Part shown: piece by piece, positions 1-64,000 of the stretch | Layout of the letters: each line of letters begins with the position of its first letter | Numbering within the stretch: the stretch's first letter is position 1 | Assembly: GCA_041653515.1 (NCBI GenBank) | Contig: JBAZFG010000001.1 | Location: forward strand, 74,332 to 138,331 | From: Candidatus Nanoarchaeia archaeon | GTDB taxonomy: Archaea; Nanobdellota; Nanobdellia; WJKC01 | Length of the DNA stretch: 64,000 nucleotides | Direction: 5' to 3' | Notes under the pieces: generated by a model | The model's database searches: none | The model's input: the letters and a program-made list of their open reading frames with translations, nothing else | Told to the model about the DNA's origin: nothing | Translations under genes and position numbers: made by a program

Positions 1-756
1 AAAGCAGTTTTAGAAGATGTTAGTTTGTTGAGGGATTCACTTGATACTGTTAGTAACTTCATTAATGAAGGAACGTTTACTTTGAGTAATAATGGCTTGT
101 CATTAGTGGCGATGGACCCTGCTAACGTGGCAATGGTCTTATATGACTTATTGGCAAGTGCTTTTGTTGAGTATGAATGCACGGCTGAGTCAAAATTAAC
201 AATTAATATTCCTTATTTAGTTTCAATCCTTAAGCGCTCAGGCGCTGGCGACCGAGTTGAGTTAAAATTACTTGATGGTAGTAACTCCATGACTATTAAG
301 ATGGTTGGCGATTCAACCCGTACTTTCACTTTGCCGTTGCTGGAAGCTCATGGCAGCGCGGTTAACCCACCAGCTAAATTAAGTGATGGCTTCAAGTCAG
401 AAGTTGAGGTAGAAGCGTCAGTCTTGCGTGAAGGCGCTAAGGATGCGTTAATGGTTAGTGACTGTGTTTTATTATCAAGCACTAATGACTCGTTTGTGAT
501 GAAAGCCTTGAGTGATACTAATGAAGTTAACTTACAGCTCGGCAAGGACTCGCCTAGCCTGTTAAGGCTTGAGTCAAAAGAGCCTGTGAAGAGCAAGTAC
601 TCATTGGAGTACATTGATAAGATGATGAAGGTTTCAAAGATTGTTAAGACAGTGACCATTAAATTCGCTAATGAGTACCCATTGCAACTTGATTACGCTG
701 CGATGGATAAACTAAAAGTCTCGTTCATCCTGGCGCCAAGAATAGACACTGAGTAA
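1..756 (+). CDS. pcna: DNA polymerase sliding clamp PCNA, 5'-partial (gene starts before the window)
   Basis: Protein matches archaeal PCNA from its N-terminal region (…KAVLEDVSLLRDSLDTVSNFINEGTF… in frame from position 1). The reading frame is open from base 1 and stops at TAA 756-758. Confidence 0.85.
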   Translation, partial: KAVLEDVSLLRDSLDTVSNFINEGTFTLSNNGLSLVAMDPANVAMVLYDLLASAFVEYECTAESKLTINIPYLVSILKRSGAGDRVELKLLDGSNSMTIKMVGDSTRTFTLPLLEAHGSAVNPPAKLSDGFKSEVEVEASVLREGAKDALMVSDCVLLSSTNDSFVMKALSDTNEVNLQLGKDSPSLLRLESKEPVKSKYSLEYIDKMMKVSKIVKTVTIKFANEYPLQLDYAAMDKLKVSFILAPRIDTE

Positions 757-2322
757 AATTTATAATAAAGTTTATTTTAATATTTTACAATGAATGAAGA
801 ATATTATAATTATTGTTTAAAAAATGAGTGCTTTACTAATACTGAATTTAGTGATTACCTTTATTTTAGAAAGATTCCTGATTATATCAAAAATGGGAAA
901 ATTAGGAATGGTTTAATTAAAATTCATAAGAAGTATATCAAATATGTTAAAAGTGAGAATTTTAGTTTTTTTGAAGAATTTAAAAAGTTTAAGATAAGTA
1001 CATCTGATAAATTAATTAAATTTAATGATTCTTTGTTAAAGTTAACAATTAATAAAGACGAATTAAAGTTTTTACTTGATGTTAAAATCTTTTTAGTTAT
1101 CTGCAAAAAAAGAATGGTTTGGCTTAAAAAAAATTTTGATAGTATATTTAATGATTTTAATGATTTCTTAATTGGTAATAAACTAGCTAAAAAGAAGCTA
1201 AAACCTATTGATTGGGGTTTTTTTAAATCAGTGGATTTTTCAGGCGCTTATGGCATGACTTCTCTTTTTTCAAATAAAACTTATTGGGGTCTTTTTTTAA
1301 TCTGCAGTCTTTTAGGATTAGGTGCTTTTAGTTTTGTTTTGTCTTTATTACAAAATTGGAGAAAAAAGTTTATCAGTATTGCTAATGATTTTGTTAGCAT
1401 TACTGATAATGGTGCTGTAAAAACAGGTGAAGTTAAATTACTTCAAGAAGGGACAATTGAATTAGTCTTGATTCATGAGCTCGCCCATTACTATTCAATA
1501 TCCATTTTAGAGACATTATATCAGACGGTTAAGGGTGGCTTAAAAAGATTTAAGGGTAAAGCAATTGATATCAATTCAGAGCAGGAGGGGCTGGCCGAAG
1601 CCTTTGCAATCAGTTTTGCTAAAGCAAAAGGGATAGATTATACTGAGTACTGGGATTGCTCAACTTTTGATTATAAAAGTTATTTTTTCGAAAGAGTTTT
1701 GAAATATGATTCAATTACTGCTATGAAGAAAGTCTTTAATTATGATGATTACAGAGCTTACTCTAAAGAGGTTGTTATTTACCTTGAGAATTTAAAAGTT
1801 GATAGTGAATATTTTAGTGAGAGAGTATCAAAAGGGGGCATATTGAACGGTTTTAAATTGATTAAATCTGGAAAAATGAAAGATGAAGATACTTTGCGTG
1901 TATTATTTGAGATAAAAGACTTATTTTTACGATTTAATCAATTCTTTAGATCATTGAGTTATTATTTAAGCGAAAACTCATATATTTTAAAAAGATTTTT
2001 ATGTGCTCTTGGGGTTACTAGAAATAAGGATTTTAAGAATTGTGTAGATGAATTACTTGGTTTGACTGAAAATCAATATTCTTTTTTAAAGAACAAGGAT
2101 CATAATACCTTTTTATCTGAAGATAACCAGATTACTTTTTTAAGTAATTTGAATAATTTAGTGCGTAAAGTTAATGAATTAGAAAAAAAGAAGTTAAATA
2201 TTGATGCTGACGTAATTAATATTGTTTTGAATGCTTTAAAAAATATTAAATTGTTATTGAAAGGTTAGTTTTTAAGATGGTAACAATATTTCTCTAGCGC
2301 CAAGAATAGACACTGAGTAAAA
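733..2322 (+). mobile_element. 1.54 kb AT-rich insertion flanked by a perfect 26-bp direct repeat (733-758 and 2297-2322) that duplicates the last 8 codons and stop of PCNA
   Basis: gcgccaagaatagacactgagtaaaa occurs twice and the second copy still encodes LAPRIDTE*. The interior is visibly more AT-rich than the flanks and carries one ORF (790-2268). Confidence 0.6.
790..2268 (+). CDS. hypothetical membrane-anchored protein with HExxH zinc-metallopeptidase-like motif (HELAHYY, downstream EGLAEAF); cargo of the insertion
   Basis: 492 aa ORF, Lys/Asn/Phe/Ile-rich with very low GC. It has one predicted TM helix (YWGLFLICSLLGLGAFSFVLSLL) and an HEXXH motif. Confidence 0.5.
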   Translation: MNEEYYNYCLKNECFTNTEFSDYLYFRKIPDYIKNGKIRNGLIKIHKKYIKYVKSENFSFFEEFKKFKISTSDKLIKFNDSLLKLTINKDELKFLLDVKIFLVICKKRMVWLKKNFDSIFNDFNDFLIGNKLAKKKLKPIDWGFFKSVDFSGAYGMTSLFSNKTYWGLFLICSLLGLGAFSFVLSLLQNWRKKFISIANDFVSITDNGAVKTGEVKLLQEGTIELVLIHELAHYYSISILETLYQTVKGGLKRFKGKAIDINSEQEGLAEAFAISFAKAKGIDYTEYWDCSTFDYKSYFFERVLKYDSITAMKKVFNYDDYRAYSKEVVIYLENLKVDSEYFSERVSKGGILNGFKLIKSGKMKDEDTLRVLFEIKDLFLRFNQFFRSLSYYLSENSYILKRFLCALGVTRNKDFKNCVDELLGLTENQYSFLKNKDHNTFLSEDNQITFLSNLNNLVRKVNELEKKKLNIDADVINIVLNALKNIKLLLKG

Positions 2323-2361
2323 GAAATTCTTATAATGCATTAGTCCTTTAATTAATATTTA

Positions 2362-2853
2362 ATGGGTTTGTTAAAGCAGTTATCATTGAAAAGGAAATTC
2401 AAGAAATTTGATTCTTTAGATTTATATGACTTAGTTCATAAGGGTATTAACCTTAAAGAGTTTGATGGACTTAAAATAGGCCGTCGGACTAACCGATTAG
2501 ATATTTTAGAATGGGTTTATAGGGATGCTGCGCCTGAATTAATTAATCAAGATGAGTTAACAGGCATGCTTAATTATTTTGAATTAAAATCACAAAAATC
2601 GTATGATGATTCACATTTATACTCTGACTTAAAACATGAGTTAACAATATGGAATGGTAGTGCAATCTCTTTGGCTGAGACAATTCACTCGCTTCATAAT
2701 AAAATGGTGCCTGTTGTTGAAGATTATATTATGAATAGAACTGTTAAGCGTTTCAGAGAGTTCTACCAGCAAGGCATTAGGGAGTATGATAATAATAAGT
2801 CATTTGATTTCCCTGACCCTGATTGGTGTTTTGACGGTCCGTGCACTTGCTAA
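2362..2853 (+). CDS. hypothetical protein (163 aa, Cys-rich C-terminus CFDGPCTC)
   Basis: ORF with coding-like composition and no recognisable family. Confidence 0.4.
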   Translation: MGLLKQLSLKRKFKKFDSLDLYDLVHKGINLKEFDGLKIGRRTNRLDILEWVYRDAAPELINQDELTGMLNYFELKSQKSYDDSHLYSDLKHELTIWNGSAISLAETIHSLHNKMVPVVEDYIMNRTVKRFREFYQQGIREYDNNKSFDFPDPDWCFDGPCTC

Positions 2854-2898
2854 GCCTGAATAACTTTTATATTAGGAGAATTAATTAAATCTTTAATC

Positions 2899-4536
2899 AT
2901 GAAAACAATTAAGGGTAATTTAGTTGATGTTGATAAGAATGAGATTTACCCTGTTATCATTAAGTATGATACTAAGGTGCGACAAATTAATCGCTTGAAT
3001 GAGCCTTGTGATAATTTCATCCTGCCCGGCTTGATTGACGCTCACATTCATATTGAGAGCACAATGCTCACGCCGAGCCGTTTTGCTGAAGTAGTTATCC
3101 CACATGGCACTGTGGCAACAGTCTCTGACCCGCATGAGATAGCTAACGTGGCAGGGGTTAAGGGGGTTAAGTTCATGATTCATGACTCGCCAAGAGAAAT
3201 GAAATTAAATTATACAGCACCCAGTTGTGTGCCTGCCACCCAGTTTGAGACTTCAGGTGCAGAACTTGATTCAAAAAAAGTCAAACAATTATTAAAACTA
3301 AAGCAAGTAGTCGCGCTCGGTGAAGTAATGAATTATCCTGGGGTGATTAATCGTGACCCTGAATTAATGCGCAAGATAAGATTTGCTCGTTTAGCTGGTA
3401 AAAGGGTTGATGGTCACGCGCCAATGCTAACTGGCTTAAACCTTGATAAGTATATTAGTGCTGGCATAACAACCGAGCATGAGTCAACCAGTTATAAGGA
3501 AGGGCTTGAGAAATTAAGGAAAGGTATGAAATTAATGATAAGACAGGGGTTCTCTGAGCATAACATGCCTGACTTAATTCAGTTAGCGCGCCAATACCCT
3601 GATGATTGTTTTATTGTCAGTGATGACCGACACGCGCCTGATTTAGTGAGAGGTCATATTGATGAATTATTACGGCAAGCAGTGGCTTTGGGTCTTGACC
3701 CATTAATAGCTGTTAAGTGCTGCACTAAGAACCCGTCAATTCATTACGGGTTGAATACTGGTTTAATAAGGGTTGGCTTATCAGCTGATTTCGTGGTGGT
3801 TAATGACTTATGCCACTTCTATGTTGAGCAAGTAATAATTAATGGCCAATTAGTGGCTGAAAAAGGTGAATGCTTGGTTAAGTTTAAACAACATAATTTT
3901 CCATTAAGAATTAATTATTACCCATTAAGGAGGGATGATTTTGTTATTAAAGCTGATAGTGATTTTGTTAACGCCCGCGTAATAGGTATAATTAGGCGTC
4001 AGATAATAACTAAGGATTTAACAATGCGATTAAAGGTTAAGAATGGTTTGTTAATGCCTGATGAAAGTAAGGGTGTTAGTTATCTGGCTGTTGTTAATCG
4101 TTATAAAAAAACTAGTCCTGCCATGGCTTTAGTTAAGGGCTTATGGGTTGACGGTGCTATTGCGAGCAGTGTTAGCCATGATAGTCATAATATTATTGTT
4201 ACAGGCAATGACCCTGATGACATGCTTAAAGCAGTTAGGTTAGTGATGCGTCACGGCGGCTTAGCTTTTGCCAGCGGCAAGAAATCCTTTGTTGTCCCGC
4301 TTGAAGTAGCTGGGTTAATGACTAATAAACCATTAAATAAATTACTTGATGAATTATCCACTATTAAGAAAATGGTGCGGTCAGCTGATTGCGCGCTTGC
4401 CTCACCGTTCATGCAATTAAGTTTCCTCGCGTTACTAGTTATTCCTGAATTAAAACTAAGTGATAAAGGCTTGTTTGATGCTAAACGTTTTTGTTTAATT
4501 AAGCCCGAACAACGATTTAAAGAAATTAATGATTGA
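2899..4536 (+). CDS. ade: adenine deaminase (amidohydrolase superfamily)
   Basis: LIDAHIHIES…PHGTVATVSDPHEIANV metal-binding motifs typical of adenine deaminase, with a ~545 aa length. Confidence 0.85.
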   Translation: MKTIKGNLVDVDKNEIYPVIIKYDTKVRQINRLNEPCDNFILPGLIDAHIHIESTMLTPSRFAEVVIPHGTVATVSDPHEIANVAGVKGVKFMIHDSPREMKLNYTAPSCVPATQFETSGAELDSKKVKQLLKLKQVVALGEVMNYPGVINRDPELMRKIRFARLAGKRVDGHAPMLTGLNLDKYISAGITTEHESTSYKEGLEKLRKGMKLMIRQGFSEHNMPDLIQLARQYPDDCFIVSDDRHAPDLVRGHIDELLRQAVALGLDPLIAVKCCTKNPSIHYGLNTGLIRVGLSADFVVVNDLCHFYVEQVIINGQLVAEKGECLVKFKQHNFPLRINYYPLRRDDFVIKADSDFVNARVIGIIRRQIITKDLTMRLKVKNGLLMPDESKGVSYLAVVNRYKKTSPAMALVKGLWVDGAIASSVSHDSHNIIVTGNDPDDMLKAVRLVMRHGGLAFASGKKSFVVPLEVAGLMTNKPLNKLLDELSTIKKMVRSADCALASPFMQLSFLALLVIPELKLSDKGLFDAKRFCLIKPEQRFKEIND

Positions 4537-6003
4537 GTCAAGAATTGTTGGTTGTGATAATGCTTCCAGTTCAGCGAACTCATCATACTCAGCTGATAGT
4601 GAGTCACTCGCCCCAACCATTGTCGGCGCTCTTTCAGCATTAAGGCTGGACGCTTGGTCAACACCTTTCAGTAAGTAGTAGTAAACATTGCCTGTAACAC
4701 TCATGTTTAATTCCCAGTCACTGGTTGTGATATAAGGGTTAATAAAATCCCTTAATTTTTCAACAGCTAGCGTCATGTTATTATCATCAAGGGTTACTGA
4801 TGAGTAAACCCTATCATTAGTTATAACAAAATTACTGCCCCAATAATAAGGTCGTAATAATAATTCATCATCACTAATGCTTCTAACACCGGTCTCAGGC
4901 GCGAACACTTGAATGTAGGGCTCTGTTATCGTAACTTGATAATTATCTTTATAATAAAAAGTATTCATTATATCCTTGCTTGAATCAAAATCACTTAATA
5001 GTGCTGTGTTAAAATTAAAGTTATCAATAATCACTTCACCCTGCAATGAGTAATCATCGCTTGTTAGAGTCAGGCTGTAACCAGGGAAGTACTCATTGAG
5101 CACTGAATTAACCCAGTCACTGATTTTTTGCGCATCAAGTTCCTCACCATAAGCGCTGGCAACTATTTTTCCTTTAGCGCCGATAATGCCATAAACATTC
5201 AGGTAAGCCTGGTCATTATAAGCTGAGAAATAAACTCTTGTTTTGTCCTTGTAAATACCATAACAATTAGTGTCAATTTCAGGATAATAATAATCCCTCA
5301 TGCTTAAGTCACAATTAAGGCTTGTTGATAATGAAGCTAAATCATAACTGCCAGTTGAGTAACCAGTGAATAAGTACTTGACTTCATCGCTGAAGTAATT
5401 AACGTAATCAACACTGCTAACAACGAATTCTTTAATCATTGAAGTGCTGGTCTTAATAACAATTGAGCAATAATCATTATTAAAATATTTTTCACCATTA
5501 AGTGTTTCATAATAACTTCTTAATTCATCGCAGTCACCGCTTAATTGAATGTAATACTCATCGTTTGTCCCATTAACAACGTAATCAGCGTATTTTTCTT
5601 TTAATGAATAACCAATCATATTCATTTCTCTGTCGTTAAATAAGACACTATAATCATTAGTGCTTGAAGTGTAGAATGAAGCGCTCACTGACTTACCAGT
5701 AATGCTTGACTCACTTTCCTTGAACAAGAAATTAATGTTAATGCTCTGGTAATCGCCATAAGAGTAACAGTAAGAATTAGTCACGTTGCTAAATGCGTAA
5801 GGGCTCATGTTTAATTCTTCAATTAACGGGCCTTTTATTGATTCAATGAAAACCGGTGAAACATTGCACTCACTCTCAACGCCTCTTGAATCAACTGAGA
5901 TTAATGCAGGGCTTGATGCGGTTGATTCAGCTAAGACAACGCTCATTAACATCAAAATAATTAGCAAGACTGCTTTTCTCATAGTTTTAGTAGTAATCAG
6001 CAC
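4495..6003 (-). CDS. secreted Tyr/Ser/Asn-rich protein with N-terminal signal peptide
   Basis: MRKAVLLIILMLMSVVLAESTASS signal peptide, followed by a 502 aa low-complexity extracellular-like sequence. Convergent 42-nt overlap with ade. Confidence 0.5.
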   Translation of the reverse strand: MLITTKTMRKAVLLIILMLMSVVLAESTASSPALISVDSRGVESECNVSPVFIESIKGPLIEELNMSPYAFSNVTNSYCYSYGDYQSININFLFKESESSITGKSVSASFYTSSTNDYSVLFNDREMNMIGYSLKEKYADYVVNGTNDEYYIQLSGDCDELRSYYETLNGEKYFNNDYCSIVIKTSTSMIKEFVVSSVDYVNYFSDEVKYLFTGYSTGSYDLASLSTSLNCDLSMRDYYYPEIDTNCYGIYKDKTRVYFSAYNDQAYLNVYGIIGAKGKIVASAYGEELDAQKISDWVNSVLNEYFPGYSLTLTSDDYSLQGEVIIDNFNFNTALLSDFDSSKDIMNTFYYKDNYQVTITEPYIQVFAPETGVRSISDDELLLRPYYWGSNFVITNDRVYSSVTLDDNNMTLAVEKLRDFINPYITTSDWELNMSVTGNVYYYLLKGVDQASSLNAERAPTMVGASDSLSAEYDEFAELEALSQPTILDSIINFFKSLFGLN

Positions 6004-6074
6004 TGTTATTTAAATTATACATATACTTTTGTTCATAACAAGCTATTTTAATAACTATTGAGTATAATCTCTTT

Positions 6075-6353
6075 ATGTTATCAAACATACCAATTGACTT
6101 GAAGAAAGTCAGTAGTAACAGCATTGATAAGGAAGTCCTGCGCCTTGGCATGATTGCTGAGCTTGACGCTGTCAGCTTATACGAGCAATTAGCTGCTATG
6201 GCTACTAATAATAAAGTAAAGAAAGTGCTTCTTGACATTGCTAAAGAAGAGAAAACTCATATGGGCGAGTTCCAAACACTATTGTTAGGGCTTGATAAAG
6301 AGCAGGAACAAGAGTTAAAGAACGGCGAGAAAGAAGTTAAAAGCCTAACATAA
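6075..6353 (+). CDS. small ferritin-like/rubrerythrin-type diiron-motif protein (EncFtn-like, 92 aa)
   Basis: AELDAVSLYEQ … AKEEKTHMGEF (E…EExxH) ferritin-like iron-ligand pattern. Confidence 0.5.
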   Translation: MLSNIPIDLKKVSSNSIDKEVLRLGMIAELDAVSLYEQLAAMATNNKVKKVLLDIAKEEKTHMGEFQTLLLGLDKEQEQELKNGEKEVKSLT

Positions 6354-6388
6354 GAGTTTTTAAACCACTGTGGATAATCTTTTTAATT

Positions 6389-7069
6389 ATGAAATTAGGT
6401 ATTTTATTCTCTGGCGGTAAGGATTCAACTCTAGCTTTGCTTAAAGCAAGAAAACAACATGAAATTGCTTGTCTTATTAGCGTTGTGTCAAGAAACCCTG
6501 ATAGTTATATGTTCCACGTCCCAAACATTCATTTAACACAGCTCCAATCAGAAGCGTTAAGCATTCCGTTATTAACACAAGAGACAAAGGGTGTTAAGGA
6601 ATTAGAGTTAGCTGACTTAAGAAAAGCATTCATTAAAGCCAAAACGGATTATGGTATTGAGGGAATTGTAACTGGCGCTATCAGGTCAGTTTATCAGGCG
6701 AGCCGCGTCCAGCGCTTATGTGATGAGCTTGGTTTATGGTGTTTTAATCCTTTATGGCTGATTGACCAGTTAGAGCTGCTTAACGAAACATTGCTTAATG
6801 GTTTTAAAACCATTATTTCAGGCGTGGCTGGTTACCCTTTTACTAAGGATTTTCTTGGCCAAATAATTGATGAAGGAATTATTAGTAAATTAAAGTCTTT
6901 TCAAGAAAAATTCCTTATTAACCCCGCTGGTGAAGGCGGTGAGCTTGAGACAACAGTTCTTGACTGCCCATTATTCAGTAAGCAAATAGAAATATTGGAT
7001 AGTGATACTTCATTTGATAATTACGCTGGTGTTTTTAATGTAAATAAAGCAAGGTTGGTGAGTAAATGA
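6389..7069 (+). CDS. dph6: Dph6-like diphthine-ammonia ligase / MJ0570-family PP-loop ATP pyrophosphatase
   Basis: SGGKDS PP-loop, EGGELET motif, ~226 aa; collinear with the MJ0570 family. Confidence 0.75.
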   Translation: MKLGILFSGGKDSTLALLKARKQHEIACLISVVSRNPDSYMFHVPNIHLTQLQSEALSIPLLTQETKGVKELELADLRKAFIKAKTDYGIEGIVTGAIRSVYQASRVQRLCDELGLWCFNPLWLIDQLELLNETLLNGFKTIISGVAGYPFTKDFLGQIIDEGIISKLKSFQEKFLINPAGEGGELETTVLDCPLFSKQIEILDSDTSFDNYAGVFNVNKARLVSK

Positions 7070-7509
7070 TTTTATTAATTAATACTTGCGCTGATAAGTT
7101 AAGCGAGCACGAATTTGTTAAGCCAATCAAAGCATTAGTTCATGATGAGTGTTTCATTAAGCATTACTCTGAATTAACTAATAATGATTTATTGGTTGCT
7201 GATAAAATAATTATTTGCGGCACAGCGCTAATGGATTTTGATTACCTTAAAGGTGATTGGTCATGGATTAAAGCTTTTAATAAACCAGTGTTGGGCATCT
7301 GCGCCGGCTTCCAAGTGATTGCCCTGGAACTAGGCAAGGAACTAGTTGATAAGAAAATGATTGGGGTCTTTGACCATAATTATTTTGTTACCTCAAAACT
7401 AGTTGAGGGTGGCGTTACTGAATTAAGGCAGGGCTTATTCACTGCTTACGCTTTCCATCCTGAAGTCCTTAACCCTGAGCTTATTTCAGGATTCTGCCGG
7501 TCTCAATAA
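7066..7509 (+). CDS. class I glutamine amidotransferase domain protein (short, 147 aa)
   Basis: GICAGFQ nucleophile-elbow Cys and FHPE His-Glu motif. ATGA 4-nt overlap with the upstream PP-loop gene. Confidence 0.6.
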   Translation: MILLINTCADKLSEHEFVKPIKALVHDECFIKHYSELTNNDLLVADKIIICGTALMDFDYLKGDWSWIKAFNKPVLGICAGFQVIALELGKELVDKKMIGVFDHNYFVTSKLVEGGVTELRQGLFTAYAFHPEVLNPELISGFCRSQ

Positions 7510-8086
7510 ACCAGAGAACCAAATCCAGTTCCGCTAAATTACTTCCTAATAACTTTAATTGTTCTTCAATCAGCAAGTAATTATTCTTGTTTAAGACTTT
7601 TGGCTTCTTTATTATTCCTTCCCGTTCAAGCAGGTCAAGTATGTGAAAATCAATTATTGCCACGTTATTAAAACCAATGTTTCTCATGAAGTGGCTTGCT
7701 TCTTTCATACCTAAACCCTTGACGTTCTTAACTAACCACTCGCGTAATTCTGGTTCATTAAGAGAACTTATTCTTTCTTTTAGTTGTTCTATTACTTTTC
7801 TTGCTCCAATAATGAACTCAGCTCTCTTATTTGGGAACCGGTGGCTTAATTCCTTAAGTCTTAATGATAATTCCTCTTGACTTAATTCAAGGAACCCATT
7901 ACCAATTAACTTTTGAATCCGAATGGACCGTTCAGCATTAAAATTAGCTGTTAATAAACAAAAGCATAATTCATTGAATAATTTCTTACTGCTGGCTTTT
8001 TTAAGAACTTGAAACTCGCTTAAACGCTGTTTAAGTAATCCATCTTGTTTAACTCTCACTTTTTGCATTTTTTCAAGCAGGCTCAT
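7481..8086 (-). CDS. ogg: 8-oxoguanine DNA glycosylase/AP lyase, archaeal Ogg2-type (HhH-GPD)
   Basis: ~200 aa; HhH segment LGMKEASHFMRNIG…DFHI and size match archaeal Ogg. Confidence 0.6.
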   Translation of the reverse strand: MSLLEKMQKVRVKQDGLLKQRLSEFQVLKKASSKKLFNELCFCLLTANFNAERSIRIQKLIGNGFLELSQEELSLRLKELSHRFPNKRAEFIIGARKVIEQLKERISSLNEPELREWLVKNVKGLGMKEASHFMRNIGFNNVAIIDFHILDLLEREGIIKKPKVLNKNNYLLIEEQLKLLGSNLAELDLVLWFIETGRILK

Positions 8087-8640
8087 TTCTTAACCTCAAC
8101 TACTTTTTTGTTTGGGAAGCAGGCTTCGTAGAGTAATGTGCCTGTTAATTTGGGAACTTTGATTTTTTTATTAACCCACTTATTGCCTTTGCGGTAACTC
8201 ATGATTCCTTTGATAAACAGATTATAAGCGCCTTCAACGCAACTGTCATACTTCCGTGATTTTAACAGCAGTTCCCCGGCGAATAATAATTCCTTGTCTT
8301 TCAAGTGCTTGTTAATGAAATCATTTAATTGCTTGGCTGCCTGTTCTTGTTTGTTATAATCATTAGTTATGCTCATCGGCACTGGGTCGCCGCGTGGCGT
8401 AATTATCAACTCGGTTTTTTTTGGTTTCACTTTGCTTAACCAAGCCTTAGTCTCACTTTCAGCTTCCTTTGAAGTGAACACTAATGAGTCATATTCCTTT
8501 AATGCTTTCTTAACGTTGGTTAAGTAACGCTTGTATGAACCCTTAAGGTTTTTATTAATCTTGAAAGTCCATTTATTAGTAAGTTCTTCTTTGAGCAGGT
8601 CACCGCTGTAACCAGGGTGAATCAGGATTAATAGTTTCAT
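8083..8640 (-). CDS. hypothetical protein (185 aa)
   Basis: ORF overlapping ogg by 4 nt. No family recognised. Confidence 0.4.
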   Translation of the reverse strand: MKLLILIHPGYSGDLLKEELTNKWTFKINKNLKGSYKRYLTNVKKALKEYDSLVFTSKEAESETKAWLSKVKPKKTELIITPRGDPVPMSITNDYNKQEQAAKQLNDFINKHLKDKELLFAGELLLKSRKYDSCVEGAYNLFIKGIMSYRKGNKWVNKKIKVPKLTGTLLYEACFPNKKVVEVKK

Positions 8641-8675
8641 AAACTAAAATTAAAAAAATAGGAGTTAAAATAGTT

Positions 8676-9056
8676 TTATGCTTGCCATAAGCCATGAATG
8701 TTGCATAATTCTCGTGCAGTAACTTTGGTTGCTTTAATGCAGAACGTTGCTTCAGGTTTATCGCCTGGTTTTAAATGCTTGCGGTAAACAATGTTGTCAG
8801 CGATTAATTCAATCCACTCAATGTAATGTTTCTCTTCCATTGGGTGCATTACTGAGCCAACCTTAATCTTGTAGCCATCAATGGTTTGCTCAATCACTGG
8901 CACATGCTTTTCAGCCCCAACATCTTTTATTTTCTCTTGTTTTAGTTCCATTGGTTGGCCGCAACAAACCAGTTCGCCAACACCTTTATGAATTACTTCA
9001 ACAATATTCCCGCAGACATTGCACTTATAGACTTGTTTAATTTCAGTCATAATCAA
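8676..9056 (-). CDS. dfx: desulfoferrodoxin (superoxide reductase, 2Fe-SOR)
   Basis: N-terminal CxxC…CC desulforedoxin-like site plus EKHVP / [17 protein letters not shown] centre; ~125 aa. Confidence 0.85.
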
Positions 9057-9131
9057 TTATTATAACAAAAATCTTTATAAAACTCTTTATTGCAGTTATA
9101 TTAATAAAAACTAATTATATTAATTAATCAA

Positions 9132-10076
9132 ATGATTAACATAATAATATTAATCCTATCACTTAGTGTCTTAATGTTCTCAAGCGGCAAGGCTGTTAAG
9201 TACGTGATGAAATTATCAAGAATTTTTGGCATTAGCGAAATGTCAGCTGGTTTCATTATTTTATCAGTGGCCACTTCACTGCCTGAATTAGTTGTTTCAA
9301 TTAATGCTGCGATGATTGGTGAGGGCGCGCTCGCTGTAGGCAACGTTCTTGGTTCAAATATTGCTAATATTACTATCATCCTTGGTTTAGCAGTGATTAT
9401 TAGTCGTAAGCGAAAAATTGTTTTCACCAAAAAAGTGTTTGATAACTTGATTGAATTCCTTTTTATTTCATCATTAATCCCATTGTTTATCTTGCAGACA
9501 GGCCATGTTAGTCTTGTGCTTGGCATAGTGCTTATCTCACTTTTCATTTTCTTCAGCTTTAAGACCCCTACAAAAGTTAAAGGCATTGAGGGCATTCATG
9601 TCGTGTTTAAGAAAGATAAGATATTAGTTATAATAAAATTCGTGATTGCCGTAATAATAGTAATTATTTCATCTAACTTTGTGGTTGATAGTAGTGTTAA
9701 TATTGCTGCGTTATTTTCAATCCCACCATCAATTATTGGCGCAACAGTTATCGCTCTGGGCACGTCACTGCCTGAATTAACCACTACTGTTCAGGCATTT
9801 AGGAAAAGATTATATAACGTTGGTTTAGGCAATGTTATTGGCAGTTGTATTACTAACCTGACTCTGATTCTTGGCATTACTTCAATATTTAATAATGTTC
9901 AATTAAACATTGTGTCTTTTACTTCACTTACTTTGTTTGCGATAATGGCTTCAATGATTACTTGGTATTTTGTCAGCACTGGCCGTCGCTTGGATAAACG
10001 CGAAGCATTCTTACTAATTGGTCTTTACACAATATTTATATTGCAAGAGCTTGGTTTCTCTTTGTTTGTATTATGA
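9132..10076 (+). CDS. CaCA-family cation/Ca2+ exchanger (YrbG-like) membrane protein
   Basis: Two alpha-repeats (GNVLGSNIANITIILG; GTSLPELTTTV) and ~10 TM helices. Confidence 0.7.
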   Translation: MINIIILILSLSVLMFSSGKAVKYVMKLSRIFGISEMSAGFIILSVATSLPELVVSINAAMIGEGALAVGNVLGSNIANITIILGLAVIISRKRKIVFTKKVFDNLIEFLFISSLIPLFILQTGHVSLVLGIVLISLFIFFSFKTPTKVKGIEGIHVVFKKDKILVIIKFVIAVIIVIISSNFVVDSSVNIAALFSIPPSIIGATVIALGTSLPELTTTVQAFRKRLYNVGLGNVIGSCITNLTLILGITSIFNNVQLNIVSFTSLTLFAIMASMITWYFVSTGRRLDKREAFLLIGLYTIFILQELGFSLFVL

Positions 10077-10930
10077 AAATAGGTCGAGTTAAACTTAATA
10101 GTAATTTATTGTTGGCGCCAATGCTTGGTTTCACAAATAGTGCTTTTAGGCACTTATGTCATGATTACGGTGCTGGCTTAGTTACTACTCCGTTAATCAA
10201 TGAGAACGCTGTTCTGAATAACCCTTTAATTATTGACGCGGTTCCGGGCGAAGCGGTTCAATTAATTGGCAGTGACCCAATTAAATTATCAAGAGCAGCT
10301 GTTATTGCCCAGCCTCATTGTGATTTAATTGACCTTAATTTTGGTTGCCCTGCTACTCGCGAAGCCGTTTGTGGGGTTGGTGCTATCCTCTTGAAGAAAC
10401 CTGCTTTGATTAAAAAATTAGTTAGCAGTGTTGTCAAGTCAGTTGATTGCCCAGTGACTGCTAAGATTCGCCTTGGCTTTGATAAGATTAACGTGATTAA
10501 AGTCGCTAAAGCAATTGAGTTTGCTGGCGCGTCAGCCATCACTGTTCACGCCCGGCTTGCTAGTCAGGATTATTCAGTGCCTGCTGACTGGCCTTGGATT
10601 AAGCGAGTTAAGGAATCAATCAGTATCCCTGTTATTGGCAACGGCGACGTTAAAAATCAGGCTGACGCTAATCAGATGATTAGTGAAACTAACTGTGATG
10701 CTGTGATGATTGGCCGGGCTGCTATTGGTAACCCGTTCATCTTTAAAGGGGTTGAGCCATCAGTCAAGGATCGTCGCATTGCTTTTAAGAAATTAGTCAG
10801 TTATGATTGTCCAATGCAGGACTTGAAATTACAAGCACTAAATTTTGTTAAAGGACTGCCCGGTGCTGCGCGAATAAAACAATCAATAATGAAAGCAAGT
10901 AATGAAAAAGAATTAATCAATTTCTTATAA
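10073..10930 (+). CDS. dus: tRNA-dihydrouridine synthase (Dus family)
   Basis: LAPMLGFTNSAFRHL… DLNFGCP … TIM-barrel Dus motifs. Confidence 0.8.
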   Translation: MKIGRVKLNSNLLLAPMLGFTNSAFRHLCHDYGAGLVTTPLINENAVLNNPLIIDAVPGEAVQLIGSDPIKLSRAAVIAQPHCDLIDLNFGCPATREAVCGVGAILLKKPALIKKLVSSVVKSVDCPVTAKIRLGFDKINVIKVAKAIEFAGASAITVHARLASQDYSVPADWPWIKRVKESISIPVIGNGDVKNQADANQMISETNCDAVMIGRAAIGNPFIFKGVEPSVKDRRIAFKKLVSYDCPMQDLKLQALNFVKGLPGAARIKQSIMKASNEKELINFL

Positions 10931-10931
10931 C

Positions 10932-11051
10932 CCCAATTATCCTTGGGCTTGTGTTATCATCCCAAGGCGGGGGACAGATTCCCCCTCCTCTAGGCTACTC
11001 CGCCCCTTTCTGCTTAATTATCCCAATTATCCTTGGGCTCGTGTTATCATC
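10932..11051 (+). repeat. 30-bp direct repeat (10932-10961 / 11022-11051, 1 mismatch) flanking a 60-bp GC-rich hairpin insert that contains the gattccccctc core
   Basis: cccaattatccttgggctYgtgttatcatc occurs twice. The insert carries a GGGGGA-cagat-TCCCCC hairpin. DR1 begins 1 nt after the dus stop; DR2 plus the insert encode the C-terminus of the minus-strand gene. Confidence 0.7.
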
Positions 11052-11888
11052 ATATATTACTGATGGCCCAATCAATACTATTGTTTTTTCAAGCATTACT
11101 TTATCTTTTAATTCTGCTTGCCTTGATAGTAAACCGTTGATGACCATGAATTTTTTTAACTCGCCTTTGAAGAATCTTGATTTAATTATTTCACCACTCA
11201 ATTCTTTTGTTTCTTTTAGCTCGTTACTTAAGATTGAGCCTCGCTCTAAGTCCTTCACATCGCAGTTCTTGAGCGAGACCCCAACCCGCGCGGGCCAATT
11301 AATCTCTTTATAATCAACGTCCATTGATTGCATGCTGTTTAATTGGGCTGGCCTGCCACCAGGCAATAAAACAAATTTATCCTTAACCTTGATTGTCCCG
11401 CCTTTAGTGAAACCAAGCGCTACTGTGCCAACATTCTTGATGTTAAAGAAGTGGTCAATGATGATTAATGGTTCATTTCCATACACTGGCTCAATCATCA
11501 GTAAATCATCTTTTAATTGTTTGATGTCATCATTATTGTTTATTATTCTAAAGTTATAATCAAGGCCAAAACTCTTGACTTGCTCAACTAAGTGTTGCTT
11601 GTCTAGCGGCACAATGAAACAGCCTTTCTTGCCCAGCAAGTCCAATAGTATTATTATCTCGCCAAAGAATTTGTCAACAGCGCTTAACTCAACCACGACG
11701 TAGTCAGTCATGTTAACTGCCTGAATCAGGGTCTTGATTTTTTCCGGAAAACCAATCGGCCTAACAATTGTTAGCACTGAATCAGTTTTCTTATAATGAA
11801 GAAATTCAAGGTCACTAACTGTTGCTTTATTGCCAAGCATTTTAGCTGTCTCGTCACTACCAATAAAACAAGCGCAAACATTTTTCAT
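10995..11888 (-). CDS. EF-Tu/aIF2-gamma-fold protein with degenerate (non-canonical) GTP-binding motifs
   Basis: Domain order is collinear with translational GTPases (G-like domain, beta-barrel domain II GTVALGFTKGGTIKV…, domain III). However, the P-loop GHVDHGKT is replaced by GSDETAKM and no NKxD is present. Confidence 0.5.
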   Translation of the reverse strand: MKNVCACFIGSDETAKMLGNKATVSDLEFLHYKKTDSVLTIVRPIGFPEKIKTLIQAVNMTDYVVVELSAVDKFFGEIIILLDLLGKKGCFIVPLDKQHLVEQVKSFGLDYNFRIINNNDDIKQLKDDLLMIEPVYGNEPLIIIDHFFNIKNVGTVALGFTKGGTIKVKDKFVLLPGGRPAQLNSMQSMDVDYKEINWPARVGVSLKNCDVKDLERGSILSNELKETKELSGEIIKSRFFKGELKKFMVINGLLSRQAELKDKVMLEKTIVLIGPSVIYDDNTSPRIIGIIKQKGAE

Positions 11889-11890
11889 AA

Positions 11891-12895
11891 TTAATTCAAT
11901 AATTCCTTCTTTTTTAATCTATTCTTAGCAAGCCAGTAGAAAGCGTAAGTCAATGGGAATGACAGTGTTAGGGCGAGCCATTCAGGCAGTGAGTTATTAG
12001 CGAATAAGTAAACCCATTTGAGCAGTAATAAATTATGGCTTAAGTAAAGGAATAATGATGATAAGCCTGCTATTGTTAATGCTTTGGTGAATCCTTTCTT
12101 CTTGTTATAAGCCATTAATATTAATGAGAAAGTTACCATACAAGCGCCGATGCCATAAAGAGTTAAGCTCATGTTCTTGCCATAATAATCAATTGGCATT
12201 ACAGTGAAGTTAATCACCAACGAAGCGATTAGTATTATTGAGCTGATTAATAACAATTTATTAACCCTCATTTTTCTCGTTGCCTTGTAGAATAATACTC
12301 CAGCAAACATTAATGGCAGTAAATTATAAACCGAAAACCAACCCCTATAAAGTGCGTTAACAAAAACACTACCCAGCATTAAACTAATATTATTAAGCGG
12401 TGGGTGATAAGGGAATAATTCGCCGAGCGGCTGGATTAACAATAAAAAATGCCTTGTTATTGTCAATAATGGAATGCTTAATAATAATTCATAATCCTTT
12501 GGCTTCCAGCAGAGTATTATTAAAGCTGTTATCATAGCTGATAAACCAATGCCTTGTATTGCTTCATTCCACTCTAAGTAAGTGCTAAAACCCCACATAA
12601 AAGTTGTAAACGGGATACTGATTAGTAAGTACTTGCCGTAAGTCCATAACACTTTCCTGATAACATTAGCTTTAGTGTCTTTTTTTAATTTATTCTTTAT
12701 CATTAAGTAAACGCTCATGCCTGTCACGAAACTAAATAATATTGAAGGGGGCAGTGGCGTTACTGTGTGGATTGCTTCAATAAAGAACGGCGGGTCAGTG
12801 TAAATACTTGAGTAAGCCAGTGAGTCATAGATTTGTATGAAAACCATTATTAGTAATGTTAAGCCCCTAAAACCATCAACGTAATCAACCCTCAA
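11891..12895 (-). CDS. acyltransferase family 3 (OatA-like) integral membrane protein
   Basis: N-terminal RVDYVDGFRGLTLLIMVF signature of acyltransferase_3 and ~10 TM helices. Confidence 0.6.
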   Translation of the reverse strand: MRVDYVDGFRGLTLLIMVFIQIYDSLAYSSIYTDPPFFIEAIHTVTPLPPSILFSFVTGMSVYLMIKNKLKKDTKANVIRKVLWTYGKYLLISIPFTTFMWGFSTYLEWNEAIQGIGLSAMITALIILCWKPKDYELLLSIPLLTITRHFLLLIQPLGELFPYHPPLNNISLMLGSVFVNALYRGWFSVYNLLPLMFAGVLFYKATRKMRVNKLLLISSIILIASLVINFTVMPIDYYGKNMSLTLYGIGACMVTFSLILMAYNKKKGFTKALTIAGLSSLFLYLSHNLLLLKWVYLFANNSLPEWLALTLSFPLTYAFYWLAKNRLKKKELLN

Positions 12896-13560
12896 TTAAC
12901 ATCCCTCACAGTCATTACTTTGGCGCCTGACCCCTTGATTACTTCAAGTACTTGCCTTAACTCGTCTGGTGTTATGTCAATTAATCCTCTAGGATTGTTA
13001 GTCACTCCATGAATAGTGACTGCGACCCATCCATCCTCTTTAAGCCAATCCTTAAGCCAATTAATTCTTTGCTCGAAGCGGTCATGAACAATAATTAACG
13101 CCTTAACATTAAAATCACTTTTATCATTAACTCCTTGTAAGACTAAGCGCGCAGAAGTAAAGTAATCCCTTACTATTGATTCCTTATCAATTCCCTCACC
13201 GTAAGGGTATGCAAAACTATCAGCATTAATTATTCGCTCGCAATCAATTAATTCCTGCCTGAACGCATCATCACTAACACTTGAAGCATTAATATGCGTC
13301 ATTGTATGGCAACCAATCTCATGGCCCCTTGATTGTAAATTAACTATTTGTTCCCAACTCATTAACGCATAACCCTCAAATTCATTGAGCCCTGGGCAGA
13401 TATAAAAAGTGCCTTTGTAATCATATTCATCAAGTATTAATGACGCGTTGTATTGTGATTCAAGCCCGTCATCAAAAGTAATTGAAACAATAGACTCACT
13501 AGGTGGGATTAATAAGACAATTAATAACAAGCCTGTTATTGATGTTAATAATAATTTCAT
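12892..13560 (-). CDS. polysaccharide deacetylase (NodB/CE4) with signal peptide
   Basis: ITFDDGLESQY … HTMTH NodB motifs; 4-nt overlap with the acyltransferase gene. Confidence 0.8.
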   Translation of the reverse strand: MKLLLTSITGLLLIVLLIPPSESIVSITFDDGLESQYNASLILDEYDYKGTFYICPGLNEFEGYALMSWEQIVNLQSRGHEIGCHTMTHINASSVSDDAFRQELIDCERIINADSFAYPYGEGIDKESIVRDYFTSARLVLQGVNDKSDFNVKALIIVHDRFEQRINWLKDWLKEDGWVAVTIHGVTNNPRGLIDITPDELRQVLEVIKGSGAKVMTVRDVN

Positions 13561-13629
13561 TCTTTAGTTTACTCAGATTTTTTGATTAATAAAAGTTGTT
13601 ATAAACAACTATTTCTTATTGTTAATTTA

Positions 13630-15618
13630 ATGATTAATACTATTATTAAGCGTGACGGCACACCAATGCCTTTTGATTCATTAAGGATTACTAACGCAAT
13701 CATTAAAGCCATGAATAGTGTTGGTCGCGTTAATGACTCGCTCGCGCTTAAAGTAACCCGCGACGTTATTAATAAATTAAAAAATAAGTCTAATGTTGAT
13801 GAAGTGCTTGACGTGATTGAGTTAGTGCTTAAAATTAATGATTCCATATCAGCTCAATCATTAAGTCTTTACCGAGCGCGCCGTTCACTGGCTCGTGAAT
13901 TCGCAAAATCAGCAGGCATTAAGGATGACTTAAAGTTAAGCCTTAATTCACTCAAAGTTATTGCTAGCCGTTATTTATTAAGAGATAAGACTGGCAGTAT
14001 AATTGAGTCAACGAGCGAGATGTTCCGCCGGGTCGCCAGGTCAGTCGCTGTTGCTGAAAAACAATATGGCGGTGATGCCCGCGCGTTGGAAGAAGAGTTT
14101 TATAATTTAATGATTAAACTTGAGTTCTTGCCTAATAGCCCAACTATCATGAATGCTGGCACGTCAATTAACCAATTGAGCGCTTGTTATGTCCTGCCAG
14201 TTAATGACTCGCTTGACAGTATTTTCTCAACTTTAAAGGATGCAGTCCTTATTCATCATAGTGGTGGTGGGGTTGGTTTTAATTTCTCTCATCTAAGACC
14301 AAATGGTGATGCTGTTAGCAGTACTAGCGGAGTTGCTTCAGGCCCAGTTAGTTTTATTAGAATTTATGATATGGCGACTAGCATTATTAAGCAAGGTGGC
14401 CGCCGTAGGGGCGCTAATATGGCTGTGCTTAACCATAATCACCCTGATATTATAGAATTCATTAATGCTAAGAAGAATGGTGGGTTCATTAATTTTAATT
14501 TCTCTGTGAGCGTGACTGACTCTTTTATTCGTAAAGTGATTAAAGGGGGTGATTACTGGCTTGTTAATCCAAAGGATAATAGTCATGTTAAGAAAGTTAG
14601 TGCGCAGAAAGTGTTTAATCAATTATGCGCCAACGCTTGGACTAATGGGGAGCCAGGTTTATTATTCATTGATGAGATTAATCATCATCACCCATTAAAA
14701 GAATTGGTTGATTGCACTAACCCTTGCGGTGAACAACCATTATTACCTTATGAGTCATGCAATCTTGGCAGTATTAATTTATCAAAAATGATTGTTAACA
14801 ATGATGTTGATTGGGCGCGGCTTAATCGCGTGACTCGTCTGGGTGTTAGGTTCCTTGATGATGTGTTAACAATTAATGAATTCCCTGTTAAGCTTGTGAA
14901 AGATTTAACAATGGCTAACCGCAAGATTGGTCTTGGGGTAATGGGTTTTGCTGATTTATTAATCAAGTTAGGCATACCTTATGATTCTAAGGAATCGCTT
15001 AAGTTAGCAGGTCAGTTAATGAAATTCATTAATGATAAAGCTCATGATGAGTCAATGCGTCTTGGGTTAAAGCGCGGCTCGTTTACTAATTTTAAGAAAA
15101 GCAGGTTATCCCGCAAGTATAAAGCTATGCGCAATGCTACCCTGACTACTATTGCCCCTACTGGTAGTATTAGTTTGATGGCTGATTGCAGTTCAAGCAT
15201 TGAACCATTGTTTGCAGTAGCGTTTTATCATTCAGTGCTTGATGGTGATAAGTTATTAAATGTTAATCATTACTTTGAGAATGAATTAGTTAAGCAGGGC
15301 TTGTACTCTAATAAATTAATCAATAATGTTGTTAATAATAAGATTGAATTACCAGCTCATATTAAGCGTGTTTTTAGGACTGCTTTAGATATTAAGCCTG
15401 AGTGGCACGTTCGGTTGCAAGCCATGTTCCAGAAATATGTTGATAACGCTGTGTCAAAAACAGTTAACTTACCTCATGAAGCAACAATTAATGATGTGAT
15501 GAAAGTATTCCTTCTTGCTTACAAGCTTAATTGTAAAGGCATAACTGTTTATCGGTATGGTAGTCGTGATAATCAAGTACTAACTATTGGTTCCTGCCCG
15601 ACTGGTTCTTGTGATTAA
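13630..15618 (+). CDS. nrdJ: adenosylcobalamin-dependent ribonucleotide reductase, class II (NrdJ) with N-terminal ATP-cone
   Basis: ATP-cone IIKRDGTPMPFD…; active-site CGEQPLLPYESCNLGSINL; C-terminal CPTGSCD. The ORF track starts at 13582, but the in-frame ATG at 13630 (MINTIIKRDG) gives the typical ATP-cone N-terminus. Confidence 0.85.
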   Translation: MINTIIKRDGTPMPFDSLRITNAIIKAMNSVGRVNDSLALKVTRDVINKLKNKSNVDEVLDVIELVLKINDSISAQSLSLYRARRSLAREFAKSAGIKDDLKLSLNSLKVIASRYLLRDKTGSIIESTSEMFRRVARSVAVAEKQYGGDARALEEEFYNLMIKLEFLPNSPTIMNAGTSINQLSACYVLPVNDSLDSIFSTLKDAVLIHHSGGGVGFNFSHLRPNGDAVSSTSGVASGPVSFIRIYDMATSIIKQGGRRRGANMAVLNHNHPDIIEFINAKKNGGFINFNFSVSVTDSFIRKVIKGGDYWLVNPKDNSHVKKVSAQKVFNQLCANAWTNGEPGLLFIDEINHHHPLKELVDCTNPCGEQPLLPYESCNLGSINLSKMIVNNDVDWARLNRVTRLGVRFLDDVLTINEFPVKLVKDLTMANRKIGLGVMGFADLLIKLGIPYDSKESLKLAGQLMKFINDKAHDESMRLGLKRGSFTNFKKSRLSRKYKAMRNATLTTIAPTGSISLMADCSSSIEPLFAVAFYHSVLDGDKLLNVNHYFENELVKQGLYSNKLINNVVNNKIELPAHIKRVFRTALDIKPEWHVRLQAMFQKYVDNAVSKTVNLPHEATINDVMKVFLLAYKLNCKGITVYRYGSRDNQVLTIGSCPTGSCD

Positions 15619-15825
15619 ATATGAGACGACTACGATAAACCAATAAATGATATAATAATAAATGGTGGAGACTGTTACGACTACACATTATTTTATGAAA
15701 ACTTAACAAAAGAATTAGGTTATAATACCACAAGAGTAGACTTACACTTCACAAATAACACACACAGACTATTAATCATCTATGACAAGACAAGCTATTG
15801 CACACTAGACTTAATAAACAAACCA

Positions 15826-16059
15826 TTATGCTACGAAAATGGAAAGTAAATAAACAATTACTATTATTAAAAATACAATAAATACAACTTTTTTAGGACC
15901 ATAAATTTTTAATTTTTCACCTATTTTTATTAATAACTTATCATCTTTCTTTTTTTGCGATACTCTTTTTGAATTAATCTTAGTATTAACACTCATTACA
16001 CCTTTCTTAACTATGCCTGCTGTTTGATTTGTACCTTTTTGAATTATACTATCGCCCAT
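15826..16059 (-). CDS. small membrane protein (77 aa)
   Basis: Single C-terminal TM helix; first gene of a minus-strand cluster. Confidence 0.35.
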   Translation of the reverse strand: MGDSIIQKGTNQTAGIVKKGVMSVNTKINSKRVSQKKKDDKLLIKIGEKLKIYGPKKVVFIVFLIIVIVYLLSIFVA

Positions 16060-16061
16060 AA

Positions 16062-16271
16062 TTATCCTCTTCTAACTTCCTTTAAGAATTCCTCAAAATT
16101 GAAATAATATTTTTTCTTACCCTTCTTGTTCCAATCAACTAGACCTTTTTCCTCCCAATTTTGCAATATTCTATTTACCATTTGTCGCGTTATTCCTAAT
16201 TCTGATGCTAGTTCATCAAGGTCTTTTTTACCCTTACATAAATTAAACTCGTCCCACGTGTTAAAATTCAT
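16062..16271 (-). CDS. small helix-turn-helix DNA-binding protein (69 aa)
   Basis: LASELGITRQMVNRIL HTH segment. Confidence 0.5.
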   Translation of the reverse strand: MNFNTWDEFNLCKGKKDLDELASELGITRQMVNRILQNWEEKGLVDWNKKGKKKYYFNFEEFLKEVRRG

Positions 16272-16277
16272 AAAACA

Positions 16278-17204
16278 TTATTTAATATTATACTCAAAAA
16301 GATAATCATTCCAATTACTATCATAACCTAACTCAAAAACTAATCTAGCAGAATTTAAATCCTTAGGGACTTCTTCAAATAAAACATAACCTTCTTGCTT
16401 AGTATTTTGGTACATATTTTTCCATGTATCTAGTGTTCCACCATAAGATTTTTCATATTGATTACCTTCTAAATCAAGAATAGCCATATTAGAAGGTGAA
16501 AAATAATCACTTTCAGAACCTATATTTTTTACAAAAAAATCAACTCTAAAGTATTCTTCAATAGTGAAATATGAACTTGTCTTAAAGAAACCAAAACTTT
16601 TTAATGTTACTTGAAAATTTCCTTTTGAAATAGTTTGATTAAAAATTGTTTTATTACTTTCATATTCTTCTTCGTATATTTGTTCTATCTCTTCATCAGT
16701 AAAAGAAGGAATTGAAACAAAACTATTATTAGCATTAAGATTCTTGCCATTAGAAGCTAAAAAAGTTATTTCAGCTTTACCATAAGTTGAAAATCCTTTT
16801 TCAATATCACTTTTTTGGACTCTCCATTCAAAAGCCTTGCCTATACTTTGTCCAGTTAATACAATCTGATAATCAACGAATTGAGAAGCAGTTACTGAAA
16901 ATGAATCTTCATAAAGCAAATTATTAAGGTTATCAAAAACTTTAAAGTTTAATTGACCATTAGCGGGTATTTTATTACCAGAAGCATCTTGCAACTGAAA
17001 ATAGAATCTTATTAAATCTGTTTCGTCAGCAGATGAAAAATCTATAATAGTAACTGGATTATACCTTGAATTAGTAACTGTTTGAGTAGTAGATTCTTGA
17101 TTATCAGGCAAATTATTAACAACACTATTACCAGTAGTGCCTGTGCAACCAGCAATAACTAACAAACCAAGTAAGCATAAAGAGGCTATGAGCTTATTAT
17201 TCAT
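16278..17204 (-). CDS. secreted lipoprotein-like protein (308 aa)
   Basis: Signal peptide with lipobox-like LVIAGC. Confidence 0.5.
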   Translation of the reverse strand: MNNKLIASLCLLGLLVIAGCTGTTGNSVVNNLPDNQESTTQTVTNSRYNPVTIIDFSSADETDLIRFYFQLQDASGNKIPANGQLNFKVFDNLNNLLYEDSFSVTASQFVDYQIVLTGQSIGKAFEWRVQKSDIEKGFSTYGKAEITFLASNGKNLNANNSFVSIPSFTDEEIEQIYEEEYESNKTIFNQTISKGNFQVTLKSFGFFKTSSYFTIEEYFRVDFFVKNIGSESDYFSPSNMAILDLEGNQYEKSYGGTLDTWKNMYQNTKQEGYVLFEEVPKDLNSARLVFELGYDSNWNDYLFEYNIK

Positions 17205-17363
17205 AAATAAGATATTAAATCATTATCTTTATTAAGCTTTTGTAAACTAAAAATTAATCATTCTATGGGTTTTATTTCTCAAATTAAGGTCTTGGTAATT
17301 CTTAGCTGGTAAATATTAGTCAGTTAAGAATAGCTGATAGTTTAATTATTGATTTTAAGATAT

Positions 17364-17765
17364 TTAAGTTATTTTCTTAAATTCCTCAATCCTTTTTGAA
17401 TGTTCAATTTCCCAGTCTTTATCAGACTCATTAGGCTTATAGCATTCTATAAATTCAATATTATTACTTATTGTTCTTAATAATTCTCTTGCTTTTTTTG
17501 TTGGGTGCGAAGCACATATGATTACATCACATCCTTTTTCTTTTAATGGAATTAAATATTTCTTTAGCCAAGCAGGAGCGTCTCCAACGCTACAAATCCC
17601 TATTATTTTTCCATTATGGATAAAACTTAAACAAAAATCTTTTCTTATTTTTGGTCTCAAAACACAAATACTTGATTTAAAATATTCTTCCAGAATTTTT
17701 TTTATTGTCGTGCTTTTACCAATTTTTGCTTTACCTTCAAAACAGATTATTTTAGGGTTATCCAT
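17364..17765 (-). CDS. mini P-loop NTPase / NMP-kinase-like protein (133 aa)
   Basis: Walker A GKAKIGKST right after the start MDNPKIICFEG. The ORF-track N-terminal extension (MLLNLVLI x3) is read-through of the tandem repeat and is rejected. Confidence 0.5.
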   Translation of the reverse strand: MDNPKIICFEGKAKIGKSTTIKKILEEYFKSSICVLRPKIRKDFCLSFIHNGKIIGICSVGDAPAWLKKYLIPLKEKGCDVIICASHPTKKARELLRTISNNIEFIECYKPNESDKDWEIEHSKRIEEFKKIT

Positions 17766-17790
17766 AAATAAATCAATAAAATCACTTTTT

Positions 17791-17886
17791 AAAAGCATTA
17801 TTAATACTAAATTTAAAAGCATTATTAATACTAAATTTAAAAGCATTATTAATACTAAATTTAAAAGCATTATTAATACTAAAAAA
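17791..17886. repeat. 24-bp tandem repeat, ~3.75 copies (aaaagcattattaatactaaattt), immediately upstream of the P-loop gene
   Basis: Perfect head-to-tail copies at 17791, 17815 and 17839, with a partial copy at 17863. Confidence 0.9.
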
Positions 17887-17937
17887 ACATTTCTTTTATA
17901 CTTCGTATGATGTTACTATAATAAATAGCTCCAAAAG

Positions 17938-18474
17938 TCACTTTAAAAGAATATTCATTAATTCACTTAAAGTCTTAAATCCATATTCTACTGCAAATTT
18001 ATCTCTTTTTACCTCAGGGTCTTTTGCTCCATGAAAAAGATTATTTCTAATAGCATACCAGAATTCAACCATGTTTTCCCAATCATCAATAGACCGTATA
18101 ACACCTTTTCTTTTTACAGCTTCTTGAGGTGTTTGCTGATTTAACTCATCATGAGAACAATTCCACCATTTAATCTCTTGAGTATTATCTAAATCTCTTG
18201 AAGCGTCACCTAAAGGAATTTTATTTAACTCTTCAATTATTGTTTCCCAATTATTTTTTAATTTTTCATTAGATTTAATCTCTTCAAAATAATCATTTTT
18301 TATATTAACATCTTGTTTAAGCTTCTGAATAGCTTGTCTATCCTGTTTGGCATCATGATACAGTTGTGTCTTTAAATGAGCAATAAAAGCGAGATATTCA
18401 AAAACAAATTTAGAAAAATAATCCTCTTCTGTTGCTTTAATATGCCAAGCATTAATTAATCTTTTATAATTCAT
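17938..18474 (-). CDS. hypothetical protein with C-terminal HEPN-like Rx4H motif (AIRNNLFHG), candidate RNase
   Basis: 178 aa, alpha-helical, with an RNxxxH motif near the C-terminus as in HepT/Abi-type HEPN domains. Motif-level evidence only. Confidence 0.35.
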   Translation of the reverse strand: MNYKRLINAWHIKATEEDYFSKFVFEYLAFIAHLKTQLYHDAKQDRQAIQKLKQDVNIKNDYFEEIKSNEKLKNNWETIIEELNKIPLGDASRDLDNTQEIKWWNCSHDELNQQTPQEAVKRKGVIRSIDDWENMVEFWYAIRNNLFHGAKDPEVKRDKFAVEYGFKTLSELMNILLK

Positions 18475-18611
18475 AAGTTAACTAAAGTAAAATTAACTTA
18501 TATCCTTTTGTTAAAATAAGATAGGAATTAATAAATTACTTAAACAACAAATTAATTAATATTATTTAGAGCCTTTAATATTTAATTGGGTAATTCCGAG
18601 TTGAATATACT

Positions 18612-19223
18612 TCATTCTAGCATATTACTTGTTTTGTCTTCACGCACGTGCCAGAAGTAAAGCCAGTCAGGCCCTGCGCTGAACTCTATTATGTGATTCT
18701 TGATTGGTAAGCCTTTTAGTTTATCTAACACACTAAGTAATTCTTTGTAAGGAATTACTTCCTGACCATGTTTTATTAATACCCTGCCATCAGCACCTAA
18801 TCTTATGTGTTCATGCATTATTCCTTCCCTGTTAAGTTTGCTGACTGGGCCCCCATGCATTGCCTCAATTATTATTGAGGTAGTAAACACTAATATGTTC
18901 CCTGAATATTTATTGTTGAGCGGCACGTAATCCTGAACTATTGCCACATAACCATCATTATTTAATTTGCTGATGAACTCGCGCGCTTCATAAGGGCTGC
19001 ACTTAAGTTTTCGCGGACAATTAGTTGACTGGCCTAAACGCTCGCTTCGGACCATAACTAACTCACGGTTCATTAAGAAATTATTAACCTCCTCTTTTTG
19101 TGACTCATGGTTATTAACAAATAAAGTGCTTGGTGTTGGTAGGCCCCACTCTTTTAGTTTAATAATCCCTTTTATCTTATCATATTCATCAAAATTCATC
19201 TTAATTTTTCTCTTAATAATCAA
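18612..19223 (-). CDS. hypothetical protein (203 aa)
   Basis: ORF with coding-like composition; no family recognised. Confidence 0.35.
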   Translation of the reverse strand: MIIKRKIKMNFDEYDKIKGIIKLKEWGLPTPSTLFVNNHESQKEEVNNFLMNRELVMVRSERLGQSTNCPRKLKCSPYEAREFISKLNNDGYVAIVQDYVPLNNKYSGNILVFTTSIIIEAMHGGPVSKLNREGIMHEHIRLGADGRVLIKHGQEVIPYKELLSVLDKLKGLPIKNHIIEFSAGPDWLYFWHVREDKTSNMLE

Positions 19224-19237
19224 GTATTATTTAAACC

Positions 19238-19927
19238 TTAACCATAAATGCCCAGTAACATCCAGATGCCTAAACCAATTAGTAATAGCCCACTCATTAA
19301 TTTCATCCAATCCTTATATTCCTCTTTTAGTTTGTCCGCTTTCTTATGATTGTAACCTAGCACTATTGCGGTGAACATTATTATTAATGGGAGTACGAAC
19401 ATTAAATTATATAAAAGTAAGTAATTAACTGCTGTTAAGTAAGTGCCTGACTGGCTTAGTAAAGCTAGTATGACAAAATAAACACTCCCTGTACAGGGCA
19501 ATTCAAATAATGAGACAAATAAGCCAAGCACTATTGCGGCAGGCACACTGCCCTTATGAACCCACTCGCTGATGCGGTTCTTCTGCGATTTAGGTATCCT
19601 TAGTGTTATGCCCTGACCATAATAAAAGAAGTCCTTAACATTTATCACGCCAGTTATTATTGCAATGAAAGCAGCCACTAAATAAACAGTGCTTGAGATA
19701 CTTGGTAGTTGGACCACTGATAATAACCCTAACCCTATCAGCATGTAAGAAGCGTAAACACTTATTATGTAGCAAACGCCTGTGATGATAATCATCTTCT
19801 TATCCTTAACTACTTTAGTTAAGTAACCCATCATGAATATTAGTACTGCGAAAGCGCAGGGGTTAATGCCATCAATTAATCCTGCGCCAATGATTAATGG
19901 GATTGATACTTCTGGTAATGCCATCAC
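19238..19927 (-). CDS. ccdA: CcdA/DsbD-family thiol-disulfide transporter membrane protein
   Basis: Conserved Cys within TM helices (GINPCAF…; ELPCTG) and ~6 TM helices. Confidence 0.75.
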   Translation of the reverse strand: MMALPEVSIPLIIGAGLIDGINPCAFAVLIFMMGYLTKVVKDKKMIIITGVCYIISVYASYMLIGLGLLSVVQLPSISSTVYLVAAFIAIITGVINVKDFFYYGQGITLRIPKSQKNRISEWVHKGSVPAAIVLGLFVSLFELPCTGSVYFVILALLSQSGTYLTAVNYLLLYNLMFVLPLIIMFTAIVLGYNHKKADKLKEEYKDWMKLMSGLLLIGLGIWMLLGIYG

Positions 19928-19930
19928 ATT

Positions 19931-20272
19931 TTAGATTGAGTTGTTAATTAAATCTTTTACCTCTGTTAGAGTAAACGCGCCAGTCAAGCGGTTGCCGTTA
20001 ACTATCAGTGTCGGCGTGAACTCAATATCATTTAAGACGAATGACTCAGGGTTTTCCCGCAGACTTATTAAGTTAACACTACAGCCACGCTCTATCATTG
20101 AATCTATTATTGGCTCAGTTAAACCACAGGCATGACAGCCGGGCTGGTAATAATAATCAATCTCAACCCCATCAGGACAAGTAATTTCAATACTTGCCGG
20201 TTTATTATTGAATATTAATGTTAATCCAGCGATTACTAAGAGCATTACTGACAAGTAAATAATTTTCTTCAT
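19931..20272 (-). CDS. secreted thioredoxin-fold protein with CxxC (CHAC) motif
   Basis: Signal peptide, YYQPGCHACG active-site-like motif; adjacent to ccdA. Confidence 0.65.
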   Translation of the reverse strand: MKKIIYLSVMLLVIAGLTLIFNNKPASIEITCPDGVEIDYYYQPGCHACGLTEPIIDSMIERGCSVNLISLRENPESFVLNDIEFTPTLIVNGNRLTGAFTLTEVKDLINNSI

Positions 20273-20307
20273 TGAATAATAAAACTAAATAATTGTTTTA
20301 TAAATCT

Positions 20308-20637
20308 TTACTTTTTCTTGGAGAATTTGACTTTTTCAAGCTTATTCTTAACAATACCAATACTAAACATTAAGGTTGCTGCCATTAAGAAGAACATTTC
20401 ATAGATTAGCATATTGTTTAATAATTCAGTTTCAGTTAATTGTGAGGACGCAGTTATTAAACCGCCAAACTCACTTACTACTAATAATACTGAGAAGCTT
20501 ATCATGCCTAATAACACTAATTCAATTGAGTAATTTTTTGTTTTGAACACTGCCGCAACAGTTAGCAACCCAATAGTGAATATTAAGAATATTGTGAAGA
20601 ATTGAATTAAGAAGCTGACAAAGACGCTAATGATCAT
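20308..20637 (-). CDS. small membrane protein (109 aa)
   Basis: 3 TM helices; 4-nt overlap with the next gene. Confidence 0.35.
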   Translation of the reverse strand: MIISVFVSFLIQFFTIFLIFTIGLLTVAAVFKTKNYSIELVLLGMISFSVLLVVSEFGGLITASSQLTETELLNNMLIYEMFFLMAATLMFSIGIVKNKLEKVKFSKKK

Positions 20638-20909
20638 TTCTTGACCTCCAAGTAATTGAATAAACTAAACATTATTACTGCTAAGCCAATTAATTCAATT
20701 ATCTTATGATAAGAGTAAATAACATTGTTTAATGAATAAAGGTTTACTAACATATTAACTAATTCATAAGCACCGATTATTATTATCCCAATCCCAAAAC
20801 GCCTTATTAATTTTTCATCACTCTTTAATTCCTTCTTCCATTGGATTAATAATGAACCTGCAATAAATAGCAAACCACTAATTGTTCCTTGTATGAAAAC
20901 CTCAAACAT
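20634..20909 (-). CDS. small membrane protein (91 aa)
   Basis: 3 TM helices. Confidence 0.35.
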   Translation of the reverse strand: MFEVFIQGTISGLLFIAGSLLIQWKKELKSDEKLIRRFGIGIIIIGAYELVNMLVNLYSLNNVIYSYHKIIELIGLAVIMFSLFNYLEVKK

Positions 20910-20917
20910 TGATTATT

Positions 20918-21454
20918 CTATAAATTATTCAGCGTATTTATACATTTCCTCATGCTAACAAAAGGATTATTCTCAATATAAAAGCGATAAGGCAAGTTAT
21001 CCCCCTTTTTTAATCCAATCCTAGTTGTTTGAATAACTTTTTTTGGTTTAATATTATCAAGTATTTTCATTTCATTACCAATAACTAATCCATTATGGTT
21101 TCTATTAATGCCTAATGCTTTGGTGGTTAATCCTGGACCATTGGTCTTAGCTTTGAAGTTCAATGGCTCAACTGCCCTGATTAATACTGCGCTAGGCAAG
21201 CCTTTTTTATCAGTCACAATGTTCATTAAATTATACACGCCATAGCATAAGTAAACGTACAAACAACCACCTTCATGAAACATTAATTCATTCCGTTTGG
21301 TCCTGCCTTTATATGCGTGGCTTCCTGGGTCATTAATCGTGTATGCTTCTGTTTCAACAATCATTGCTTCCTTGCCATTAAAAATTATTTTCTTGCCAAG
21401 CAATTCACGAGCAATTGTTATTGAGTCGCGCGTAAAAAAATCCTTGCTAATCAT
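20918..21454 (-). CDS. mpg: DNA-3-methyladenine glycosylase (AAG/Mpg family)
   Basis: ETEAYTINDPGSHAYKGRTKRNELMF…GGCLYVY…LIRAVEP hallmarks. Start placed at the internal Met (MISKDFF) to limit overlap with gltX. Confidence 0.8.
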   Translation of the reverse strand: MISKDFFTRDSITIARELLGKKIIFNGKEAMIVETEAYTINDPGSHAYKGRTKRNELMFHEGGCLYVYLCYGVYNLMNIVTDKKGLPSAVLIRAVEPLNFKAKTNGPGLTTKALGINRNHNGLVIGNEMKILDNIKPKKVIQTTRIGLKKGDNLPYRFYIENNPFVSMRKCINTLNNL

Positions 21455-23114
21455 GTGTGTAGATATATTTTCCTTTTCCTTCTTTCCTAACAAAACCGTA
21501 GCGCTCGAATTGTATTATCTCACCTTCTTTGACTTTACTTGCGTAATCCTCACAAAGCCCTTTATCAATTAAGCCATCTGGTTTGAGCACGCTGCACTCA
21601 TGATTGCTCTTAGTCACGAATTGCACTTTCCTTATTTTATAAACCTCATCCTGGTCTTTAGCGTAAACCGCTCTGATTTCTTTGCCAACGCTCTTAACTT
21701 CAATATTCATTGAGTCCTTTAACCTAACCTGACATTCATTCTTGAGCAATTCAACATCACTTTCACTAATCCAGAAAGTATTAACCCCCTTCTCAATAAC
21801 ATAACTTCTGCTCTTATTAATCACGTGATGTAATGGTATTACCGCTTTCTTTTCCGGGCAACCACTTACTAATAATTTGACTGGGTCCTTAACAAAGAAG
21901 TAGCGCAGGCTCGCTGCGTCAATTAACCGACGGTTAATAGTGTATAATTTATCAACCGGGACTTTAACTTCATTCTCAGTTAAACCAATATCAAGCACGA
22001 ATTGCCTGACTGCTTCAGGCTTAATCCCCCTGCGCTTAAGACTCTGCAAACTCCACGTTCGAGGGTCATCCCAACCAGTGTACTCACCGCTTTTTACTTC
22101 GCGACTACTCTTGCTCTTACTAATCTTAACCCCTTCAACGCTAACTAATGAACTATGAACAATGACTGGTTCCTTCCAGCCCAAAATACCCCAGATTAAT
22201 CGCTCCATTTCATCCTCAATATACAAGTCCTTACCCCTAAGTATGTGCGTGATGCCAAGCAAGTGATCATCTACTGCCCAAGAGAATTCAAGCATTGGCC
22301 AAACACAATATTTAATCCCTGTCTTTGGGTGCGCTCGTTTGCTAATCCTAAGCAATACGCGGTCCCTAAACGCAGGGTTTTTGTGCTTCAAGTCAGTTTT
22401 TATTCTAACACAAGCCTCACCTTCATCATAACCCCCTGATAGCATCTTCTTCCATAAACGCTTATTCTCACTTACAGTATTATTCCTATGAAGACACTCC
22501 TTGCTCTTGGCTCGGTAATCCCTTATTAATTCAGTTGGGCACTCACAAACATAAGCCGCGCCTTTATCAATTAAGCTGGCCGCATACTTATAGAATAATT
22601 CCATTCGGTCTGACTTATAGATTATTGTTGGGTCAAACTTTACGCCGAGCCACTTCAAGCCCTGCGGTATCAACCTGTAAGCTGCTTTATCAATTGGCTT
22701 AGCTTCACTGCCAATAGTATCATCAATCACTAATATTAACTTACCTTTATACTTCTTAGCGTACTCATCATTCAATACTGCGGGCAATGCATTGCCAATG
22801 TGTAATGGCCCGCTCGGGAACGGCGCGAACCGCATGACTACTTTGCCTTTAATGCCTGGTAATTCTTTCAGGCCTTTGATTTCTTCTTTCTTCTCAAGCA
22901 ACTCAGGTGCTTGTGACATTAACTCATTAAGAATATTCTCAGGACTTAACTTATTAACTTGAGTAATAACCTCATTAATCCGTTTTATTAAGCCTTTAAT
23001 ATCCTTCTTTGATTCAGGCAATTCACCAATCACTTTAGGCATGACCGCGCCAAGAATTGCTTTGCCATGCTCATGAGCGTTCTTAAGTGCATACTTACGG
23101 ATAGTCTCATTCAT
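21447..23114 (-). CDS. gltX: glutamyl-tRNA synthetase, archaeal type
   Basis: HIGH motif FAPFPSGPLHIGNA and class I catalytic core; 555 aa. Confidence 0.9.
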   Translation of the reverse strand: MNETIRKYALKNAHEHGKAILGAVMPKVIGELPESKKDIKGLIKRINEVITQVNKLSPENILNELMSQAPELLEKKEEIKGLKELPGIKGKVVMRFAPFPSGPLHIGNALPAVLNDEYAKKYKGKLILVIDDTIGSEAKPIDKAAYRLIPQGLKWLGVKFDPTIIYKSDRMELFYKYAASLIDKGAAYVCECPTELIRDYRAKSKECLHRNNTVSENKRLWKKMLSGGYDEGEACVRIKTDLKHKNPAFRDRVLLRISKRAHPKTGIKYCVWPMLEFSWAVDDHLLGITHILRGKDLYIEDEMERLIWGILGWKEPVIVHSSLVSVEGVKISKSKSSREVKSGEYTGWDDPRTWSLQSLKRRGIKPEAVRQFVLDIGLTENEVKVPVDKLYTINRRLIDAASLRYFFVKDPVKLLVSGCPEKKAVIPLHHVINKSRSYVIEKGVNTFWISESDVELLKNECQVRLKDSMNIEVKSVGKEIRAVYAKDQDEVYKIRKVQFVTKSNHECSVLKPDGLIDKGLCEDYASKVKEGEIIQFERYGFVRKEGKGKYIYTHD

Positions 23115-23140
23115 AATAAAAAAGAGGAATTGTTTTGGAT

Positions 23141-24469
23141 TTATAAATCCAATTCTTGACCATCTTGAAGCAAGTGAACATCCTCGCCCAGTTTATACCC
23201 TAACTCATTAGCTAGTTTAACTGCACTGCTTAATTTCAGTAAGCCGCCATGACTTGGTATGTAATGCTGTGGCTTAATCATCTTCAAGAATTCCCGCATG
23301 CCTTCTCGGGCAACGTGACCACTAACGTGGACATCATCAAATATTCTTACTCCATGGCTTTTCAAGCTCTTAATTAACCGACTCTTGTTAGCTTCATTAA
23401 TCGGGCTTGGAATAGTCTCACTGCAGAAAACAACAATGTCATCTGGCAGTAATTTAAAACTCATTGTATCCTGAGATAACCTGACTAACATACTATTCGG
23501 CTCGCCTTGGTGGCCTGTCATTATTAAGAAATAATTACCCCTGCCATTGCGCTCTATTTCTTTAAACATCTTATCATTCTGCCTTGGGTGAACTAATATT
23601 GCTTCTTTAGTTATGTTAACCAAACCAACATTCTCAGCCGCAGTCACGTAATTAAACATGCTTCGACCAAGCAATACTGGCGTTCGTTTCATCTTAATAG
23701 CTGTTTTTATTAGTGTTGTTAACCTTGCTATATGACTAGCAAAAGTAGTGGTTATTACTGCTTTATTTTTTGAGTCAATAAAACTAAAAGTGTCTTCAAT
23801 CATGTTATTAAAAACACTTTCACTGTAAGTCCTGCCATCACGGTCAACCCTAGTTGAATCAGTGATTAAAGCTTTAACGCCTTTAGCAGCTAACTCCCTT
23901 AATCTTTTGTAATCAGTTTTCTGGCCTAACACTGGGTGTTCATCAAACTTAAAGTCAACTGCGTACAATAAATCACCTTCCGATGTATGTAAACAACTCA
24001 TCACTGTTTGAGGAATACTATGCGTAGCGTAGATGAATTCAACGCTTAATTTATCACTTATCTTGTAAGTGCTCTTAGCATTCAATTGAACTAAGTGCTT
24101 GAATAAACGGCTTTTCTTGCCTAATTTCTGTTTTAGTACTTCAAGTGTGAAAGCAGTCGCGATAACTGGTACGTTATATTTCTCAGCTATCTTATCAGCG
24201 CCCGCAACGTGGTCGAGGTGCGCGTGGTCAATAACTATTGCCTTGACTTGCTTGCCATACTTCTTGAAAAAAGCCCTATCATCAGGGATTACTTCCTCAA
24301 CATATAATGCTTCAGGAGGTAATTCCTCAGGATTAACACCTCTTTCTTGCAGTCTGATTAATTGGTCGACTGCTACACCAATATCAAATATCACTGTTTC
24401 ATTTCCGACAGTTACTGCGGTCATGTTCCTACCGAACTCGCTGTAACCACCTATTGCGTGTATTTTCAT
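23141..24469 (-). CDS. rnj: beta-CASP metallo-beta-lactamase ribonuclease (archaeal RNase J-like)
   Basis: HxHxDH motif (VIDHAHLDHVAG) and beta-CASP C-terminal His motifs; 442 aa. Confidence 0.8.
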   Translation of the reverse strand: MKIHAIGGYSEFGRNMTAVTVGNETVIFDIGVAVDQLIRLQERGVNPEELPPEALYVEEVIPDDRAFFKKYGKQVKAIVIDHAHLDHVAGADKIAEKYNVPVIATAFTLEVLKQKLGKKSRLFKHLVQLNAKSTYKISDKLSVEFIYATHSIPQTVMSCLHTSEGDLLYAVDFKFDEHPVLGQKTDYKRLRELAAKGVKALITDSTRVDRDGRTYSESVFNNMIEDTFSFIDSKNKAVITTTFASHIARLTTLIKTAIKMKRTPVLLGRSMFNYVTAAENVGLVNITKEAILVHPRQNDKMFKEIERNGRGNYFLIMTGHQGEPNSMLVRLSQDTMSFKLLPDDIVVFCSETIPSPINEANKSRLIKSLKSHGVRIFDDVHVSGHVAREGMREFLKMIKPQHYIPSHGGLLKLSSAVKLANELGYKLGEDVHLLQDGQELDL

Positions 24470-24585
24470 TTTAATATATCACCTTCATATTCTTTTATTA
24501 TTTAATAAGGTTTAGAATTTTTTCTCAAAACCCGTCTTATGGAAAAAGAATGCAATAACCTGTTTATAAGCTTTTTCATAAAAAT

Positions 24586-25086
24586 TTAATGGTTATTAAT
24601 AGATGGAACTGTTCCGTCATCAACTATTATTGAACTAATGTAATCATTTATTACTTTATAGTATAATTCGAGTTTTTTCTGTTTTTCAATACAATCATCG
24701 CATAACTTATTAGTGCAGGCGTCAATTATTGGCTGATAGGAATCTACAATCTTATCATATAATCTTTTGTAATTAACTAAGAATTCATTCTTGTTCTTTA
24801 TGTGCTCATTAGCTTTCCCACCATTATTAATATCTAAATGGTCTTTTATTATTTTATAAAGCACTTCATCAACGTTGGATAACTCATTAAATTCATAACA
24901 TAATTCATTTAGTGTTGTTAAGCAAATATCAAGCGTGTCAAACCTATCAAAACCTTTTATAGACTGACATTGCTTAACCCTTTTATAAGATTCTTTGTAA
25001 TTAATTATAAAATTCGCTATTGATAACCTTGCCTCGCCTTTCTTAAGCTCTATTCTGCCAAAAGGATTTTTATTCCTTGGTTTCAT
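24586..25086 (-). CDS. hypothetical Cys-containing protein (166 aa)
   Basis: ORF only. Confidence 0.35.
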   Translation of the reverse strand: MKPRNKNPFGRIELKKGEARLSIANFIINYKESYKRVKQCQSIKGFDRFDTLDICLTTLNELCYEFNELSNVDEVLYKIIKDHLDINNGGKANEHIKNKNEFLVNYKRLYDKIVDSYQPIIDACTNKLCDDCIEKQKKLELYYKVINDYISSIIVDDGTVPSINNH

Positions 25087-25158
25087 TAAGAGATTTTATT
25101 ATTATAACATTATAAAGATCATTGTAATTCAGTTCTCATTTTATCCCTGAACGCGCGA

Positions 25159-25340
25159 ATCATTAATGGGTGTATTAGTGGGTTCTTATCATACTCGACC
25201 GCAGGGAGAAGTATCCCCCTTCAGTCTTGAGAAACCCTGATTCCCCCTCTACGTTTATTTTGTCTTAATGGCGTTACTGATTAATTCCTTGAATTTTCTT
25301 ATCATTAGTGGGTGGATTAATGGGTTCTTGTCGTAATTGA
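25159..25340 (+). repeat. ~40-bp imperfect direct repeat (25159-25198 / 25301-25340, ~85% identity) flanking a GC-rich core (25199-25254) that contains ctgattccccctc
   Basis: The copy inside the gene encodes …YDKNPLIHPLMI of the radical-SAM/ArcS protein. The distal copy encodes the same peptide followed by an alternative tail, RAFRDKMRTELQ*. Confidence 0.65.
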
Positions 25341-26514
25341 TTTTATTCATTAATTGCTCGTCGCATAAATCTACTAATTTTATCCCCAGTTCCTTGCACG
25401 CGTTCTTCAAGCACTGACCTGACTCACTCTTTGGTTTATAATAAGAGAATACTTGCTCGTACTTATGAGCTGTTAAGTAATCCTTGACCCGTTGAGTGTT
25501 AATCCTAACATACTCTTTCATTACTTCTGGCGTCTCGTTCCGCTCATCCCAGTCGTAAGCGTTGAATGGGTACTTGTCAGCGAACTCAATTGGGATAACC
25601 CCTGGGTTGCTGATAACAATAATATGAGTATTCTTATACCAATCAAAACCAGTAATAGCGCGCCTGATTGAAACATGCGTCCGACTATTATAATAAGGCT
25701 TCTTCTTACTGCAAGGCAAGAACAAAGCAATAGTTTTGTTCAACGGCTTATTATACAAACGAACCAAGTAATCCTGCCAAACGTTAAAGTGAGGGTGAGT
25801 CACGAACTCAACCCCAACGCCATTTAAATCAGCCTTCTTCTCTAACGGGAATTTAGGCACGAACGCATAATTATTCGGCTCTAACTGAACGCTCTCATAC
25901 TTTTTTGTTCGCTTAAAAAACTCTTGCTCACTAATAGGCTTCCACTCACCTGCCACCCATAAATCAAACAAGCCTGACCTGGCGTGAGGAAAAGTATTAA
26001 TCAACACTATTTCATTACTATACTCGCGCGCTAAGGCAACGCTTTTATCCAATAACCCATCATAATCAAACGGGTGATTAATCAATAAGTATGACTTAAC
26101 TTTGAAGCCATGAGCGTGAACTCGCTCACAAGCCCTCTTATAAGCCTCAACCGTGATGCCCTTGTTTAATTTCTTCAATACTTCATTATCACCAGCCTCA
26201 AGCCCAATCGCCACTACTAATTTGACACCTTTGAACAAAGAGAGTTTCTCGTCAGTCACGTACTCTGGTCTTGACTCAATATACAAGACTCGACCCTGCA
26301 TTACTTTAGCCACATGAGTCTGGAATTTAATTGGGAATTGACAGTCATCCAATAATGAGCCACTGCAGAATAATTTAACATCACCCTCACCACTCTCCCT
26401 ATCAAACCTGTCAATTAACTCATTAGCACTAATATTAACATCATCCTTACCCCAACCACAAAACAAACACTTACCCCAAGAGCACTTGCCGGCGTTTAAC
26501 ACAATCTCTTTCAT
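25255..26514 (-). CDS. radical-SAM domain protein fused to an ArcS-type catalytic domain (PC-X3-KPY-X2-S-X2-H); putative archaeosine (G+) synthesis enzyme
   Basis: N-terminal Cys cluster CSWGKCLFC (Cx4Cx2C) and C-terminal LPCSKKKPYYNSRTH matching the ArcS signature. Divergent from arcTGT. Start placed at Met 26514 (MKEIVLNAGKC) to avoid overlap with tgtA. Confidence 0.6.
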   Translation of the reverse strand: MKEIVLNAGKCSWGKCLFCGWGKDDVNISANELIDRFDRESGEGDVKLFCSGSLLDDCQFPIKFQTHVAKVMQGRVLYIESRPEYVTDEKLSLFKGVKLVVAIGLEAGDNEVLKKLNKGITVEAYKRACERVHAHGFKVKSYLLINHPFDYDGLLDKSVALAREYSNEIVLINTFPHARSGLFDLWVAGEWKPISEQEFFKRTKKYESVQLEPNNYAFVPKFPLEKKADLNGVGVEFVTHPHFNVWQDYLVRLYNKPLNKTIALFLPCSKKKPYYNSRTHVSIRRAITGFDWYKNTHIIVISNPGVIPIEFADKYPFNAYDWDERNETPEVMKEYVRINTQRVKDYLTAHKYEQVFSYYKPKSESGQCLKNACKELGIKLVDLCDEQLMNKINYDKNPLIHPLMIRKFKELISNAIKTK

Positions 26515-26566
26515 AAAAAAATGGAATCCGTAACACTTTTTAAATACCTTGCGTATCACTTTGTTC

Positions 26567-28216
26567 ATGTCATTTGAAATCAAGGACCACGACGGCCTCG
26601 GCCGATTAGGCGTACTGACTGTTAACAATAAGTCAATCACTACACCTAACATTGCGGTAGTCATTAACCCTAATGACTTAACCATCCCCCCTGAAGAAAT
26701 GATGCGTGACTTCGGGGTTGATTTAATTATCACTAACGCCTACATTATTAAAAACTCAAAAAAAGCCAAGGACATTGAAGCTAAAGGATTGCACGAATAC
26801 CTTAATTTCCCCGGCATTATTTACACTGACTCAGGCACTTACCAGATGTTTAGCAAGGGCGGTGCTGCCATCACTAACGAGGAAACACTCGCTTACCAAA
26901 CTAAAATTGGGAGTGATATCCACACGCCACTTGATTTATTCACACTGCCAGATGATGACAGGGCAACCGCAGTCAGCAAACTTACTGAAACAATCAAGCG
27001 GATTAAAGCCATAAGAACAACTAATTTCTCAGCCCCAATACAAGGCGGCTCGTTCATGGACCTGCGAGCTAAAGCCTGCAAAGAACTAGCCAAGGTTAAA
27101 CCAACTGTTTACCCAATTGGCGGTATCGTACCATTAATGATTAGCTATGATTTTAAACGATTAATTGAAGTAATCCTTGAGTGCAAAAAACACTTACCCT
27201 TAAACACACCTGTTCACGCTTTCGGCGCTGGTCACCCGCTTATCTTTGCCTTACTCGCTTACGCAGGAGTTGACTTATTTGACAGCGCTAGTTACGCGTT
27301 ATACGCCAAGGAAGCTAAGTACATCACTGAGACTGGCACAATGAAAGTGGATGAGTTAGTCTCACTGCCTTGTAATTGCCCTATTTGCGCTAAGCATAAG
27401 CCAAGCGATTTGCGCGACGTTGGCTTACTAGCCCGACATAACTTGCACGCCTTAATGAGAGAAGTAAGGTTAGTTAGACAAGCCATTCAGCAAGACCGAT
27501 TATTTGAATTAGTAATGTCAAGAGCGATGAGCCACCCAAACGTTTACTTTGCGTTTAAACGATTGCTTGAGTATAAAGAATTAATCAGCGAGCATAACCC
27601 TATTCGTAAGAGAAACGCTTTATTCTGGACTGGAGCTTTGAGTAGTGAGCGACCTGAGATTAATTATGCTAATAACCAACTTAAATTACTTAAACTAAAA
27701 AAAGCACCCAAACCATTAAAACTAGTTTACCCTTTTGGTCAGAACGTTGGCTGGAGTATTGATTATTCAGTAAAAAATTATGATGACTTAGCAACCCTTC
27801 GATTAATGGCTGATTACCAATTCGGTGCTGGCGCTGGACTAAAATTAATCCCTGACAATGTCACCATTATTAAAAGCCGTAACCAGCGATTACATGAAGT
27901 ATTACTTAAAAATGAATTATTATTCATCGTCCGCGCCCGTGATGGTTACTTTGCACTACATAAAGCTGGCGCGAAACGATTAAAACAATACTTAAAAAAA
28001 GTGGTCGCGCCAGATGAATATAAAGAGTTTTACCAAAAAGGCGGCGACGTGTTCGCCAAACACGTGCTTAAAGCAAACAACATTAAGCCGCGCGAGGAAG
28101 TCGGTGTTTATTGCGGCAAAGAATTAGTCGGGGTCGGCGAGGCAACACTATCAAGCCGTGAGATGATTGTTTTTGATAAAGGCGTGGCTGTTAAGACACG
28201 TGAAGGAATAAAATAA
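26567..28216 (+). CDS. tgtA: archaeosine tRNA-guanine transglycosylase (arcTGT) with C-terminal PUA domain
   Basis: MSFEIKDHDGLGRLG N-terminus, Zn site CNCPICAKH, ~550 aa. Confidence 0.9.
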   Translation: MSFEIKDHDGLGRLGVLTVNNKSITTPNIAVVINPNDLTIPPEEMMRDFGVDLIITNAYIIKNSKKAKDIEAKGLHEYLNFPGIIYTDSGTYQMFSKGGAAITNEETLAYQTKIGSDIHTPLDLFTLPDDDRATAVSKLTETIKRIKAIRTTNFSAPIQGGSFMDLRAKACKELAKVKPTVYPIGGIVPLMISYDFKRLIEVILECKKHLPLNTPVHAFGAGHPLIFALLAYAGVDLFDSASYALYAKEAKYITETGTMKVDELVSLPCNCPICAKHKPSDLRDVGLLARHNLHALMREVRLVRQAIQQDRLFELVMSRAMSHPNVYFAFKRLLEYKELISEHNPIRKRNALFWTGALSSERPEINYANNQLKLLKLKKAPKPLKLVYPFGQNVGWSIDYSVKNYDDLATLRLMADYQFGAGAGLKLIPDNVTIIKSRNQRLHEVLLKNELLFIVRARDGYFALHKAGAKRLKQYLKKVVAPDEYKEFYQKGGDVFAKHVLKANNIKPREEVGVYCGKELVGVGEATLSSREMIVFDKGVAVKTREGIK

Positions 28217-28241
28217 AAAAAAATAAAAAATTAATTAAGAA

Positions 28242-28523
28242 CTATTTCCGCTTGGCTTTACGCTTTACTTTCCTGCTTGTTGTTTTCTTAACAACTACTC
28301 TCTTATAGCAGACCTTACCTAATATTAGTCCCGCTACACCAGCACTAACTAAGTTTAGTATTGCCATATCTAACAAGTTGCTCATAAAACCCTCAACAAC
28401 TAATAACACTACACCAGCGATATAAGTGATTAAAAACCACTTATTTAGCTCCTTGCCTTTAGTTAATTGTATAATCCAGCTAACTATTATTAATAGTAAG
28501 CCACTTATTGATATAAAACTCAT
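28242..28523 (-). CDS. small membrane protein with Lys/Arg-rich C-terminal tail
   Basis: 2 TM helices followed by KKTTSRKVKRKAKRK. Confidence 0.35.
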   Translation of the reverse strand: MSFISISGLLLIIVSWIIQLTKGKELNKWFLITYIAGVVLLVVEGFMSNLLDMAILNLVSAGVAGLILGKVCYKRVVVKKTTSRKVKRKAKRK

Positions 28524-28673
28524 TAGGATTAAGTAATCATCATTCTGTTATTAAAGTTTTTTATTAACATTAATGCAAAAGTATTAAAAAAACAATCCTT
28601 GTCTTAAAGAATCAAAAGCGACTGTAGTCCAAGCTTTTCTTAGCAAGAAAACCTTGACCAAAAGAACTAAAAG

Positions 28674-28681
28674 TTATATTA
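28674..28681 (+). promoter_or_regulatory. TATA-box-like element (ttatatta) with upstream A-rich BRE-like sequence ~20 nt before tRNA-Gly
   Basis: aaaagttatatta lies ~18-25 nt upstream of the mature tRNA 5' end. Confidence 0.35.
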
Positions 28682-28698
28682 CAGTCAATGTAAGAAAA

Positions 28699-28769
28699 GC
28701 GTTCGTAGTCTAGTGGTAGGATCTCAGCCTTCCAAGCTGATGACCTGGGTTCGAATCCCAGCGAGCGCA
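28699..28769 (+). tRNA. tRNA-Gly (anticodon UCC)
   Basis: Cloverleaf read by eye: acceptor GCGTTCG/CGAGCGC, anticodon loop CUUCCAA, T-arm GGGTTCGAATCCC; no encoded CCA. Confidence 0.85.
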
Positions 28770-28850
28770 TCAAAGATGCGAACTGATGGGCTCTGTGCGA
28801 GACTGAGCTGAAAGCGAAGAGCAAAGCGCACAGCAATCCCAGCAGTCGCA
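28754..28850 (+). repeat. partial duplication of the tRNA-Gly 3' end (aatcccagcgagcgca / aatcccagcagtcgca) flanking a 65-bp GC-rich hairpin insert
   Basis: 13-14 of 16 nt identical. The insert (28770-28834) has a CTGTGCG…CGCACAG inverted repeat and is unusually GC-rich for this genome. Confidence 0.45.
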
Positions 28851-28912
28851 GACACTTGCTCATTCTTGTTTGATAGCAATCTTTAATAAGTATTAGTTGT
28901 TAGTATTCTTTT

Positions 28913-29689
28913 ATGCCAGTTGCTAAAGAATTAACCCCTGTTAACGTGGTTGATAAAATTAAACTAGTGATTAAGAAAGGAATTACATTCAAGAACCCAG
29001 TTATTATTGAAGGGTTTCAAGGCGTCGGGCTCGTAGGCACCTTAGCAGCTCAATACTTATCATCCAAGAAGGATTTTGAAACCATTGGTTACGTTGAGAG
29101 TGAAGGTATTCCACCAATAGCCTTACTAGTTAATGGAGAGATAAAAAACCCAATTAAGATACTATCAAATAAGAATCATGATATAATTATTATTGAATCA
29201 GAGTTATCCATCCCGCGCGGAATAATTTACGAGCTAAGTGATGAGATTGCTAAATGGGCTAAACGAATTAAAGCCCGTGAAATAATCTGCTTAGAAGGCA
29301 TTAACGTGCCTGAATCAGAACGTGATTATGAGATTTTTGGCATGAGCACTGATAAAAAGATTATGGCATCACTTATCAAAAAAGGCGTTAAGAAACTTGA
29401 GAACGGAATAGTTATTGGTATGAGTGCAGCATTATTATTAAAATGCAAAGAGTATAACTTGCCAGCGACTTGCTTAATGGTTGAGAGCAGACCTGAACTA
29501 CCCGATGGCTTGGCCGCAGCTGCTGTTCTTGAAACACTTGGCAAAGTTCATTCTTTTAGCATTGATGTTACTGACTTAAAGAAACAAGCAAGTGTTTTTG
29601 AAAAGAAGATGCAGAAAGTTATTAGTCATGCTGACCACTTTAAAATAGATGAAGGAAAAAATCCTAATAAAACATCAATTTATGGTTGA
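28913..29689 (+). CDS. PAC2-family proteasome assembly chaperone (PbaA/PbaB-like)
   Basis: IIEGFQGVGLVGTLAAQ…IGYVESEGIPP matches the PAC2 N-terminal signature. Confidence 0.75.
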   Translation: MPVAKELTPVNVVDKIKLVIKKGITFKNPVIIEGFQGVGLVGTLAAQYLSSKKDFETIGYVESEGIPPIALLVNGEIKNPIKILSNKNHDIIIIESELSIPRGIIYELSDEIAKWAKRIKAREIICLEGINVPESERDYEIFGMSTDKKIMASLIKKGVKKLENGIVIGMSAALLLKCKEYNLPATCLMVESRPELPDGLAAAAVLETLGKVHSFSIDVTDLKKQASVFEKKMQKVISHADHFKIDEGKNPNKTSIYG

Positions 29690-29695
29690 TTAAAA

Positions 29696-30325
29696 TTGAA
29701 AGCCTTAATCCTTGATTTGGACGGGACTCTAATTGACTCCCATGTTGCTCATACTAAATCTTATGTTAATGCATTAAAAGGCCGCGACTTAGTTATTGAC
29801 AAAACTAAGATAATTAACCTCTTTGGCATGACAGCTGAGAACATACTCAAAACATTATTCCCTAAATTAACTAAGCGCGATATTGACCAAATAGTTAATG
29901 ATAAACGAGAACGATACCTTAAATTAATAAAATTAATTAAAGCACAACCTTGCGCTGATAAATTCATTAAGTCAATGAGTAATAAATTTATTTTAGCTAT
30001 AGCGAGCAGCAGCTCAATGATTGAGATTAAGCGATTACTCGACCAGTTTGGTTGGACAAATCACTTTAAATTATTAATGTCCAGTTATGATGTGCCTAAA
30101 CCAAAACCAGCACCTGATTTATTAATAGCTGTAGCCAAAGAACTTGACTTAAAGATTAGTGATTGCTTGTTTGTTGGTGATAGCCTCTTTGACGCTTTAA
30201 GCGCCCGCTCAGCAGGAATGACTTTTAAAGGAGTTGAGACCGGTAGTTTCACGAAGAAGGATTTTTTGAACAAAGGCTTTAATTCTTACTCGAACCTTTG
30301 TTCTTTATTGAAAGCCTTAACTTAA
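29696..30325 (+). CDS. HAD-superfamily hydrolase (beta-PGM/phosphatase-like)
   Basis: Motif I LDLDGTLIDS and motif IV GDSLFD. Confidence 0.8.
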   Translation: MKALILDLDGTLIDSHVAHTKSYVNALKGRDLVIDKTKIINLFGMTAENILKTLFPKLTKRDIDQIVNDKRERYLKLIKLIKAQPCADKFIKSMSNKFILAIASSSSMIEIKRLLDQFGWTNHFKLLMSSYDVPKPKPAPDLLIAVAKELDLKISDCLFVGDSLFDALSARSAGMTFKGVETGSFTKKDFLNKGFNSYSNLCSLLKALT

Positions 30326-30704
30326 AATGCGCTTCAAGGTCCTTGTAAATGATTAACGGAATCGAAGAAAACATTACTATCATACCAATAGCTGATAAGA
30401 AATAACCAAGCGTGAGTGAATAAAGCAGTGTTACGTCATAATAAATTGAATCCTTGTTAGTTAACACTAAGTAATTACCAATAACAAAAAAAATTAAGCC
30501 AGTGATTAATAATGCCCTAAAAGTATTGAGTTCATCCCGCTTGATTTTTTTACAAATAATTAACACTAATAACCCAGCAATACCGCAGAGTATGAACGTG
30601 ATTAATTGGGTGTTAAGTAAACTATCAATAACCATGTAACTAATAATTGTTAACATAACAATAGTCATGCCCTTGAATGAATCCATACCAATCTCTTGCA
30701 TCAC
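30279..30704 (-). CDS. membrane protein (141 aa, 4 TM)
   Basis: Hydrophobic ORF. Confidence 0.35.
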   Translation of the reverse strand: MMQEIGMDSFKGMTIVMLTIISYMVIDSLLNTQLITFILCGIAGLLVLIICKKIKRDELNTFRALLITGLIFFVIGNYLVLTNKDSIYYDVTLLYSLTLGYFLSAIGMIVMFSSIPLIIYKDLEAHFKLRLSIKNKGSSKN

Positions 30705-31474
30705 TTTTTAGATGTGTTCTTCTTTTTTATTCGTTTCCAGACGCGCTCCCAATCAACCATTATTAATAACATTGTTATTACAAAAGTTACTGTTAAAGTT
30801 ATTGTTGACACAAAAGTATTACCTGCACTAGTAACAGTCCCGTTACTAATATCAAGCCCGAATAAGTAGAGCACTACTTGGCCAATAAAAGTGTTCTTAG
30901 CTATGAATACTGCGAATATTAATGCGAGTACCATTAATAGTTTACCAATGAACGAGGCGATTAACGAGTTCTTTAATGAATATTTCTTCATGCCTAACGC
31001 GATTAATAAAATATCATCAGGCAATGGGGTTGCAGCGTAAAGGATTATTAATGGGAAACCATAACCTTTCTCAATAAGTGACTCAAGCCCCTTTATCTTA
31101 CCCATATAACGCTTCTTATCAATTAATTCAGCCGCGCCACGACCTAATAACCAAGCGCTTAATTCGCCAATACTAGCGCCCAACGCCGCGAACACAGCTA
31201 ATATTAATGGGTTAACAGGCATTACTAATAACGCAGTCATTATTGTTAGCATATAAGGCACTGGCAGTATTATGGTGAAGTTACCAAAAATACTGATTAA
31301 AAAAATACTAATGTAAATACCCCAAGGCCCTAGTAAGTTATAGAAATAATCATTAACGTTAATCATAGCCCCTATCAAGTCAATCCCGCTAAAACCAAGC
31401 AATAAGAATAAGCTTAATAAAACGATTACAATTATTATGCTAAGAGTCTTACTTAGTTTCATTTGATTAGTCAT
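30701..31474 (-). CDS. integral membrane protein, possibly DedA/TVP38-like
   Basis: Multiple TM helices; weak resemblance only. Confidence 0.3.
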   Translation of the reverse strand: MTNQMKLSKTLSIIIVIVLLSLFLLLGFSGIDLIGAMINVNDYFYNLLGPWGIYISIFLISIFGNFTIILPVPYMLTIMTALLVMPVNPLILAVFAALGASIGELSAWLLGRGAAELIDKKRYMGKIKGLESLIEKGYGFPLIILYAATPLPDDILLIALGMKKYSLKNSLIASFIGKLLMVLALIFAVFIAKNTFIGQVVLYLFGLDISNGTVTSAGNTFVSTITLTVTFVITMLLIMVDWERVWKRIKKKNTSKK

Positions 31475-31488
31475 TAATTGTTATTCAA

Positions 31489-32964
31489 TTAAAAGTCTAT
31501 CCTGCCCTCAATTGCTTTGTCAAGTAATTCCTCTAACTCATCAATTTTAACTATTAATTGTTTCATTGAGTCCCGGTCCCTAAGCGTAACCGTGTCCTTC
31601 TCTAACGTATCATGGTCTATTGTGATGCAGAAAGGCACGCCTTCCTCATCAGCCCTGCGGTAACGCTTACCAATACTACCTGTTTCATCGTACTCAGCAA
31701 ACAACCCTTCCTCAAGTAATAATTTATGCACTGCCCTAGCTTTATTATCAAGCCCGTCCTTCTTCATTAATGGCAGTACTTTGGCTTCGATTGGCGCGAT
31801 AACCGCTGGCAGTCTGAGAACTTTTCGCTCTTTTTCTTCCTCGTAAGCCTGCTCGAGCGAGACGTATAATAATCGCTCAACACCCAAAGCTATCTCTAAT
31901 ACATGAGGCGTTTCTTTCTTACCATCAACCTTAATTGTTAAGTCCTGACCAGAGTACTTGCTGTGTTGTTTTAAATCATAATCACCTCTGTCGTGGACGC
32001 CGCCTAACTCAATCCAACTAAAACAATCTGTCTCGTACTCAACATCCCAAGCGTCAAGCGCGTAGAAAGCGCGCTCATTAGGGTGGTGCTGTCTTAACCT
32101 TATTTTATCCTCTTTTAACCCTAACCCTATTATTGTCTTATAAGCAATGCCAATACTAGTAGCATAAGCTTTATTCATGATTATCTTCTTCTTGATGGCT
32201 TCCTTGAGTGTCATCTTGACTGGTTTATTATCCTTATAAGACATTAATGGTAATTCTAGTTCTGCATAATCATTAAACTTAGCGTACTTATTCTTATCAC
32301 TTTTTAATATGAATAATTGGGCTTCAGCTTGGTTGAACTCCCTGCCACGCAATAAACCTTGGCGCGGGCTAATCTCATTCCTGAACGCCTTGCCAATCTG
32401 GAACACGCCAAAAGGCAGTGTGCTCCTAAAGAAATCATAGTAACGCTTGAATTGTAAATAAGTAGTAGTCGCTGTCTCAGGTCGCAGGAATGCTTCAGTG
32501 TTAATACCAATAGTAGTCTTGAGCATCATGTTGATTGGCTCAGCCTTGCTTAATTGTGACTTGCACTTTAAGCACTTAATGCCTAGTTGGTCAATCTTTG
32601 TGTCATACTCCTCGTAAGTTAAGCCGTCAACTAATTCTTTTGGGTATAACTCACTTATCAGTTTGTCAGCCCTGTAATAAGCCCCGCATTTAGTGCACTT
32701 AATTAGTGGGTCTGTAAAACCACCCACGTGGCCGCTCGCCTCCCATACTTTGCGCGGCATGATTATTGGCGCACTAACTTCATAATAACCCTCCTCGAAG
32801 TATGATTCCCTGATAGTGTTAGCTATGTTGTGCCATAGCATTGTGCCGTAAGGCCCTAAGTCGTAGAAGCCGGCCAGGCCGCCCTCATAAATTTCAGGGC
32901 TCGGACCCCAGATAAAGCCCTTGCGCTTGAATAAAGAGGTAATCTTATCATAATCCTTCTTCAT
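31489..32964 (-). CDS. glyS: glycyl-tRNA synthetase (archaeal/eukaryotic-type alpha2)
   Basis: N-terminus KRKGFIWGPSPEIYEGGLAGFYDLGPYG and class II motifs. Confidence 0.9.
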   Translation of the reverse strand: MKKDYDKITSLFKRKGFIWGPSPEIYEGGLAGFYDLGPYGTMLWHNIANTIRESYFEEGYYEVSAPIIMPRKVWEASGHVGGFTDPLIKCTKCGAYYRADKLISELYPKELVDGLTYEEYDTKIDQLGIKCLKCKSQLSKAEPINMMLKTTIGINTEAFLRPETATTTYLQFKRYYDFFRSTLPFGVFQIGKAFRNEISPRQGLLRGREFNQAEAQLFILKSDKNKYAKFNDYAELELPLMSYKDNKPVKMTLKEAIKKKIIMNKAYATSIGIAYKTIIGLGLKEDKIRLRQHHPNERAFYALDAWDVEYETDCFSWIELGGVHDRGDYDLKQHSKYSGQDLTIKVDGKKETPHVLEIALGVERLLYVSLEQAYEEEKERKVLRLPAVIAPIEAKVLPLMKKDGLDNKARAVHKLLLEEGLFAEYDETGSIGKRYRRADEEGVPFCITIDHDTLEKDTVTLRDRDSMKQLIVKIDELEELLDKAIEGRIDF

Positions 32965-32999
32965 AAGATGATTTAGAACAAAATAGTCCTTTTTAAGGT

Positions 33000-33713
33000 T
33001 TATTTAAATTTTTGAAGAGTTTTAGAGAATATTTTCTTACTTTTTTTATTTAAACTTTCTGTGAAGTTAGCGAGTTGTTTCTCATAATTATTATTGTTTA
33101 GCTTTTTTAGTTCAAATAACATTTTAAGAAGTTCCATGTTTTCCTTTCCATTTTCAAGGCTTTCCTTAATACTCTCAAAATCTTTTGTTTTCCTATATTC
33201 ATCTACAAATTCAGATATATTTTTAATGTCTTCTGCGCTTTCATTTTTGTTACGCATATCAATCATCCACCCTAAAATCCACGCATCTTCATTTAACTTC
33301 TTTTTTTTATCTTCTTCATCAATAATACCACAGACCTTTCTATATAACTCTTTGTTATAATCACGTCTAATCATTAATGTAGTTGATGTTGATATCATTG
33401 TAGCCGCAACTACTGGCAAGAAGAGTGTTAGTATTCCTCCACCTATCATTAGACTACTACTTATATCTTTCTTTTTAGACTTCAACTCCTTGCCATTCAA
33501 GAATCCTTTTATTTCATTCCGAGTTTCTGTTTTAGAAAGTCTGTAAAAAATTCTAAATACCTCCAGTGCTAGTGTGTCATCTTTAAATTTATCTAAATTT
33601 TCAAACGCTTGTTTTTGTAATGGACTTAATTTATTTTCATCAATTACTTTTTTATATTGTTTTACAAGTTTTTTAATTATACTCATCTTTATTTTCTTGC
33701 CAAGACTAAACAT
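33000..33713 (-). CDS. hypothetical coiled-coil protein with one TM segment
   Basis: ORF only. Confidence 0.35.
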   Translation of the reverse strand: MFSLGKKIKMSIIKKLVKQYKKVIDENKLSPLQKQAFENLDKFKDDTLALEVFRIFYRLSKTETRNEIKGFLNGKELKSKKKDISSSLMIGGGILTLFLPVVAATMISTSTTLMIRRDYNKELYRKVCGIIDEEDKKKKLNEDAWILGWMIDMRNKNESAEDIKNISEFVDEYRKTKDFESIKESLENGKENMELLKMLFELKKLNNNNYEKQLANFTESLNKKSKKIFSKTLQKFK

Positions 33714-33893
33714 ATTATTCTTTTTTTAGTTTAGTAAACTATTTAAAACTATCTTTGCGTTCAATTGTTCACCACTGTGTCACCCCAATAATACAGTGAT
33801 GGGAAGCCATTCGTGGCTTCCCACTGTTTTATATTTATTTACCACTATTAGTGGTGCTAATGTTTATAAAGTGATTATTTACTAATTCATTTA

Positions 33894-34586
33894 ATGGATT
33901 TAATTGAATTATTGAAGGATAAGAAGGCTATCTTGTTTGATTGGGATGGAGTCTTGTTTAATTCATTGCCTGCTCATTTGAAGCACGCTAAGCATTGCTG
34001 TGAGGCGCGCGGCATTATTAATCACCCTGTTTTTGAGTCAATGAAGGCTTATCGTGAGTTCCTGAGTGATTGCCCGGGCCATTTCTCTGAGATTTATAAA
34101 AAACTAGGCATTGATTACATGCTTAATCATGAGCAAATAACTAATGATTTCATTAAGTTCATGAATGATTCTTCTCTTGAATTATTTGACGGCGCTTATG
34201 AATTGCTTTGTGATTTAAAAGAGCATTACTTGGTTGGCTTGGTTACTTCATCATTCCGCGAGAGTGTTATCCCGCGTTTGCCTTATGGTTTTAATTTTCA
34301 TAGTGAAGTTTTTGCTGGCGAGGCAGCGTCAAAACCAGCGCCTAACGGCATCATTAAGTGCTTGGCTGAGCTTGACGTTAAACCTGAGGAAGCGGTTTAC
34401 GTTGGTGACATGATTAGTGATGCCCAAGCAGCTAGTGCTGCAGGGGTTAGTTTCATTGGTGTGACGTATGGTTATAATAATCATCAAGCACTGGCAGCCC
34501 AACCGCACTTATTAATTGTTGACAGTGTCGAAACGCTTAAAAAGACCCTGCTTACTTATAGTAGATTGTCAGCGACCATAACTTAA
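33894..34586 (+). CDS. HAD-superfamily hydrolase
   Basis: Motif I LFDWDGVLFNS and motif IV GDMISD. The 3' end overlaps the 5S rRNA. Confidence 0.75.
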   Translation: MDLIELLKDKKAILFDWDGVLFNSLPAHLKHAKHCCEARGIINHPVFESMKAYREFLSDCPGHFSEIYKKLGIDYMLNHEQITNDFIKFMNDSSLELFDGAYELLCDLKEHYLVGLVTSSFRESVIPRLPYGFNFHSEVFAGEAASKPAPNGIIKCLAELDVKPEEAVYVGDMISDAQAASAAGVSFIGVTYGYNNHQALAAQPHLLIVDSVETLKKTLLTYSRLSATIT

Positions 34587-34682
34587 GGGGTACCACCCGT
34601 TCTCATCCCGAACACGGAAGTTAAGCCTTTAAGTGTTATAACCTGTACTGTGTAATACATGGGAACGTTATAAGTTGCCGAC
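34568..34682 (+). rRNA. 5S ribosomal RNA (stand-alone)
   Basis: CCACCCGTTCTCATCCCGAACACGGAAGTTAAGC matches the universal 5S helix II/III-loop C region. Terminal helix GTCAGCGAC/GTTGCCGAC; ~115 nt. Confidence 0.8.
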
Positions 34683-34751
34683 ATCTATTTTTTTTTAAAT
34701 TACACTAGTGCTAACTAAGAACTTTTATAAAATAGTACATTTTACTATAGA

Positions 34752-35729
34752 ATGATGACTTTATCTGAGACGCTCCCCGGTGTTAATCAAGGTAATCTGA
34801 AAGACATTTATAATTACATTTCACGCTCAATTAATGAGGATTATGTATGTGTTATCAAGTTAAAAAATGATGATGAGTTATTAATCCTTTTTGATTTAAT
34901 TACTAGGCTTTTTGCTTACACCAAAGAATCTGATAGTAAGGATGATGATATTAAGAAGTACATTTTAAGTAAAATTGAACATAAGTCAGGCTATGGCTTT
35001 TTGGTGAAATTATTTAGACTTGCTAACGATTGTTATAAAAAGTATTACAATAAAATTCCAAAAACCGTTTATAAAAACCTTATAGAAATAATTTATGATA
35101 ATAGAATATTTGATTCGGATGAGGGAAGTGGTTATGATACTAATTTAGAAAGTTGTTACGTCATTGCTGCCGAGCTTGTTGGTGATAATAAATTGTATCT
35201 TAATGATAACCCTGTTAATAAATGGTCTTTAGAACAAAAAAGGGTTTATGTTCATAAGAAATTGAAAGAAAAGATTGATTCAATAAAGACTTCCGATGAC
35301 TTGAATAAGTACTTCTTTAATAATTATAAAAAATTTAGTGATGAAGAAAGTTATCATGTGTTAAAAATGCCTTCTATGTTAATCTTCTTTGGTGGCGATA
35401 TTTATACCTTTAATAAGGAACAGCAAAGTGCTGTACTAGATAATTTCTCTTATTTTGTTAAAAAGATGCAACAGATAATTGATAGTATCAATAGTATTGA
35501 GGATTTGTATAAAGCTTATTACTTAACCCAGTCTGTCATTTCTGATGCTAAGGAATTGTATTATACATTTGATGCACCTGATTTTAAAGAAACGCTAAAG
35601 TTTAAAGAAAAGCTAAAGAATACTTATAAGTCACTTGAGGAATCACTTAATGATAAACTAAAGAGTTTAGGGCCTTTCCTTAACAGTTCGTATGAAAAAA
35701 GGATTAATAAAATTAAGAAATCTAAGTAG
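34752..35729 (+). CDS. hypothetical protein (325 aa)
   Basis: ORF only. Confidence 0.4.
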   Translation: MMTLSETLPGVNQGNLKDIYNYISRSINEDYVCVIKLKNDDELLILFDLITRLFAYTKESDSKDDDIKKYILSKIEHKSGYGFLVKLFRLANDCYKKYYNKIPKTVYKNLIEIIYDNRIFDSDEGSGYDTNLESCYVIAAELVGDNKLYLNDNPVNKWSLEQKRVYVHKKLKEKIDSIKTSDDLNKYFFNNYKKFSDEESYHVLKMPSMLIFFGGDIYTFNKEQQSAVLDNFSYFVKKMQQIIDSINSIEDLYKAYYLTQSVISDAKELYYTFDAPDFKETLKFKEKLKNTYKSLEESLNDKLKSLGPFLNSSYEKRINKIKKSK

Positions 35730-35731
35730 TT

Positions 35732-36358
35732 TTATACTTCGCAGTTCCACTCTGCTAAGAATCTTTTAACAAATTCTTTAACGTACTCGTATCGCTCTCG
35801 GGCTAGTTCTTGTCCTTTCTTAGTGTTGAATGTCTCTGGTTTTATCTTTAGTATTTTCTCATAAAAGTGATTAATCGCGGTAGTGGTGTTAGCCGCGCCC
35901 TTGTACTCACCTGCAGGTATGCTCGGGTCATGCATTGAGCCGTGGTGCTTGCCTGCTTGATAAAAAACCCTTGCTATTATCATCGCGCCCAAAGCGTCCA
36001 GTCGGTCAGCGTCCTGAAGTATTCCTGCTTCAATAGTTTCAGGTTTTATTTGAGTTGAGTAACGGTGAACTCTTATTGAGTGAACAATGTTATCCTGCTG
36101 TGCTGGGGTGTAATCATATTCTTTAAGTAACTCGCGCGCCATCTCAGCCCCTTGTTCAGCGTGACAAGGACCGTTTGGGTTGCTTTCATCAAGGTGTCGG
36201 GCAATATCATGCATTAACGCTGCTGCCTTTACTACTTCAACATCGCATTGCTCTATCTTAGCTATTCTTAAAGCATTATTATACACCCTGTTTATGTGCT
36301 CGGTGCCGTGACCGCCAGCGCTGTAATAATCCTTAAGGTCAGATAATTTTACTTTCAT
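35732..36358 (-). CDS. HD-domain phosphohydrolase
   Basis: HDIARH … DADRLDALGA HD motifs. Confidence 0.8.
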   Translation of the reverse strand: MKVKLSDLKDYYSAGGHGTEHINRVYNNALRIAKIEQCDVEVVKAAALMHDIARHLDESNPNGPCHAEQGAEMARELLKEYDYTPAQQDNIVHSIRVHRYSTQIKPETIEAGILQDADRLDALGAMIIARVFYQAGKHHGSMHDPSIPAGEYKGAANTTTAINHFYEKILKIKPETFNTKKGQELARERYEYVKEFVKRFLAEWNCEV

Positions 36359-36489
36359 CTTAAGACACTTAAGTTAATAAGTAGTATAAATATAATTTCA
36401 AGGCGACCGAAGCCGCCCTGAAACAGCGTTTGAGGGATAACAACACACTTTTGACAAGGAGCGTTGTTACAAGAATAGTTCTGTTTTAA

Positions 36490-37002
36490 TTACTTTATAA
36501 AGTTTTCGGGTGAGTGTTTTTTTAGTATTTTGCCTTGGATTATTTGTTGAGCTAATTCATTCATTGAGTAATTCTTTAATTGCTCGGCCACTCGCTCGTG
36601 CTCTTTTAATTCCTTAACTAATGGTTCAACGTTGCTCTTGGCCACGTAATCCCATTTATTGCTTGGCACGCCCTTGCAGCCATTATTCAACTCAAGTTTC
36701 ATTACTTCTGGGTAGAATATCATGAACGGGTAAGCGCGGCAAACTAACGGTCGGTCAGCGTAACGACTACATAAACCATCCTTTAGTAATGGGCATTTGC
36801 CGTTCTTATTAAGCAAGCCGTAAGGCAGGCCAGAGCGCTGGTCAAAAAATAAATCAATCTTTACGTTATTAACATAATAATTGCCTGCTTTGAAAATAAC
36901 ACCAAGTCGTTTCATATCAAACACTGATAGTTTAATCTCGCCTGAGCAACAAGTATTAACACATTCAGGGCCACTGCACTTAAAATCACGGCTTAATTTC
37001 AT
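36490..37002 (-). CDS. YkgJ/UPF0153-like Cys-cluster (putative Fe-S/Zn) protein
   Basis: N-terminal CSGPECVNTCC cluster plus CPLLKDGLC, ~170 aa. Confidence 0.45.
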   Translation of the reverse strand: MKLSRDFKCSGPECVNTCCSGEIKLSVFDMKRLGVIFKAGNYYVNNVKIDLFFDQRSGLPYGLLNKNGKCPLLKDGLCSRYADRPLVCRAYPFMIFYPEVMKLELNNGCKGVPSNKWDYVAKSNVEPLVKELKEHERVAEQLKNYSMNELAQQIIQGKILKKHSPENFIK

Positions 37003-37057
37003 GATAATATTAATATGAATAGTTTTTTATTTAAGCATTACATTATTCTTTTACTTA

Positions 37058-37297
37058 ATGAATGTTGGTTTTAAAATCGCTGGCGTTATCTGTTTAGTCC
37101 TAGGTGTTATTGGCGCCTTAGGTGTTTTAGGAACAACTAACCCATTGAGCATTATTAGTGACCCATTATTTAACCTAACTAAATTATTCCTCACTGACAG
37201 CGGCTCATTCTTCCTATGGGTCTTTATCATCGTGCTTGGCTTAACGCTCGTTGGCCCAAGTAAAGGTTTTATTAAAGGCATGGCTACGCGAAAGTAA
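37058..37297 (+). CDS. small membrane protein (79 aa)
   Basis: 2 TM helices. The stop codon lies inside DR1 of the downstream element. Confidence 0.4.
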   Translation: MNVGFKIAGVICLVLGVIGALGVLGTTNPLSIISDPLFNLTKLFLTDSGSFFLWVFIIVLGLTLVGPSKGFIKGMATRK

Positions 37298-37369
37298 GCT
37301 TTATTAAAACAAAGGGGCTGTGCCCCTCTTGACTCCCCCTTTCTTTGAAAGTAAGCTTTATTAAAACAA
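37290..37369 (+). repeat. perfect 23-bp direct repeat (37290-37312 / 37347-37369) flanking a 34-bp GC-rich hairpin insert containing cttgactccccct
   Basis: gaaagtaagctttattaaaacaa occurs twice and includes the stop codon of the upstream gene. The insert has an AGGGGC-tgt-GCCCCT hairpin. Confidence 0.75.
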
Positions 37370-37389
37370 GACTACTATGTTCTTAATCA

Positions 37390-37662
37390 ATGGGGCTTGA
37401 TGATTGGGAAGATATTATTCCAGGGATTGTTATTGTAATATCCATTTTAGCTTTAATTGGTGGGATAGCTAATTTCGTGCCAGCCATTAAGTCAGTGACT
37501 TGGCTTTATACTATCACTAATTTTTTCAACAATATCTTCATGTATGTAGCAGCTGTAATAACACCTTACATACCACTTCAAGCAATCTATATGGCAATAA
37601 TTATTGAGATATTAATGATAATATTTAGCATCATCTTCATACTAAAAGTAACAGTCTTATAG
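37390..37662 (+). CDS. small membrane protein (90 aa)
   Basis: 3 TM helices. Confidence 0.4.
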   Translation: MGLDDWEDIIPGIVIVISILALIGGIANFVPAIKSVTWLYTITNFFNNIFMYVAAVITPYIPLQAIYMAIIIEILMIIFSIIFILKVTVL

Positions 37663-37699
37663 TAAGGATTATTAAATCATCCTTCTTTCTAATTAAATC

Positions 37700-37924
37700 A
37701 TGGCGTCAAGAGTATTAGGGTTCTTCCTTGGTTTATTATTCATTGCCTTGTCATTAGTGCCTTTCGTTGACTCATACTTGAAGAACACTGTAATAACAAC
37801 CATTGCTGGTTATTACAGAACTTACTCATTATGGGTATTGCCAATACCAAGCATTGTATTATTCTTAGTAGGATTATTCTGCTTACAGAGTGCAATTAGG
37901 GATACATGGCCCTTTTATGGTTAA
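37700..37924 (+). CDS. small membrane protein (74 aa)
   Basis: 2 TM helices. Confidence 0.4.
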   Translation: MASRVLGFFLGLLFIALSLVPFVDSYLKNTVITTIAGYYRTYSLWVLPIPSIVLFLVGLFCLQSAIRDTWPFYG

Positions 37925-37936
37925 AAAAAAAAGAAT

Positions 37937-38701
37937 TTATTTATTGTAAGTTATTTTATCAGCCATCTTCATACCGTTATTAATATCACTTGATGTGACA
38001 GCGGTACCAAGATCCATTATTGGCACGTTAATAACTTTATCAGTTAATATTTTTTTATTAGTGAAAGAACCTTGGTCAAAGAATACAAAAATTCTTACAG
38101 TATTCTTTGTTTCAAAATCAATTATTGGCACAAATAAAGGCATTTGACCTGAATGGATTATTTTAAATAGATTAGGTTTAGTAACTGTTTTCTTACCCTC
38201 TTTGAATACTTTTCTTAAACCAACTGCTGGTTTATCAAAGTCATTTAAAACCTTTTCAAAATCACCTTTAGTTCCATAAGACTTGAAAATAATCTCAATA
38301 GCCCTTTGGCCCAAGCCTCTCTTCTTATTTTCCAATTTCTTCCAAGCTTTTTGTATATCATCACCAATTAGGTCATACAAATCAGCAGAAGGCCCTACTT
38401 TTAATTGAGGTATTGAGATTAATCCATTCTTTACAGATTCTTTAAAGTAATCTCTATTCTTGACACCTGAAATATCACTTGATACATCAATTAATACTAT
38501 TAAAATTGCTGTATTATGTTCTTTAGTTTCAGCGTAAATTACTGCAAAATTTTTGTAAGCTTCATCAAAGTGGTAATCAACATTTTTTAAGCCTCTGCCA
38601 ATACCAAATTTTTTCCCTTTAAGGTCACTAAGAACACCTTGCATATCGCCTGGGTTCTTAAAAGTAAATACCATGGTTTTTAATTCATTTAGGGCAACCA
38701 T
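37937..38701 (-). CDS. hypothetical protein (254 aa)
   Basis: ORF only. Confidence 0.4.
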   Translation of the reverse strand: MVALNELKTMVFTFKNPGDMQGVLSDLKGKKFGIGRGLKNVDYHFDEAYKNFAVIYAETKEHNTAILIVLIDVSSDISGVKNRDYFKESVKNGLISIPQLKVGPSADLYDLIGDDIQKAWKKLENKKRGLGQRAIEIIFKSYGTKGDFEKVLNDFDKPAVGLRKVFKEGKKTVTKPNLFKIIHSGQMPLFVPIIDFETKNTVRIFVFFDQGSFTNKKILTDKVINVPIMDLGTAVTSSDINNGMKMADKITYNK

Positions 38702-38781
38702 GTTTTATTCAAAGTTCTCTCTTTCTTATATATCTTTCTTTTAGAAATCTTTAAATAATTCATTGTCATTTCTTTTTCGGA

Positions 38782-38949
38782 ATGAAGTGCGAGTTATGCT
38801 CCCGTGAGGTTAGTCAGGTGATTCGGTGTCAAATCTGTGATACTCGTTTCTGCCCTGATTGTGGTGATTATGAGCGCTCGCTGTGCAGGGATTGCATTGA
38901 TTTTAATGACGCGCTTGACGGTGACATAGGCGACCTTAATGAATCGTAA
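38782..38949 (+). CDS. small double zinc-ribbon protein (55 aa, four CxxC pairs), absent from the ORF track
   Basis: MKCELCSREVSQVIRCQICDTRFCPDCGDYERSLCRDCIDFNDALDGDIGDLNES; GC-richer than its surroundings. Its 3' end overlaps the hydrolase gene start by 11 nt. Confidence 0.45.
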   Translation: MKCELCSREVSQVIRCQICDTRFCPDCGDYERSLCRDCIDFNDALDGDIGDLNES

Positions 38950-39607
38950 AGAATTAATTGATAGTAATGGTTTTAGGGTTAAACTAAATATTCATAACCC
39001 TTCAGCTAGGAAGACGGTTATTTTTAGTCATGGTTTTCTTAGTAATAAAAACAAATACTTTCTTCAGAGCACTGCTAAAGTAATGGCTCGGCGTGGTTAT
39101 CGTTGTGTTCGTTTTAATTATAAGACTGAGGATATTAGTGACCGATTATTAATTCTTGACGCAGTATTGAATCATATTAGTAAGTCCAGTGACTCAGTGG
39201 GTTTGGTTGGCTCTAGCTTGGGTGGTATGGTGTCCCTTATTACTGCTGTTAAACCAATCATTAAGTCTTTAGTTTTATTAAACCCAGTTTATTATCAGGA
39301 TAAAGTTTATCGTAATTACGTTGCTCATCACTCATTGCTTAAGCGATTGTTTAACAAAAAAGTAGGGTTAGAATTCTTTAAGTATGACTTGCAATCAATT
39401 GTTAAGCGATTAAATAAACCAGTATTAATTATTACTGGGGGTAAGGATGATATTGTTGATTACCGCACAATGAATGGTTTGTATAACGACCTTAAGGGTG
39501 AGAAGCGATTAGTAGTGCTTGATGATTGCGGTCACTCTATCTGGCGCCCAGACCACGTTAGGATTACTCGTAGAGAAATAATTGATTGGTTCAGGAAAAC
39601 ACTCTAA
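38939..39607 (+). CDS. alpha/beta-fold hydrolase
   Basis: GSSLGG nucleophile elbow and a C-terminal DDCGHS His region. Confidence 0.7.
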   Translation: MNRKELIDSNGFRVKLNIHNPSARKTVIFSHGFLSNKNKYFLQSTAKVMARRGYRCVRFNYKTEDISDRLLILDAVLNHISKSSDSVGLVGSSLGGMVSLITAVKPIIKSLVLLNPVYYQDKVYRNYVAHHSLLKRLFNKKVGLEFFKYDLQSIVKRLNKPVLIITGGKDDIVDYRTMNGLYNDLKGEKRLVVLDDCGHSIWRPDHVRITRREIIDWFRKTL

Positions 39608-39849
39608 TTTATTACATACTGTTTTCAGATGAATTACTTGATGTATATTTTAAAACAATTAAATAGCTTATAACTATTATAAGTCCAATTATTCCAATTA
39701 TTATCGAAAAACCGATTATATTCATAATATTTAAAAATATATCCAAGAAAAGTTTAGTCATGTCCATCATATTATTCTATGAATTATAGTTTATAAACTT
39801 TATTTTAGAATTGGTATATTTGTGTAATTCTTGCCGTCTTTTAGTGTCT

Positions 39850-40110
39850 TTATCCAAGGTCTTCTTCTTGGATGACAACGAAGTCGCCGACTGCAATAAC
39901 ACTGCTAAAAGGTATCTGGATGATGCCATCCTTATTGGCTTCTAATTCAAAAGTGCTGGTGTAAGATGTAGGTGAATCAAGCAGTATGTAGATTAACTCA
40001 CCAGTTCTCGTCTCAAAGACTACATCACCGACTTTACCGAAAGTCTTGCCAGTCTTACTGACAACTGTTTTACCAATAATATTCCTTGAGATTATTCGCT
40101 CATCAGCCAT
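39850..40110 (-). CDS. PRC-barrel domain protein
   Basis: 86 aa; IIGKTVVSKTGKTFGKVGDVVFE pattern typical of archaeal PRC-barrel proteins. Confidence 0.55.
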   Translation of the reverse strand: MADERIISRNIIGKTVVSKTGKTFGKVGDVVFETRTGELIYILLDSPTSYTSTFELEANKDGIIQIPFSSVIAVGDFVVIQEEDLG

Positions 40111-40159
40111 AAGAATTAATTATTGGCTCTTTTTATTTAAACCTTTCGAGAACTATTAG

Positions 40160-40816
40160 TTAAAAATCCTTGAAATAAGTTAAGAATAACATGGCAACCA
40201 TCACTATTAACCCGATGACCCCAGCGATTAAAGGGTTGATTAATAGTGTTAAACCAAAGATAACACTGGTTGAGATAATCATTGAAATCCAGACCATTCG
40301 TGACCACATAATTATTTTACTGCCGTCAAGCGGTGGGAACGGCACTAAGTTGAATAAAGCCAGGATGAAGTTAAGGGTGACGCCATAAATTAGTATAGGG
40401 TAATAAGGCGCTAATAAAGCACATATAACACCCATTAAAACATTACTTGCCGGGCCAGCCAGACTAATCTTACCCATTTCCTCAAGCGATAAATTAACAA
40501 ATTTATAACCAAGCCTTGTCTGGTAATAAGTGCTGATGCTAACAAAACCAAGTGCGGCGAAAATAAAGTTACCCCTAGTGATTAAACTAATAATTAAAGA
40601 GAATAATACTCCTTGCGGCCATAAAACGTACTCAGCTTTACAATCAAATGATTCAGCCACTAATTTATGGCTTAACTCATGAATAATAAAAGCTGTGCCA
40701 GCAATAATTGTTATTGGGAGAAAATAATTAAAGTTATTCATTGAGAAGATGAAGCCTAAAACCAAGGTTGATACTAATAAACTACCTAATTCCCGCCAAG
40801 TGAATGTGAACCTCAT
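40160..40816 (-). CDS. site-2 protease (M50) family membrane metalloprotease, minimal form
   Basis: HELSHK in a TM helix and PFPPLDGSKI second motif. Confidence 0.65.
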   Translation of the reverse strand: MRFTFTWRELGSLLVSTLVLGFIFSMNNFNYFLPITIIAGTAFIIHELSHKLVAESFDCKAEYVLWPQGVLFSLIISLITRGNFIFAALGFVSISTYYQTRLGYKFVNLSLEEMGKISLAGPASNVLMGVICALLAPYYPILIYGVTLNFILALFNLVPFPPLDGSKIIMWSRMVWISMIISTSVIFGLTLLINPLIAGVIGLIVMVAMLFLTYFKDF

Positions 40817-41661
40817 TTAATCACGCTGTTAATATAATAAATCTCTGGTTGCCCGAACCGATGCGTTATCTTACCGCATAATAAAATTACATCCCCATTG
40901 CTTAAATTGTTTTCCAACACCCACAAGCCTTTCCAGACAGTAATATTACTTGTCTCATCACATAGTTTGAATACTTGATATTCATTACCGCTTGATGAGT
41001 TAGTTAAGTTAATCTCACTACAAATAGTAGCGTTAACTAATACGTTATTCTCACCTGGTAATAAACTAATTAAATTAATTTTCATTAAGTCAGCGTTACA
41101 ACCAGTCACAGGATAAAAGAATAATATTGCTAACCAACTAATCATAAAAATATTAACCCCCCAGAAAGCCCTACCTTTTTTTAATGAAAACAAGAACTCG
41201 CTGATACTATCCTTATTAATTATTACGATAATAGCGCCAAGGATTAACCCGCCATTAACTAATAAGTCATCCCAAGAGGCTAGGTTGAAACTATAATTAG
41301 GCCCAATTGGCCATAATAACGGCACGCCCATTGGCGTTATGGTGTCAAGCATTAAGTGCGATGCTAAACCAATCAGTAACGCGTAACCGCTTCGCTTGCC
41401 TTTAAACTTCCATACAACTAAGCAAGTGATTATTACGAATAATAATGAGTGGGTAATTGTTCGGTGCTGGATGCCAATAACATAATCAAGGTCAGGTATT
41501 ATTGCGCCAAGAATAACAGTAATAGGATTAAGCATTAACGCCTCGCTTAATGCAACCCCAATTATTGCGTGAGTGATTAAGTTCACGTCAGGCTTCGCCT
41601 TCCTCTGTCCTGTCGGACAGCCATCACCCTCTCCAGTCGCTCCTTTGTTCCTGTTGGACAA
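40813..41661 (-). CDS. membrane-bound metal-dependent hydrolase (YdjM/COG1988-like) with extracellular C-terminal domain
   Basis: ITHAIIGVALS…IPDLDYVIGIQHRTITHS motifs. The N-terminal 30 codons are GC-rich and palindromic, so the true start may be the internal GTG (~41571). Confidence 0.5.
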   Translation of the reverse strand: MSNRNKGATGEGDGCPTGQRKAKPDVNLITHAIIGVALSEALMLNPITVILGAIIPDLDYVIGIQHRTITHSLLFVIITCLVVWKFKGKRSGYALLIGLASHLMLDTITPMGVPLLWPIGPNYSFNLASWDDLLVNGGLILGAIIVIINKDSISEFLFSLKKGRAFWGVNIFMISWLAILFFYPVTGCNADLMKINLISLLPGENNVLVNATICSEINLTNSSSGNEYQVFKLCDETSNITVWKGLWVLENNLSNGDVILLCGKITHRFGQPEIYYINSVIK

Positions 41662-41683
41662 CCGTTAACAATCACTTCTAGTA

Positions 41684-42184
41684 TCATAAGTACCTCAGCG
41701 AGTTTAATGCATTGAAACCATCCATGCCTGGTATTGGCAGTAAATTAATTATTGCTAACCACCAATTAATCACCCTTAATGAGTTAATAAAATCAGCGTT
41801 AGCCTGAACCCAGTTAACGTTGTTGAACTTTTTTAATAAGAGTGTTGTGATGCCAAAGATTGCTAAGTTAGTGAGTGGTCCTGCGAGCGCTGTTAAAACG
41901 TAAACTAATGCGCTAGCGTTACCACTAATACTAACGTAAGCTGGGACAAAAAATACTGGTGCTCCAATAAACCTAAGCACTAAGCCTAACCCCAACCCTT
42001 GATAATTAGCGTGGTAAACTGCTTGCAAGCCACCCGCTATTGCAACAAACTTATGACCTAACTCATGCAATACAATGCTTAAGCCTGCGAGCAGGAATGA
42101 TTGTTTTGGCTTGCCTTTAACTAAAGGCATTAGTATGAAACCCGCAGCTATGATTGTGATTATTATTTCAATTATTTCGAGCAT
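41684..42184 (-). CDS. M50-family (site-2 protease-like) membrane metalloprotease, short paralog
   Basis: LHELGHKFVA and LLPIPGMDGFNAL motifs. Confidence 0.6.
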   Translation of the reverse strand: MLEIIEIIITIIAAGFILMPLVKGKPKQSFLLAGLSIVLHELGHKFVAIAGGLQAVYHANYQGLGLGLVLRFIGAPVFFVPAYVSISGNASALVYVLTALAGPLTNLAIFGITTLLLKKFNNVNWVQANADFINSLRVINWWLAIINLLPIPGMDGFNALNSLRYL

Positions 42185-42275
42185 AAAAATAATTGATGTG
42201 TCATTTCATTAAAAGATTTTTCAAAAAAAACAGTTTAAGTAACATATATATTGTAAAAAGCATTATTTAATTACT

Positions 42276-43019
42276 GTGAGGGTGGAACCACACTTGCGTA
42301 TAAGCAAAGGTGATATTAATGAGCGTTGTATAATCGTTGGTGACCCTAGTCGAGTCCTTAAAATAACTAAGCACTTAAGCGATGTTAAAAAAATTGGTGA
42401 TAACCGCGGTTTCATCACTTATAATGGTGTTTATTCTGGTGTGCCAATAACTGTTGCTTGCACTGGCATTGGTGGCCCAAGCGCGGCTATTGTTATCGAG
42501 GAATTAATTAATTGCGGGGCTAAAATTATTATTCGCGTTGGCAGTGGCGGGGTGATGCGCGAGGAGATTGAAACCGGTGATTTAGTGATTAGTACTGGTG
42601 TTTGTAAAGAAGAGAAATCAACCAAGGCTTACGTGCCTCATGGTTTTGCAGCAGTGCCTAATTATGACGTGCTTAACGCTTTGATTAATAGCGCTTTTCA
42701 GTCAGGTAAGCGTTTTTATTATGGCTTAACTATGTGCACTGATTCTTTCTATGCTAAAACACATCATGATAAAATGGTTGAGTGGGGAGCGTTAAATGTA
42801 ATTGGCAGTGACATGGAGTCATCAATGTTATTCACTTTAGCTGCGATTAAAGGTGTTAGAGCAGGATTCATTTTTTATGCTGGGCTTAATATTTCACGCA
42901 AACAAAAACATGGTGATATTATTAAGCAGGAATCAAAGCGTTTAGCTGGTGAGGAAAACGCTATCATGGTTGCGCTTAATGCAATGAAGAAATTAAAAGG
43001 AGGTGATTTAATTGGCTAA
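42276..43019 (+). CDS. purine/uridine nucleoside phosphorylase (PNP/UDP family 1)
   Basis: GDPSRV…GIGGPSAAIVIEEL…SGGV…DMESS motifs. Confidence 0.8.
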   Translation: MRVEPHLRISKGDINERCIIVGDPSRVLKITKHLSDVKKIGDNRGFITYNGVYSGVPITVACTGIGGPSAAIVIEELINCGAKIIIRVGSGGVMREEIETGDLVISTGVCKEEKSTKAYVPHGFAAVPNYDVLNALINSAFQSGKRFYYGLTMCTDSFYAKTHHDKMVEWGALNVIGSDMESSMLFTLAAIKGVRAGFIFYAGLNISRKQKHGDIIKQESKRLAGEENAIMVALNAMKKLKGGDLIG

Positions 43020-43695
43020 GAAAAAGAGTAAGAAAGCAGTTGTTAAGTCAAAGAAAAAAGTTGTTGCTAAGTCAAAGAGCAAGACTGTTGCTAAGAAAGG
43101 TCTTTGGAATAAACTTAAAGCTGAGTTCACAACTACCGCAATAGTCCTGATACCAATCGCTATTGGTATTAATCAAGTTGGCAGGCTTATTTCAACAGCA
43201 CTTGGACTACCTATATTCCTTGATACTATCGGAACCGTTTTCATGGCAATGCTAGCCGGCCCTTGGGTTGCAGGCGTTGGTGGTTTCTTAACTAACGTGG
43301 TAACCGCTATTGCTTACGGTCGAGCGACATCAATTTTCTTTGGTGTAGTTCAGTTATTCGTTGGTTTGATTGCAGGATGGTTTGTCTATAACGGTTGGCT
43401 TAAGAAACTATGGTCTGTGTTCACGACTGGTGCTTTGATTGCAGTAATAGCTTCACTAGTTAGTGCTTTAATGGTTGTTGCAGTCAGGGGCGGAGTGTCA
43501 GGCACAGGTGTTGATGCTGTAGTAGCATTCTTCCTGGCTTCAGGAACTGGTTTCTGGACTTCAATAGTGTCTGCAAGGATTATTACTGAGATGATTGATA
43601 AGATTATTGCAGTGTTCGTTCCTTGGATTTCAATCAAGAGACTACCTGAGAAATACGCTAGATTGTTCAAGTACACTAGTAAGATTAGGGATTAG
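43012..43695 (+). CDS. ECF-transporter S-component-like membrane protein with Lys-rich N-terminal tail
   Basis: 6 TM helices, immediately upstream of ecfT/ecfA/ecfA'. N-terminus KKKSKKAVVKSKKKVVAKSKSK. Confidence 0.5.
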   Translation: MAKKKSKKAVVKSKKKVVAKSKSKTVAKKGLWNKLKAEFTTTAIVLIPIAIGINQVGRLISTALGLPIFLDTIGTVFMAMLAGPWVAGVGGFLTNVVTAIAYGRATSIFFGVVQLFVGLIAGWFVYNGWLKKLWSVFTTGALIAVIASLVSALMVVAVRGGVSGTGVDAVVAFFLASGTGFWTSIVSARIITEMIDKIIAVFVPWISIKRLPEKYARLFKYTSKIRD

Positions 43696-43719
43696 ACTAA
43701 ATAAGATACATTAATTAAG

Positions 43720-44520
43720 TTGTTTTTATTTTATTATTATTATATGGCGCGAGTTATACTTCTATCCTACATGTATAAGAATTCTTTTTTTCACAAGCTT
43801 AACCCATTAACTAAATTATTAATCACTACTTGCGTTATCATCCTTACTTTTATTCTGAGAAATTTTATTCATAACTTAATATTATTCGCATTATTCCTGC
43901 CAGTGGCTTATTACTCAAAAGTCCTAAGCAAGGTCTTTAAACCACTTAAGTACTTGTTCATTATTTTTGTAATACTATTTGGTATTCAATCATTTTTTTA
44001 CCCCTTTGGTCAGACCGTGCTGGTTGAATTGCCCTTTGGTTTTCATATCTGGCTTGAAGGGATATTATACGCTGCTGACGTGTCAGCCCGTTTGTTAGTC
44101 ATGATGATTTGTGGTTACTGGTTTGTCCTAACCACCCACCCCGGCGACCTTGTGTCTGCTCTTAGGAAGATTGGAATACCGCACGCTTTTGGTTATATTA
44201 TTATTACAACCCTGCAATTAATCCCTAAAGTCCAGTCGCAGATGGAAGTGATTATTGATGCTCAGAAGAGTCGCGGTTTAGAAACACAAGGCAGTGTGAT
44301 TAATAAACTAAAAGCATACACTCCTTTGCTTGGGCCATTATTTATGGGCTCGGTTCAGCAGGTAGTTGAGCGCTCAATGGCTCTTGAAGCAAGGGCTTTT
44401 AGCGCTGACTGCCCTAAGACTAGTTTTAGAAAAACAAGCATTAAGCGCGTTGATAAAATAATCATGGTTTCAGTAGTAATCGCATCAATTACAGGAGGAG
44501 TCTTATCATGGGTGTTGTAG
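43720..44520 (+). CDS. ecfT: ECF transporter transmembrane component EcfT (CbiQ family)
   Basis: AQKSRG signature; ~5-6 TM helices. Confidence 0.7.
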   Translation: MFLFYYYYMARVILLSYMYKNSFFHKLNPLTKLLITTCVIILTFILRNFIHNLILFALFLPVAYYSKVLSKVFKPLKYLFIIFVILFGIQSFFYPFGQTVLVELPFGFHIWLEGILYAADVSARLLVMMICGYWFVLTTHPGDLVSALRKIGIPHAFGYIIITTLQLIPKVQSQMEVIIDAQKSRGLETQGSVINKLKAYTPLLGPLFMGSVQQVVERSMALEARAFSADCPKTSFRKTSIKRVDKIIMVSVVIASITGGVLSWVL

Positions 44521-45356
44521 AATTCAAGGATTACTCATGGACTTATGCTGGTTATAAAAAACCAACACTTAAGAACATTAATCTTGAGGTTAAGAAAGGT
44601 GAGTTTATTGGCTTAATTGGCCGCGTTGGCTCAGGTCGTACATCGCTTTGCTCGTCACTGCTTGGCTTAATACCTCATTTCTATCCTGGTAATACTTCTG
44701 GCAAATTAATTGTTGATGGCTTGAATGTCAGTGAGTCAAGTATTGCTGAGTTATCACAACATGTTGGTCTTGTTTTCCAATCACCAATCAATCAGTTAAG
44801 TGGTGCTGGCACCACGGTTGAGGAAGAACTGGCTTTTGGGCTTGAGAACTTGGGTGTGCCCCGCAGTGAGATGATTAAGCGAATTGATGCGATGATTAAA
44901 TTAATCGGGCTTGAATCATTTAATAAGCGAAGCCCGTTCGAGTTATCTGGTGGTCAGCAACAAAGAGTGGCTATAGCTAGTGTAATGATTATGGAACCTA
45001 ATGTTTTAGTGCTTGATGAACCAACAGCCCAGCTTGACCCATTGGGCACTGAGCAAGTGTTTAGTTTTATTAAAAAATTAACGCGCAAAGGCATCACTAT
45101 TATCATGGCATCTAATAAGATTAATTATTTAGCTGAGTTCGCTGATAAAGTCGCGTTGCTTGATAATAAAATAATCGCGTTTGATGACGCGCGAAAAGTG
45201 CTCACTAATATTGAATTATTAAGAAAGCATAAGTTAACTCCTTCTGATTTAACAATACTTTCTTATAAGTTGAAATCACGAGGTTTGTGGAAAGGGCCAT
45301 TAGCACTTAACATGGCTGACGCTAAAAAAATGATTAAGCAGGTGACGCGCAAATGA
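44508..45356 (+). CDS. ecfA: ECF transporter ATPase EcfA
   Basis: Walker A GRVGSGRTS, LSGGQQQRVAIAS signature, Walker B LVLDEPT. Confidence 0.85.
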   Translation: MGVVEFKDYSWTYAGYKKPTLKNINLEVKKGEFIGLIGRVGSGRTSLCSSLLGLIPHFYPGNTSGKLIVDGLNVSESSIAELSQHVGLVFQSPINQLSGAGTTVEEELAFGLENLGVPRSEMIKRIDAMIKLIGLESFNKRSPFELSGGQQQRVAIASVMIMEPNVLVLDEPTAQLDPLGTEQVFSFIKKLTRKGITIIMASNKINYLAEFADKVALLDNKIIAFDDARKVLTNIELLRKHKLTPSDLTILSYKLKSRGLWKGPLALNMADAKKMIKQVTRK

Positions 45357-46165
45357 TTAGTGTTAATAACCTGACTTTTACTTACCCAATTGGCGTGACT
45401 GCTTTGCGTAACATTAATCTTGAGATTAAACAAGGCGAGGTAGTAGCGATTATTGGCCAGAACGGCAGTGGCAAGACAACACTGGTTAAGCACTTTAATG
45501 GCTTGTTATTACCTACTACTGGCGACGTTTTAATTAATGGCAAGTCAACGTTTAATTCAACCACTGCTCAATTATCCCGCGAGGTTGGTTACGTGTTCCA
45601 GAACCCTGATGACCAGATTTTTAATAACACTGTTTTTGATGAAGTGGCTTTTGGCCCAAAGAATCTTGGCTTAAATAAGCGCGAGGTCAGTAAGCGGGTT
45701 AATGACGCGCTTGAGGTTGTTGGGCTGAGTGCTGTTAAGCGCAAACACCCATTAGACCTTGATTTGAATCAGAAGAAATTAGTGGCTATTGCGAGTATAC
45801 TTGCCATGCACCCACAAGTGCTTATACTTGATGAACCAACCACTGGTCAGGACCATGAAGGTTTAATTAGAGTTGAGTCATTAATTAAGACTTTAAGGAA
45901 GGATCATACTATTATCATGATTTCCCATGACATGGGTTTAGTTGCCCGCGCCGCTGACCGCGTGGTGATGATGTGCAATGGTGGTATTATTTTTGATGGC
46001 TCACCGCGCGAGGCGTTCACTAAGAATGATTTGTTAAAGCGAACTTATCTTCAGCCACCATTAGTCACGCAATTAAGTCAGTCACTTGGCTTAAAAAAGG
46101 ATGTCTTAACTATTGATGAGTTCATTGATAGTATTCATTCTTCCAAACCTCGCTCAAAGGTCTGA
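45353..46165 (+). CDS. ecfA: ECF transporter ATPase EcfA'
   Basis: Walker A GQNGSGKTT, Walker B LILDEPT; 4-nt overlap with the upstream ATPase gene. Confidence 0.85.
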   Translation: MISVNNLTFTYPIGVTALRNINLEIKQGEVVAIIGQNGSGKTTLVKHFNGLLLPTTGDVLINGKSTFNSTTAQLSREVGYVFQNPDDQIFNNTVFDEVAFGPKNLGLNKREVSKRVNDALEVVGLSAVKRKHPLDLDLNQKKLVAIASILAMHPQVLILDEPTTGQDHEGLIRVESLIKTLRKDHTIIMISHDMGLVARAADRVVMMCNGGIIFDGSPREAFTKNDLLKRTYLQPPLVTQLSQSLGLKKDVLTIDEFIDSIHSSKPRSKV

Positions 46166-46646
46166 GTTTTTTCTTCACTGGTTTCTGGTCCGGGTAACCA
46201 ACGGTTATTAGGCAGACTACTTTAACGTGCTTTGGCGTTTTGAACGCCTTGCTGATTGACTGCTCTATTTCCGGGAATCCTGGGTCAAAGGCGCCAATAT
46301 AACAGGCACCCAGTTTGAGTGCGTGGGCCGCAAGCAGTATGTTCTCGGCTGCGACTGCCACGTTCTCAAGGTCATGGCTAGTCGCTCTTGATTTTTTCTT
46401 ATCATAACCGCAAGCGATTATTAATGGCGCTGTCTTGATGAACTGGCTTTTCTGGCTCTTCACGGCCGCGATGGCGTCCTTGACTGATTGTTTGGTTGAT
46501 GTGATGAATACCCAAGGCTGGTCGTTGTAGGAGCTTGGCGCGTTCCGGCCGGCAATGATTAGTTTTTTAACAAGGCTCTTAGGTACTTTCTTAGGCAAGT
46601 ACTTCCTGATGCTCCGTCGAGTATTGATGGCCTCAAGCGCTTCCAT
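46122..46646 (-). CDS. nitroreductase-family flavoprotein
   Basis: N-terminal RRSIRKY…, nitroreductase fold, ~174 aa. Confidence 0.8.
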   Translation of the reverse strand: MEALEAINTRRSIRKYLPKKVPKSLVKKLIIAGRNAPSSYNDQPWVFITSTKQSVKDAIAAVKSQKSQFIKTAPLIIACGYDKKKSRATSHDLENVAVAAENILLAAHALKLGACYIGAFDPGFPEIEQSISKAFKTPKHVKVVCLITVGYPDQKPVKKKLRPLSEVWKNEYYQ

Positions 46647-46731
46647 GGCTTAGGATGAAGCATTTATCTGCTAAATAAGTTACTATATAATATAGAAATA
46701 CTTTTAACCAACTAAGTTTGAGAATTCAATT

Positions 46732-47340
46732 ATGGGTGTTGAAGTTACTGATGGAGTAAACACTTTAGGGTCTAGGACTGGTCTTGACATTATGCTTGGG
46801 ATAATGGAGAAACTTGAGCCAGCAGATAAGCAGATTACTCCTTGTATTGAGGTTTATCAAACTGGTATGGCCGTAATCTGGAATGGTAAGGAGAACGCTT
46901 ATGTTTTTTCATGTGATAATGTTGGTTGGGATATCAATGATAGGATAAGCGCGGTTGAAGTATCTGATGAGACTCATAATATAAGGGTTGCTCGTTTAGG
47001 AACAAGAGAGTACACACCCTGCCTTGTTGAAAAAGAAGTTTCATATGCTTCTCTTGATTCTGTTATTGATCTTCTTAAACAGTCAGAGGAAAAGTTTGTT
47101 ACTAATGGTAAACCTGGGATTGATCTTGAGATAAGAAATCCAATAATTTCTTTAAAATTTTGTGATAGTGGCAGACCGTATACTTTTGATAAAGCTGAAA
47201 ACATCCGGTTAGATTTGTTGTATACAACGACTTTTGCAGAAGATGTTGGCCGTATGATTAAGTTCTTCCATGTACTTAAAGAGTATGAAGTTGACATGAG
47301 AGTGTTACTTGGGTCTTATTCAAAAGCTTTGAACAAATAG
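46732..47340 (+). CDS. hypothetical protein (202 aa)
   Basis: ORF only. Confidence 0.4.
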   Translation: MGVEVTDGVNTLGSRTGLDIMLGIMEKLEPADKQITPCIEVYQTGMAVIWNGKENAYVFSCDNVGWDINDRISAVEVSDETHNIRVARLGTREYTPCLVEKEVSYASLDSVIDLLKQSEEKFVTNGKPGIDLEIRNPIISLKFCDSGRPYTFDKAENIRLDLLYTTTFAEDVGRMIKFFHVLKEYEVDMRVLLGSYSKALNK

Positions 47341-47372
47341 TTTTTATTAACTAAATAACTTACTACTCACTT

Positions 47373-47777
47373 ATGGACTGGTTGTTTTATACCCTGCTCG
47401 CAGTTATTTTCATGGGACCTAATACTTTTATTGTTAAGAAACTCACTAAGACTATTAAGTGCCCGCAAGTAGTATTGTTTTACCAGTTCTTGACCGCAGT
47501 CATCGTGGTCTTCTCTTATGTGTTAATCACTGGTTTCTCTGATTTATCAGTCTTTGCTTTATTGTTGGGTGTGGCTTACTTCATCGCATTGACCTTATTT
47601 TATTTTGGTTTAAGCAAAGGTGATTTATCCAAAGCCAGCCCTGTTTTTAATATGAACCTGCTTGTAACCGCAGTCCTTGGCTTAGTCGTGCTTGGCGAGC
47701 AATTAACATTCAATGTTATTATTGGATTAGGGCTTGGCGTGTTAGGTATTTACTTATTAGGTGGTGAATCAAAATGA
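47373..47777 (+). CDS. EamA-like half-transporter (DMT superfamily, 4 TM)
   Basis: Paired with the next gene; 4-nt overlap. Confidence 0.5.
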   Translation: MDWLFYTLLAVIFMGPNTFIVKKLTKTIKCPQVVLFYQFLTAVIVVFSYVLITGFSDLSVFALLLGVAYFIALTLFYFGLSKGDLSKASPVFNMNLLVTAVLGLVVLGEQLTFNVIIGLGLGVLGIYLLGGESK

Positions 47778-48187
47778 ATGAATGGTTAAAGTACGTGCTC
47801 TTAGCATTATTAATTCAGGGCACAGTGGTATTCTTTGTTAAATTATTATCATTAACTATTAACCCACTATCAATATTATTAGCCCAGTACGTTGGTGCTT
47901 TAATCAGCACAGTCATTTACTTGTCAGTCAAACGGGTTAAGCCTTCTGTTAATAAGCGCGAAGCATTACTCGCAGTACTATCAGGTTTCTTGTTAGCAAC
48001 TGGTTTATCTTTTTATTACACTGCGATTAGTCTAGGCAGTGTGTCAGTGGTCACGCCAATACAGAGCGTTGGCGTCTCATTAGTGCCAGTCTTACTCGCA
48101 ATAATATTCTTAAAAGAGCGATTAACCAAGCGACTCGTTATTGGTTTAGTGTGCTCATTAGCAGGCATAATACTTTTAACAATTTGA
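47774..48187 (+). CDS. EamA-like half-transporter (DMT superfamily, 4 TM)
   Basis: As above. Confidence 0.5.
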   Translation: MNEWLKYVLLALLIQGTVVFFVKLLSLTINPLSILLAQYVGALISTVIYLSVKRVKPSVNKREALLAVLSGFLLATGLSFYYTAISLGSVSVVTPIQSVGVSLVPVLLAIIFLKERLTKRLVIGLVCSLAGIILLTI

Positions 48188-48203
48188 GTCATTATAATTA
48201 ATC

Positions 48204-49052
48204 ATGTTAGATGTACTATCTGTAGGGAATGCTAACGTAGACTTGATTGTTAATTCTGATAAGATAATCAGCGCCGAGCCATTAGTCATGCCTGGCGGCA
48301 GTGCTTGTAATTTTGCAGTTGGTTGCGCGCGACTAGGTTTGAAAGCAGGTTTTTTAGGTTATACTGGCAAGGACTCTTTTGGAGAATTAATTAAGGCTTC
48401 ATTGAAGCGCGAAAGAGTCATGCCTTTCATTAAAGTGGTTGACGAGCACACTGGTCTCGTGCTAGTGTTCACCAAGAAACGATTCAAGAAATTCATCAAG
48501 TACGCCGGCGCTAACAAGCGGCTTGAATTATTAAGGATTAGCCAGTCAGCTAAGCACTTGCACTTAGCGACCCCGCCATTATCCTTATTGAAACAAGCGC
48601 GCGGCAGCGTGTCAGTTGACCCTGGCGCTAGTCTATCAAAATACTCACTCGCAGAGTTAAAACCTTACTTAAGTAAAATCAATGTGTTCTTGCCTAACGA
48701 AGCTGAAGCCAAAGCAATCACAGGTCATTCCTATAAAAAAGCAGCTAATGATTTATTGAGCGCTGGGATTAAAATTGTTATAATCAAACTCGGCCGGGGC
48801 GGTTGTTACTTAAAGACAAGTGATGAATCAATTCGGTTACCATCAATTGATTACCCTGCGGTTGACACGACTGGTGCTGGCGACGCTTTTGATAGCGCTT
48901 TTATATCAGCGTGGCTTAAAGGCAAGTTACTACGAGAGGCCTGCCAGTGGGGTATTATCTCCAGTAACGTTTGCGTGACCCGATTAGGCGCGCAGAACTC
49001 AGCCACCATGAAGGAATTAAATGCTATTAAGGCATTACTAAAAACTTATTAA
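48204..49052 (+). CDS. PfkB-family carbohydrate/nucleoside kinase (ribokinase-like)
   Basis: GGSACNFAVG and DTTGAGDAF motifs. Confidence 0.85.
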   Translation: MLDVLSVGNANVDLIVNSDKIISAEPLVMPGGSACNFAVGCARLGLKAGFLGYTGKDSFGELIKASLKRERVMPFIKVVDEHTGLVLVFTKKRFKKFIKYAGANKRLELLRISQSAKHLHLATPPLSLLKQARGSVSVDPGASLSKYSLAELKPYLSKINVFLPNEAEAKAITGHSYKKAANDLLSAGIKIVIIKLGRGGCYLKTSDESIRLPSIDYPAVDTTGAGDAFDSAFISAWLKGKLLREACQWGIISSNVCVTRLGAQNSATMKELNAIKALLKTY

Positions 49053-49077
49053 TGAGTTCAACCAATAATGATTATTA

Positions 49078-49533
49078 ATGCATTTCATTTACGACCTGCT
49101 TAACCTTAAAGGAATACTCGAGTACGCTGAGATAAAACTAAGCTGGCTGGATAATAAGCGCTTCGAACATAATTGGGGTAAGTTAGCGCGCGAGAATAAT
49201 GATTATGCTTCACTGGTTGAGTTAATTAGTGAGTGCTTGCCAAATAAAATCAGGCCAGTCTTTGATGAGAAAGTTGTTGAGTTAGACTTAACTCAGAAAT
49301 TAGATAATGCTAAGGGTAGGGCTTATCGCTTACTAGCCACTGATCCTGTTACTGGCCGATTAAGTTTTGGCTTGATGGGTAACCTGGTTGATTTCACTAA
49401 AGGAATTGATGACCCTTATCACGAGTTCTTCTCGCCGAAACGAATGAAGCAATTAATAGAACCTATAAGTGAATCAACTTTTGATGTGTTAGGCCGTTAC
49501 TTTGAAGATAAATTCTCATTCTTAACAAAGTAA
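49078..49533 (+). CDS. hypothetical protein (151 aa)
   Basis: ORF only. Confidence 0.4.
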   Translation: MHFIYDLLNLKGILEYAEIKLSWLDNKRFEHNWGKLARENNDYASLVELISECLPNKIRPVFDEKVVELDLTQKLDNAKGRAYRLLATDPVTGRLSFGLMGNLVDFTKGIDDPYHEFFSPKRMKQLIEPISESTFDVLGRYFEDKFSFLTK

Positions 49534-49726
49534 TTAAACAATCCATTAATAATGTTATTTTAATGAAAAAATCATTGCTCTGCCGATTAGGTCTTCACCG
49601 CTGGGGTGTTAAGATTAATTACAATGACCCTAATAATAGTTTCATTCAACACTGGGAGCAAGAATGCACTGTTTGCGGTGTCAAAAGAAAAGGCACTAAT
49701 AAGATGGACTGGGATTACAGTTAGTA

Positions 49727-50092
49727 TTATTTGATGAAATTAATCTTATCCCCTTTTAATGTTCCTTTAGCGTTAAGAACTTCTATCACGTACTTAGCTG
49801 GCTTGTCAGGCATGTAACAACGCCACGTTAATGGGTTAAGAGTTGCTCGTCGGCACTTCTTAACGCTAACAACACGATGGTCATCATCAACCCAGATAAT
49901 ATGTAAGTCCTGGGGCACGAAGAACATGTGAATGCTCGCTGACAAAGCGTCCCGGCAGTCATTGGTTAACACGCAAGCGTCATCACTACTGATTCGCTTG
50001 AACATTAAGCCCTTGCAGTTCTCAAAAAAAGACTTGCAGAGCCAAGCGTTAGAAGCAAGAGTCTTATTGTTAGATTCGTTCATAATAATCAT
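49727..50092 (-). CDS. DUF192 (COG1430) domain protein
   Basis: KGLMFKR … IHMFFVPQDLHIIWVDDDHRVV motifs. Confidence 0.55.
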   Translation of the reverse strand: MIIMNESNNKTLASNAWLCKSFFENCKGLMFKRISSDDACVLTNDCRDALSASIHMFFVPQDLHIIWVDDDHRVVSVKKCRRATLNPLTWRCYMPDKPAKYVIEVLNAKGTLKGDKINFIK

Positions 50093-50162
50093 ATTACTAC
50101 TTAGTTAGTACAGTAATAATTATTAAGTTATTCATCCTATTAATATTACTGGGAGTGGTTTT

Positions 50163-50525
50163 ATGATGAGTGCTTTAGCAAGTACTGCGGAGTGGATTAG
50201 TAGTTCACTGCCAGTACTGGAAGGGTTAATAAGTGAGTGTAAGCAGGAACAGGATGACTTAGCTATTAGTGACTTCATTGAGTTCGCGAATGATTTATTT
50301 GACCAATACTTGTTCTTCAGCAAGTATTACCAAGACGAGATACCATTATTTACTAAGGCTTACAAAGACAGCCTTGACTTAAGCTTTAAATTATTAAATG
50401 ATGGTTTAATCACCAAAAATCGGTTAAAACAATTAGGCGGTTACTCAAAAAACATTAAAAGTTTATTCAAGACTTACACTAAGAGTTTCAATAACACTCT
50501 TAGAACACTTAACAAATACTTTTAA
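50163..50525 (+). CDS. hypothetical protein (120 aa)
   Basis: ORF only. Confidence 0.35.
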   Translation: MMSALASTAEWISSSLPVLEGLISECKQEQDDLAISDFIEFANDLFDQYLFFSKYYQDEIPLFTKAYKDSLDLSFKLLNDGLITKNRLKQLGGYSKNIKSLFKTYTKSFNNTLRTLNKYF

Positions 50526-50583
50526 TTCTTTTTTCCTTTTTTTATTAAATAACTTAATAAAGGGGTAATAGTCAGTTATTAGT

Positions 50584-51036
50584 GTGGACCGATTAAATGA
50601 AGTGGCGAACTTTTATGATTCAATAGATGACTTGCTCATAAAGATTAGTGATTCATCATTAAAGTTCAATAGGACTAATGAAATTGATACTAGTTTCATT
50701 GACGAGGCTTACAGTTTTTTTAATGAATACATAACTGAGCGATACTACGTTAATCTTGATAAGGACTGCGTGGTTAAGTGCACCGATGTTTACGAACGCG
50801 CCTTAAGACTTGCTGGTTATATAGGCACTCTTAATGTTCGCCTTAAAGCCCGAAAACTAATCAAATTAAAACCATTAATTGAAGCTGTTTATACCAGCAA
50901 TATTAAGACCTTAACAAGCGACTTGCATAATTCTTACAACCAATTAATTCACTTCCCTTGGCGCAAGGACCCTGTTTACAAGTGTAAGAAATTCATTAAT
51001 AAATTAATAAGGAATAGAAACCAATCTTTGAGCTGA
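50584..51036 (+). CDS. hypothetical protein (150 aa)
   Basis: ORF only. Confidence 0.35.
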   Translation: MDRLNEVANFYDSIDDLLIKISDSSLKFNRTNEIDTSFIDEAYSFFNEYITERYYVNLDKDCVVKCTDVYERALRLAGYIGTLNVRLKARKLIKLKPLIEAVYTSNIKTLTSDLHNSYNQLIHFPWRKDPVYKCKKFINKLIRNRNQSLS

Positions 51037-51483
51037 TTTTGAAGCCATTAATTGCTCTTGCTCAAGAATACTAGTAACCTTATTATTTGATAAATGGTCT
51101 TTATATAAATCAAATAACTGCCAGTAAGTAGGGCAACCCTTAACGTGCTCAATTGCAACACCTAAGTCAGTCTTTAAGTTATCGCAATTAATCGTTGTTG
51201 AATAATTATTACCCTCCTGGCTAATATTCTCAATATTCATTAAATTATTAACATACTTAACAGCAATGTCATTGAACTCGCATAACTTATCATAATCACT
51301 TAACAAGTAAGATAAGTATTTTTCAGGCATTATTAAACTAACAGCTGAGTCAACATCAACACTTTTATTGTGCGAAAAAATCATGTTTGACAGAATCAAG
51401 TCTAGGTTTGATTGTTTATTCTTATTAAGCGTCCTCTTAAAACCAAGTTTCTTAAGATAATCCATACCAAGTTGATTGGTCAA
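51004..51483 (-). CDS. hypothetical protein (159 aa)
   Basis: ORF only. Confidence 0.35.
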   Translation of the reverse strand: MTNQLGMDYLKKLGFKRTLNKNKQSNLDLILSNMIFSHNKSVDVDSAVSLIMPEKYLSYLLSDYDKLCEFNDIAVKYVNNLMNIENISQEGNNYSTTINCDNLKTDLGVAIEHVKGCPTYWQLFDLYKDHLSNNKVTSILEQEQLMASKSAQRLVSIPY

Positions 51484-51501
51484 AAGGGTTTAAAAGCGTT
51501 T

Positions 51502-52335
51502 CTAATCAAATATTATTGATGCATAAGAGACTACGTTCTTGTAGTCCTTGGTCTTGTCAGCGCTCGTTGAGTACTCAAGGAAACGGCTTTTAGCGCCTCG
51601 CCCTTTCATAGCTTCCAATAACACTGTGATTGGTTTATAACCGCAAATAGTTGATTGCTCGCCTAATGCGTGAAACTCATCAACCCTTAATTCTTGAATT
51701 AACTCAATCGCTTTCATGTCATGCTCCCGTAATTCTAATTTAATATTACTAAAAGGATTATAACCATAAACCTCGCCATGATGAGTGAAATCACTACTAA
51801 CAATAATAGTCGCGTCCAAACCAGTGAGTGCTAAACCAAGTCGTTTTAAGTCAGTGAGCGGTGCGTCACCAATAATAATAGGTACAATACTAAGCTTATC
51901 ACCATAAAGCGATTGAAGGAAAGGCAATTGAACCTCAACCGAGTGCTCATGAGAGTGCGCAAGGAAGTCATTAGTCAAGCCCATTGACTTGCAAAGACCA
52001 CGAGCCATTAACTGGTTAGTCTTAACTTTACCTAAAGGGGTTTTGTAACCAGCATTATACATAATGCTAATCGGGTCACCTAAACCTGAATGGCTTGGGC
52101 CAATAATTATCATAGTCCTTGGTTCATGCTTGCTTAACTCATAAAAGCCCCGCGCCATAGTCCTGCCAGAATAAGTGTAACCGGCGTGAGGTGAAATTAA
52201 GCCATTCATAAAACCAGCCCGCTGAGAATAAGGTTTCTTGCTAAATAAACCCTTTATTTCATCCTTTAACTCATCAGGGTCAGCTGGGTAAAACGAGCCG
52301 GCTGCAACCATATCACGAGTGTATAATAAGCTCAT
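51502..52335 (-). CDS. Memo-like protein (AmmeMemoRadiSam system protein B)
   Basis: GSFYPADPDEL… SPHAGYTYSG motifs. Confidence 0.85.
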   Translation of the reverse strand: MSLLYTRDMVAAGSFYPADPDELKDEIKGLFSKKPYSQRAGFMNGLISPHAGYTYSGRTMARGFYELSKHEPRTMIIIGPSHSGLGDPISIMYNAGYKTPLGKVKTNQLMARGLCKSMGLTNDFLAHSHEHSVEVQLPFLQSLYGDKLSIVPIIIGDAPLTDLKRLGLALTGLDATIIVSSDFTHHGEVYGYNPFSNIKLELREHDMKAIELIQELRVDEFHALGEQSTICGYKPITVLLEAMKGRGAKSRFLEYSTSADKTKDYKNVVSYASIIFD

Positions 52336-52359
52336 AATAAATAATTAGTTAATCATCCT

Positions 52360-53091
52360 TTAAGAAAATTGCTCAAGCGTGTAATTAAAAGGCAAACCAT
52401 TAGCTTTACAGTAATCACGTGCAATAATCCAATAAACTAATGATAAACTCTTATGGCCCTTATTATTACAAGGCATAATAACATCAACGTTACTAATAGC
52501 AGTATTAGTATTGCAAAGAGCAATAACTACTGCGCCACTCTTAACTGCGTCAGTTAACGCTTGCTTGTCATACCAGACGTCAGTGATAATAACCACTTTT
52601 GGTTCAATAAAATCATCATAATTAGGGTTAGTCATAGTGCCTGGTAAGTAACGACCAGTAATAGTCTTAATGCCAGTTGCCATTGATAATAATTTAAGTG
52701 GTTTAGTAGCGTTATCACGCTTGCAAACAATTAATAACTCACTAGGCTTGAAGTTAGTTAAATAATTATTAATATCCCTTAACCGTTCATCAATCTTCTC
52801 AACATTAAGGATTGCAAGACCATCAGGTCTGACTTTGAAAATATAATCACTCATTGATTTACTCCTAAATTTAGTGCCAATGTGAACCCCTGCGCTCAAG
52901 TAAGTATCATTAGGTGCGAGCATTCGTGATTCATCATTAACTTTCTGCTCATCATCAGATTTATTAACAACCTTAACTGGCTTCTCGGCTTTTTTAATAG
53001 GCTTATCAGTAACCTTACACTTATGTCGTTCTAAGTTCTTGAAGTGCTTGCCACAAGTCGGGCAGTCACCCTCACCTTTTAATTCAGCCAT
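52360..53091 (-). CDS. rps2: 30S ribosomal protein uS2 with ~55-aa N-terminal extension carrying a Cys2-His-Cys motif
   Basis: YLSAGVHIGTKF…YIFKVRPDGLAILNV matches the archaeal S2 core. The in-frame N-terminal extension contains CPTCGKHFKNLERHKC. Confidence 0.8.
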   Translation of the reverse strand: MAELKGEGDCPTCGKHFKNLERHKCKVTDKPIKKAEKPVKVVNKSDDEQKVNDESRMLAPNDTYLSAGVHIGTKFRSKSMSDYIFKVRPDGLAILNVEKIDERLRDINNYLTNFKPSELLIVCKRDNATKPLKLLSMATGIKTITGRYLPGTMTNPNYDDFIEPKVVIITDVWYDKQALTDAVKSGAVVIALCNTNTAISNVDVIMPCNNKGHKSLSLVYWIIARDYCKANGLPFNYTLEQFS

Positions 53092-53180
53092 GGTAGTCTT
53101 TTCAAAAACTAATAGGGCTTTTTAAGCCTTACTAAAAATAATAATAATAATAAAAAAAGAAAAAGAAAGAAAAAGCAAAG

Positions 53181-53369
53181 TTATTGCGGTCGCTCAACGT
53201 TAATAGGTATTTTACCCGCTTCAAACTCTTTAATAGCGATATCAACCGGGTCCATTAACTTCTTAACAATAGCGATTGCGATTAGTGGCGGAGCGCCCTG
53301 ACTAATTTGTAGGGATCTAGCACCAATAATCCTCGCAATTTCATACTTTGTTAATTCAATCTTACTCAT
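53181..53369 (-). CDS. rpoK: DNA-directed RNA polymerase subunit K (Rpo6)
   Basis: YEIARIIGARSLQISQGAPPLI. Confidence 0.85.
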   Translation of the reverse strand: MSKIELTKYEIARIIGARSLQISQGAPPLIAIAIVKKLMDPVDIAIKEFEAGKIPINVERPQ

Positions 53370-54136
53370 TTCTTAACACCTAATGCTTTTTCAAGAACCT
53401 TTCTTATCTTAAAAGACTTTTCTATTAGTTCTTTGACCTCGTCAACAGTGAAACCACCACTACCACTCTTTTGTAAAGCGTTGATTGAGTCAACACCACT
53501 AGTAGTGATGCTAAGCCTAGCGTCCATTAACTCCTCTTCCTTCAAGCCAGGGTCAACCACTAAGTGTTTACCTACCTTGACGAAACTAGTAGTTAGTGGA
53601 ATCTTATCCACTGGTAATTTCTTGTCAGTTAACTGACCATAGAGCACTTTGTCGTTCTCAACTTTAGGCATTCGGGCGTTAAGTATTGCCGCAACTGCTG
53701 CAAGCGATGAAGCGTCAATAATGTTGCCATCATAGTTCAATGGGTACACATCAATGAATACTTTCCAGATTAACTCTCCTTTCCTGATGCATAATTTCTT
53801 GAAGTCAACCATTTTACTTTCCCTAATGCCTCGGTCAACTGTTCGGGCAATCTCTATTGTCTCATTACTTGGCGGACCACCTTCCCATTCTGAGAAAGCT
53901 ATCTGTAATCGGTCAGTGTCAACCATTAACGCACCTTCGTCTGGTGTGTCACTGAACGGTTCGCCTAAAGCCATTTTAACACCAGCAATCACTTTAGTGT
54001 CGCCGATAGTTACCATGGCTGAGCCCTCAGCTTTCTTGGCAACGCCTAACTCAATTTTAATGTCACGAAAGTCATCAAAGCCTCGGCCATCAATCCTTAA
54101 GTTCTCATTACCTATTTTCTTAATGTAGTTCTTCAT
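53366..54136 (-). CDS. rrp42: exosome complex component Rrp42 (RNase PH-like)
   Basis: RNase PH fold; position after rrp41 in the conserved operon. Confidence 0.8.
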   Translation of the reverse strand: MKNYIKKIGNENLRIDGRGFDDFRDIKIELGVAKKAEGSAMVTIGDTKVIAGVKMALGEPFSDTPDEGALMVDTDRLQIAFSEWEGGPPSNETIEIARTVDRGIRESKMVDFKKLCIRKGELIWKVFIDVYPLNYDGNIIDASSLAAVAAILNARMPKVENDKVLYGQLTDKKLPVDKIPLTTSFVKVGKHLVVDPGLKEEELMDARLSITTSGVDSINALQKSGSGGFTVDEVKELIEKSFKIRKVLEKALGVKK

Positions 54137-54849
54137 TTAATAACACCTCTTGAATACTTTTTCTTTAAGGCTTCTTCCTGAACACTAACTATTTCAGTAG
54201 CTGACTTGATACCCATATCAAGTGCTTTGAATAAGTCCTTCTTACTAATCTCACCATCTAATTGTAGGTGGGTGATTAAACCTGTTTTAGGGCAGTAAGT
54301 TAACGGTATGTCCGTTGCTCCTTCAGCCCAATCTTCTTCTTCTTTAGTTAAGTCAACAACAACTGTGCTGCCTATCGCGCCAACACTAATACTGCCAGCT
54401 AACCCTTTCATTGGGATGCCTGCATCAGCTAAGGCGAGGCTTGCAGCGCAGATGCCTGCGCAACGAGTACCAGCGTCAGCCTGAGGTATTTCTATGAATA
54501 CATCAATAACTTGCTTTGGGTACTTATCAAGGAATACGATATCAGATAACGCATTGCTACTGACAAGGCTTAACTCCTTATCACGCCTTGATGGGCCAGG
54601 TCTCTTTCGATCAGTAACTGAAAAACTCATTAAGTTGTAATTACACCTTAATAAGCCTATGTCAGCTAATTGAATCCTTCTGGGGTGCAGTTCTCTTGGA
54701 CCGTAAACACCAGCTATTGCTATTGTTTCACCAATCTTGAACTTAGCACTACCATTAGCGTTCTTAATAACACCTAACTCAATCTCTATTTTCCTCGCAT
54801 CCTCTACTTTTCGACCATCAGGTCTAACATTTTTTGTCATTTCTTCCAC
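54133..54849 (-). CDS. rrp41: exosome complex exonuclease Rrp41
   Basis: RPDGRK…GSAKFKIGETIAIAGVYGPRE catalytic RNase PH subunit. Confidence 0.85.
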   Translation of the reverse strand: MEEMTKNVRPDGRKVEDARKIEIELGVIKNANGSAKFKIGETIAIAGVYGPRELHPRRIQLADIGLLRCNYNLMSFSVTDRKRPGPSRRDKELSLVSSNALSDIVFLDKYPKQVIDVFIEIPQADAGTRCAGICAASLALADAGIPMKGLAGSISVGAIGSTVVVDLTKEEEDWAEGATDIPLTYCPKTGLITHLQLDGEISKKDLFKALDMGIKSATEIVSVQEEALKKKYSRGVIK

Positions 54850-55529
54850 TCTCCTATTTTTTCTTTTATTGTATCAGTTAATCCTTTGAGGTGAGCGTTC
54901 TCTTCAATGAATTTCAAAGCCTTAACAGCTAATAATTCCTGCTTCCTAGTCTCACCTTTTATCCAAACAATGCCGTTCTGCCCGATGATGAAGAAACAAC
55001 CGGTCTCGTCTTTCAACGTGTTAACCATGCTGCCTTTCTTACCAATAACCCTTGGCACTTTCATTGGGTTTATTTCAACTACTAAACCGCCTTCAAGTTT
55101 CTTGAACATCCGATCTTTCATGTTTAATCTAATAAACATTGGTTTGCTGACGCGCTCAACTTCAGCGTACACATAGTCATTAATGGCGTAATACCTGGAC
55201 AAATCCTCTCCTAATTCAATATACGTGTTGGTTGCCTCAGCAACCCCTAGAATTGCCTTCACTGGGGCCTTAATATCAACATCCCACACAGAATAACCAG
55301 TGTCAATAACTTTGCCGATGACTTTATCGCCTGGTCGGGGCATGTAAGCGCCTTTCAGAGGGATTACTCTGATAACGCTGCCCTTAGCATCGACTAAGCC
55401 TAGCACTGACGAGCGAATCTCTTCGCTAATCCTGTGAGTTCCGTGGCCTGGAAGGAATTCCATTCCCTGAGCAATAACGTCGCCAGGGATTACCAGGTTC
55501 TTATCTTCTACTAAAATTCCTTTACTCAT
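54837..55529 (-). CDS. rrp4: exosome complex RNA-binding protein Rrp4 (S1 + KH)
   Basis: S1/KH architecture and operon position. Confidence 0.8.
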   Translation of the reverse strand: MSKGILVEDKNLVIPGDVIAQGMEFLPGHGTHRISEEIRSSVLGLVDAKGSVIRVIPLKGAYMPRPGDKVIGKVIDTGYSVWDVDIKAPVKAILGVAEATNTYIELGEDLSRYYAINDYVYAEVERVSKPMFIRLNMKDRMFKKLEGGLVVEINPMKVPRVIGKKGSMVNTLKDETGCFFIIGQNGIVWIKGETRKQELLAVKALKFIEENAHLKGLTDTIKEKIGEWKK

Positions 55530-55534
55530 TTTTT

Positions 55535-56236
55535 TTATTCCTCCTTTATTTTTATTAAACCGTGACTAAGACTTTTTAGCTTATCACGTAATTCATTAAG
55601 ATAACCTGCTGATAATTTAGCTGTAATACTCAGCGAACCATCTGGCAGGTAATCCTGTCCAATTACTTCAGCGCCTTTCTTAACAAGTGAGAACACTTGT
55701 CCCATGAACTGCGCAGGTGAAGTAATAATGACTGTTAAATCAGCGAATGATATTGGCATGACCTTCTTTAATTCATCCATTAACTCTTTGGCTTGCTCGT
55801 TAACTGTTTTATCAAAACGAATCTTATAACCAGTCTTTTCCATACCAAGCTCAACTCGTTGTCTTGGGATAGGATAATGCGTTTGCGGGTCAGATGCCTT
55901 GCTTGAGACTTCTTCTAATACTTGATTTCTTTTCTGCTCAACGATTTTATGGCGGTACTCCTCACTTAATTGTATCTCGCCTTTCTTAATAATTTCATCA
56001 GCAATTACTAGAATATCATTTGTGCCAAAGGACTCAATTAAATCACCAGCTAAATCACCAGTCCGCGCGTCCTTGAATATTTTATCAACTAATAATACAT
56101 CACTGATATTATTCTCGCCCCGCCTGAATTTAAGCGCTGCTTCAGAATCAATAATAATCTCATAATCCTCACCGTTCTTTTTTAACCGAGCAATATTCAG
56201 ATCGCTCTTCTTGTGTTCTGGCTTATACATAGTCAT
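55535..56236 (-). CDS. sdo1: ribosome maturation protein SBDS/Sdo1
   Basis: N-terminal ARLKKNGEDYEIIIDSEAALKFRRG FYSH domain. Confidence 0.85.
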   Translation of the reverse strand: MTMYKPEHKKSDLNIARLKKNGEDYEIIIDSEAALKFRRGENNISDVLLVDKIFKDARTGDLAGDLIESFGTNDILVIADEIIKKGEIQLSEEYRHKIVEQKRNQVLEEVSSKASDPQTHYPIPRQRVELGMEKTGYKIRFDKTVNEQAKELMDELKKVMPISFADLTVIITSPAQFMGQVFSLVKKGAEVIGQDYLPDGSLSITAKLSAGYLNELRDKLKSLSHGLIKIKEE

Positions 56237-56243
56237 AAGAATT

Positions 56244-56954
56244 TTATGCTTTCAACTGTTTTTCGATTTCAGTTTTAGAGTACTTCTTGAATTCACCATC
56301 AATAACCACTATTTCAATGTGGTCGCTGCTAAACTTATTTTTTAAGTAATACTTTAACGCGTTGATAGCCAGATTAATTGTTTGTTCAGTAGTTAATCCT
56401 TCCTTGTAATTTTTTTCTAAGTACTTATTAACAACACTACTACCCTCACCGATTGATATAGCTTTGTACTTAAAGAAAATGCCTGCTGGTTCAGTAACAT
56501 ATAACCTTGGCCCGTTTGAATCAATTCCACCCACTAATAATGATACTCCGAAAGGCCTTGTACCTCCATATTGTGTATATAATTGCTTGTAGTCACAAAC
56601 CCTGCTCACAAGGGTTGATAACTCTATAGGTTCATCATACATTAATTGATGTTTCCTAGCTTCATCCTGGGCTTTTTTAATTAATACTCGGGCGTCACCC
56701 AGTAGCCCTGAGCCCGCGCCAGCAACATGTGAGTCAATCTGGAATACTTTCTGCGAGCCTTCATCATCCATTAAAATAGTGGGGATTATTCGTTCAGCGA
56801 TGAATATAACACTATTCTTTGCTGTAATGCCTATTACTGTCGCACCTTTCTTAACTGTCTCACGAGCATACTCTACTTGTAATAACCTGCCGTCAGGCGA
56901 GAAGACCGTAATAGCGCGGTCATATCCTAACATATCAGTTGGTAAATTTGGCAT
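56244..56954 (-). CDS. psmA: proteasome subunit alpha
   Basis: YDRAITVFSPDGRLLQVEYA signature. Confidence 0.9.
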   Translation of the reverse strand: MPNLPTDMLGYDRAITVFSPDGRLLQVEYARETVKKGATVIGITAKNSVIFIAERIIPTILMDDEGSQKVFQIDSHVAGAGSGLLGDARVLIKKAQDEARKHQLMYDEPIELSTLVSRVCDYKQLYTQYGGTRPFGVSLLVGGIDSNGPRLYVTEPAGIFFKYKAISIGEGSSVVNKYLEKNYKEGLTTEQTINLAINALKYYLKNKFSSDHIEIVVIDGEFKKYSKTEIEKQLKA

Positions 56955-56957
56955 TTT

Positions 56958-57272
56958 TTATTGTTCCCCTATCATTATTTTCTTAGCTTTTTTTAATGAG
57001 CCTGTTGTTTTTATTGTTTTGGTTTTCATACCTTTAATCAAACCGAGAACGATTTTGAGCTCGTTAACCATTAAATAATTAACCCTTACAATTCCTCTTT
57101 TATTACTCCAGTGTTCTGGGAGGAATATCAAACCCATTTCCCCGGTTCCTTTCTCACCTAAGAACGCAAGGGACTCCTTATAAATGTTATCTTTCACTGT
57201 TTCGTAAGCCTTATCCTCAAGTGTTTCAAAGACAACGTAACGTTTTTTCTCCCGCAAAGCTGGGTCTAACAT
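56958..57272 (-). CDS. rnp2: RNase P protein component Pop5 (Rnp2)
   Basis: REKKRYVVFE N-terminus, ~104 aa, operon position upstream of psmA. Confidence 0.7.
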   Translation of the reverse strand: MLDPALREKKRYVVFETLEDKAYETVKDNIYKESLAFLGEKGTGEMGLIFLPEHWSNKRGIVRVNYLMVNELKIVLGLIKGMKTKTIKTTGSLKKAKKIMIGEQ

Positions 57273-57280
57273 AAAATTAT

Positions 57281-58063
57281 ATGGAAAATAAAAGACTTTA
57301 TAAATCCTGTTATCTAAGAGTATATCCTATGCTAACACAGCAGGATTTATTAAACACTAATAAAAGCTTTTTATTAAGTGATCTTAGGCAAGTTAAAGTC
57401 TTTAATGAAGTAATTGATTTATTACCCAAACCTGAGTTAGAATCTATTGCTGATTACCTTAACTTAAATTATGTTAAAAAAACTATATGGCCAACAATTT
57501 CTAAGAGCGAAATCGCGGCTAATGAAGAACCATTTGTTGATTTTATTAAAGCTTCAATGGATTGTTTAAAAACAGATGAATTAACTGCTTATTCAACAAT
57601 AATTGATTTAATTGATAACGCAAGCTTTAGGCTTCTTAATAAAGAATCATTAAAAGATAATCACTTGTTTGATTTTTATGCTAAGAAAAAAGAGCTTTTT
57701 GAATTAATTGACTCAGAGTCATTTGATGAAGTAAGAACTACACTGGGCTTTAATCTTGGCGCTAGCCAAGAATCAATTGATAATTATTTGGATAAAATAA
57801 TTAATTATTACGCTGCCAGCGCAACTTATGATGTGTTAAGAAAGAAAAATGTTAAGCATAATCATAAACTTCTTGATGATTGCATTAAACCTCTCGCTGC
57901 TGACGCTTACAGCCACTTCGTTAATATAATGACTGTTTACTCAAGCGGGCTTGAAGTTAAAGCAATAACTGCAACTAATCAAGGCGTGTTTGACATGTAT
58001 TCTGATGCGAAAGAAAATATTGAAAAAACTATTAGTTTAATGAAACCTTATCTCGCGAAATAA
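57281..58063 (+). CDS. hypothetical protein (260 aa) on the opposite strand inside the exosome superoperon
   Basis: ORF only. Confidence 0.4.
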   Translation: MENKRLYKSCYLRVYPMLTQQDLLNTNKSFLLSDLRQVKVFNEVIDLLPKPELESIADYLNLNYVKKTIWPTISKSEIAANEEPFVDFIKASMDCLKTDELTAYSTIIDLIDNASFRLLNKESLKDNHLFDFYAKKKELFELIDSESFDEVRTTLGFNLGASQESIDNYLDKIINYYAASATYDVLRKKNVKHNHKLLDDCIKPLAADAYSHFVNIMTVYSSGLEVKAITATNQGVFDMYSDAKENIEKTISLMKPYLAK

Positions 58064-58730
58064 TTTTTTCTTGAGCGTAATTTAATGCTTTCTTTGACTC
58101 GTCAGGCTTAAGACCAAGTAATTCACCCATTGCTAAGAGTGATTGAGCGCACGCTAAATCAGCTTCTTTTTCAGCCCCACTCGAAATAATGATTGGCACT
58201 TTTTTCTTAACACAAATCATTATCTCCTGCTTCATTCTGCCCCAGACTAGGGCTCGTTTTTGTCCATTAGTGCTTCTTAGCTCATTGAAAGTGAATAATA
58301 AACAAACTTTGTTGTGACTCATTATCTTAGCCGCAACATTATCAATAAGGGTCCATCGGTGATGAAAATAATCATGACCACTTAATCTGTTTGGCAGTAC
58401 TGCGTCAACCAATGATTTTTCAATCGCGTGCCTGAATACTTTTTCATCCGGGTGTTTTAGTACAATAAAGCCCTTAACCTCTGCAGTCTTGTTTTTTAAC
58501 TCCTTAATTGATTTAGCAGTAATGATTACTGGCTTCATAAACCCTTTAAAACCATACCAAGCGGTTTTAACAACTGTTGGGCTAAAATCATAAAACTTCA
58601 TTGAACCATAACTAATAATAGTAATCTTTAAAAAACCTTCATCGCTTCTGTTTTCTTTATGGCTAAGAAGTTCAAGGAAGCTCAGGACCGGTTGTTTGCC
58701 GGTGTCTTTGTCTGCCGTAAGTGCAAACAC
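58032..58730 (-). CDS. rnp3: RNase P protein component Rpp30 (Rnp3)-like. Start uncertain; likely the internal Met at ~58598
   Basis: C-terminal KKVPIIISSGA segment typical of Rpp30, and operon context. The N-terminal 44 codons of the tracked ORF overlap the eL40 gene on the other strand. Confidence 0.55.
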   Translation of the reverse strand: MFALTADKDTGKQPVLSFLELLSHKENRSDEGFLKITIISYGSMKFYDFSPTVVKTAWYGFKGFMKPVIITAKSIKELKNKTAEVKGFIVLKHPDEKVFRHAIEKSLVDAVLPNRLSGHDYFHHRWTLIDNVAAKIMSHNKVCLLFTFNELRSTNGQKRALVWGRMKQEIMICVKKKVPIIISSGAEKEADLACAQSLLAMGELLGLKPDESKKALNYAQEKIISRDKVSLN

Positions 58731-58835
58731 AAAGTTAAGAGCAGTCCTATGCGCGTTAAGGATGGTAAGACTAAGTGTCGTTTCTGTGGTCGACGCGCTC
58801 TTAGGCCTAAAAAGAAAGAAAAGAAAGCAGTCTAA
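58659..58835 (+). CDS. rpl40e: 50S ribosomal protein eL40 (58 aa), missing from the ORF track
   Basis: MAKKFKEAQDRLFAGVFVCRKCKHKVKSSPMRVKDGKTKCRFCGRRALRPKKKEKKAV carries the eL40 pattern RLF…CRKC…KCRFCG…LRPKKK. Confidence 0.6.
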   Translation: MAKKFKEAQDRLFAGVFVCRKCKHKVKSSPMRVKDGKTKCRFCGRRALRPKKKEKKAV

Positions 58836-59080
58836 ACCGTTTCTTTTAGTACAAGTAAGTTCTTTAGTTCCTTTTTGAGTTTAGCTCTGACAGGCACGAT
58901 AGATTGGCCGTACTCAAGTGATTCATCAAGGTTGTTAATCATAGTCTGTAATTGATTAATTAATTCATCAAGTTTTTTACCAAGCTTAATAGCATCCCTT
59001 AATTCACTTATATTAAGGTCACCCTTAACGCTTTTAAAAGCAGAGTAATCCTTTTTTAGTAAGGCAAGCTCTTTTTTCAT
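58832..59080 (-). CDS. small coiled-coil protein (82 aa)
   Basis: ORF only. Confidence 0.35.
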   Translation of the reverse strand: MKKELALLKKDYSAFKSVKGDLNISELRDAIKLGKKLDELINQLQTMINNLDESLEYGQSIVPVRAKLKKELKNLLVLKETV

Positions 59081-59118
59081 TAGCTTTAATTAATACTGTT
59101 GATTATTTTAAGACTTTA

Positions 59119-59865
59119 CTAAACTAAAGCTTCAATTGACTTTGCTTGTTCTTTAATCATTTCTGAGATGTTATTTATTTGGTAATTAATGCTTTTTTCA
59201 ATCTCTTCTCTTTTTGCCTTGTTAAACATTTTTTGGAGCCCTTCTCTCATTTCATTTAGAACTTCAGACTCACTCACCGCAGTCATGCCGGTTAAGTATT
59301 CATTAATCAGTACTTCTTTGTTACTTTCAAGTTGTTCTTTAAAAGATTCTAATACCCTAACCATAACTGTTAAGGATATCTTGTAAGTTTCTTTATACTC
59401 ACTTATATTAGATTTTAGTTTATCAAAAACATTTTTTCTAGCAATTGGGTCTGGCAAACTGTACAAATTATAAATTGTTTCCACAATAATCTTAATGAAA
59501 TTATCATCATCATAGCGGTTCATGTTGCGGAATTTATCTGTTAGTTTTTTTAAATTATTGGCTGGTTTCTTTATATCTTCAAACAACTTGTTGAGCTTCT
59601 CTACTTTTTTACTAACTAGACCATCCTTTAGTTCATTGGTTATTACTATCTCGTTTAATTCTCCTTTAACCTTAAGCTCGGATTTTATTAACATGTTACC
59701 AAGCCGGCCCATTTTTTTTGATAATTTGCCAATAATCTCCTTTGAGTCTGAAGACTTCTTAATGTTTTCAAGTAAATCTTCAAGCACATCAAGATGCTTC
59801 TTTAATCCTTCAGAGAATTCTTTTATTGATTCCTTGAGTTCTTCTAAGTTATCAATTAATTCCAT
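59119..59865 (-). CDS. coiled-coil protein (248 aa)
   Basis: Lys/Glu-rich heptad-like sequence. Confidence 0.4.
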   Translation of the reverse strand: MELIDNLEELKESIKEFSEGLKKHLDVLEDLLENIKKSSDSKEIIGKLSKKMGRLGNMLIKSELKVKGELNEIVITNELKDGLVSKKVEKLNKLFEDIKKPANNLKKLTDKFRNMNRYDDDNFIKIIVETIYNLYSLPDPIARKNVFDKLKSNISEYKETYKISLTVMVRVLESFKEQLESNKEVLINEYLTGMTAVSESEVLNEMREGLQKMFNKAKREEIEKSINYQINNISEMIKEQAKSIEALV

Positions 59866-59884
59866 ACAATATTAAAATAAACCA

Positions 59885-60121
59885 TCAATTTAAGTAATTT
59901 TCATTTTCAAGCAAATCAGTTTGTAGTAAACAATAATATGCTAGTAATAACTCGTTAGGCAAGTTATCAACCTCTTTTAATTGATTAGAATCAATCATTA
60001 ATTTGTAATCCAAATCCTGCTTGTCAAGAAATTTAAGGCCATCAGTAATGTTATTCATTAATCGCTGGTTATCAATCAATAAGCCAATACTCTTAGTTAT
60101 CTTAGACAAGTAATTGTTCAT
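59885..60121 (-). CDS. hypothetical protein (78 aa)
   Basis: ORF only. Confidence 0.3.
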   Translation of the reverse strand: MNNYLSKITKSIGLLIDNQRLMNNITDGLKFLDKQDLDYKLMIDSNQLKEVDNLPNELLLAYYCLLQTDLLENENYLN

Positions 60122-60157
60122 TAATTTTAATGACTTGACTAGCTCTTTTATAAGCTT

Positions 60158-61000
60158 TTACGTTCTGATGCTTGCGCTTGTCTTTCCTGTCACACCGCTT
60201 AGTAAGTCAAGCATTGAGTAAGTGCTGCCATGCTCAATGATTATTGGCTCAGTCACAGCGCCCAGCTCAATTGACTTATTTAAGGCTTCAGGCCAGCCGC
60301 CGAGCTCATCAATTAAGCCGTATTCAAGCGCTTCATAGCCCAGGAAGAAGGAGCCGTTAGCATAAGTTAGGAAATCAGTCTTGTTCATGCCCCTGTACTC
60401 AGCTGTCTTGTTAACAAATGAATCATAAACCATTTCCAATTTATTAATAATCCACTCGCGCTCCTCATCAGTGAGCGGGCGGTAACTGCTCATAATATCT
60501 TTATGCTCAGGATAAGATAAGTTAACATAAGTAATGTTATAACGCTCCATTAAACCTGAGTACTCAAGGTAATCCATAGCCACACCAATACTACCAACAA
60601 TACTGTATTCATGAGCCACTATGTAATCACAAGCACTCGCAATCAAGTAAGCCCCACTAGCACCTGCGTCCCTGATTAATGCTACAGTTGGTTTGCCAAG
60701 TTCACTAACTGCCCGCGCTATCTCAGCACTACCAACACTTGAGCCCCCACCACTATTAATATCAATAATAACTGATTGAATGATGGGGTTAGCCTTAATA
60801 TCAGCTAATTGTGATTCAATTGTTTTTAGTGAAGTGCCACTTGACAGTAAGCCTGAACCAGTAGTGGTTATCTCGCCAGTAATGCTGATTACAGCGATAG
60901 TGCCATAAGGCACTTGGAAGATTAAGCCAAGAGTGAAGCCGAGTAATACTGCGAATGATAATAATATTATGAAAACACTTAACACGCGGCCTAAATTCAT
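60158..61000 (-). CDS. sppA: signal peptide peptidase SppA (S49 family)
   Basis: SGGGSSVGSAEI…DAGASGAYLIASACD…GSIGV motifs and an N-terminal TM anchor. Confidence 0.85.
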   Translation of the reverse strand: MNLGRVLSVFIILLSFAVLLGFTLGLIFQVPYGTIAVISITGEITTTGSGLLSSGTSLKTIESQLADIKANPIIQSVIIDINSGGGSSVGSAEIARAVSELGKPTVALIRDAGASGAYLIASACDYIVAHEYSIVGSIGVAMDYLEYSGLMERYNITYVNLSYPEHKDIMSSYRPLTDEEREWIINKLEMVYDSFVNKTAEYRGMNKTDFLTYANGSFFLGYEALEYGLIDELGGWPEALNKSIELGAVTEPIIIEHGSTYSMLDLLSGVTGKTSASIRT

Positions 61001-61505
61001 ATTAATCCCTCAATTAGATTGATTCGCTTCTTGTATAAAACATTAACTCCAATTGATTGGTCAATCAATCGTTTGTTGTAAACCAATAAGCCTAACAAAT
61101 CAAACGGCAACGCTATTATCAGAGTTGATTTCAATAAGTTTCTTGCCACAAAAGACCATAAACTAGCTTTGCCCTCAACCCATATGTTCATTAATTCTTC
61201 CCAATCGTCCGACCAAAATAATACTCGCTTAAAGCCATGTAAAAACAAAAGATTACTGTAGCTGATAACAGTACGCCAAACATCACTGAAATAATGCTTT
61301 GGTTTAACAATAAGTAATCAACAGTCATTAACTCACTTGTCAACCCACTTGTTGATTGAAACACTGACATAAACGGTGTGTAGAATAATACATTAAAAAC
61401 TAATAAATCAATGAATAAAGCCAATGCTCGGCGCCATAAAGGTGCTGTGCCAGCCAGTAACTGTTCATCTGGTAATTCATAAGAATAATAATCAGGCTCA
61501 TCCAT
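60997..61505 (-). pseudogene. RDD-family membrane protein gene split by a 1-nt frameshift in a short A-run (61191-61505 N-part; 60997-61248 C-part)
   Basis: N-part carries the RDD motif (WRRALALFIDLL…GRTIGK). After a +1 shift the C-part continues with ELMNIWVEGKASL…RLIDQSIGVNVLYK. Restoring one A in gggaagaa(a)ttaatg gives a contiguous ~170-aa RDD protein. Confidence 0.6.
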
Positions 61506-61556
61506 TGAAGAAAGTTAAGTAACAATCTTTAAAAAACCTTGTCTTAATCCTCTATA

Positions 61557-63017
61557 TTGATGGACGCGCGCGAAATAGCAAAACAATTAGATGCTGGTTT
61601 AATAACTACTCGCCGAGCGCTTCATAACGCTTGCAAGAGCATTAAGTATACTGATGTGATGAAATGCGTTAAAAAAGAATCATCTCGTTACTTGCTTCAA
61701 CGAAAACCAACCCGTTCAATGAGCGGTGTTAGTGTTCTTGCGTTAATGTGCGCGCCTCACGATTGCCCTGGTAAGTGCGTTTATTGCCCTAAAGGTGATA
61801 ATGCACCCCAGTCTTACACTGGCTTAGAGCCTGCTGCGATGAGAGCAATTAATAATAATTACGACCCTTACAAGCAAGTAATTGACCGGTTAAAACAGTA
61901 TGAAGCAACAGCTCATGATAGTACTAAAATAGAAGTGGTGATAATGGGTGGTAATTTCTTAAGCACGCCAATTAATTATCAAACTGATTTTATTAAGAGT
62001 ATTTATCAAGCGCTTAATAACACTAAGACTGATAATCTGAGTGAATTAAAAAAAGAAAATGAGACTGCCCTTCATCGTTGTGTTGCAATGACTGTTGAGA
62101 CTAGGCCTGACGTGTGCGCTGATAGTGATATTAAACGATTGCTTGATTATGGCGTGACGCGGGTTGAACTTGGGTGTCAGAGTGTTTATGATAATGTTTT
62201 GGAAGAAGTTAATCGCGGTCATAACGTTAAGTGCGTTAAAGAAGCCATTAAGCGATTAAAGGATGTTGGCTTGAAAGTTGATTTGCACGTGATGATTGGC
62301 TTGCCTGGCTCAAGTGCTGAGATGGATGTTAATATGTTTAAAATTTTATTCACTGACCCTGATTTTAGTCCTGACGGATTAAAAATTTATCCCTGCTTAA
62401 TTGTTAAAGGCACTAAATTGTATGATGATTGGTTTGCAGGTAAATACACTGCTTTAACTGATGAAAAAGCAGCGAGCATTATTGCTCAAGGTCTTGAGTT
62501 CATTCCGCCTTGGGTTAGAGTTAAACGCGTGATGCGCGACATACCGACCACTGCGATTAGTGCTGGGCCTAAATTAAGTAACTTGCGCGAAGTGGCTTGG
62601 GCTAAGATGATTGTTGAGTGTAATTGTATTCGTTGCCGTGAGACTGGTCGCAAACGAACCGCGGTTAACCCATCATTAAGTGTTATTGATTACATAGCGA
62701 GTGGTGGTCGTGAATTCTTCATTAGTTATGAGGACTTTAACACTGGCGCTTTAGTTGGGTTTGCCCGATTAAGGCTTGGCAGGGAAGCTTTTCTTAGGGA
62801 ATTGCATGTTTATGGCAAGACCACACCAGTCGGGCTTCCAGCAAATGACTGGCAGCATAAAGGTTATGGAGCTCTTTTGTTAAAAGAAGCAGAATTAATT
62901 GCGTTTGCTAATGGTTACAAATCAATTAACGTGATGAGCGGTGTTGGTGTTAGGGGTTATTACAGAAAACATGGCTACTTGCTTGAAGGTGACTTCATGG
63001 TTAAGTATAATAATTAG
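61557..63017 (+). CDS. elp3: Elp3-type tRNA uridine(34) acetyltransferase (radical SAM + GNAT)
   Basis: CPHDCPGKCVYCP radical-SAM cluster and a C-terminal GNAT domain (HKGYGALLLKEAE). Confidence 0.85.
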   Translation: MMDAREIAKQLDAGLITTRRALHNACKSIKYTDVMKCVKKESSRYLLQRKPTRSMSGVSVLALMCAPHDCPGKCVYCPKGDNAPQSYTGLEPAAMRAINNNYDPYKQVIDRLKQYEATAHDSTKIEVVIMGGNFLSTPINYQTDFIKSIYQALNNTKTDNLSELKKENETALHRCVAMTVETRPDVCADSDIKRLLDYGVTRVELGCQSVYDNVLEEVNRGHNVKCVKEAIKRLKDVGLKVDLHVMIGLPGSSAEMDVNMFKILFTDPDFSPDGLKIYPCLIVKGTKLYDDWFAGKYTALTDEKAASIIAQGLEFIPPWVRVKRVMRDIPTTAISAGPKLSNLREVAWAKMIVECNCIRCRETGRKRTAVNPSLSVIDYIASGGREFFISYEDFNTGALVGFARLRLGREAFLRELHVYGKTTPVGLPANDWQHKGYGALLLKEAELIAFANGYKSINVMSGVGVRGYYRKHGYLLEGDFMVKYNN

Positions 63018-63036
63018 TGTTTTCTATTAATTATTG

Positions 63037-64000
63037 ATGATTGTTTCTGAAATAATGGTCACCGATGTTAAGATTATTAATGGTGACGCTCAAGTATCTA
63101 AAGCTTTATCTTTAATGACTCGTGAGCACGTGAAGGAATTGCCAGTAGTTAATAATGGCGTGGTCGAGGGTTTGATTACTGTTCATTCAATCATTAGTCA
63201 CTCGGGCGCTGATATTAAAATTAATAAATTAATGTTCATGCCACCGGCGCTTAATGAAAATGATGACTTACTGACTGCGCTCAGGTTAATGAAAGAAGCA
63301 GGGGTTCAAGGTTTGCCTGTGATTAGTGATACTTTATTGGTTGGTTTCATTAGTGATTATGATATTATTAACGCGTTAAAGAGCGAACTGAAAGGATTCA
63401 CTGTTAATGATTTAATGAGGCAGTTACCTTCATCACTAAAACCTTCTGATAATATTGCTCATGCTAAACAATTAATGGCTCAGGAAAAAGTTACAGCCTT
63501 ACCAGTAATAAGTGATTACAGATTAGTCGGCGTGTTAAGTGAGGATGACTTGCTTGATTTTTATAAGCCAGCTGAGAAAATGGGTTATGGTGCTGGTGGT
63601 GAGGGTAACTCAGTTAAAACCCTTAACGCGATTATTAAATCAGTTATCCCTAAGAATTTTGAGTCAGTGCGCGTTGGTGAGAAACTAACAAAAGCAGTTG
63701 ATTTAATGATTAATCATCATTTATCAATGTTATTCATTGTTAATGACTCTGACGAGCCGGTTGGGTGCTTGAATCGTTTTGAGTTAATCAGGCGCTTGTA
63801 TGATGAGCACCAACCAAAGGATTTAATGATTAACTTATCAGGCTTGGAGCTTGACTCAGTGACTAACGCGTTATTAATTAAAGTGGTCAATGACCACTTA
63901 GCGCGGATTAATTATTTAGCTAAGAGCATTAAAGAGATTAGTGTTTATATCAAACCATTGCACGCTGGTGAAGGCGTGCGCAAGTTCGAGCTTGACTTAA
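63037..64000 (+). CDS. CBS-domain protein, 3'-partial (runs off the window end)
   Basis: Tandem CBS pairs (…LPVVNNGVVEGLITVHSII…; …LPVISDYRLVGVLSEDDL…). Open frame to base 64000; start at 63037 or 63055. Confidence 0.7.
   Translation, partial: MIVSEIMVTDVKIINGDAQVSKALSLMTREHVKELPVVNNGVVEGLITVHSIISHSGADIKINKLMFMPPALNENDDLLTALRLMKEAGVQGLPVISDTLLVGFISDYDIINALKSELKGFTVNDLMRQLPSSLKPSDNIAHAKQLMAQEKVTALPVISDYRLVGVLSEDDLLDFYKPAEKMGYGAGGEGNSVKTLNAIIKSVIPKNFESVRVGEKLTKAVDLMINHHLSMLFIVNDSDEPVGCLNRFELIRRLYDEHQPKDLMINLSGLELDSVTNALLIKVVNDHLARINYLAKSIKEISVYIKPLHAGEGVRKFELDL

Follow-up and report, generated by a model that had tools for sequence, protein, structure and literature searches.

Directly after the PCNA gene in this 64-kb stretch of archaeal DNA (referred to below as the window) lies a segment of foreign composition, carrying one gene and bounded by a sharp-ended direct repeat of the PCNA 3' end. 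The gene, ORF492, is an orphan that is absent from related genomes, and the flank in which it sits is variable. We consider it somewhat probable, with a likelihood of roughly 55%, that the arrangement arose by a recent att-type integration of foreign DNA at the PCNA 3' end, with a recombinase that has been lost or acts in trans.

The PCNA gene occupies positions 1-756 on the forward strand, its 5' end lying 48 nt upstream of the window (the whole gene, called as 267 aa, spans 6516-7319 of L001), and was identified by Pfam (PCNA_N, 4.5e-14; PCNA_C, 8.6e-11). It is native, its nearest relatives are 75-79% identical with a shared upstream gene order, and the C-terminal peptide LAPRIDTE is kept in relatives, where different codons encode it. 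The exact repeat of the gene end about 1.54 kb downstream, on which the original prediction was built, was confirmed. The window contains two occurrences of the 26-mer GCGCCAAGAATAGACACTGAGTAAAA, at 733-758 and 2297-2322 on the forward strand, and no others even when up to three mismatches are allowed. Copy 1, the putative attL core, consists of the final seven PCNA codons (A-P-R-I-D-T-E), the TAA stop (754-756) and AA. The prediction had counted eight codons plus stop, which is one codon too many for the 26-mer; eight fit only a longer version of 29 nt that includes the preceding Leu. In that version the copies differ at one position (28/29), 730-758 starting with CTG and 2294-2322 with CTA, the latter being the Leu codon at this position in related PCNA genes. 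Copy 2, the putative attR core, is identical to copy 1 over the 26 nt although it is non-coding, hence the insertion was probably a recent event. The regeneration of the host gene end that had been proposed agrees with what we see, as PCNA retains its last seven codons and stop in an intact reading frame.

The repeat greatly exceeds what chance would produce. In 100 dinucleotide-preserving shuffles GCGCCAAGAATAGACACTGAGTAAAA was never matched, and the longest common word in 400 random flank pairs of the window had a mean of 8.3 nt and a maximum of 14 nt, against 26 nt at PCNA; further, the 64 kb contain no other long exact repeat of the dispersed kind. On either side of both copies the similarity breaks off abruptly. 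The promoter regions downstream of the two copies resemble each other no more than unrelated promoters do (8 of the 47 comparisons between the latter scored at least as high), and a duplication reaching into the promoters was rejected on this count. Because its ends are sharp and the adjoining promoter regions show no particular likeness, the repeat looks like a crossover core rather than decayed homology. A search for older, decayed copies of the core across 2323-9000 gave a best alignment score below the shuffle mean, ten other AT-rich ORFs or islands of the window had no flanking repeats above chance, and a 21-mer of the core found no match in viral or metagenome contigs.

The unique segment between the copies (759-2296, 1,538 bp, forward strand) holds one gene and no spare DNA, the spacers beside ORF492 (790-2268) being 33 nt and 28 nt. 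As predicted it is more AT-rich than its surroundings, with a GC content of 25.7% against 36.4% for the window, which places it in the lowest 0.3% among same-size windows, and of the 69 ORFs only one is more AT-rich than ORF492. The TATA-like sequence TTTATAAT at 759-766 on the forward strand, 24 nt upstream of the ORF492 ATG, may serve the insert as a promoter of its own, from which an almost leaderless mRNA would arise, judging by the known layout of archaeal promoters. It should be noted that the tight packing of the insert round one intact gene counts against att-type integration; since there is one intact gene and no pseudogene debris, random deletion of a larger element is not the simplest source of the segment.

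Each copy of the repeat stands immediately 5' of a TATA-like box, as would suit a copy 2 that is a functional regulatory or terminator element and not a scar. This explanation is scarcely credible, however. The two copies do not fold stably (z-scores -0.11 and +2.26), there was no Rfam match, none of 93 other PCNA loci carries such a duplicate, and the sequence is mostly PCNA coding sequence.

The reported lack of an integrase or transposase and of terminal inverted repeats held up in our searches. Near the ends of the insert there is only one inverted pair, which is AT-rich, has 72% complementarity and is set back from the termini by 18 and 46 nt. No integrase or transposase was found in the insert or the 61 window ORFs by Pfam scan, or in the 6.5 kb upstream, and no split integrase ORF runs across either repeat copy. 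Pfam, PHROGs and NCBIfam likewise revealed no Cas1, transposase or polymerase gene. These absences weigh on the idea of a target-site duplication, in which a transposase-like enzyme would make cuts staggered by 26 nt that are then filled in, much as happens with casposons or insertion sequences. Such an enzyme would explain why a direct repeat flanks the insert exactly and why its ends are sharp, but 26 bp is much longer than the duplications left by casposons (14-15 bp) or insertion sequences (typically 2-15 bp). Casposons resemble the insert in that they occupy the 3' end of an essential protein-coding gene (ef-2, besides other genes) and are flanked by a direct duplication; however, the terminal inverted repeats, Cas1, family B polymerase and 14-15 bp duplications that characterise them are all missing here. 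Although insertion of casposons at the 3' end of the protein-coding ef-2 gene is described in PMC6563490, we regard a target-site duplication as very unlikely at PCNA.

Comparison with related genomes placed the insertion in a wider setting. The genes upstream of PCNA keep their order across eight related genomes, whereas the gene directly 3' of PCNA differs in the window genome and in all eight relatives, hence gene content turns over at the junction formed by the PCNA 3' end. In L085 and L090 a backbone gene follows PCNA directly, Dph in one of these relatives and Ogg in the other. As the lineage is hypervariable throughout the flank downstream of PCNA, the insertion sits in a pre-existing zone of gene turnover, a feature overlooked in the original prediction. 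Neither the eight related genomes that were compared nor any of the 93 other PCNA loci retrieved contains ORF492. At none of these 93 loci is the PCNA 3' end repeated over 14 nt or more, so that PCNA is not hit recurrently; the finding that had been named beforehand as refuting an insertion, namely a duplicate conserved behind PCNA in other lineages, was thus not seen. The closest other PCNA is 79% identical and the exact junction is not comparable there, the right-hand neighbour ORF163 being itself an orphan.

The species is known from one sample only (SRR18595300), exact look-ups of ORF492, ORF163 and PCNA each leading to one sample and one contig. With a genome known solely from metagenomic assembly of a single sample, a small AT-rich molecule might have been threaded into the chromosome via a common k-mer. 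We find such an assembly artefact highly improbable, as the MAG contig and an independent Logan contig are base-identical over 8,251 nt, both junctions included. Further, the repeat alone cannot join graph paths, because its 26 nt are shorter than the assembly k, which is 31 for Logan and 141 (k141) according to the names of related MEGAHIT contigs.

Under the preferred reading of att-type integration, a circular or otherwise mobile foreign AT-rich DNA would have recombined with the chromosome over the 26-bp PCNA-end sequence. The crossover would leave one core copy on each side of the insert, in the manner of attL and attR; the last seven codons and stop of PCNA would be retained and its old end would now lie 1.56 kb downstream, before ORF163. 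The recombinase would have been lost along with the remainder of a larger element, or would have been supplied from elsewhere. The predicted empty site is ...TTCATCCTGGCGCCAAGAATAGACACTGAGTAAAAGAAATTCTTATAATGC... and the predicted circle junction ...AACAATATTTCTCTAGCGCCAAGAATAGACACTGAGTAAAATTTATAATAAAG.... We infer both this mechanism and the direction of events from the arrangement of the locus, and the DNA now present is most likely an immobile remnant, cargo left behind in a fast-turnover stretch of the chromosome. Of the site-specific integration first proposed, the recent foreign insertion with PCNA left intact is upheld by the foreign composition, the sharp-ended repeat, the orphan status of ORF492 and its absence from relatives. 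The mechanism stands less firmly, given that there is no recombinase, no dyad symmetry, and no donor virus or plasmid, second core copy or second insertion in any collection searched.

Precedents for this kind of integration exist in archaea. PMC6563490 documents elements that enter the 3'-distal part of protein-coding genes and restore the gene end, among them 14 of 68 elements in Thaumarchaeota, and gives crenarchaeal att sites of 29-69 bp. Like our insert, these archaeal elements are bounded by direct repeats of the target gene 3' end including the stop, with the end restored, and they carry orphan cargo. They differ in being multigene, several kb to tens of kb in size and mostly equipped with a tyrosine integrase, whereas the insert has a single gene in 1.5 kb and lacks an integrase, and PCNA is not among the protein-coding targets named in the passage of PMC6563490 covered. 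In this respect the PCNA locus shows the scar that integrated mobile elements usually leave, cut down to one gene and lacking a recombinase, and is a modest example of its kind.

The symmetry of the core was examined as well. Inverted arms in the 29-mer reach 4 nt at best (shuffle mean 3.2, 95th percentile 5), and the core thus has no dyad symmetry. Tyrosine-recombinase cores are usually dyad-symmetric, and in some archaea very short homologies suffice for recombination. Host homologous or short-homology recombination, in which no dedicated recombinase takes part, would be in line with a core of this kind: a circle or fragment with a 26-29 bp PCNA end, acquired for example through imprecise excision from a sibling strain, would enter by a single crossover. 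It would also suit the lack of a recombinase in the insert, the 61 window ORFs and the 6.5 kb upstream, as well as the finding that PCNA is not hit recurrently (0/93). The CTA versus CTG mismatch points the same way, CTA being the codon of the relatives, and suggests that the incoming PCNA-derived end came from a related genome. Nevertheless we deem host recombination rather unlikely, as the similarity stops abruptly with no gradual decay, as a prior, unseen event must have put a PCNA end on mobile DNA, and as 26 bp is short for efficient RadA-type recombination. In themselves the data are equally compatible with a dedicated recombinase and with short-homology recombination by the host.

Integron gene cassettes, Xer-dependent IMEX and the pdif modules of Acinetobacter are similar to the insert in that they comprise one or few genes, have no recombinase of their own and are bordered by short sites. 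The dif sites are about 28 bp, and attC and dif are structured or dyad-symmetric; the 26-mer is neither, and only one unit is seen here. To our knowledge there are no archaeal equivalents of these systems. By analogy with them, ORF492 and its 26-bp site might form an intact, minimal DPANN cassette without a recombinase, still active and moving in and out at the PCNA 3' end by means of a recombinase from elsewhere in the host genome or from a helper virus or plasmid. The compactness of the unit, which consists of a promoter, an intact ORF and 28 nt and is free of debris, would fit, as would the identity of both site copies and the fact that the insert encodes no recombinase. On the other hand, there is a single such unit in 64 kb, the other AT-rich orphan genes of the window have no flanking repeats, and the site was not found elsewhere among viral and metagenome contigs. 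ORF492 further has no paralog in the window, the site lacks Xer/dif-type symmetry, and the window contains no recombinase gene. An active cassette is therefore doubtful at best, and we think it improbable that the locus represents an intact system of this sort. If it did, it would be an archaeal counterpart of integron cassettes and pdif modules, and accessory genes would have a dedicated landing pad in the PCNA flank.

The genomes of DPANN archaea are tiny, and their modes of gene acquisition are very little known. The present locus offers a clean and datable case of recent gene gain, with both junctions preserved at base resolution, next to an essential replication gene and in a flank that differs among all related genomes. 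A single case with neither recombinase nor donor is an anecdote rather than a new system. Should more examples appear, the locus would help to define how foreign genes enter streamlined genomes, and would provide a concrete site for mining DPANN metagenomes for integrated elements.

The original prediction had described a single gene between the copies, encoding an HExxH protein with a membrane anchor, and we indeed find one ORF there with that motif and one strongly hydrophobic segment. The 492-aa protein has an N-terminal domain (residues 13-104, nt 826-1101), a single hydrophobic helix (residues ~164-189, nt 1279-1356), an HELAH motif (residues 229-233, nt 1474-1488) and an EGLAEAF motif (residues 266-272, nt 1585-1605), all encoded on the forward strand. 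A word-indexed search of 5.8 billion proteins returned only the protein itself, while an exhaustive HMMER search of 1.84 billion representative proteins detected one relative with N-terminal similarity, the metagenomic P0122 (127 aa), which shares the N-terminal domain and is encoded on a 575-bp contig where the gene upstream is not PCNA. A profile built from these two sequences gave no match in metagenome and viral contigs. The search against mobilome collections that had been suggested was carried out, and phage, plasmid, IMG/VR and PHROGs all gave no match. Nothing significant was found in PADLOC (a defence-system library), NCBIfam or PDB either, and there was no Pfam match; an encapsulin match was rejected, as its 19.8 bits fell short of the cut-off of 90. 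Family resemblance is confined to zincins and lies below threshold (SprT-like, E=0.09; M48, E=0.25). Judging by its sequence, ORF492 seems to cross the membrane once and to bear a zincin-like HExxH...E motif, and it may act as a protease. The structure model was unusable (pLDDT 38.8).

Fungal mitochondrial mobile ORFs, such as the atp6 insertion of Allomyces, also duplicate the 3' end of the host gene. Like the insert, they are single ORFs lodged at an essential gene's end, the original end having been displaced downstream, but they encode homing endonucleases (GIY-YIG or LAGLIDADG) and their gene ends differ, whereas ORF492 has no nuclease motif and the repeat copies are identical. No LAGLIDADG, GIY-YIG, HNH or PD-(D/E)xK domain was detected in ORF492 by Pfam or PHROG at E up to 0.1-1.

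To the right of the repeat-bounded unit, and outside it, lies ORF163 (2362-2853, forward strand), an orphan found nowhere else and fairly AT-rich (29-35% GC in 200-nt windows). Like ORF492, it belongs to the variable zone delimited by comparison of gene neighbourhoods, which extends from PCNA to Ogg, the latter on the reverse strand (757-7480). This zone further includes an adenine deaminase (2899-4536), ORF502 on the reverse strand (4495-6003), a rubrerythrin-like gene (6075-6353), a diphthamide-synthase-like gene (6389-7069) and a GATase (7066-7509), and its gene content and order are different in each related genome.

The sequence GCGCCAAGAATAGACACTGAGTAAAA occurs twice on the forward strand of the window, at 733-758 (copy 1) and 2297-2322 (copy 2), and no further occurrence was found there even with three mismatches allowed. 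Among the dispersed exact repeats of the 64 kb it is the only long one. Screening 100 dinucleotide-preserving shuffles gave no match, and with one mismatch the repeat grows to 29 nt (730-758 and 2294-2322). For comparison, the longest common word between random flanks in the window (400 pairs, 220-nt flanks) averaged 8.3 nt and reached a maximum of 14 nt. The gene ending in copy 1 is PCNA by Pfam (PCNA_N, 4.5e-14; PCNA_C, 8.6e-11), and copy 1 consists of the PCNA codons A-P-R-I-D-T-E, the TAA stop (754-756) and two further A's. The original prediction of an exact 26-nt repeat around some 1.54 kb of AT-rich DNA with a single ORF is thus borne out; it had placed eight codons plus the stop in the repeat, and the stop is indeed included while the exact repeat spans seven codons. 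PCNA is called as 267 aa here (6516-7319 of the genome's own locus, L001; window 1-756) versus 253 aa in most relatives; the additional 14 N-terminal residues probably reflect how the start codon was called and no real difference.

The insert (759-2296, 1,538 bp) has 25.7% GC against 36.4% for the window, among the lowest 0.3% of same-size windows. Its coding content is one ORF of 492 aa (ORF492, 790-2268, + strand), and it is very unlikely that DNA of 26% GC would keep 492 codons open without coding for a protein. The protein has one hydrophobic segment (residues ~164-189) and the motifs HELAH (229-233) and EGLAEAF (266-272), hence its earlier description as a membrane-anchored HExxH protein holds at the motif level. 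As the HExxH region gave only sub-threshold matches to zincin families (SprT-like, E = 0.09; M48, E = 0.25) and the single-sequence AlphaFold model was unusable (pLDDT 38.8), we call ORF492 a putative metalloprotease only. No match was found in Pfam, NCBIfam, PHROGs, PADLOC or PDB, nor in phage, plasmid and IMG/VR collections. A word-indexed search of 5.8 billion proteins returned ORF492 alone, and exhaustive HMMER over 1.84 billion representatives added one metagenomic protein of 127 aa (P0122, E = 1.7e-8), aligned to residues 13-104; a profile of the two gave no additional matches. P0122 (167-550 of locus L089) lies on a 575-bp contig where the gene upstream is not PCNA. It is a stand-alone match to the N-terminal domain, with motifs YLRKIPD and GL..IHKK, which identifies ORF492 as a protein of several domains, built around a very rare one.

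Att-type integration as a rule restores the target gene and leaves a direct repeat of its 3' end around the foreign DNA. Archaeal integration of this type into protein-coding targets is documented in PMC6563490: in Thaumarchaeota it accounts for 14 of the 68 elements, and crenarchaeal att sites measure 29-69 bp. On these grounds we favour, with a probability of about 55%, that recombination across the 26-bp core would have brought in foreign DNA, that the recombinase was lost through deletion or supplied in trans, and that the present DNA is a fixed remnant.

On either side of the copies, similarity breaks off sharply. Ahead of copy 2 the match continues only through CTA (CTG at copy 1), a Leu codon present at the same position in three related PCNA genes, and the sequences downstream of the two copies are no more similar than unrelated promoter regions (8 of 47 comparisons reached an equal or higher score). 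Integration by the host's own recombination machinery, acting on short homology, seems rather unlikely to us. We found no terminal inverted repeats of the insert, no dyad symmetry in the repeat core and no split integrase ORF across either copy. Pfam was run on 61 window ORFs, which either lack a match or belong to the usual gene stock of an archaeal chromosome (RNR, tRNA synthetases, exosome, proteasome, RNase P, S2, TGT, Dus and others); no integrase or transposase was found among them, nor in the 6.5 kb that precede the window. Since inverted repeats and a transposase are lacking and 26 bp is an unusual length, a duplication of transposase type is distinctly improbable.

Only 33 nt separate the PCNA stop from the ORF492 ATG, and 28 nt the ORF492 stop from copy 2, leaving no spare DNA in the insert; no third, decayed copy was found in 2323-9000. 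That the insert is a minimal cassette, still active, is improbable. A TATA-like box follows each copy, ~24-26 nt before the next ATG, and judged by sequence and position these may be promoters. PCNA (25-756) and ORF492 share a reading frame, with only TAA 754-756 and TAA 778-780 between them; this is probably coincidence, at a 1 in 3 chance.

A conserved duplicate after PCNA in other lineages, named in the original prediction among the findings that would speak against integration, was looked for and not seen: none of 93 other PCNA loci (DPANN and other archaea) repeats its own PCNA 3' end over at least 14 nt within ~10 kb, and re-screening of the loci of eight close relatives at 12 nt gave none. 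Folding of either copy is no better than that of shuffled sequence (z-scores -0.11 and +2.26), and an Rfam search at the copies gave no match; a regulatory function of copy 2 is hardly credible. An artefact of assembly is very improbable as well. Over 8,251 nt that include both junctions, the window agrees at every position with an independent Logan assembly of run SRR18595300, and as Logan uses k = 31 the 26-nt exact repeat alone cannot link paths of the assembly graph. The organism is represented by a MAG designated Candidatus Nanoarchaeia archaeon (DPANN), with the window on a 232,779-bp contig, and the species is known from one sample only.

The nearest PCNA proteins found are 75-79% identical. 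Eight related genomes keep the upstream block of Cpn60, fibrillarin, Nop, RpoL, further genes, TFIIS, an OB-fold gene and PCNA, while the gene directly 3' of PCNA is unlike in the window genome and each of the eight. PCNA is directly followed by ORF492 in the window, and at the related loci by a glycosyltransferase (L002), a 618-aa gene on the - strand (L082), a CoA-binding and redox cluster (L083), a 252-aa gene on the - strand (L084), Dph (L085/L086), Ogg (L090), a radical-SAM gene (L091) or a 315-aa gene (L092). The backbone picks up again at Dph, GATase, a rubrerythrin-like gene, Ogg, Na/Ca exchanger and Dus, on to RNR, and ORF502 (4495-6003, - strand) has homologs at the equivalent position in two relatives (54% and 45% identity). 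ORF492, its right-hand neighbour ORF163 (2362-2853, + strand) and adenine deaminase are absent from every compared related locus. With the upstream order kept and the following gene always different, the PCNA 3' end separates a conserved block from a zone where genes turn over rapidly and where ORF492 arrived most recently; the 3' flank (window 757-7480) is a hot spot of such turnover across the lineage. Current data cannot contain a strict empty site, with ORF163 directly behind PCNA, because the species comes from one sample and ORF163 is an orphan. ORF163, immediately right of copy 2, matches only itself among 5.8 billion proteins and its region is fairly AT-rich (29-35% GC in 200-nt windows); it could represent an earlier insertion at this position, though without a flanking repeat.

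The kind of event is already known; new are PCNA as target, DPANN as host group and an insert reduced to the extreme of a single orphan gene. Our searches found no recombinase, donor or second example, and we give little credence to an archaeal single-gene cassette system without recombinase.

Elsewhere in the window, a second AT-rich island (16278-18474, 25-28% GC) holds three - strand ORFs with DUF4352 as the only Pfam match, and no flanking direct repeats above chance were found. Within it a perfect 24-nt tandem repeat, TTTAAAAGCATTATTAATACTAAA, is present four times (17788-17883) at and immediately before the 5' end of the AT-rich ORF 17364-17870 (- strand). At 37290-37369 an exact 23-nt, TATA-like direct repeat, GAAAGTAAGCTTTATTAAAACAA, with 57 nt spacing flanks the GC hairpin AGGGGCTGTGCCCCT between small hydrophobic ORFs, and could be a duplicated promoter plus terminator, or a small RNA. 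A 5S rRNA gene lies at 34568-34683 (72.8 bits) and overlaps the end of the listed ORF 33894-34586 (HAD hydrolase) by ~19 nt.

Follow-up and report, generated by a model that had tools for sequence, protein, structure and literature searches.

Diphthamide, a modification of elongation factor 2 (EF-2) conserved in archaea and eukaryotes, is the target of diphtheria toxin. The last step of its synthesis is catalogued as an ammonia ligase reaction (EC 6.3.1.14), but which compound donates the nitrogen physiologically has never been firmly settled. The origin of the NH3 was already raised as a question in the 2012 prediction paper, in which the structure of PF0828 was used to model Dph6 and a comparative analysis, citing AsnB/GAT-II fusions and RidA domains, argued that the NH3 source varies among DUF71/Dph6 proteins (PMC3541065). 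The characterised yeast Dph6 (YLR143W) is assigned to the ammonia ligases (EC 6.3.1.14). It has RidA/YjgF-like domains at its C-terminus but no glutamine amidotransferase (GATase) (PMC3541065), whereas the archaeal gene pair described here includes a dedicated class I GATase.

One closely related system that has been described is a set of AsnB(GAT-II)-DUF71 fusions found in a few archaea, namely, Methanohalophilus, Methanosalsum, and Nanosalinarum (de Crecy-Lagard et al. 2012, PMC3541065). The idea is common to these fusions and to our proposal for the present pair: the NH3 used by a DUF71/Dph6 module comes from a glutamine amidotransferase. However, they are rare, they use a class II (Ntn) GAT accompanied by a second PP-loop domain at the N-terminus, and which of the PP-loop domains receives the NH3 is ambiguous. 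The Dph6-linked GATase, by contrast, has a class I triad, is positioned C-terminally or downstream, comes with no second PP-loop domain and forms a discrete family of ~240 clusters at 50% identity.

A close parallel in architecture is the two-subunit GMP synthetase (GuaAa plus GuaAb) of M. jannaschii and P. horikoshii. There, too, a stand-alone class I GATase of small size, from the same structural subgroup, is teamed with an ATP pyrophosphatase of the PP-loop type, and split and fused versions both occur naturally. The mechanism of this GMP synthetase involves adenylation of the acceptor, ammonia tunnelling, and allosteric activation (bioRxiv 10.1101/2022.02.27.481963), and the Dph6-GATase pair would be expected, by analogy, to share this logic. 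The differences lie in the partner, which here is Dph6 (PF01902) rather than GuaAb; in the acceptor, which would be a modified histidine on a protein (EF-2) rather than XMP; and in the domain order, the GATase being C-terminal in Dph6 fusions but N-terminal in the two-domain GMP synthetases of the PDB. A further comparison is offered by other ATP-dependent ligases that work with a small separate GATase, such as MurT/GatD, in which GatD belongs to the CobB/CobQ-like GATase group, MurT is an ATP-dependent enzyme of the Mur-ligase fold, and the two genes are co-transcribed. Published accounts describe GatD as a small stand-alone glutaminase subunit that amidates lipid II in a two-enzyme complex with MurT (PMC3266927, PMC5871853); both the ligase family and the substrate, lipid II, set that system apart from the one considered here. 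In the literature that we searched, no publication connects a class I GATase or a glutaminase with either diphthine or Dph6.

A dph6-GATase gene pair in a nanoarchaeal genome

The window, that is, the whole 64-kb stretch of DNA analysed, derives from a Candidatus Nanoarchaeia archaeon and carries the two genes on its forward strand. The first, dph6 (6389..7069, + strand), encodes a diphthine-ammonia ligase of 226 amino acids (aa), a PP-loop ATP pyrophosphatase of the MJ0570/PF0828/PH1257 family. The second (7066..7509, + strand) encodes a Dph6-associated class I GATase in a short form of 147 aa. As the sequence-only reading of this locus had pointed out, the TGA stop codon of dph6 and the ATG start codon of the GATase overlap in an ATGA (7066..7069, + strand), which constitutes a junction for translational coupling. 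Within the terminal part of dph6, a Shine-Dalgarno-like GGTGA (7057..7061, + strand) precedes the GATase ATG by 4 nt and may play a role in this coupling. Furthermore, a TATA-box-like element, TTTTTAAA (6357..6364, + strand), could be read from the sequence ~29 nt 5′ of the dph6 ATG; the gene upstream of dph6 ends at 6353. This element is a putative promoter of a leaderless or short-leader transcript spanning the two genes, and the GATase lacks an equivalent TATA element of its own because its start lies inside dph6. Among the open reading frames (ORFs) of the 64-kb window, we found no other PP-loop or GATase gene that could provide an alternative partner for either protein.

The upstream gene encodes an archaeal Dph6

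The window Dph6 matches the NCBIfam model TIGR03679 ('Dph6_archaeal') with 258 bits, exceeding the equivalog cut-off of 197.3, and Pfam PF01902 with 221.7 bits (cut-off 23.2; E = 1.1e-65). The PP-loop SGGKDS occupies residues 8-13, and GEGGELET, found near residue 181, corresponds to the C-terminal GEGGE(F/Y/L)ET motif; the SGGxDS and GEGGE(F/Y/L)ET motifs are common to PH1257 and all aligned Dph6 orthologues. Comparison with PH1257 showed that the conserved SYM(F/Y)H, YQ, and GEGGExET motifs are all kept in the window protein, which scores 161 bits to PH1257 (2d13) and 159 bits to PF0828 (3rjz) among PDB entries. Identity to PH1257 ranges from 40 to 46% across the GATase-linked Dph6 sequences, the window's included. 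At the structural level, the Dph6 domain of P0201, a fusion homologue and not the window protein itself, superposes on solved archaeal Dph6 structures with a TMt of 0.93. By sequence, the window Dph6 is an orthologue of diphthine-ammonia ligase, and what had initially been described as a Dph6-like PP-loop enzyme is a bona fide archaeal Dph6.

It should be noted that the DUF71 family is not isofunctional (PMC3541065), and a different acceptor has been proposed for its B12-salvage subgroup; that no archaeal Dph6 has been characterised by experiment or assayed so far (PMC8305020); and that dph2, dph5, and EF-2 genes were not found within the 64-kb window. One could therefore read the pair as a glutamine-dependent amidoligase acting on a substrate other than diphthine-EF-2, with the 'Dph6' being a DUF71 paralogue that has a different acceptor. 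We consider this very unlikely, given that the window protein lies above the Dph6 equivalog cut-off, resembles PH1257 and PF0828 at the levels given above, and keeps the SY, YQ, and GEGGExET positions of the predicted EF-2 interface (PMC3541065), and that B12 gene context is absent around the pair. Moreover, although the nearest-neighbour concordance is 52/63, Dph6 sequences with and without a linked GATase intermix at up to 82% identity. The possibility that the GATase-linked Dph6 form a separate paralogue clade was rejected on account of this mixing.

Gene neighbourhoods and natural fusions across archaea

With the GATase as the only query, 80 archaeal genomes were retrieved at the species level, and the neighbourhoods of the gene were surveyed in them; as a check, the sequence-only reading had suggested a survey around MJ0570-family genes. 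In 75 of these 80 genomes, a Dph6 gene is located directly upstream of the GATase on the same strand. The 4-nt overlap recurs in 52 of the 75 linked genomes (54/83 when counted over all homologous loci), and in five others, all from Methanothrix/Methanotrichaceae, the two genes are fused in frame. An overlap of 4 nt is by itself common among co-directional prokaryotic genes; that between dph6 and the GATase is more than chance because the pair is conserved at these frequencies and includes the fusions. The labelled taxa of the sample comprise several DPANN lineages, Nitrososphaeria, Bathyarchaeia, Methanothrix, Methanomicrobiales, Archaeoglobaceae, and Thermoplasmatota. In the remaining 5 of the 80 GATase loci, no Dph6 was found within 3-6 kb, and a search near these five loci for an alternative PP-loop partner did not yield one. 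As a reverse control, we picked Dph6 loci independently of the GATase and found the latter downstream in 16 out of 63 (~25%). When the unlinked Dph6 loci were examined for another recurrent neighbour that might provide ammonia, no gene was shared by more than 7 of the 47. Collectively, the GATase family is near-obligately associated with Dph6 across archaeal phyla, and the GATase is best seen as an accessory subunit because only about one quarter of the independently sampled Dph6 genes have such a partner.

Some loci contain additional genes. In eight Pacearchaeota-type loci, the gene after the GATase encodes a 247-aa protein that bears an LDxGCGxNG motif; it was considered as a recurrent third gene of the operon and rejected, being lineage-specific, absent from the window, and without a Pfam match. 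In two loci (L003 and L018), a 237-aa protein, also without a Pfam match, is encoded between the dph6 and GATase genes.

The fusions extend beyond the neighbourhood sample. Two Methanothrix fusion ORFs, of 441 and 465 aa, were confirmed by translation, and further fusions are present in Aenigmarchaeota (P0201) and Micrarchaeota (P0204), with unrelated linkers; altogether, more than 90 fusion clusters combine PF01902 with PF00117. For structural modelling, the natural single-chain fusion P0201 was used in place of the window's own heterodimer. The AF2 model of this 421-residue protein (pLDDT 95.3, pTM 0.93) is a single rigid two-domain body, and the pTM value indicates that, as modelled, the orientation between the Dph6 and GATase domains is confidently fixed.

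The Dph6-linked GATase and its short form

The window GATase matches Pfam PF00117 with 29.4 bits (cut-off 22.8) in an alignment covering only residues 68-116; longer members of the family display a fuller match to this model. The nucleophile elbow reads LGICAGFQ (G77-I-C79-A-G81-F-Q83), and the remainder of the triad is contributed by FHPE (H131-P-E133), with the catalytic codons located on the + strand at 7300-7302 (Cys79), 7456-7458 (His131), and 7462-7464 (Glu133). In an alignment of 29 diverse stand-alone homologues, short forms included, C79, G77, G81, and E133 do not vary, and the conservation of H131 is 90% or more. The family also has an invariant N-terminal motif of its own, SxxEFVxP; residues specific to the family are E16, F17, V18, P20, T53, D57, W67, and Y106. 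The AF2 model of the window protein has a pLDDT of 95.0 and a pTM of 0.90, and Foldseek assigned it the class I GATase fold with a probability of 1.00 (TMq 0.66-0.74 to GuaAa, PabA, and TrpG).

A full-length class I GATase core comprises ~170-190 aa, with strands between the Cys and the His, a size that the 147-aa window protein does not attain. Compared with family members of 170-185 aa, ~33 residues, or roughly one β-hairpin, are absent, and Thr replaces the His of the conserved YxLH(N/S) strand, which most family members keep. Thus, of the initial description of a 147-aa GATase with intact catalytic residues, the triad stands, whereas the domain is not full length. The same short form is found in other DPANN homologues (143-159 aa). 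From the retained triad and the confident fold, we infer that the trimmed protein is catalytically competent; given the missing ~33 residues and the His-to-Thr change, activity can be assumed with less confidence here than in the long forms.

Both of these alterations could also be accommodated if the GATase, at least in its trimmed 147-aa form, were a pseudo-enzyme, that is, a non-catalytic structural or regulatory subunit of Dph6 that might, for instance, confer stability on Dph6 or control how it uses free ammonia. Indeed, in one fusion clade, GICAG is replaced by GIGSG, and the domain is kept even though the nucleophile Cys has been lost; a GATase domain can therefore persist without glutaminase chemistry. 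One of the GIGSG fusions adjoins glnK and amt. Nevertheless, the invariance of Cys79 and Glu133 together with the conservation of His131 among the 29 stand-alone members, short forms included, is a pattern unexpected for a dead enzyme, and, judging from both AF2 and Foldseek, the short form adopts a GATase core with high confidence. A pseudo-enzyme appears unlikely to us.

Relationship to GMP synthase subunit A

GuaAa (GMP synthase subunit A) is the nearest characterised relative of the GATase family: it is the best-scoring named family in NCBIfam for 29/29 members, it is also the best PDB match, and JGI as well as some NCBI records call the homologues 'GMP synthase'. Accordingly, the 147-aa protein might be GuaAa itself, with its partner guaAb encoded elsewhere in the genome and its place after dph6 incidental, an alternative that the sequence-only reading had itself spelled out. 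However, the window GATase reaches 29.4 bits against the GuaAa equivalog NF001975, far below the cut-off of 198 bits, and the best of the 29 family members yields E = 1.1e-19 against the same model. Used as a query, the profile of the family aligns to M. jannaschii GuaAa with 58 bits and covers no more than positions 72-175, as compared with 157-231 bits for family members, and the first ~70 residues, which carry the family-specific invariant motif, do not align to GuaAa. The genomic evidence points in the same direction: the family adjoins Dph6 in 75/80 genomes and is fused to it in frame in at least three lineages, and no guaAb-like PP-loop ORF is present within the 64-kb window. The identification of the window GATase as GuaAa was thus rejected on score, partial alignment, and gene context, and this alternative, already largely refuted, is extremely improbable. 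What distinguishes the Dph6-linked GATase from GuaAa is its N-terminal motif, its sub-cut-off score, and its length, which goes down to 143-147 aa.

Proposed function and mechanism

We propose that the gene pair most probably encodes a heteromeric, glutamine-hydrolysing diphthamide synthetase, with Dph6 (6389..7069) as the proposed synthetase subunit and the GATase (7066..7509) as the proposed glutaminase subunit. The idea of a glutamine-dependent two-subunit synthetase resembling split GMP synthase had been put forward from the window alone, and it gains strong support from comparative genomics, that is, from the adjacency in 75/80 genomes and the fusions. By analogy with the characterised yeast homologue, Dph6 would use ATP to adenylate the diphthine carboxylate on EF-2. 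The 147-aa GATase would bind Dph6, presumably as a physical complex where the two are not fused, hydrolyse glutamine through Cys79/His131/Glu133, provided that the trimmed form retains glutaminase activity, and pass the nascent ammonia, possibly through a channel, to the adenylated intermediate, the expected products being diphthamide, AMP, PPi, and glutamate. Substrate-loaded Dph6 may in turn activate the GATase allosterically, as in the two-subunit GMP synthetase of M. jannaschii. In this scheme, a ligase that depends on ammonia would become dependent on glutamine through the GATase, a change also known from other PP-loop amidoligases.

The position of the GATase gene right behind dph6, or fused to it, suggests that many archaea take the final diphthamide nitrogen from glutamine rather than from free ammonia, the donor in the characterised yeast system. 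A widespread archaeal glutaminase subunit, fused to Dph6 in Methanothrix-labelled organisms, offers a concrete and testable answer to the question of the nitrogen donor and, if the proposal is correct, would represent a new glutamine-hydrolysing activity among PP-loop amidotransferases. More speculatively, and with considerable doubt on our part, the class I GATase could be the ancestral partner of archaeal Dph6. Under such a scenario, diphthamide synthetase would have begun as a two-subunit, glutamine-dependent enzyme with an undescribed EC 6.3.5.x activity, which was retained in DPANN, Thermoproteota, Halobacteriota, and Thermoplasmatota and repeatedly lost elsewhere, and in eukaryotic Dph6 the nitrogen supply would later have been taken over by the RidA-like domains. 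If so, the DPANN proteins of 143-147 aa would count as some of the smallest triad GATases with catalytic activity.

The pairing also has a practical bearing on annotation. In the databases, hundreds of entries for the GATase carry the name 'GMP synthase subunit A' or 'hypothetical protein', and the fusions are listed simply as 'diphthine--ammonia ligase'. For DPANN genomes, such 'GMP synthase' names could imply a capacity for purine biosynthesis that is absent.

A coupled dph6-amidotransferase gene pair

The gene for Dph6, the diphthine-ammonia ligase (ORF1, 6389..7069, 226 aa), and the co-directional gene for a class I glutamine amidotransferase (GATase; ORF2, 7066..7509, 147 aa) have four bases in common, the ATGA at 7066-7069, which combines the start of ORF2 with the stop of ORF1, as the sequence-only reading had claimed. 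An SD-like GGTGA is located at 7057-7061, and a TATA-like TTTTTAAA (6357-6364) lies ~29 nt 5′ of the first ATG. Given that the upstream gene for a small ferritin-like/EncFtn-type protein (6075-6353) ends at 6353 and that the downstream Ogg-HhH/AGOG glycosylase gene (7481-8086, minus strand), which shares 29 nt with the 3′ end of the GATase gene, is convergent, dph6 and the GATase gene are predicted to form a two-gene operon. The G+C content of the window is 36%, and its GATase shares 100% identity with MFA5405821.1, encoded in a metagenome-assembled genome of Candidatus Nanoarchaeia, a DPANN archaeon. Genes of oxidative-stress type surround the operon (6075-9056): the upstream product (92 aa) is EncFtn/rubrerythrin-like, the glycosylase is of the AGOG 8-oxoguanine type, and a desulfoferrodoxin/superoxide reductase is encoded at 8676-9056 (minus strand).

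By its sequence, ORF1 is an orthodox archaeal Dph6: it matches TIGR03679 with 258 bits (cut-off 197.3), PF01902 at 1e-65 and the solved structures PH1257 and PF0828 with 161 and 159 bits, respectively, and contains the PP-loop SGGKDS and the GEGGELET motif. ORF2 is by sequence a class I triad GATase (PF00117, 29.4 bits; cut-off 22.8) with LGICAGFQ and FHPE motifs. The intact Cys and His-Glu residues noted earlier are borne out by an alignment of 29 diverse homologues, in which Cys79, Glu133 and a family-specific set (E16, F17, V18, P20, T53, L55, D57, W67, Y106) are invariant and conservation of His131 is at least 90%. The window protein is shortened, lacking ~33 residues of the 170-185-aa members, and has Thr in place of His in the YxLH(N/S) strand; other DPANN homologues include comparable forms of 143-159 aa. 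Its AF2 model is confident (pLDDT 95.0, pTM 0.90), and Foldseek matches it to the GuaAa, PabA and TrpG GATases (TMq 0.66-0.74).

A GATase family separate from GMP synthase subunit A

GuaAa, the GATase subunit of GMP synthase, is the closest named relative of every family member tested (n = 29), and the window protein could accordingly be taken for a plain GuaA subunit A. Against this stand its score of 29 bits versus the GuaAa equivalog cut-off of 198 bits (best E among the 29 members, 1.1e-19), the partial alignment of the family profile with Methanocaldococcus jannaschii GuaAa (58 bits, positions 72-175 only), and the discreteness of the family from general GATases. Among the 1.84 billion representative proteins searched, the number of clusters rises from 240 at E <= 1e-30 to 603 at E <= 1e-10 and 3885 at E <= 1e-3, and the best 150 matches lie at 157-231 bits. 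Neither a second SGGxDS PP-loop ORF nor a second GATase was found within the 64-kb window.

Conserved association with Dph6 across archaea

The decisive evidence for the pairing of the GATase with Dph6 is the conserved gene context elsewhere. With no query other than the GATase alignment, a scan of the GTDB set (one genome per species) yielded 80 loci, labelled Nanoarchaeota, Woesearchaeota, Pacearchaeota, Aenigmatarchaeota, Iainarchaeum, Nitrososphaeria, Bathyarchaeia, Methanothrix/Methanotrichaceae, Methanomicrobiales, Archaeoglobaceae and Thermoplasmatota, the arrangements of which were scored by tblastn and ORF extension. Dph6 precedes the GATase with the identical 4-nt overlap in 52 loci, with a gap of <=400 nt in 10 and at a distance of 0.9-3.1 kb in 8; in 5 (Methanothrix/Methanotrichaceae) the two form a single in-frame ORF, and the flank of the remaining 5 is devoid of Dph6. 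All arrangements summed, 75/80 loci have Dph6 upstream on the same strand.

As a reverse control, eighty metagenome loci were retrieved with a PH1257-headed Dph6 alignment, independently of the GATase. Among the 63 evaluable loci, 16 carry a family GATase directly 3′ of Dph6 and 47 have none within ~4 kb; the latter share no other recurrent neighbour (the top one is found in 7/47). Linked and unlinked Dph6 sequences are intermixed (nearest-neighbour concordance 52/63), some cross pairs being 73-82% identical, which identifies the linked Dph6 as the normal orthologue rather than a paralogue. Because the GATase is nearly always found with Dph6, whereas Dph6 is only sometimes found with the GATase, the pattern fits an accessory subunit of Dph6.

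Several loci have further features. In a Nitrososphaeria metagenome-assembled genome (GCA_029776065.1, L001:4324-9990), the overlapping pair lies in a nitrogen-assimilation neighbourhood, next to glutamine synthetase and a glutamate synthase-like gene set (GXGXG/Glu_synthase and GATase_6/7 ORFs). Eight loci labelled Pacearchaeota, Woesearchaeota or 'uncultured archaeon' (L015, L032, L045, L049, L053, L054, L059, L079) encode, 3′ of the GATase, a conserved ~247-aa protein with an LDxGCGxNG (SAM-methyltransferase-like) motif (for example, L053:3120-3869). Its ORF overlaps the GATase stop or starts 0-10 nt from it in 5/8 loci and starts 220-630 nt away in 3/8; Pfam gives no match for the protein, and the window does not encode it. 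A typical archaeal pair with the 4-nt overlap on a contig labelled 'Candidatus Acidiferrales bacterium' (L030, DASPPK010000075.1) probably reflects mis-binning of an archaeal contig, and several records titled 'uncultured Methanosarcinales', among them a 774-kb 'chromosome' (L066), seem to be DPANN genomes under a wrong label.

Natural Dph6-GATase fusions

Translation confirmed two fusions (441 and 465 aa), the linkers of which are Pro/Gly/Glu-rich, and a protein search with one fusion as query recovered >90 clusters with the PF01902+PF28410+PF00117 architecture, including ~43%-identical proteins with unrelated linkers from Aenigmarchaeota (P0201) and Micrarchaeota (P0204). The AF2 model of the 421-aa Aenigmarchaeota fusion (104 aligned sequences) reached pLDDT 95.3 and pTM 0.93; for a fusion of 225+180 residues, this pTM implies that the two modelled domains are confidently fixed relative to each other. 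In Foldseek, the N-terminal domain resembles PH1257/PF0828 (TMt 0.93), its C-terminal counterpart resembles GuaAa-type GATases (TMt ~0.76), and no PDB entry among the matches listed spans both. In one fusion clade (proteins P0214, P0216, P0222, P0226, P0227), GICAG is replaced by GIGSG, so that the catalytic Cys of the nucleophile elbow is lost, and FHPE is retained (A2 alignment); these proteins may have reverted to ammonia use or be pseudo-GATases. A GIGSG-type fusion in GCA_016291305.1 (L164:4001-5422) adjoins P-II (glnK) and ammonium transporter (amt) genes.

Proposed mechanism and relation to previous work

The sequence-only proposal of a glutamine-dependent two-subunit diphthamide synthetase gains strong support from comparative genomics. 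On the model of two-subunit GMP synthetase (bioRxiv 10.1101/2022.02.27.481963), Dph6 would adenylate the diphthine carboxylate on EF-2, and the bound GATase would hydrolyse glutamine through Cys79/His131/Glu133 and pass ammonia to the acyl-adenylate, yielding diphthamide. When encoded separately, the two proteins would presumably form a complex in which even the trimmed GATase is active, with channelling and allostery. A functional partnership of the GATase with Dph6 is highly probable; operation of the full glutamine-dependent mechanism with the trimmed window protein is likely, if less assured.

No archaeal Dph6 has been experimentally characterised (PMC8305020). The NH3 source was explicitly taken up in the 2012 comparative study predicting Dph6, which pointed to rare AsnB(GAT-II)-DUF71 fusions and eukaryotic RidA domains and found DUF71 generally not clustered with dph2 and dph5, the other genes for diphthamide synthesis (PMC3541065). 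Amidotransferases figure there only as a keyword and a class II (GAT-II) domain; hence, a class I partner was not described. A GATase partner is also unmentioned in a 2018 survey of archaeal dph genes (PMC6143161), and a full-text literature search for diphthine/Dph6 with GATase, glutaminase or glutamine-dependent returned nothing further. These proteins are annotated in databases as 'hypothetical', 'GMP synthase subunit A', 'TIGR00289 family' or simply 'diphthine--ammonia ligase', and the GATase family lacks a model of its own in NCBIfam and Pfam. Although the combination of a class I GATase with a PP-loop ATP pyrophosphatase is of a known kind, exemplified by two-subunit GMP synthetase, its use in diphthamide synthesis, with a GATase family of its own, appears to be undescribed.

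Other features of the window

At 25255-28216, a radical-SAM + DUF5591 protein gene (minus strand, RaSEA-like) lies head to head with that for archaeosine tRNA-guanine transglycosylase (TGT+C2+PUA, plus strand), in what looks like an archaeosine-pathway pair; their ORFs overlap by ~185 nt, which probably stems from over-extension of the transglycosylase ORF at its TTG start. Three ORFs have no Pfam/NCBIfam match: 790-2268 (plus strand, 492 aa), 8083-8640 (minus strand, 185 aa) and 4495-6003 (minus strand, 502 aa), the last with an N-terminal hydrophobic segment and Asn/Ser/Tyr-rich composition that suggest a surface protein. The window also contains a tRNA-Gly(TCC) gene (28699-28769) and a stand-alone 5S rRNA gene (34568-34683), the start of which falls within the final 19 nt of a HAD-hydrolase ORF (33894-34586).

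Follow-up and report, generated by a model that had tools for sequence, protein, structure and literature searches.

Short GC-rich hairpins lie between copies of housekeeping gene ends in a lineage of Candidatus Nanoarchaeia

One lineage of Candidatus Nanoarchaeia (DPANN archaea) carries a family of GC-rich hairpins inserted in an unusual way, at the ends of housekeeping genes and flanked by copies of those gene ends. Our preferred reading, held with middling confidence, is that the hairpins are mobile, palindromic inserts lacking genes, that their entry at gene 3' ends creates a long target duplication whose length varies, and that filled alleles then recombine between lineages. The sequence studied is the core genome of a Candidatus Nanoarchaeia metagenome-assembled genome (MAG), represented by a stretch of 64,000 nt (hereafter the window). 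Its genes include PCNA, exosome, proteasome, and aminoacyl-tRNA synthetase genes, which identify it as archaeal chromosome.

An earlier note on this DNA described three GC-rich segments in an AT-rich genome, each with a G-run/C-run hairpin and each bounded by duplicated gene ends. All three segments were found again (Table 1), and the observation of hairpin inserts between gene-end copies is confirmed; the genome is AT-rich only to a moderate degree (36% GC). Folding of each insert gives the described hairpin, and the motif AGARGGGGGARTC is common to all three on the minus strand. The core proposed as their shared feature is indeed shared, but it belongs to a longer motif accompanied by the hairpin. 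On the G-rich strand, the anatomy consists of an optional G-motif (AAAGGGGGAG-like) followed by a hairpin with arms (CTCTAG)AGGAGGGGG and CCCCCTCCT(TGAG), and the family inserts are non-coding and about 28–69 nt long.

Chance occurrence of the core at these loci had been put forward as a refutation. With at most one mismatch, TGAYTCCCCCT occurs five times in the window versus 0.82 expected (2 of 100 window shuffles reach 5), and its three best matches fall at the three loci, in each case on the plus strand. This identical orientation would arise by chance in one case in four. A covariance model, built from a poor MAFFT alignment of all six hairpins, re-finds the known copies, with the locus 1 insert as its best match (35.9 bits), and detects no copy in the window beyond the three loci; its information content is low, so that weak copies may be missed. 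Logan contigs from run SRR18595300, assembled apart from the MAG but possibly from the same read set, match loci 1 and 2 at 100% identity. When the window was scanned with Rfam 15 at gathering scores, only a 5S rRNA and a tRNA were returned and the inserts matched no family, while scanning the three loci under permissive settings yielded nothing beyond sub-threshold chance matches; an origin as a tRNA- or rRNA-derived fragment or a known non-coding RNA is thus unsupported. None of the 60 window ORFs scanned matched a transposase, integrase, reverse transcriptase, or Cas1.

Table 1. Genes, inserts, and gene-end copies at the three window loci (positions are those of the window).
Feature	Position	Strand	Basis
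Dus (tRNA-dihydrouridine synthase) gene	10073..10930	+	ORF; Pfam PF01207 on identical Logan contig
Locus 1 displaced end of 297-aa gene, DDNTSPRIIGVIRN and stop	10927..10961	-	repeat alignment
Locus 1 insert, TAAGCAGAAAGGGGCGGAGTAGCCTAGAGGAGGGGGAATCTGTCCCCCGCCTTGG	10962..11016	-	folding, covariance model, alignment to L009 copy
Locus 1 in-gene repeat copy (..YDDNTSPRIIG..)	11017..11051	-	ORF, repeat alignment
297-aa GTPase-like gene	10995..11888	-	ORF
Locus 2 displaced native gene end (copy B), YDKNPLIHPLMIRAFRDKMRTELQ and stop	25119..25193	-	comparison with L002
Locus 2 GC-rich insert, ACGTAGAGGGGGAATCAGGGTTTCTCAAGACTGAAGGGGGATACTTCTCCCTGCGGTCGAG	25194..25254	-	folding, covariance model
Locus 2 in-frame, imported gene end (copy A), YDKNPLIHPLMIRKFKELISNAIKTK and stop	25255..25335	-	comparison with L002, L039
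Radical-SAM + DUF5591 (archaeosine-synthase-like) gene, 419 aa annotated, MFA5405845.1	25255..26514	-	ORF
79-aa membrane-protein gene	37058..37297	+	ORF
Locus 3 repeat copy 1, GAAAGTAAGCTTTATTAAAACAA, stop codon included	37290..37312	.	repeat alignment
Locus 3 insert, AAAGAAAGGGGGAGTCAAGAGGGGCACAGCCCCT, G-motif then hairpin	37313..37346	-	folding, covariance model
Locus 3 repeat copy 2, matching copy 1 at 23/23	37347..37369	.	repeat alignment

Every family copy seen, in the window and in relatives, is flanked by direct repeats of 8 to 84 nt. Within the window, the repeats are 23/23 at locus 3, 35 nt at 91% identity at locus 1, and 64 nt at 72% at locus 2; in relatives they are 8 nt (L089), 16 nt exact or ~25 nt with three mismatches (L009), and 84/84 (L011). 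The duplications thus span a tenfold range of lengths at six unrelated target sequences, and the inserts are homologous. The previously reported range of 23–40 bp holds for loci 1 and 3 but not for locus 2, whose repeat is longer and more diverged. Repeat boundaries lie at or beside stop codons at every locus, and at loci 1–3 the repeats map to the ends of neighboring genes as first described; they are copies of those particular ends and not generic terminator sequence. A repeat scan of the whole window shows loci 1 and 3 to be the only unique-sequence, close-range direct repeats of at least 23 nt and at least 90% identity, and 30 window shuffles produced no direct repeat of at least 16 nt within 300 nt. 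The sole other repeat family of this length, range, and identity in the window is a 24-nt tandem array. A hairpin scan of ~0.69 Mb and the covariance model, neither of which requires repeats, found no repeat-less family member; G4/C4 hairpins of unrelated lineages have no such repeats. The junctions of the perfect repeats (84/84, 23/23, 16/16) show no microhomology.

Three further copies occur in relatives. One (L089–L093) occupies the locus 1 site in an 85%-identical lineage, with an 8-nt repeat, and is identical in five metagenomes from different projects. Another follows a GluRS-like gene (L009, 14805–14873; repeat 16–25 nt), and the third lies between a 5S rRNA gene and an HD-domain gene (L011, 2563–2590; perfect 84-nt repeat). 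Two of the new copies were first found by a repeat-based screen. The locus 1 copy and the L009 copy, which comes from an unrelated locus in a 70%-identical relative, align end to end over 58 columns, non-stem positions included (score 45 versus a shuffle mean of 12.7; 0 of 500 shuffles). Because these two copies align in this way, the window inserts and the copies in relatives are, as far as sequence can tell, one dispersed family; the common motif and hairpin likewise agree with the single element family first proposed. The sample is seven copies at six loci, a thin basis for rules on repeat length, orientation, or targeting. Of 80 loci from a metagenome scan for more distant relatives, L009 and L011 are the only ones with family members, and neither the six loci from a corresponding genome-contig scan nor ~58 kb of additional non-redundant sequence from 58–69%-identical relatives (L101, L103, L105, L107, and duplicate contigs) contains one. 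As to the full-length relatives carrying an integrase that the earlier note proposed to look for, ~0.7 Mb of AT-rich clade loci screened for arm sequences yielded no long element between the arms, and the 60 window ORFs included no integrase.

The perfect repeats of 23, 84, and 16 nt look like target duplications made at insertion, a reading of their sequence that departs from the general recombination at gene ends first suggested. At locus 3, the repeat holds the last two codons and stop of the 79-aa gene plus the 15 nt after it, and the site is empty in L095, a 58%-identical relative. An exact look-up of the 79-aa and 170-aa window proteins found none on record outside the source contig. In L011, the target is made up of the end of a 5S rRNA gene and spacer; the tail of the HD-domain gene there is itself present twice, the copies being separated by no more than TTGAC and differing at two positions, both silent.

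Locus 2 departs from this pattern. Its insert contains a pair of G-motifs and folds into two hairpins (-23.3 kcal/mol on the minus strand, z = -2.3), and the repeats (25135–25198 and 25277–25340, spacing 142) correspond to the last ~25 codons of the radical-SAM/DUF5591 gene. No plus-strand gene is present here to be terminated. The closest relative, L002 (87%-identical protein), represents the empty site: the insert and copy A together form a 142-bp insertion that L002 lacks, and deleting these 142 bp makes the two sequences collinear, with 97% identity across the junction. Copy B, now non-coding, matches L002 from its first base, so that the right junction is abrupt; it is identical at 70/75 nt to the functional gene end of L002, whose protein ends like copy B. 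Copy A, which ends the window gene (..MIRKFKELISNAIKTK and stop), differs from copy B at eight nucleotides within a stretch of 13 codons, and none of these differences changes an amino acid. In the 33 nt that follow, copy B agrees with L002 at 29/33 and copy A with the natural tail of L039 at 26/33, but copies A and B agree at only 19/33. By these sequence comparisons, the tail now in frame is homologous but foreign, and it is the native tail that has been displaced, in keeping with the recombination at gene ends proposed earlier.

Other accounts of locus 2 were rejected. Duplication in situ followed by divergence does not explain why the non-coding copy B is nearest to the relative's functional tail, or why the changes in the coding copy A relative to B are purely synonymous for 13 codons, after which A resembles the tail of another lineage. 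A diversity-generating retroelement was discarded on inspection, as the copy differences are not adenine-specific and no reverse transcriptase was found in the window. Translational bypass or an intron was likewise dismissed: tail A is homologous and has the look of a natural gene end, and the spacing of 142 nt is not a multiple of 3.

At locus 1, the Dus stop codon (10928–10930) abuts the downstream repeat copy; this displaced end no longer codes for the 297-aa gene and overlaps the Dus stop. The insert contains two G-motifs, the second of which forms the hairpin GGGGGA/TCCCCC, and the last codons of the 297-aa gene (KGAE and stop) come from the insert. The repeat has a 30-nt core with one mismatch. 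Between repeat and element lie 11 nt, ATAATTAAGCA, that match the natural tail of the 85%-identical lineage (R; L089–L093), and the right junction falls within a GATGAT common to the R-type filled allele and the window gene. A C/D-box sRNA arising from the GATGAT in the repeat was considered, and on inspection the boxes do not fit. The site is filled in two lineages whose flanks are 70–85% identical, and the hairpin GGGGGAATCTGTCCCCC, loop included, is identical in both, yet the window repeat copies differ at only 1/31 nt. Given this combination, the pattern of filled sites seems to fit neither simple shared ancestry nor simple independent insertion.

Because the locus 2 repeat copy is diverged and foreign, and because the repeat and the element at locus 1 are separated by 11 nt of R-type tail, these two loci do not appear to be simple target duplications and would need a second step. 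Our preferred reading therefore has two. In the first, suggested by the anatomy of the copies, an element would enter a new site along with a variable target duplication of 8–84 nt. The insertions that survive would be those at gene 3' ends or between convergent genes, since the genome is almost without spacers: the duplicated stretch would regenerate the stop codon and tail, leaving both neighboring genes intact. The bias toward gene 3' ends may accordingly reflect where insertions are tolerated and not a targeting rule. In the second step, which the comparisons above show for locus 2 and make arguable for locus 1, a filled allele moves between diverged lineages by recombination, using homology in the gene on one side and in the repeat or element on the other, such that a foreign functional tail comes into frame while its native counterpart ends up beyond the hairpin. 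A stagger this variable speaks against a transposase of fixed geometry. A route linked to replication or repair fits better, for instance fill-in of staggered breaks, or ligation into the nascent strand of a 5' flap that carries the hairpin and has escaped processing; action in trans by an IS1634-like transposase could also be responsible. The hairpins may also have a host role, for example in terminating transcription or insulating genes that are tightly packed.

A bolder form of this reading, which we offer tentatively and consider rather unlikely, is that the hairpin is self-contained mobile DNA with no dedicated transposase. The hairpin, resisting nucleases and capping the 5' end of a displaced strand (a flap or repair intermediate), would be ligated into new DNA, and the displaced stretch would then be present twice, giving the 8–84-nt duplications. 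As each copy carries a spare local gene end, the unit of gene end plus hairpin would be able to home by recombination into the same gene in diverged lineages, replacing gene tails.

The earlier note recognized no described class of element here. Both long variable target duplications (PMC2853133, PMC2266710) and mobile GC hairpins (PMC4478555) are in fact known, but we found no description in the literature of the two combined. In the "insertion with long target duplication," known since 2000 from genome comparison and without a mechanism, long and variable repeats flank the insert, align with a single copy at a related empty site, and often span a stop or start codon, which leaves the target gene intact (PMC2853133). 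No transposase or integrase is involved; the inserts carry restriction-modification gene units of kb size, a DNA-breaking cargo that was proposed as the cause, and the screen of Furuta, Abe and Kobayashi (2010) required repeats >30 bp and kept no archaeal case (PMC2853133). Our family is similar in its variable, long repeats, of which those of 84, 64, and 35 nt pass the >30 bp limit and those of 23, 16–25, and 8 nt fall below it, and in its empty sites, which align with one repeat copy (locus 2 with L002, locus 3 with L095). It differs in that the inserts are 28–69 nt, gene-less, and of one sequence family, and in that one repeat is foreign.

Direct repeats of IS1634 and IS1549 are also long and variable (8–514 bp) and have no mechanistic model (PMC2266710). 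This parallels a single family with target duplications of widely varying length. However, IS1634-family elements are 1.5–2 kb, with a DDE transposase between inverted repeats, whereas our inserts are at most 69 nt and no copy has such an ORF. We know of no miniature derivatives of the IS1634 family. In form, our inserts resemble yeast mitochondrial GC clusters such as GC42, non-coding GC-rich hairpins of ~40 nt in an AT-rich genome, which move from one species to another through homologous recombination at conserved flanks; their units merge and shuffle, their flanking repeats are 2–3 nt (AG, ACT), and they lie mostly in large spacers (PMC4478555). Both are short, dispersed GC hairpins with no coding capacity and with short and long forms, but ours reside at gene ends on an archaeal chromosome and not in an organelle, have repeats of 8–84 nt, and share no sequence similarity with the yeast clusters.

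MITEs and REP elements, which are presumably mobilized in trans, are similarly non-coding, hairpin-forming, and dispersed. Terminal inverted repeats like those of MITEs are present, in that most of the short form (L011, L089) consists of the arms AGGAGGGGG and CCCCCTCCT (9–12 bp); however, these arms are the hairpin itself, whereas MITE repeats end a longer body. MITEs have a recognizable parent insertion sequence, whose transposase sets a short target duplication of fixed length, and here the lengths are 8, 16–25, 23, 31–35, 64+, and 84 nt. A parent insertion sequence with the same ends and a transposase was found neither among the 60 window ORFs nor in ~0.7 Mb of clade loci; finding CTCTAGAGGAGGGGG and CCCCCTCCTTGAG inverted 0.5–3 kb apart around an ORF would make the elements MITEs. 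REP elements produce no target duplication and are mobilized by RAYT transposases. Ectopic CRISPR spacer integration by Cas1-Cas2 differs in that its duplication has a fixed, repeat-like length and its inserts, of ~30–40 bp, are unrelated to one another; in our case the inserts are homologous and none of the 60 ORFs is a Cas1. In yeast FEN1 (rad27) mutants, flap ligation generates duplications of ~5–100 bp, and hairpin 5' flaps resist processing. These fall in the same size range and may offer a mechanistic lead by analogy, but they are plain tandem duplications, unlike a dispersed inserted element.

Among alternatives to a mobile hairpin, the one that survives best, although we regard it as unlikely, requires no transposition: one-sided (homology-facilitated illegitimate) recombination or break repair would copy a gene end and GC hairpin from a related cell. 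One junction would form by homology within the gene and the other by end-joining or microhomology directly after the hairpin; lying upstream of the recipient's own gene end, this second junction would leave the duplication, and the hairpin would mark where synthesis, resection, or uptake stops. Such an origin could account for loci 1 and 2 in one step. It agrees with the foreign in-frame tail, displaced native tail, and abrupt right junction of locus 2, with the 11 nt of relative's tail and the GATGAT junction of locus 1, and with the hairpin adjoining an abrupt junction at every copy. The duplicated HD-gene tail of L011 also favors it, as does the report that long target duplications occur mostly in naturally competent species (PMC2853133). 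However, it requires a donor with a hairpin at the same site and leaves the first arrival at six unrelated sites unexplained; the hairpin and covariance scans found no duplication-free member that might be such a donor, and the perfect repeats lack the junction microhomology.

Less probable still is that the hairpins are native functional elements (terminators or insulators, stabilizers of RNA 3' ends, or protein-binding palindromes), with repeats arising by slippage or tandem duplication provoked by the palindrome and likeness arising from common function. All copies do lie at gene 3' ends or between convergent genes, and the locus 1 hairpin is identical in two lineages despite its diverged flanks. 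The C-rich strand has T-rich sequence after the hairpin, the L089 copy has a 10-bp stem then AUUUAAU, and the clade has other conserved GC hairpins that lack repeats, for example at 36395–36424. Yet in an intrinsic-terminator scan only locus 3 of the three loci passes, on the minus strand, and terminator-like sites are not enriched in the window (7 versus 12.1 expected; 19 versus 12.8). Locus 2 offers no plus-strand gene to terminate, loci 2 and 3 are empty in close relatives, and the locus 1 and L009 copies are alike over their full length at unrelated loci. Moreover, slippage would duplicate the hairpin plus its flank and would not set a single hairpin between once-contiguous copies.

We consider it improbable that the inserts are attL/attR scars of integrase-driven viruses or plasmids whose body was deleted, analogous to CIME elements. 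The order at locus 2 (gene, replacement tail, foreign DNA, displaced native tail) is that of classic integration into the 3' end of a tRNA or protein gene, with a foreign end in frame and the native end displaced. A replacement 3' end is found at locus 2 only, or arguably also at locus 1, and the locus 2 insert, at 61 nt, has no integrase. Each of the six target sequences would demand an att specificity of its own, yet the remnants are homologous, with repeats of 8 to 84 nt, and independent events would have had to shrink the remnant to the same 28–69 nt. No long element bounded by the arm sequences was found when ~0.7 Mb of AT-rich clade loci was screened, and none of the 60 ORFs is an integrase. 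Two viral-contig searches with the element sequences gave only four chance matches in unrelated contexts and lend a viral origin no support. An artefact of metagenome assembly, with variants from different strains joined in tandem at a gene end, might be suspected because the source is a MAG and locus 2 juxtaposes two variants of one gene end, but it is very improbable: the Logan contigs reproduce loci 1 and 2 exactly, the copy of the 85% relative is identical across five metagenomes, relatives from other assemblies have the same anatomy, and such joining would not place a shared GC-rich hairpin between variants.

On our preferred reading of a mobile hairpin, a 28-nt palindrome bearing the signature of insertion with long target duplication would mean that cargo is unnecessary, and it would supply a minimal substrate for tests of mechanism. 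If the hairpin moves with no transposase of its own, it would represent a new mode of transposition and a gene-free minimal case of such insertions. Annotation is affected as well: at loci 1 and 2 the inserts alter protein C-termini, and the pseudo gene ends left behind are open to mis-calling. Gene ends would be swapped between lineages more than 15% apart in DNA sequence, and for DPANN archaea, with their extremely compact genomes, this would be a route by which new DNA enters between abutting or overlapping genes while destroying neither.

Exact protein matches place the window on a 232,779-bp contig of a Candidatus Nanoarchaeia archaeon MAG (locus tags WC307_), and thus in a DPANN archaeon. 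The window contains 77 non-overlapping ORFs with spacers nearly absent; gene packing is extreme, with many adjacent ORFs touching or sharing a few bases. Core genes include those for PCNA, exosome subunits, proteasome alpha, RNase P p30, several aminoacyl-tRNA synthetases, archaeosine tRNA-guanine transglycosylase, and ribonucleotide reductase, while the RNA genes are a single lone 5S rRNA and a tRNA-Gly. Among the 60 window ORFs scanned, none matched a transposase, integrase, reverse transcriptase, or Cas1.

An earlier note described three GC-rich hairpin inserts, each bounded by duplicated gene ends, in an AT-rich genome. All three segments are present in the sequence at the positions it gave, and the overall observation stands with two corrections only: at 36% GC, the window is only moderately AT-rich, and the locus 2 repeat is longer and more diverged than stated (table). 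Folding predicts a G-run/C-run hairpin in each insert, and the three share one anatomy, in which a AGARGGGGGARTC-like G-motif precedes a second G-run paired with a C-run. The core motif has five matches in the window (0.82 expected), of which the best three are loci 1, 2, and 3, all on the plus strand. With filters off, a covariance model of the hairpin, itself weak, found exactly these three window copies. In a whole-window scan, loci 1 and 3 are the sole unique-sequence close-range direct repeats of at least 23 nt and at least 90% identity; shuffled windows contained no close-range direct repeat of at least 16 nt. The only other family at the 23-nt, 90% thresholds is a 24-nt tandem array that overlaps the start of ORF 17364..17870(-) and extends just upstream of it.

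Coordinates of the inserts, their direct repeats (from the repeat search), and other structured features
Feature	Position	Strand	Details
Locus 1 insert	10962-11016	G-rich strand, window minus	..AAGCAGAAAGGGGCGGAGTAGCCTAGAGGAGGGGGAATCTGTCCCCCGCCTTGG
Locus 1 direct repeats	10927-10961 / 11017-11051		35 nt at 91%
Locus 2 insert	25194-25254	G-rich strand, window minus	ACGTAGAGGGGGAATCAGGGTTTCTCAAGACTGAAGGGGGATACTTCTCCCTGCGGTCGAG
Locus 2 direct repeats	25135-25198 / 25277-25340		64 nt at 72%, spacing 142 nt
Locus 3 insert	37313-37346	G-rich strand, window minus	AAAGAAAGGGGGAGTCAAGAGGGGCACAGCCCCT
Locus 3 direct repeats	37290-37312 / 37347-37369		23 nt at 100%
Tandem array	17764-17883		24-nt unit TTTAAAAGCATTATTAATACTAAA, ~4 perfect units + 1 degenerate
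13-bp GC hairpin	36395-36424	minus	GTTTCAGGGCGGCTTCGGTCGCCTTGAAAT, in 130-nt spacer 36359-36489
Two-hairpin motif	33770-33830	minus	window
Two-hairpin motif	967-1017		relative L105
Two-hairpin motif	183-229		relative L107

As the earlier note proposed, the flanking repeats at all three loci are copies of the adjacent gene end. The locus 3 repeat comprises the final two codons and stop of a 79-aa membrane-protein gene plus 15 nt of spacer, and the locus 2 repeat the final ~25 codons of a radical-SAM/DUF5591 (archaeosine-synthase-like) gene. The locus 1 repeat carries codons ..DDNTSPRIIG of a 297-aa GTPase-like gene (minus strand) and lies directly against the stop codon of Dus, the convergent gene; the 297-aa gene now ends ..GIIKQKGAE*, within the insert, and the displaced copy, which overlaps the Dus stop, would encode ..GVIRN*. 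Two protein C-termini are altered by inserts (window 10995-11051 and 25255-25335): the last residues of ..GIIKQKGAE in the GTPase-like protein are insert-encoded, and the archaeosine-synthase-like protein has a foreign 13-residue tail. The displaced locus 1 tail lies in frame 30 codons downstream, where TAG read-through would append it.

Relatives provide both empty and filled versions of these sites. The closest homologue at locus 2 (P0001, 87% identity) ends ..MIRALRDKMRIELQ, like the displaced gene end (copy B, 25119-25193) and unlike the in-frame one (copy A, 25255-25335), and its contig, L002, is without the insert. Minus 142 bp (25194-25335), the window is collinear with L002, with 97% identity in the 60-nt bin across the junction versus ~83% overall. 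The locus 3 site is a plain 42-nt spacer in a 58%-identical relative (L095). At the convergent junction of locus 1, an 85%-identical relative, R (P0122; L089-L093, five metagenomes), has a shorter insert, TAG-AAGGGGGAATCTGTCCCCCTCCTTGGGATG, flanked by two copies of the 8-nt ATTAAATA, where both stop codons would overlap. The hairpin, including its loop, is identical between the window and R, whereas the flanks are only 70-85% identical.

Copies A and B at locus 2 both encode YDKNPLIHPLMIR, with 8 nt differences, which fall in 7 codons and are all synonymous. In the 33 nt that follow, copy B matches L002 at 29/33 and copy A matches the natural tail of another lineage, L039 (..MIRKFKENISKELI*), at 26/33, while agreement between A and B is just 19/33. 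This divergence pattern traces the 142 bp, made up of tail A and the hairpin, to an allele of this gene in another lineage; sequence comparison thus shows, rather than implies, a foreign segment with the native tail displaced behind the hairpin. In-place duplication is ruled out here, since untranslated B is conserved and translated A would need to converge on the other lineage's tail. At locus 1, repeat and element are separated by 11 nt (ATAATTAAGCA) homologous to R's natural tail (ATAATTAAATA), and the right junction falls inside a GATGAT found in both the window gene and R's filled allele. This hints at a foreign tail here too, with an ambiguous site history.

AT-rich loci of relatives were screened for close direct repeats around GC-rich DNA and, separately, for G4/C4 hairpins with repeats not required. 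The repeat-based screen yielded two additional copies, and the repeat-independent screen recovered the same two. In L011, from a 68% relative, two perfect 84-nt repeats enclose a perfect palindrome (CTCAAGGAGGGGAAACCCCTCCTTAGAG); each repeat contains the terminal 25 nt of the 5S rRNA gene and the entire spacer as far as the stop of an HD-domain gene in convergent orientation. In L009, from a 70% relative, a 69-nt insert (AATCAACAAAGGGGGAGAAATATCTCTAGAGGAGGGGGAAATGTGTGCCCCCTCCTTGAGATATACATA) downstream of a GluRS-like gene stop is flanked by two copies of TACACGCATCCATAAT, stop codon included; it aligns with the window locus 1 insert over 58 columns (score 45; shuffle mean 12.7, 0/500 shuffles). 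Judged by sequence similarity, the GC hairpin inserts are one dispersed family, because lineages whose protein sequences differ by ~30% have homologous inserts at unrelated loci. All seven copies (six loci) have local flanking duplications (8, 16-25, 23, 31-35, 64+, and 84 nt), whereas GC hairpins of unrelated lineages have none. The family appears lineage-restricted and sparse, since ~58 kb of additional non-redundant sequence from 58-69% relatives contained no copy. In L011, the HD-domain gene's final 31 nt, including the stop, also occur twice (2411-2475) with only TTGAC between; the two differences are silent, ATA/ATT (Ile) and TGA/TAA (stop). This duplication lacks a hairpin, lies 3 nt away from the 84-nt repeat that flanks the hairpin copy, and may be a site after hairpin loss or a product of the same process.

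Two other structured features were observed. A two-hairpin motif, which precedes a 237-aa gene in the window and GlyRS in relatives, has no Rfam match and is a candidate small structured RNA. Its second hairpin, CACTGTATTATTGGGGTGACACAGTGG, is 27/27 identical across lineages ~30% apart in protein sequence; the first differs (GGGAAGCC..GGCTTCCC in the window versus GGGGAGGG..CCCTCCC in L107), with apparent compensating changes in both arms, by eye. The 13-bp GC hairpin, in an unusually long spacer, lacks flanking repeats and is separate from the insert family; it may be a terminator or an ncRNA, and its leader CCTCAAACGCTGTTTCAGGG recurs in a 64%-identical relative (L005 1817-1856), where the stem is different yet paired.

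Yeast mitochondrial GC clusters are likewise gene-less GC hairpins of an AT-rich genome, whose units merge and are exchanged across species via homologous recombination; unlike the inserts described here, their own flanking repeats are just 2-3 nt (PMC4478555). In the open-access literature, we came across no gene-less palindromic element described as having long, variable target duplication, and no such palindromic elements reported from DPANN archaea. We rate the finding a variation on known kinds, not categorically new. A putative host role of the hairpins as terminator or insulator is possible but unsupported; terminator-like hairpins in the window are no commoner than in shuffled sequence.

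We favor a two-step route, in which insertion with target duplication is followed by allele spread through recombination. The first step would be de novo insertion with a long, variable duplication, because all seven copies have a duplication, in four of them perfect or nearly so and without junction microhomology, and six unrelated targets are used. Duplication lengths that vary tenfold speak against a fixed-stagger transposase or Cas1-type integrase. Compatible routes would be filled-in staggered breaks, a hairpin-capped flap that escapes processing and is ligated, or trans action of an IS1634-like enzyme (PMC2266710). In the second step, filled alleles would spread among lineages, as shown at locus 2.

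An origin by recombination alone, with a homologous junction on one side and an illegitimate one beside the hairpin, would account for loci 1 and 2 in a single step; we consider it unlikely, as it explains neither first arrival at new sites nor perfect long repeats. Native hairpins with slippage duplications are a still weaker prospect, at odds with the empty sites and with full-length similarity across unrelated loci. That the inserts are att-site scars of integrative elements fits the layout of locus 2 but is improbable given six targets, tiny homologous remnants, and the absence of an integrase among the 60 window ORFs. An assembly artefact is very improbable, since separate assemblies and samples agree; Logan contigs of SRR18595300 match loci 1 and 2 base for base.

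Under the favored two-step route, the location at gene ends would most simply be a survival filter in a spacer-poor genome, because a duplication spanning the stop codon(s) keeps both neighbors intact, a point also made in PMC2853133 for its own cases.

Follow-up and report, generated by a model that had tools for sequence, protein, structure and literature searches.

The 55-nt G+C-rich segment between the convergent genes dus and EF-Tu/SelB-like in the window—the whole 64,000-nucleotide stretch of Nanoarchaeia DNA analysed here—probably belongs to a small family of non-coding, G+C-rich stem-loops of ~30-60 nt that occur as inserts, apparently a type of miniature insertion element not described before. 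The window contains three such inserts, at 10962-11016 (I1), 25194-25254 (I3) and 37313-37346 (I2), and our comparisons show that the three have a common architecture and belong together. They also show that the sites of two copies, I2 and I3, are empty in the nearest relative.

Results

I1 came to attention through a first-pass annotation, which described a repeat pair bracketing a GC-rich segment and gave a translation for each version of the gene end. Both observations hold up: the direct repeats DR1 (10927-10961) and DR2 (11017-11051) are 35 nt long and 32/35 identical, start 90 nt apart and enclose the 55-nt segment 10962-11016, and the translations are as reported. Close-range direct-repeat families of at least 20 nt number just five across the 64 kb. 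The G+C of the segment reaches ~57% vs 36% for the genome, and it holds the sole GGGGG-N(4-12)-CCCCC hairpin of the window, for which the chance expectation is 0.02. An independent Logan contig (L007) is identical in sequence to the window at I1. The features of the three loci are the following.

10073..10930, plus strand: dus, tRNA dihydrouridine synthase (PF01207, E 6e-68), the convergent neighbour; stop at 10928-10930
10917..10961, minus strand: orphan gene-end copy (DR1 10927-10961 plus tail), reading DDNTSPRIIGVIRN and a stop
10962..10992, minus strand: I1 unit B, TAGAGGAGGGGGAATCTGTCCCCCGCCTTGG, with hairpin GAGG-A-GGGGGA/UCCCCC-G-CCUU, core 10969-10985
10993..11016, minus strand: I1 unit A, CAGAAAGGGGCGGAGTAGCC (10993-11012), plus junction TAAG; no counterpart in contig L001 of the closest relative
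11017..11051, minus strand: DR2, the copy of the duplicated end that lies within the gene, with codons DDNTSPRIIGII (direct-repeat comparison and translation)
10995..11888, minus strand: gene for an EF-Tu/SelB domain-2-like protein, 297 aa (weak PF03144; TIGR00475 selB, E 5e-13, residues 139-238)
25119..25335, minus strand: sister insert I3, element 25194-25254, found by a more permissive repeat scan
37290..37369, minus strand: sister insert I2, a 34-nt element (37313-37346) within a perfect 23-nt repeat

Read on the minus strand, DR2 plus the I1 insert give DDNTSPRIIGIIKQKGAE and a stop, which is the 3' end of ORF 10995..11888. Since the 90-nt spacing equals 30 x 3, DR1 and DR2 share a reading frame. 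The DR1 frame had been said to end 1 nt from the dus stop; its actual stop is the TGA at 10917-10919, 14 nt inside dus. Deleting 10962-11051 in silico leaves an intact 293-aa ORF that ends ...IIGVIRN and overlaps dus by 14 nt. Six of the 13 convergent ORF pairs in the window overlap, by 29-47 nt; therefore, gene ends in this Nanoarchaeia genome are very tightly packed, and the 14-nt overlap of the restored ORF is normal here.

How much of the protein is affected could be specified. Unit A encodes the tail QKGAE and a stop TAG (10995-11012), and this element TAG is the stop of the EF-Tu-like ORF in the window, the stop in L001 being the TAG that opens unit B. The idea that a TAG stop is a rare, element-specific feature was rejected, as 14 of 84 long ORFs end in TAG. 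The proposal that the insertion had replaced the last codons is supported for the five final codons and the stop, which lie in the insert, but not for most of the supposed surrogate end, which is DR2, a near-identical target copy and not foreign sequence. The I1 element rewrites the last few residues of the C terminus only (RN-stop becomes KQKGAE-stop, and V becomes I), and the conserved IIG(I/V)I core is retained in the EF-Tu-like protein. In 12 homologues of this protein the core is likewise conserved, with C termini such as ...PRIIGIIK, IGIIHQ, IGIIDQ, LGIIKK, LGLLKKDL, IGIIKNPKPLIE and similar. None of the 12 ends KQKGAE, so the universal ...IIKQKGAE ending that the first-pass annotation would have taken as a sign of an ancient fixed feature is not what the orthologues carry. 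The orthologue comparison that had been suggested as a guide to the ancestral end shows orthologues with ...IIGIIK followed by 0-7 variable residues and does not indicate IIGVIRN as ancestral, IIGIIK-QKGAE and IIGVIRN both falling within this range of tails. In more distant orthologues the gene ends right after IIGII-x and has other downstream neighbours, sometimes with a 23-nt overlap, and none has a GC hairpin downstream. The reconstructed pre-insertion proteins—that is, empty alleles within the species—are absent from a 15-billion-protein collection, and no record was found of the two flanking proteins.

The second insert, I2, lies between two small membrane-protein ORFs, and its repeat copies (37290-37312 and 37347-37369; close-range direct-repeat scan) are 23/23 identical. 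The 34-nt GC-rich element between them contains the hairpin GGGGC-TGT-GCCCC. The stop codon of ORF 37058..37297(+) falls in the first repeat copy, and the second places, by inspection, a TATA-like box ~25 nt before the ATG of ORF 37390..37662(+). Oriented by its motif, I2 is antisense to both neighbours. In run SRR18595300, Logan contig L104 has as its first base window position 37313, where the I2 element opens; polymorphism between alleles or interrupted coverage over the hairpin could be behind this. Contigs of the same run span I1 and I3 intact.

The third insert, I3, lies at the end of a radical-SAM/DUF5591 archaeosine-synthase-like gene, ~25255..26514(-) by coordinates taken from an alignment offset. 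The mechanical ORF of this gene (25255-26733, 492 aa) opens at an upstream GTG, and the real start according to the orthologue alignment is a Met 73 codons downstream (entry P0117, 419 aa). The I3 repeat (25135-25187 vs 25277-25329) is 53 nt long and 74% identical, with copies 142 nt apart and, by reading the sequence, no identical run longer than 9 nt; the length of the flanking repeat is ~53-59 nt, or up to ~80 nt when counted as a duplication. The in-gene copy plus tail (c2, 25255-25335, minus strand) reads YDKNPLIHPLMIRKFKELISNAIKTK and a stop, and the orphan copy (c1, 25119-25193, minus strand) reads YDKNPLIHPLMIRAFRDKMRTELQ and a stop, with the native C-terminal 24 codons intact 61 nt downstream of the gene. 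The putative surrogate cassette comprises the end of an archaeosine-synthase-like gene, ...MIRKFKELISNAIKTK and a stop, and then TAGAGGGGGAATC. Over the whole of I3, an independently assembled Logan contig (L106) matches the window at 100% identity.

Which of the two I3 copies is native can be judged from the closest relative, whose orthologue (contig L105) ends ...NYDKNPLIHPLMIRALRDKMRIELQ and a stop without any insert. The orphan differs from this gene end at just 5 of 72 nt and matches the C terminus ...RALRDKMRIELQ, so it represents the native end. In blastn, L105 1254-1289 aligns to both window copies, and the flanking identity is 81% and 83%. Over 13 shared codons the in-gene and orphan copies have 8 nt differences, all synonymous, and at 5 of these 8 sites the orphan agrees with L105 and the in-gene copy deviates. 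Divergence of this extent in a purely synonymous pattern could not have come about by neutral decay of an in-place duplicate; together with the element, the in-gene copy looks like a diverged homologous gene-end cassette. Its tail resembles those of more distant orthologues, e.g., RSFKEKISKELK. A comparison with 102 orthologues returned no close match that would identify a donor lineage for the tail, and no lower-identity tract of the kind expected of imported DNA was seen upstream of the in-gene copy. These alignments clearly establish the orphan at 25.2 kb as the native C terminus and the in-gene copy as its diverged surrogate. The behaviour of elements that carry a surrogate 3' gene end, which the first-pass annotation had attributed to I1, is therefore recognisable at this sister, where the displaced copy is the native C terminus.

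Several lines of evidence tie the three inserts together. On the minus strand, all three have the motif RRAGGGGGARTC together with a G-run/C-run hairpin, and each sits between long direct repeats of a gene end (35 nt at I1, 23 nt at I2 and ~59 nt at I3). A 12-nt pattern derived from the three inserts themselves, AGAGGGGGAATC, has exactly three matches with at most two mismatches on both strands of the 64 kb, all on the minus strand and one per insert. The strict motif [AG][AG]AGGGGGA[AG]TC, sought across 590 kb of fetched loci, is confined to these inserts, the element in L001 and one further match in a Thermoplasmata locus (L040). I1 and I2 are mutually the best local match in the window (p ~0.02 vs composition-preserving shuffles), the I1 score of 24 being tied with one coding-region match. 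As RNA, the minus strand of each insert gives the more stable fold, the minus vs plus energies of the three being -23.3/-19.4, -23.3/-13.1 and -16.5/-13.1 kcal/mol. The hairpins of I1 and I3 have a common layout—a lower stem of 4-5 bp, an A.G mismatch and a G-rich upper stem of 6-7 bp—with lower-stem sequences that differ between the two, and a consensus fold over four sequences retains six pairs. I1 and I3 each hold two G-run units (A and B), L001 unit B only. The orphan copies of I1 and I3 both open with (G/T)ATGATAA directly after the hairpin, which may point to a preferred target or to joining through microhomology. Known copies amount to three plus one orthologue, with similarity among them at the motif level.

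Searches for more members returned little. The window holds no further copy of the I1 insert at up to three mismatches, no ORF within or next to the inserts I1, I2 and I3, and no integrase or other machinery within or beside the 55 nt of I1. For the I1 hairpin, one metagenome scan and a search of viral contigs gave chance matches only, in unrelated and mostly high-GC contigs; the scan did not return the known L001-type contigs, so the metagenome collection is incomplete for this Nanoarchaeia lineage. A scan of species-representative genomes with a protein profile recovered only ~30%-identical homologues from Thermoplasmata, Micrarchaeota and similar groups, too distant for intergenic sequence to be compared.

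Two other GC-rich intergenic hairpins were considered as family members and rejected, as they have neither the motif nor flanking repeats. The first (33788-33832), upstream of the 5S rRNA, is strong and perfect, TGGGAAGCCA-TTCG-TGGCTTCCCA, extended by CAGTG/CACTG and then TTTTAT. The second (36390-36420) is a stem-loop, TTTCAAGGCG-ACCGAAGC-CGCCCTGAAA, before a TATA-like box; the short strings CAAGGCG and CGGTCG are common to it, I1 and I3, and it has no G5 motif. The window also contains, at 17788-17883, four perfect tandem copies of the 24-nt AT-rich sequence TTTAAAAGCATTATTAATACTAAA plus one degenerate copy, at the end of overlapping ORFs.

Searches for RNA genes gave equally sparse results. 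Rfam 15 at the gathering threshold and ARAGORN found only the 5S rRNA and one tRNA in the window, relaxed Rfam searches of I1 and I3 gave sub-threshold matches or none, and neither ARAGORN nor Rfam reported a split tRNA. A tRNA-like reading of the I1 minus strand, suggested by acceptor-like GGGGCGG/CCGCCUU, was dropped because there is no D or anticodon stem. The I1 hairpin was not recognised in a scan with a terminator consensus; on the plus strand, the hairpins are followed by tracts rich in pyrimidine/T. At 28754-28843, 3' of tRNA-Gly (28699-28769), a 9-nt segment of the tRNA 3' end, AATCCCAGC, recurs 81 nt downstream, and its copies bracket a 72-nt stretch of 56% G+C that might represent either a small RNA gene or what is left of an att-like site.

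The closest relative species (85% protein identity) is represented at I1 by six contigs from six samples (L001-L006) and at the I2 and I3 sites by contigs of the same species and samples (L101-L103 and L105). At I2 the site is empty: in L101-L103 the orthologous 90-aa gene is preceded by just one copy of the 23-mer (21/23 identical), and the GC-rich segment is missing. A degenerate second 23-mer, which would be an excision footprint, is not significant there (p ~0.08-0.09). Precise loss via the 23-nt repeat could in principle produce such a site. At I3 the site is likewise empty, as described above.

I1 is different, since the relative carries its hairpin. In L001, dus is convergent to the EF-Tu-like gene, as in the window, and the intergenic order is gene stop TAG, then AAGGGGGAATCTGTCCCCCTCCTTGGGATGA, then dus stop; read from dus, the dus stop is followed by the TCATCCCAAGG-hairpin and the stop of the EF-Tu-like gene, which ends IIGIIK, with almost no DR1. 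Compared with L001, the window has an extra 26 nt (most of DR1) and an extra 20-22 nt (CAGAAAGGGGCGGAGTAGCC, encoding QKGAE and a stop). Both junctions, ...ATAATTAAR/element and element ...CCTTGG/GATGAT, are the same in the two lineages, so the element looks orthologous and its insertion should predate their split. The presence of the hairpin between both genes in the closest relative means that I1 did not arise recently in the lineage of the window alone, and DR1 may have been added afterwards. DR1 and DR2 have 1 difference in their first 30 nt, third codon positions being ~57% identical between the lineages, and a simple old target-site duplication fails to explain this closeness. We see three possibilities: DR1 was created or re-created recently, as a 26-nt patch with GATGA microhomology; DR1 and DR2 were homogenised; or the I1 cassette moved between lineages, as seemingly happened at I3.

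These same data have to be weighed against a reading in which nothing was inserted when the repeat arose. The hairpin would be an old conserved intergenic structure, e.g., a 3'-end or terminator-like stem-loop, IIGIIK would be the original gene end, and DR1 would be a later, lineage-specific 26-nt templated patch, copied from the 3' end of the gene across the hairpin by template switching seeded on GATGA(T). The presence in L001 of a hairpin between both stops without DR1 fits this well, as do the 30/31 identity of the 31-nt hairpin block against 72-77% in the coding flanks, the position of the dus stop at the same aligned codon in both lineages, and the IIGIIK-like ends of orthologues. DR1 moreover groups with DR2 (1 of 30 nt differing) and not with the L001 gene end (5 differences), and it has the AGG and AGC codon states of DR2 that are mostly missing from outgroups. 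However, the other motif-bearing GC hairpins also lie within long gene-end repeats and are empty in this same relative, and the patch would require two precisely placed template switches. L001 also keeps both ends of the long repeat—GATGAT beside the hairpin, and the 8-nt repeat ATTAAATA that flanks its element—as an internal deletion of DR1 would leave, and it shows other deletions nearby (unit A, 20-22 nt, and ~116 aa of dus in frame). A purely host-serving terminator role is disfavoured because I2 is antisense to its neighbours. We regard an old conserved hairpin with a later patch as unlikely, if deserving of serious attention, and continue to favour a family of inserts, under which L001 may be a deletion derivative without the unit A of other family members, with both long-repeat ends kept and dus shortened. 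The in-frame loss in L001 dus (1865-2330) spans ~116 codons, window residues ~64-179, and leaves a 148-aa ORF; the same sequence is present in contigs from several samples, and dus is probably decaying in the L001 lineage.

Discussion

The picture that best accommodates these observations starts from the shared make-up of the inserts, each of which consists, on the minus strand, of one or two purine-rich G-run units (signature RRAGGGGGARUC) and then a G-run/C-run hairpin. Such inserts would have landed at gene 3' ends in a very compact AT-rich Nanoarchaeia genome, with duplication of the landing site, over 23 to ~80 nt, on both sides of each. The upstream copy would remain fused to the gene body, read into the element and end at an element-borne stop, which at I1 would add QKGAE and TAG after ...IIGIIK. 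The downstream copy would be orphaned—at I1 this would be DR1, reading ...IIGVIRN and a stop and overlapping dus—and both neighbours would have been kept intact through the duplication. By analogy with its two sisters, 10962-11051 would be the element plus one target copy.

How the elements arrive is more conjectural. They were presumably copied in without an enzyme of their own, most likely, although we say so with low confidence, by template switching during replication or repair, or by repair of widely staggered breaks. Either route would leave duplications that are long and variable in length, with microhomology at the junctions, e.g., (G/T)ATGATAA, and selection would then retain only those insertions whose duplication regenerates both gene ends. 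We favour this copy-in route combined with selection because it would explain why the repeats are long and variable, why the junctions show microhomology, why units occur in tandem and why the inserts lack an enzyme. Once in place, a cassette of gene end plus element may have been exchanged between related lineages, which would explain the diverged I3. The family reading is weakened at that locus, where this second process—import of a diverged cassette—must be assumed.

The nearest analogues of the inserts appear to be the mobile GC clusters and hairpin repeats of AT-rich mitochondrial genomes. In yeast mitochondria, mobile G+C-rich clusters have flanking repeats of 2-3 nt (AG or ACT), and co-conversion of their flanks has been suggested (PMC4478555); similar hairpin-forming repeats are reported from sponge and fungal mitochondria (PMC2800124). 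The resemblance extends to ~20-50 nt GC-rich, hairpin-forming, non-coding inserts in an AT-rich compact genome, to presence/absence between relatives (three copies being seen here), to merged or tandem units such as A+B of I1 and I3, and to the lack of a transposase of their own. The differences, by published description, are that the duplications here are 23, 35 and ~59-80 nt long and cover functional gene ends, and that the host is a DPANN archaeon and not an organelle.

Integrative elements at att sites in tRNA and protein genes target 3' ends and carry a surrogate end. The inserts resemble them in that repeats bracket the insert, a replacement 3' end keeps the gene intact and the displaced native end lies on the far side, most clearly at I3. 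This raises the question of whether the repeats are attL/attR cores of larger elements whose interiors were later deleted, leaving 34-89 nt, in which case the likeness of the I3 in-gene copy to a diverged homologous gene end would be that expected of an attP-borne surrogate. However, the inserts are only 34-61 nt long and carry neither an integrase nor cargo, the space between the repeats being free of ORFs, and the surrogates at I1 and I2 are near-identical or identical target copies. Three targets would need three att specificities, yet there is one common motif, and I2 is placed in an intergenic stop/promoter overlap. As to an identical att core, the I2 repeats are 23/23 and the I1 repeats 32/35 identical, and those of I3 have no identical run above 9 nt and hence no long identical core. 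An origin as att remnants is accordingly improbable.

Other known systems fit less well than the mitochondrial clusters at specific points. MITEs, REP/BIME sequences and Rickettsia palindromic elements, the last of which insert into coding regions with the frame preserved, are, like these inserts, miniature non-autonomous palindromic repeats. Unlike MITEs and REP/BIME, the inserts have no terminal inverted repeats—I1 begins CAGAAAGGGG... and ends ...CGCCTTGG, its palindrome being internal—no short target-site duplication of fixed length (35, 23 and 53-59 nt in the window, 8 nt in L001), and a low copy number in 64 kb. No partner transposase or RAYT was noticed among the ORFs of the 64 kb. Template switching of the FoSTeS/MMBIR type produces templated insertions with flanking duplication, normally as one-off events. 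It shares with our inserts a local duplication of variable length around a short segment copied from elsewhere, and junction microhomology (GATGA at I1, (G/T)ATGATAA in I1 and I3); unlike its products, the inserted pieces are interrelated here, so a preferred template or an element family must be assumed. Ectopic spacer integration of the CRISPR type was rejected, as the repeats vary in length (23, 35 and 53-59 nt) and duplicate local gene ends. For classical transposition, as for integrase-mediated and CRISPR-type integration, at least one defining feature is missing. Location at gene 3' ends is itself a reported feature of REPs (PMC2817692).

The intactness of the orphan copies invites a further explanation, namely that the inserts are tolerated or used by recoding, through a bulge-helix-bulge intron or translational bypass between matching codons, so that the downstream copy is still expressed. 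Translational bypass elements (T4 gene 60 and the mitochondrial byps) are GC-rich hairpins of 27-55 nt in AT-rich coding sequence with matching flanks and are thought to be mobile, and ribosome-bypassed GC-rich hairpin inserts are known from both yeast mitochondria and phage T4. The I1 orphan is indeed intact and in frame (90 = 30 x 3), and the I3 orphan, likewise intact, has only synonymous differences from the in-gene copy. However, the inserts lie after or at a stop codon between long repeats; the I3 copies, 142 nt apart, are out of frame, and I2 is intergenic and opposite in orientation to the neighbouring genes. The geometry of a bulge-helix-bulge intron, two 3-nt bulges on either side of a 4-bp helix at the boundaries, was not seen in minimum-free-energy folds, and the recent arrival of a diverged cassette would give the synonymous pattern without recoding. 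We thus consider recoding very improbable. An assembly artefact, e.g., a chimeric join of strain variants, can practically be dismissed: although the source is a metagenome-assembled genome and Logan contig L104 has its start precisely where the I2 element opens, independent Logan contigs cross I1 and I3 at 100% identity and the related hairpin occurs in six contigs from six samples of another species.

Returning to the family of inserts, a bolder proposition, which we advance only tentatively, is that Nanoarchaeia (DPANN) harbour a new class of enzyme-less G-run/C-run hairpins of 30-60 nt. These would enter gene ends by template switching with long target duplication, rewrite C termini, separate overlapping genes or promoters, and be exchanged as cassettes between lineages. 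In archaea they might then correspond to the GC clusters of mitochondria, with an insertion signature of a new kind.

Should the family prove real, it would mean that a minimal archaeal genome with overlapping genes can still accept insertions, because the insert comes with, or is selected with, a duplicate of the gene end, so that the neighbours survive and the protein gains a tail. The inserts would then be a source of C-terminal variation, a source of pseudo-duplicated gene ends that annotation pipelines may misread, and a marker of recombination between DPANN lineages, and they would parallel, by convergence, the mobile GC clusters found in AT-rich genomes of mitochondria. Their long variable duplications provide a signature that is searchable in other streamlined genomes.
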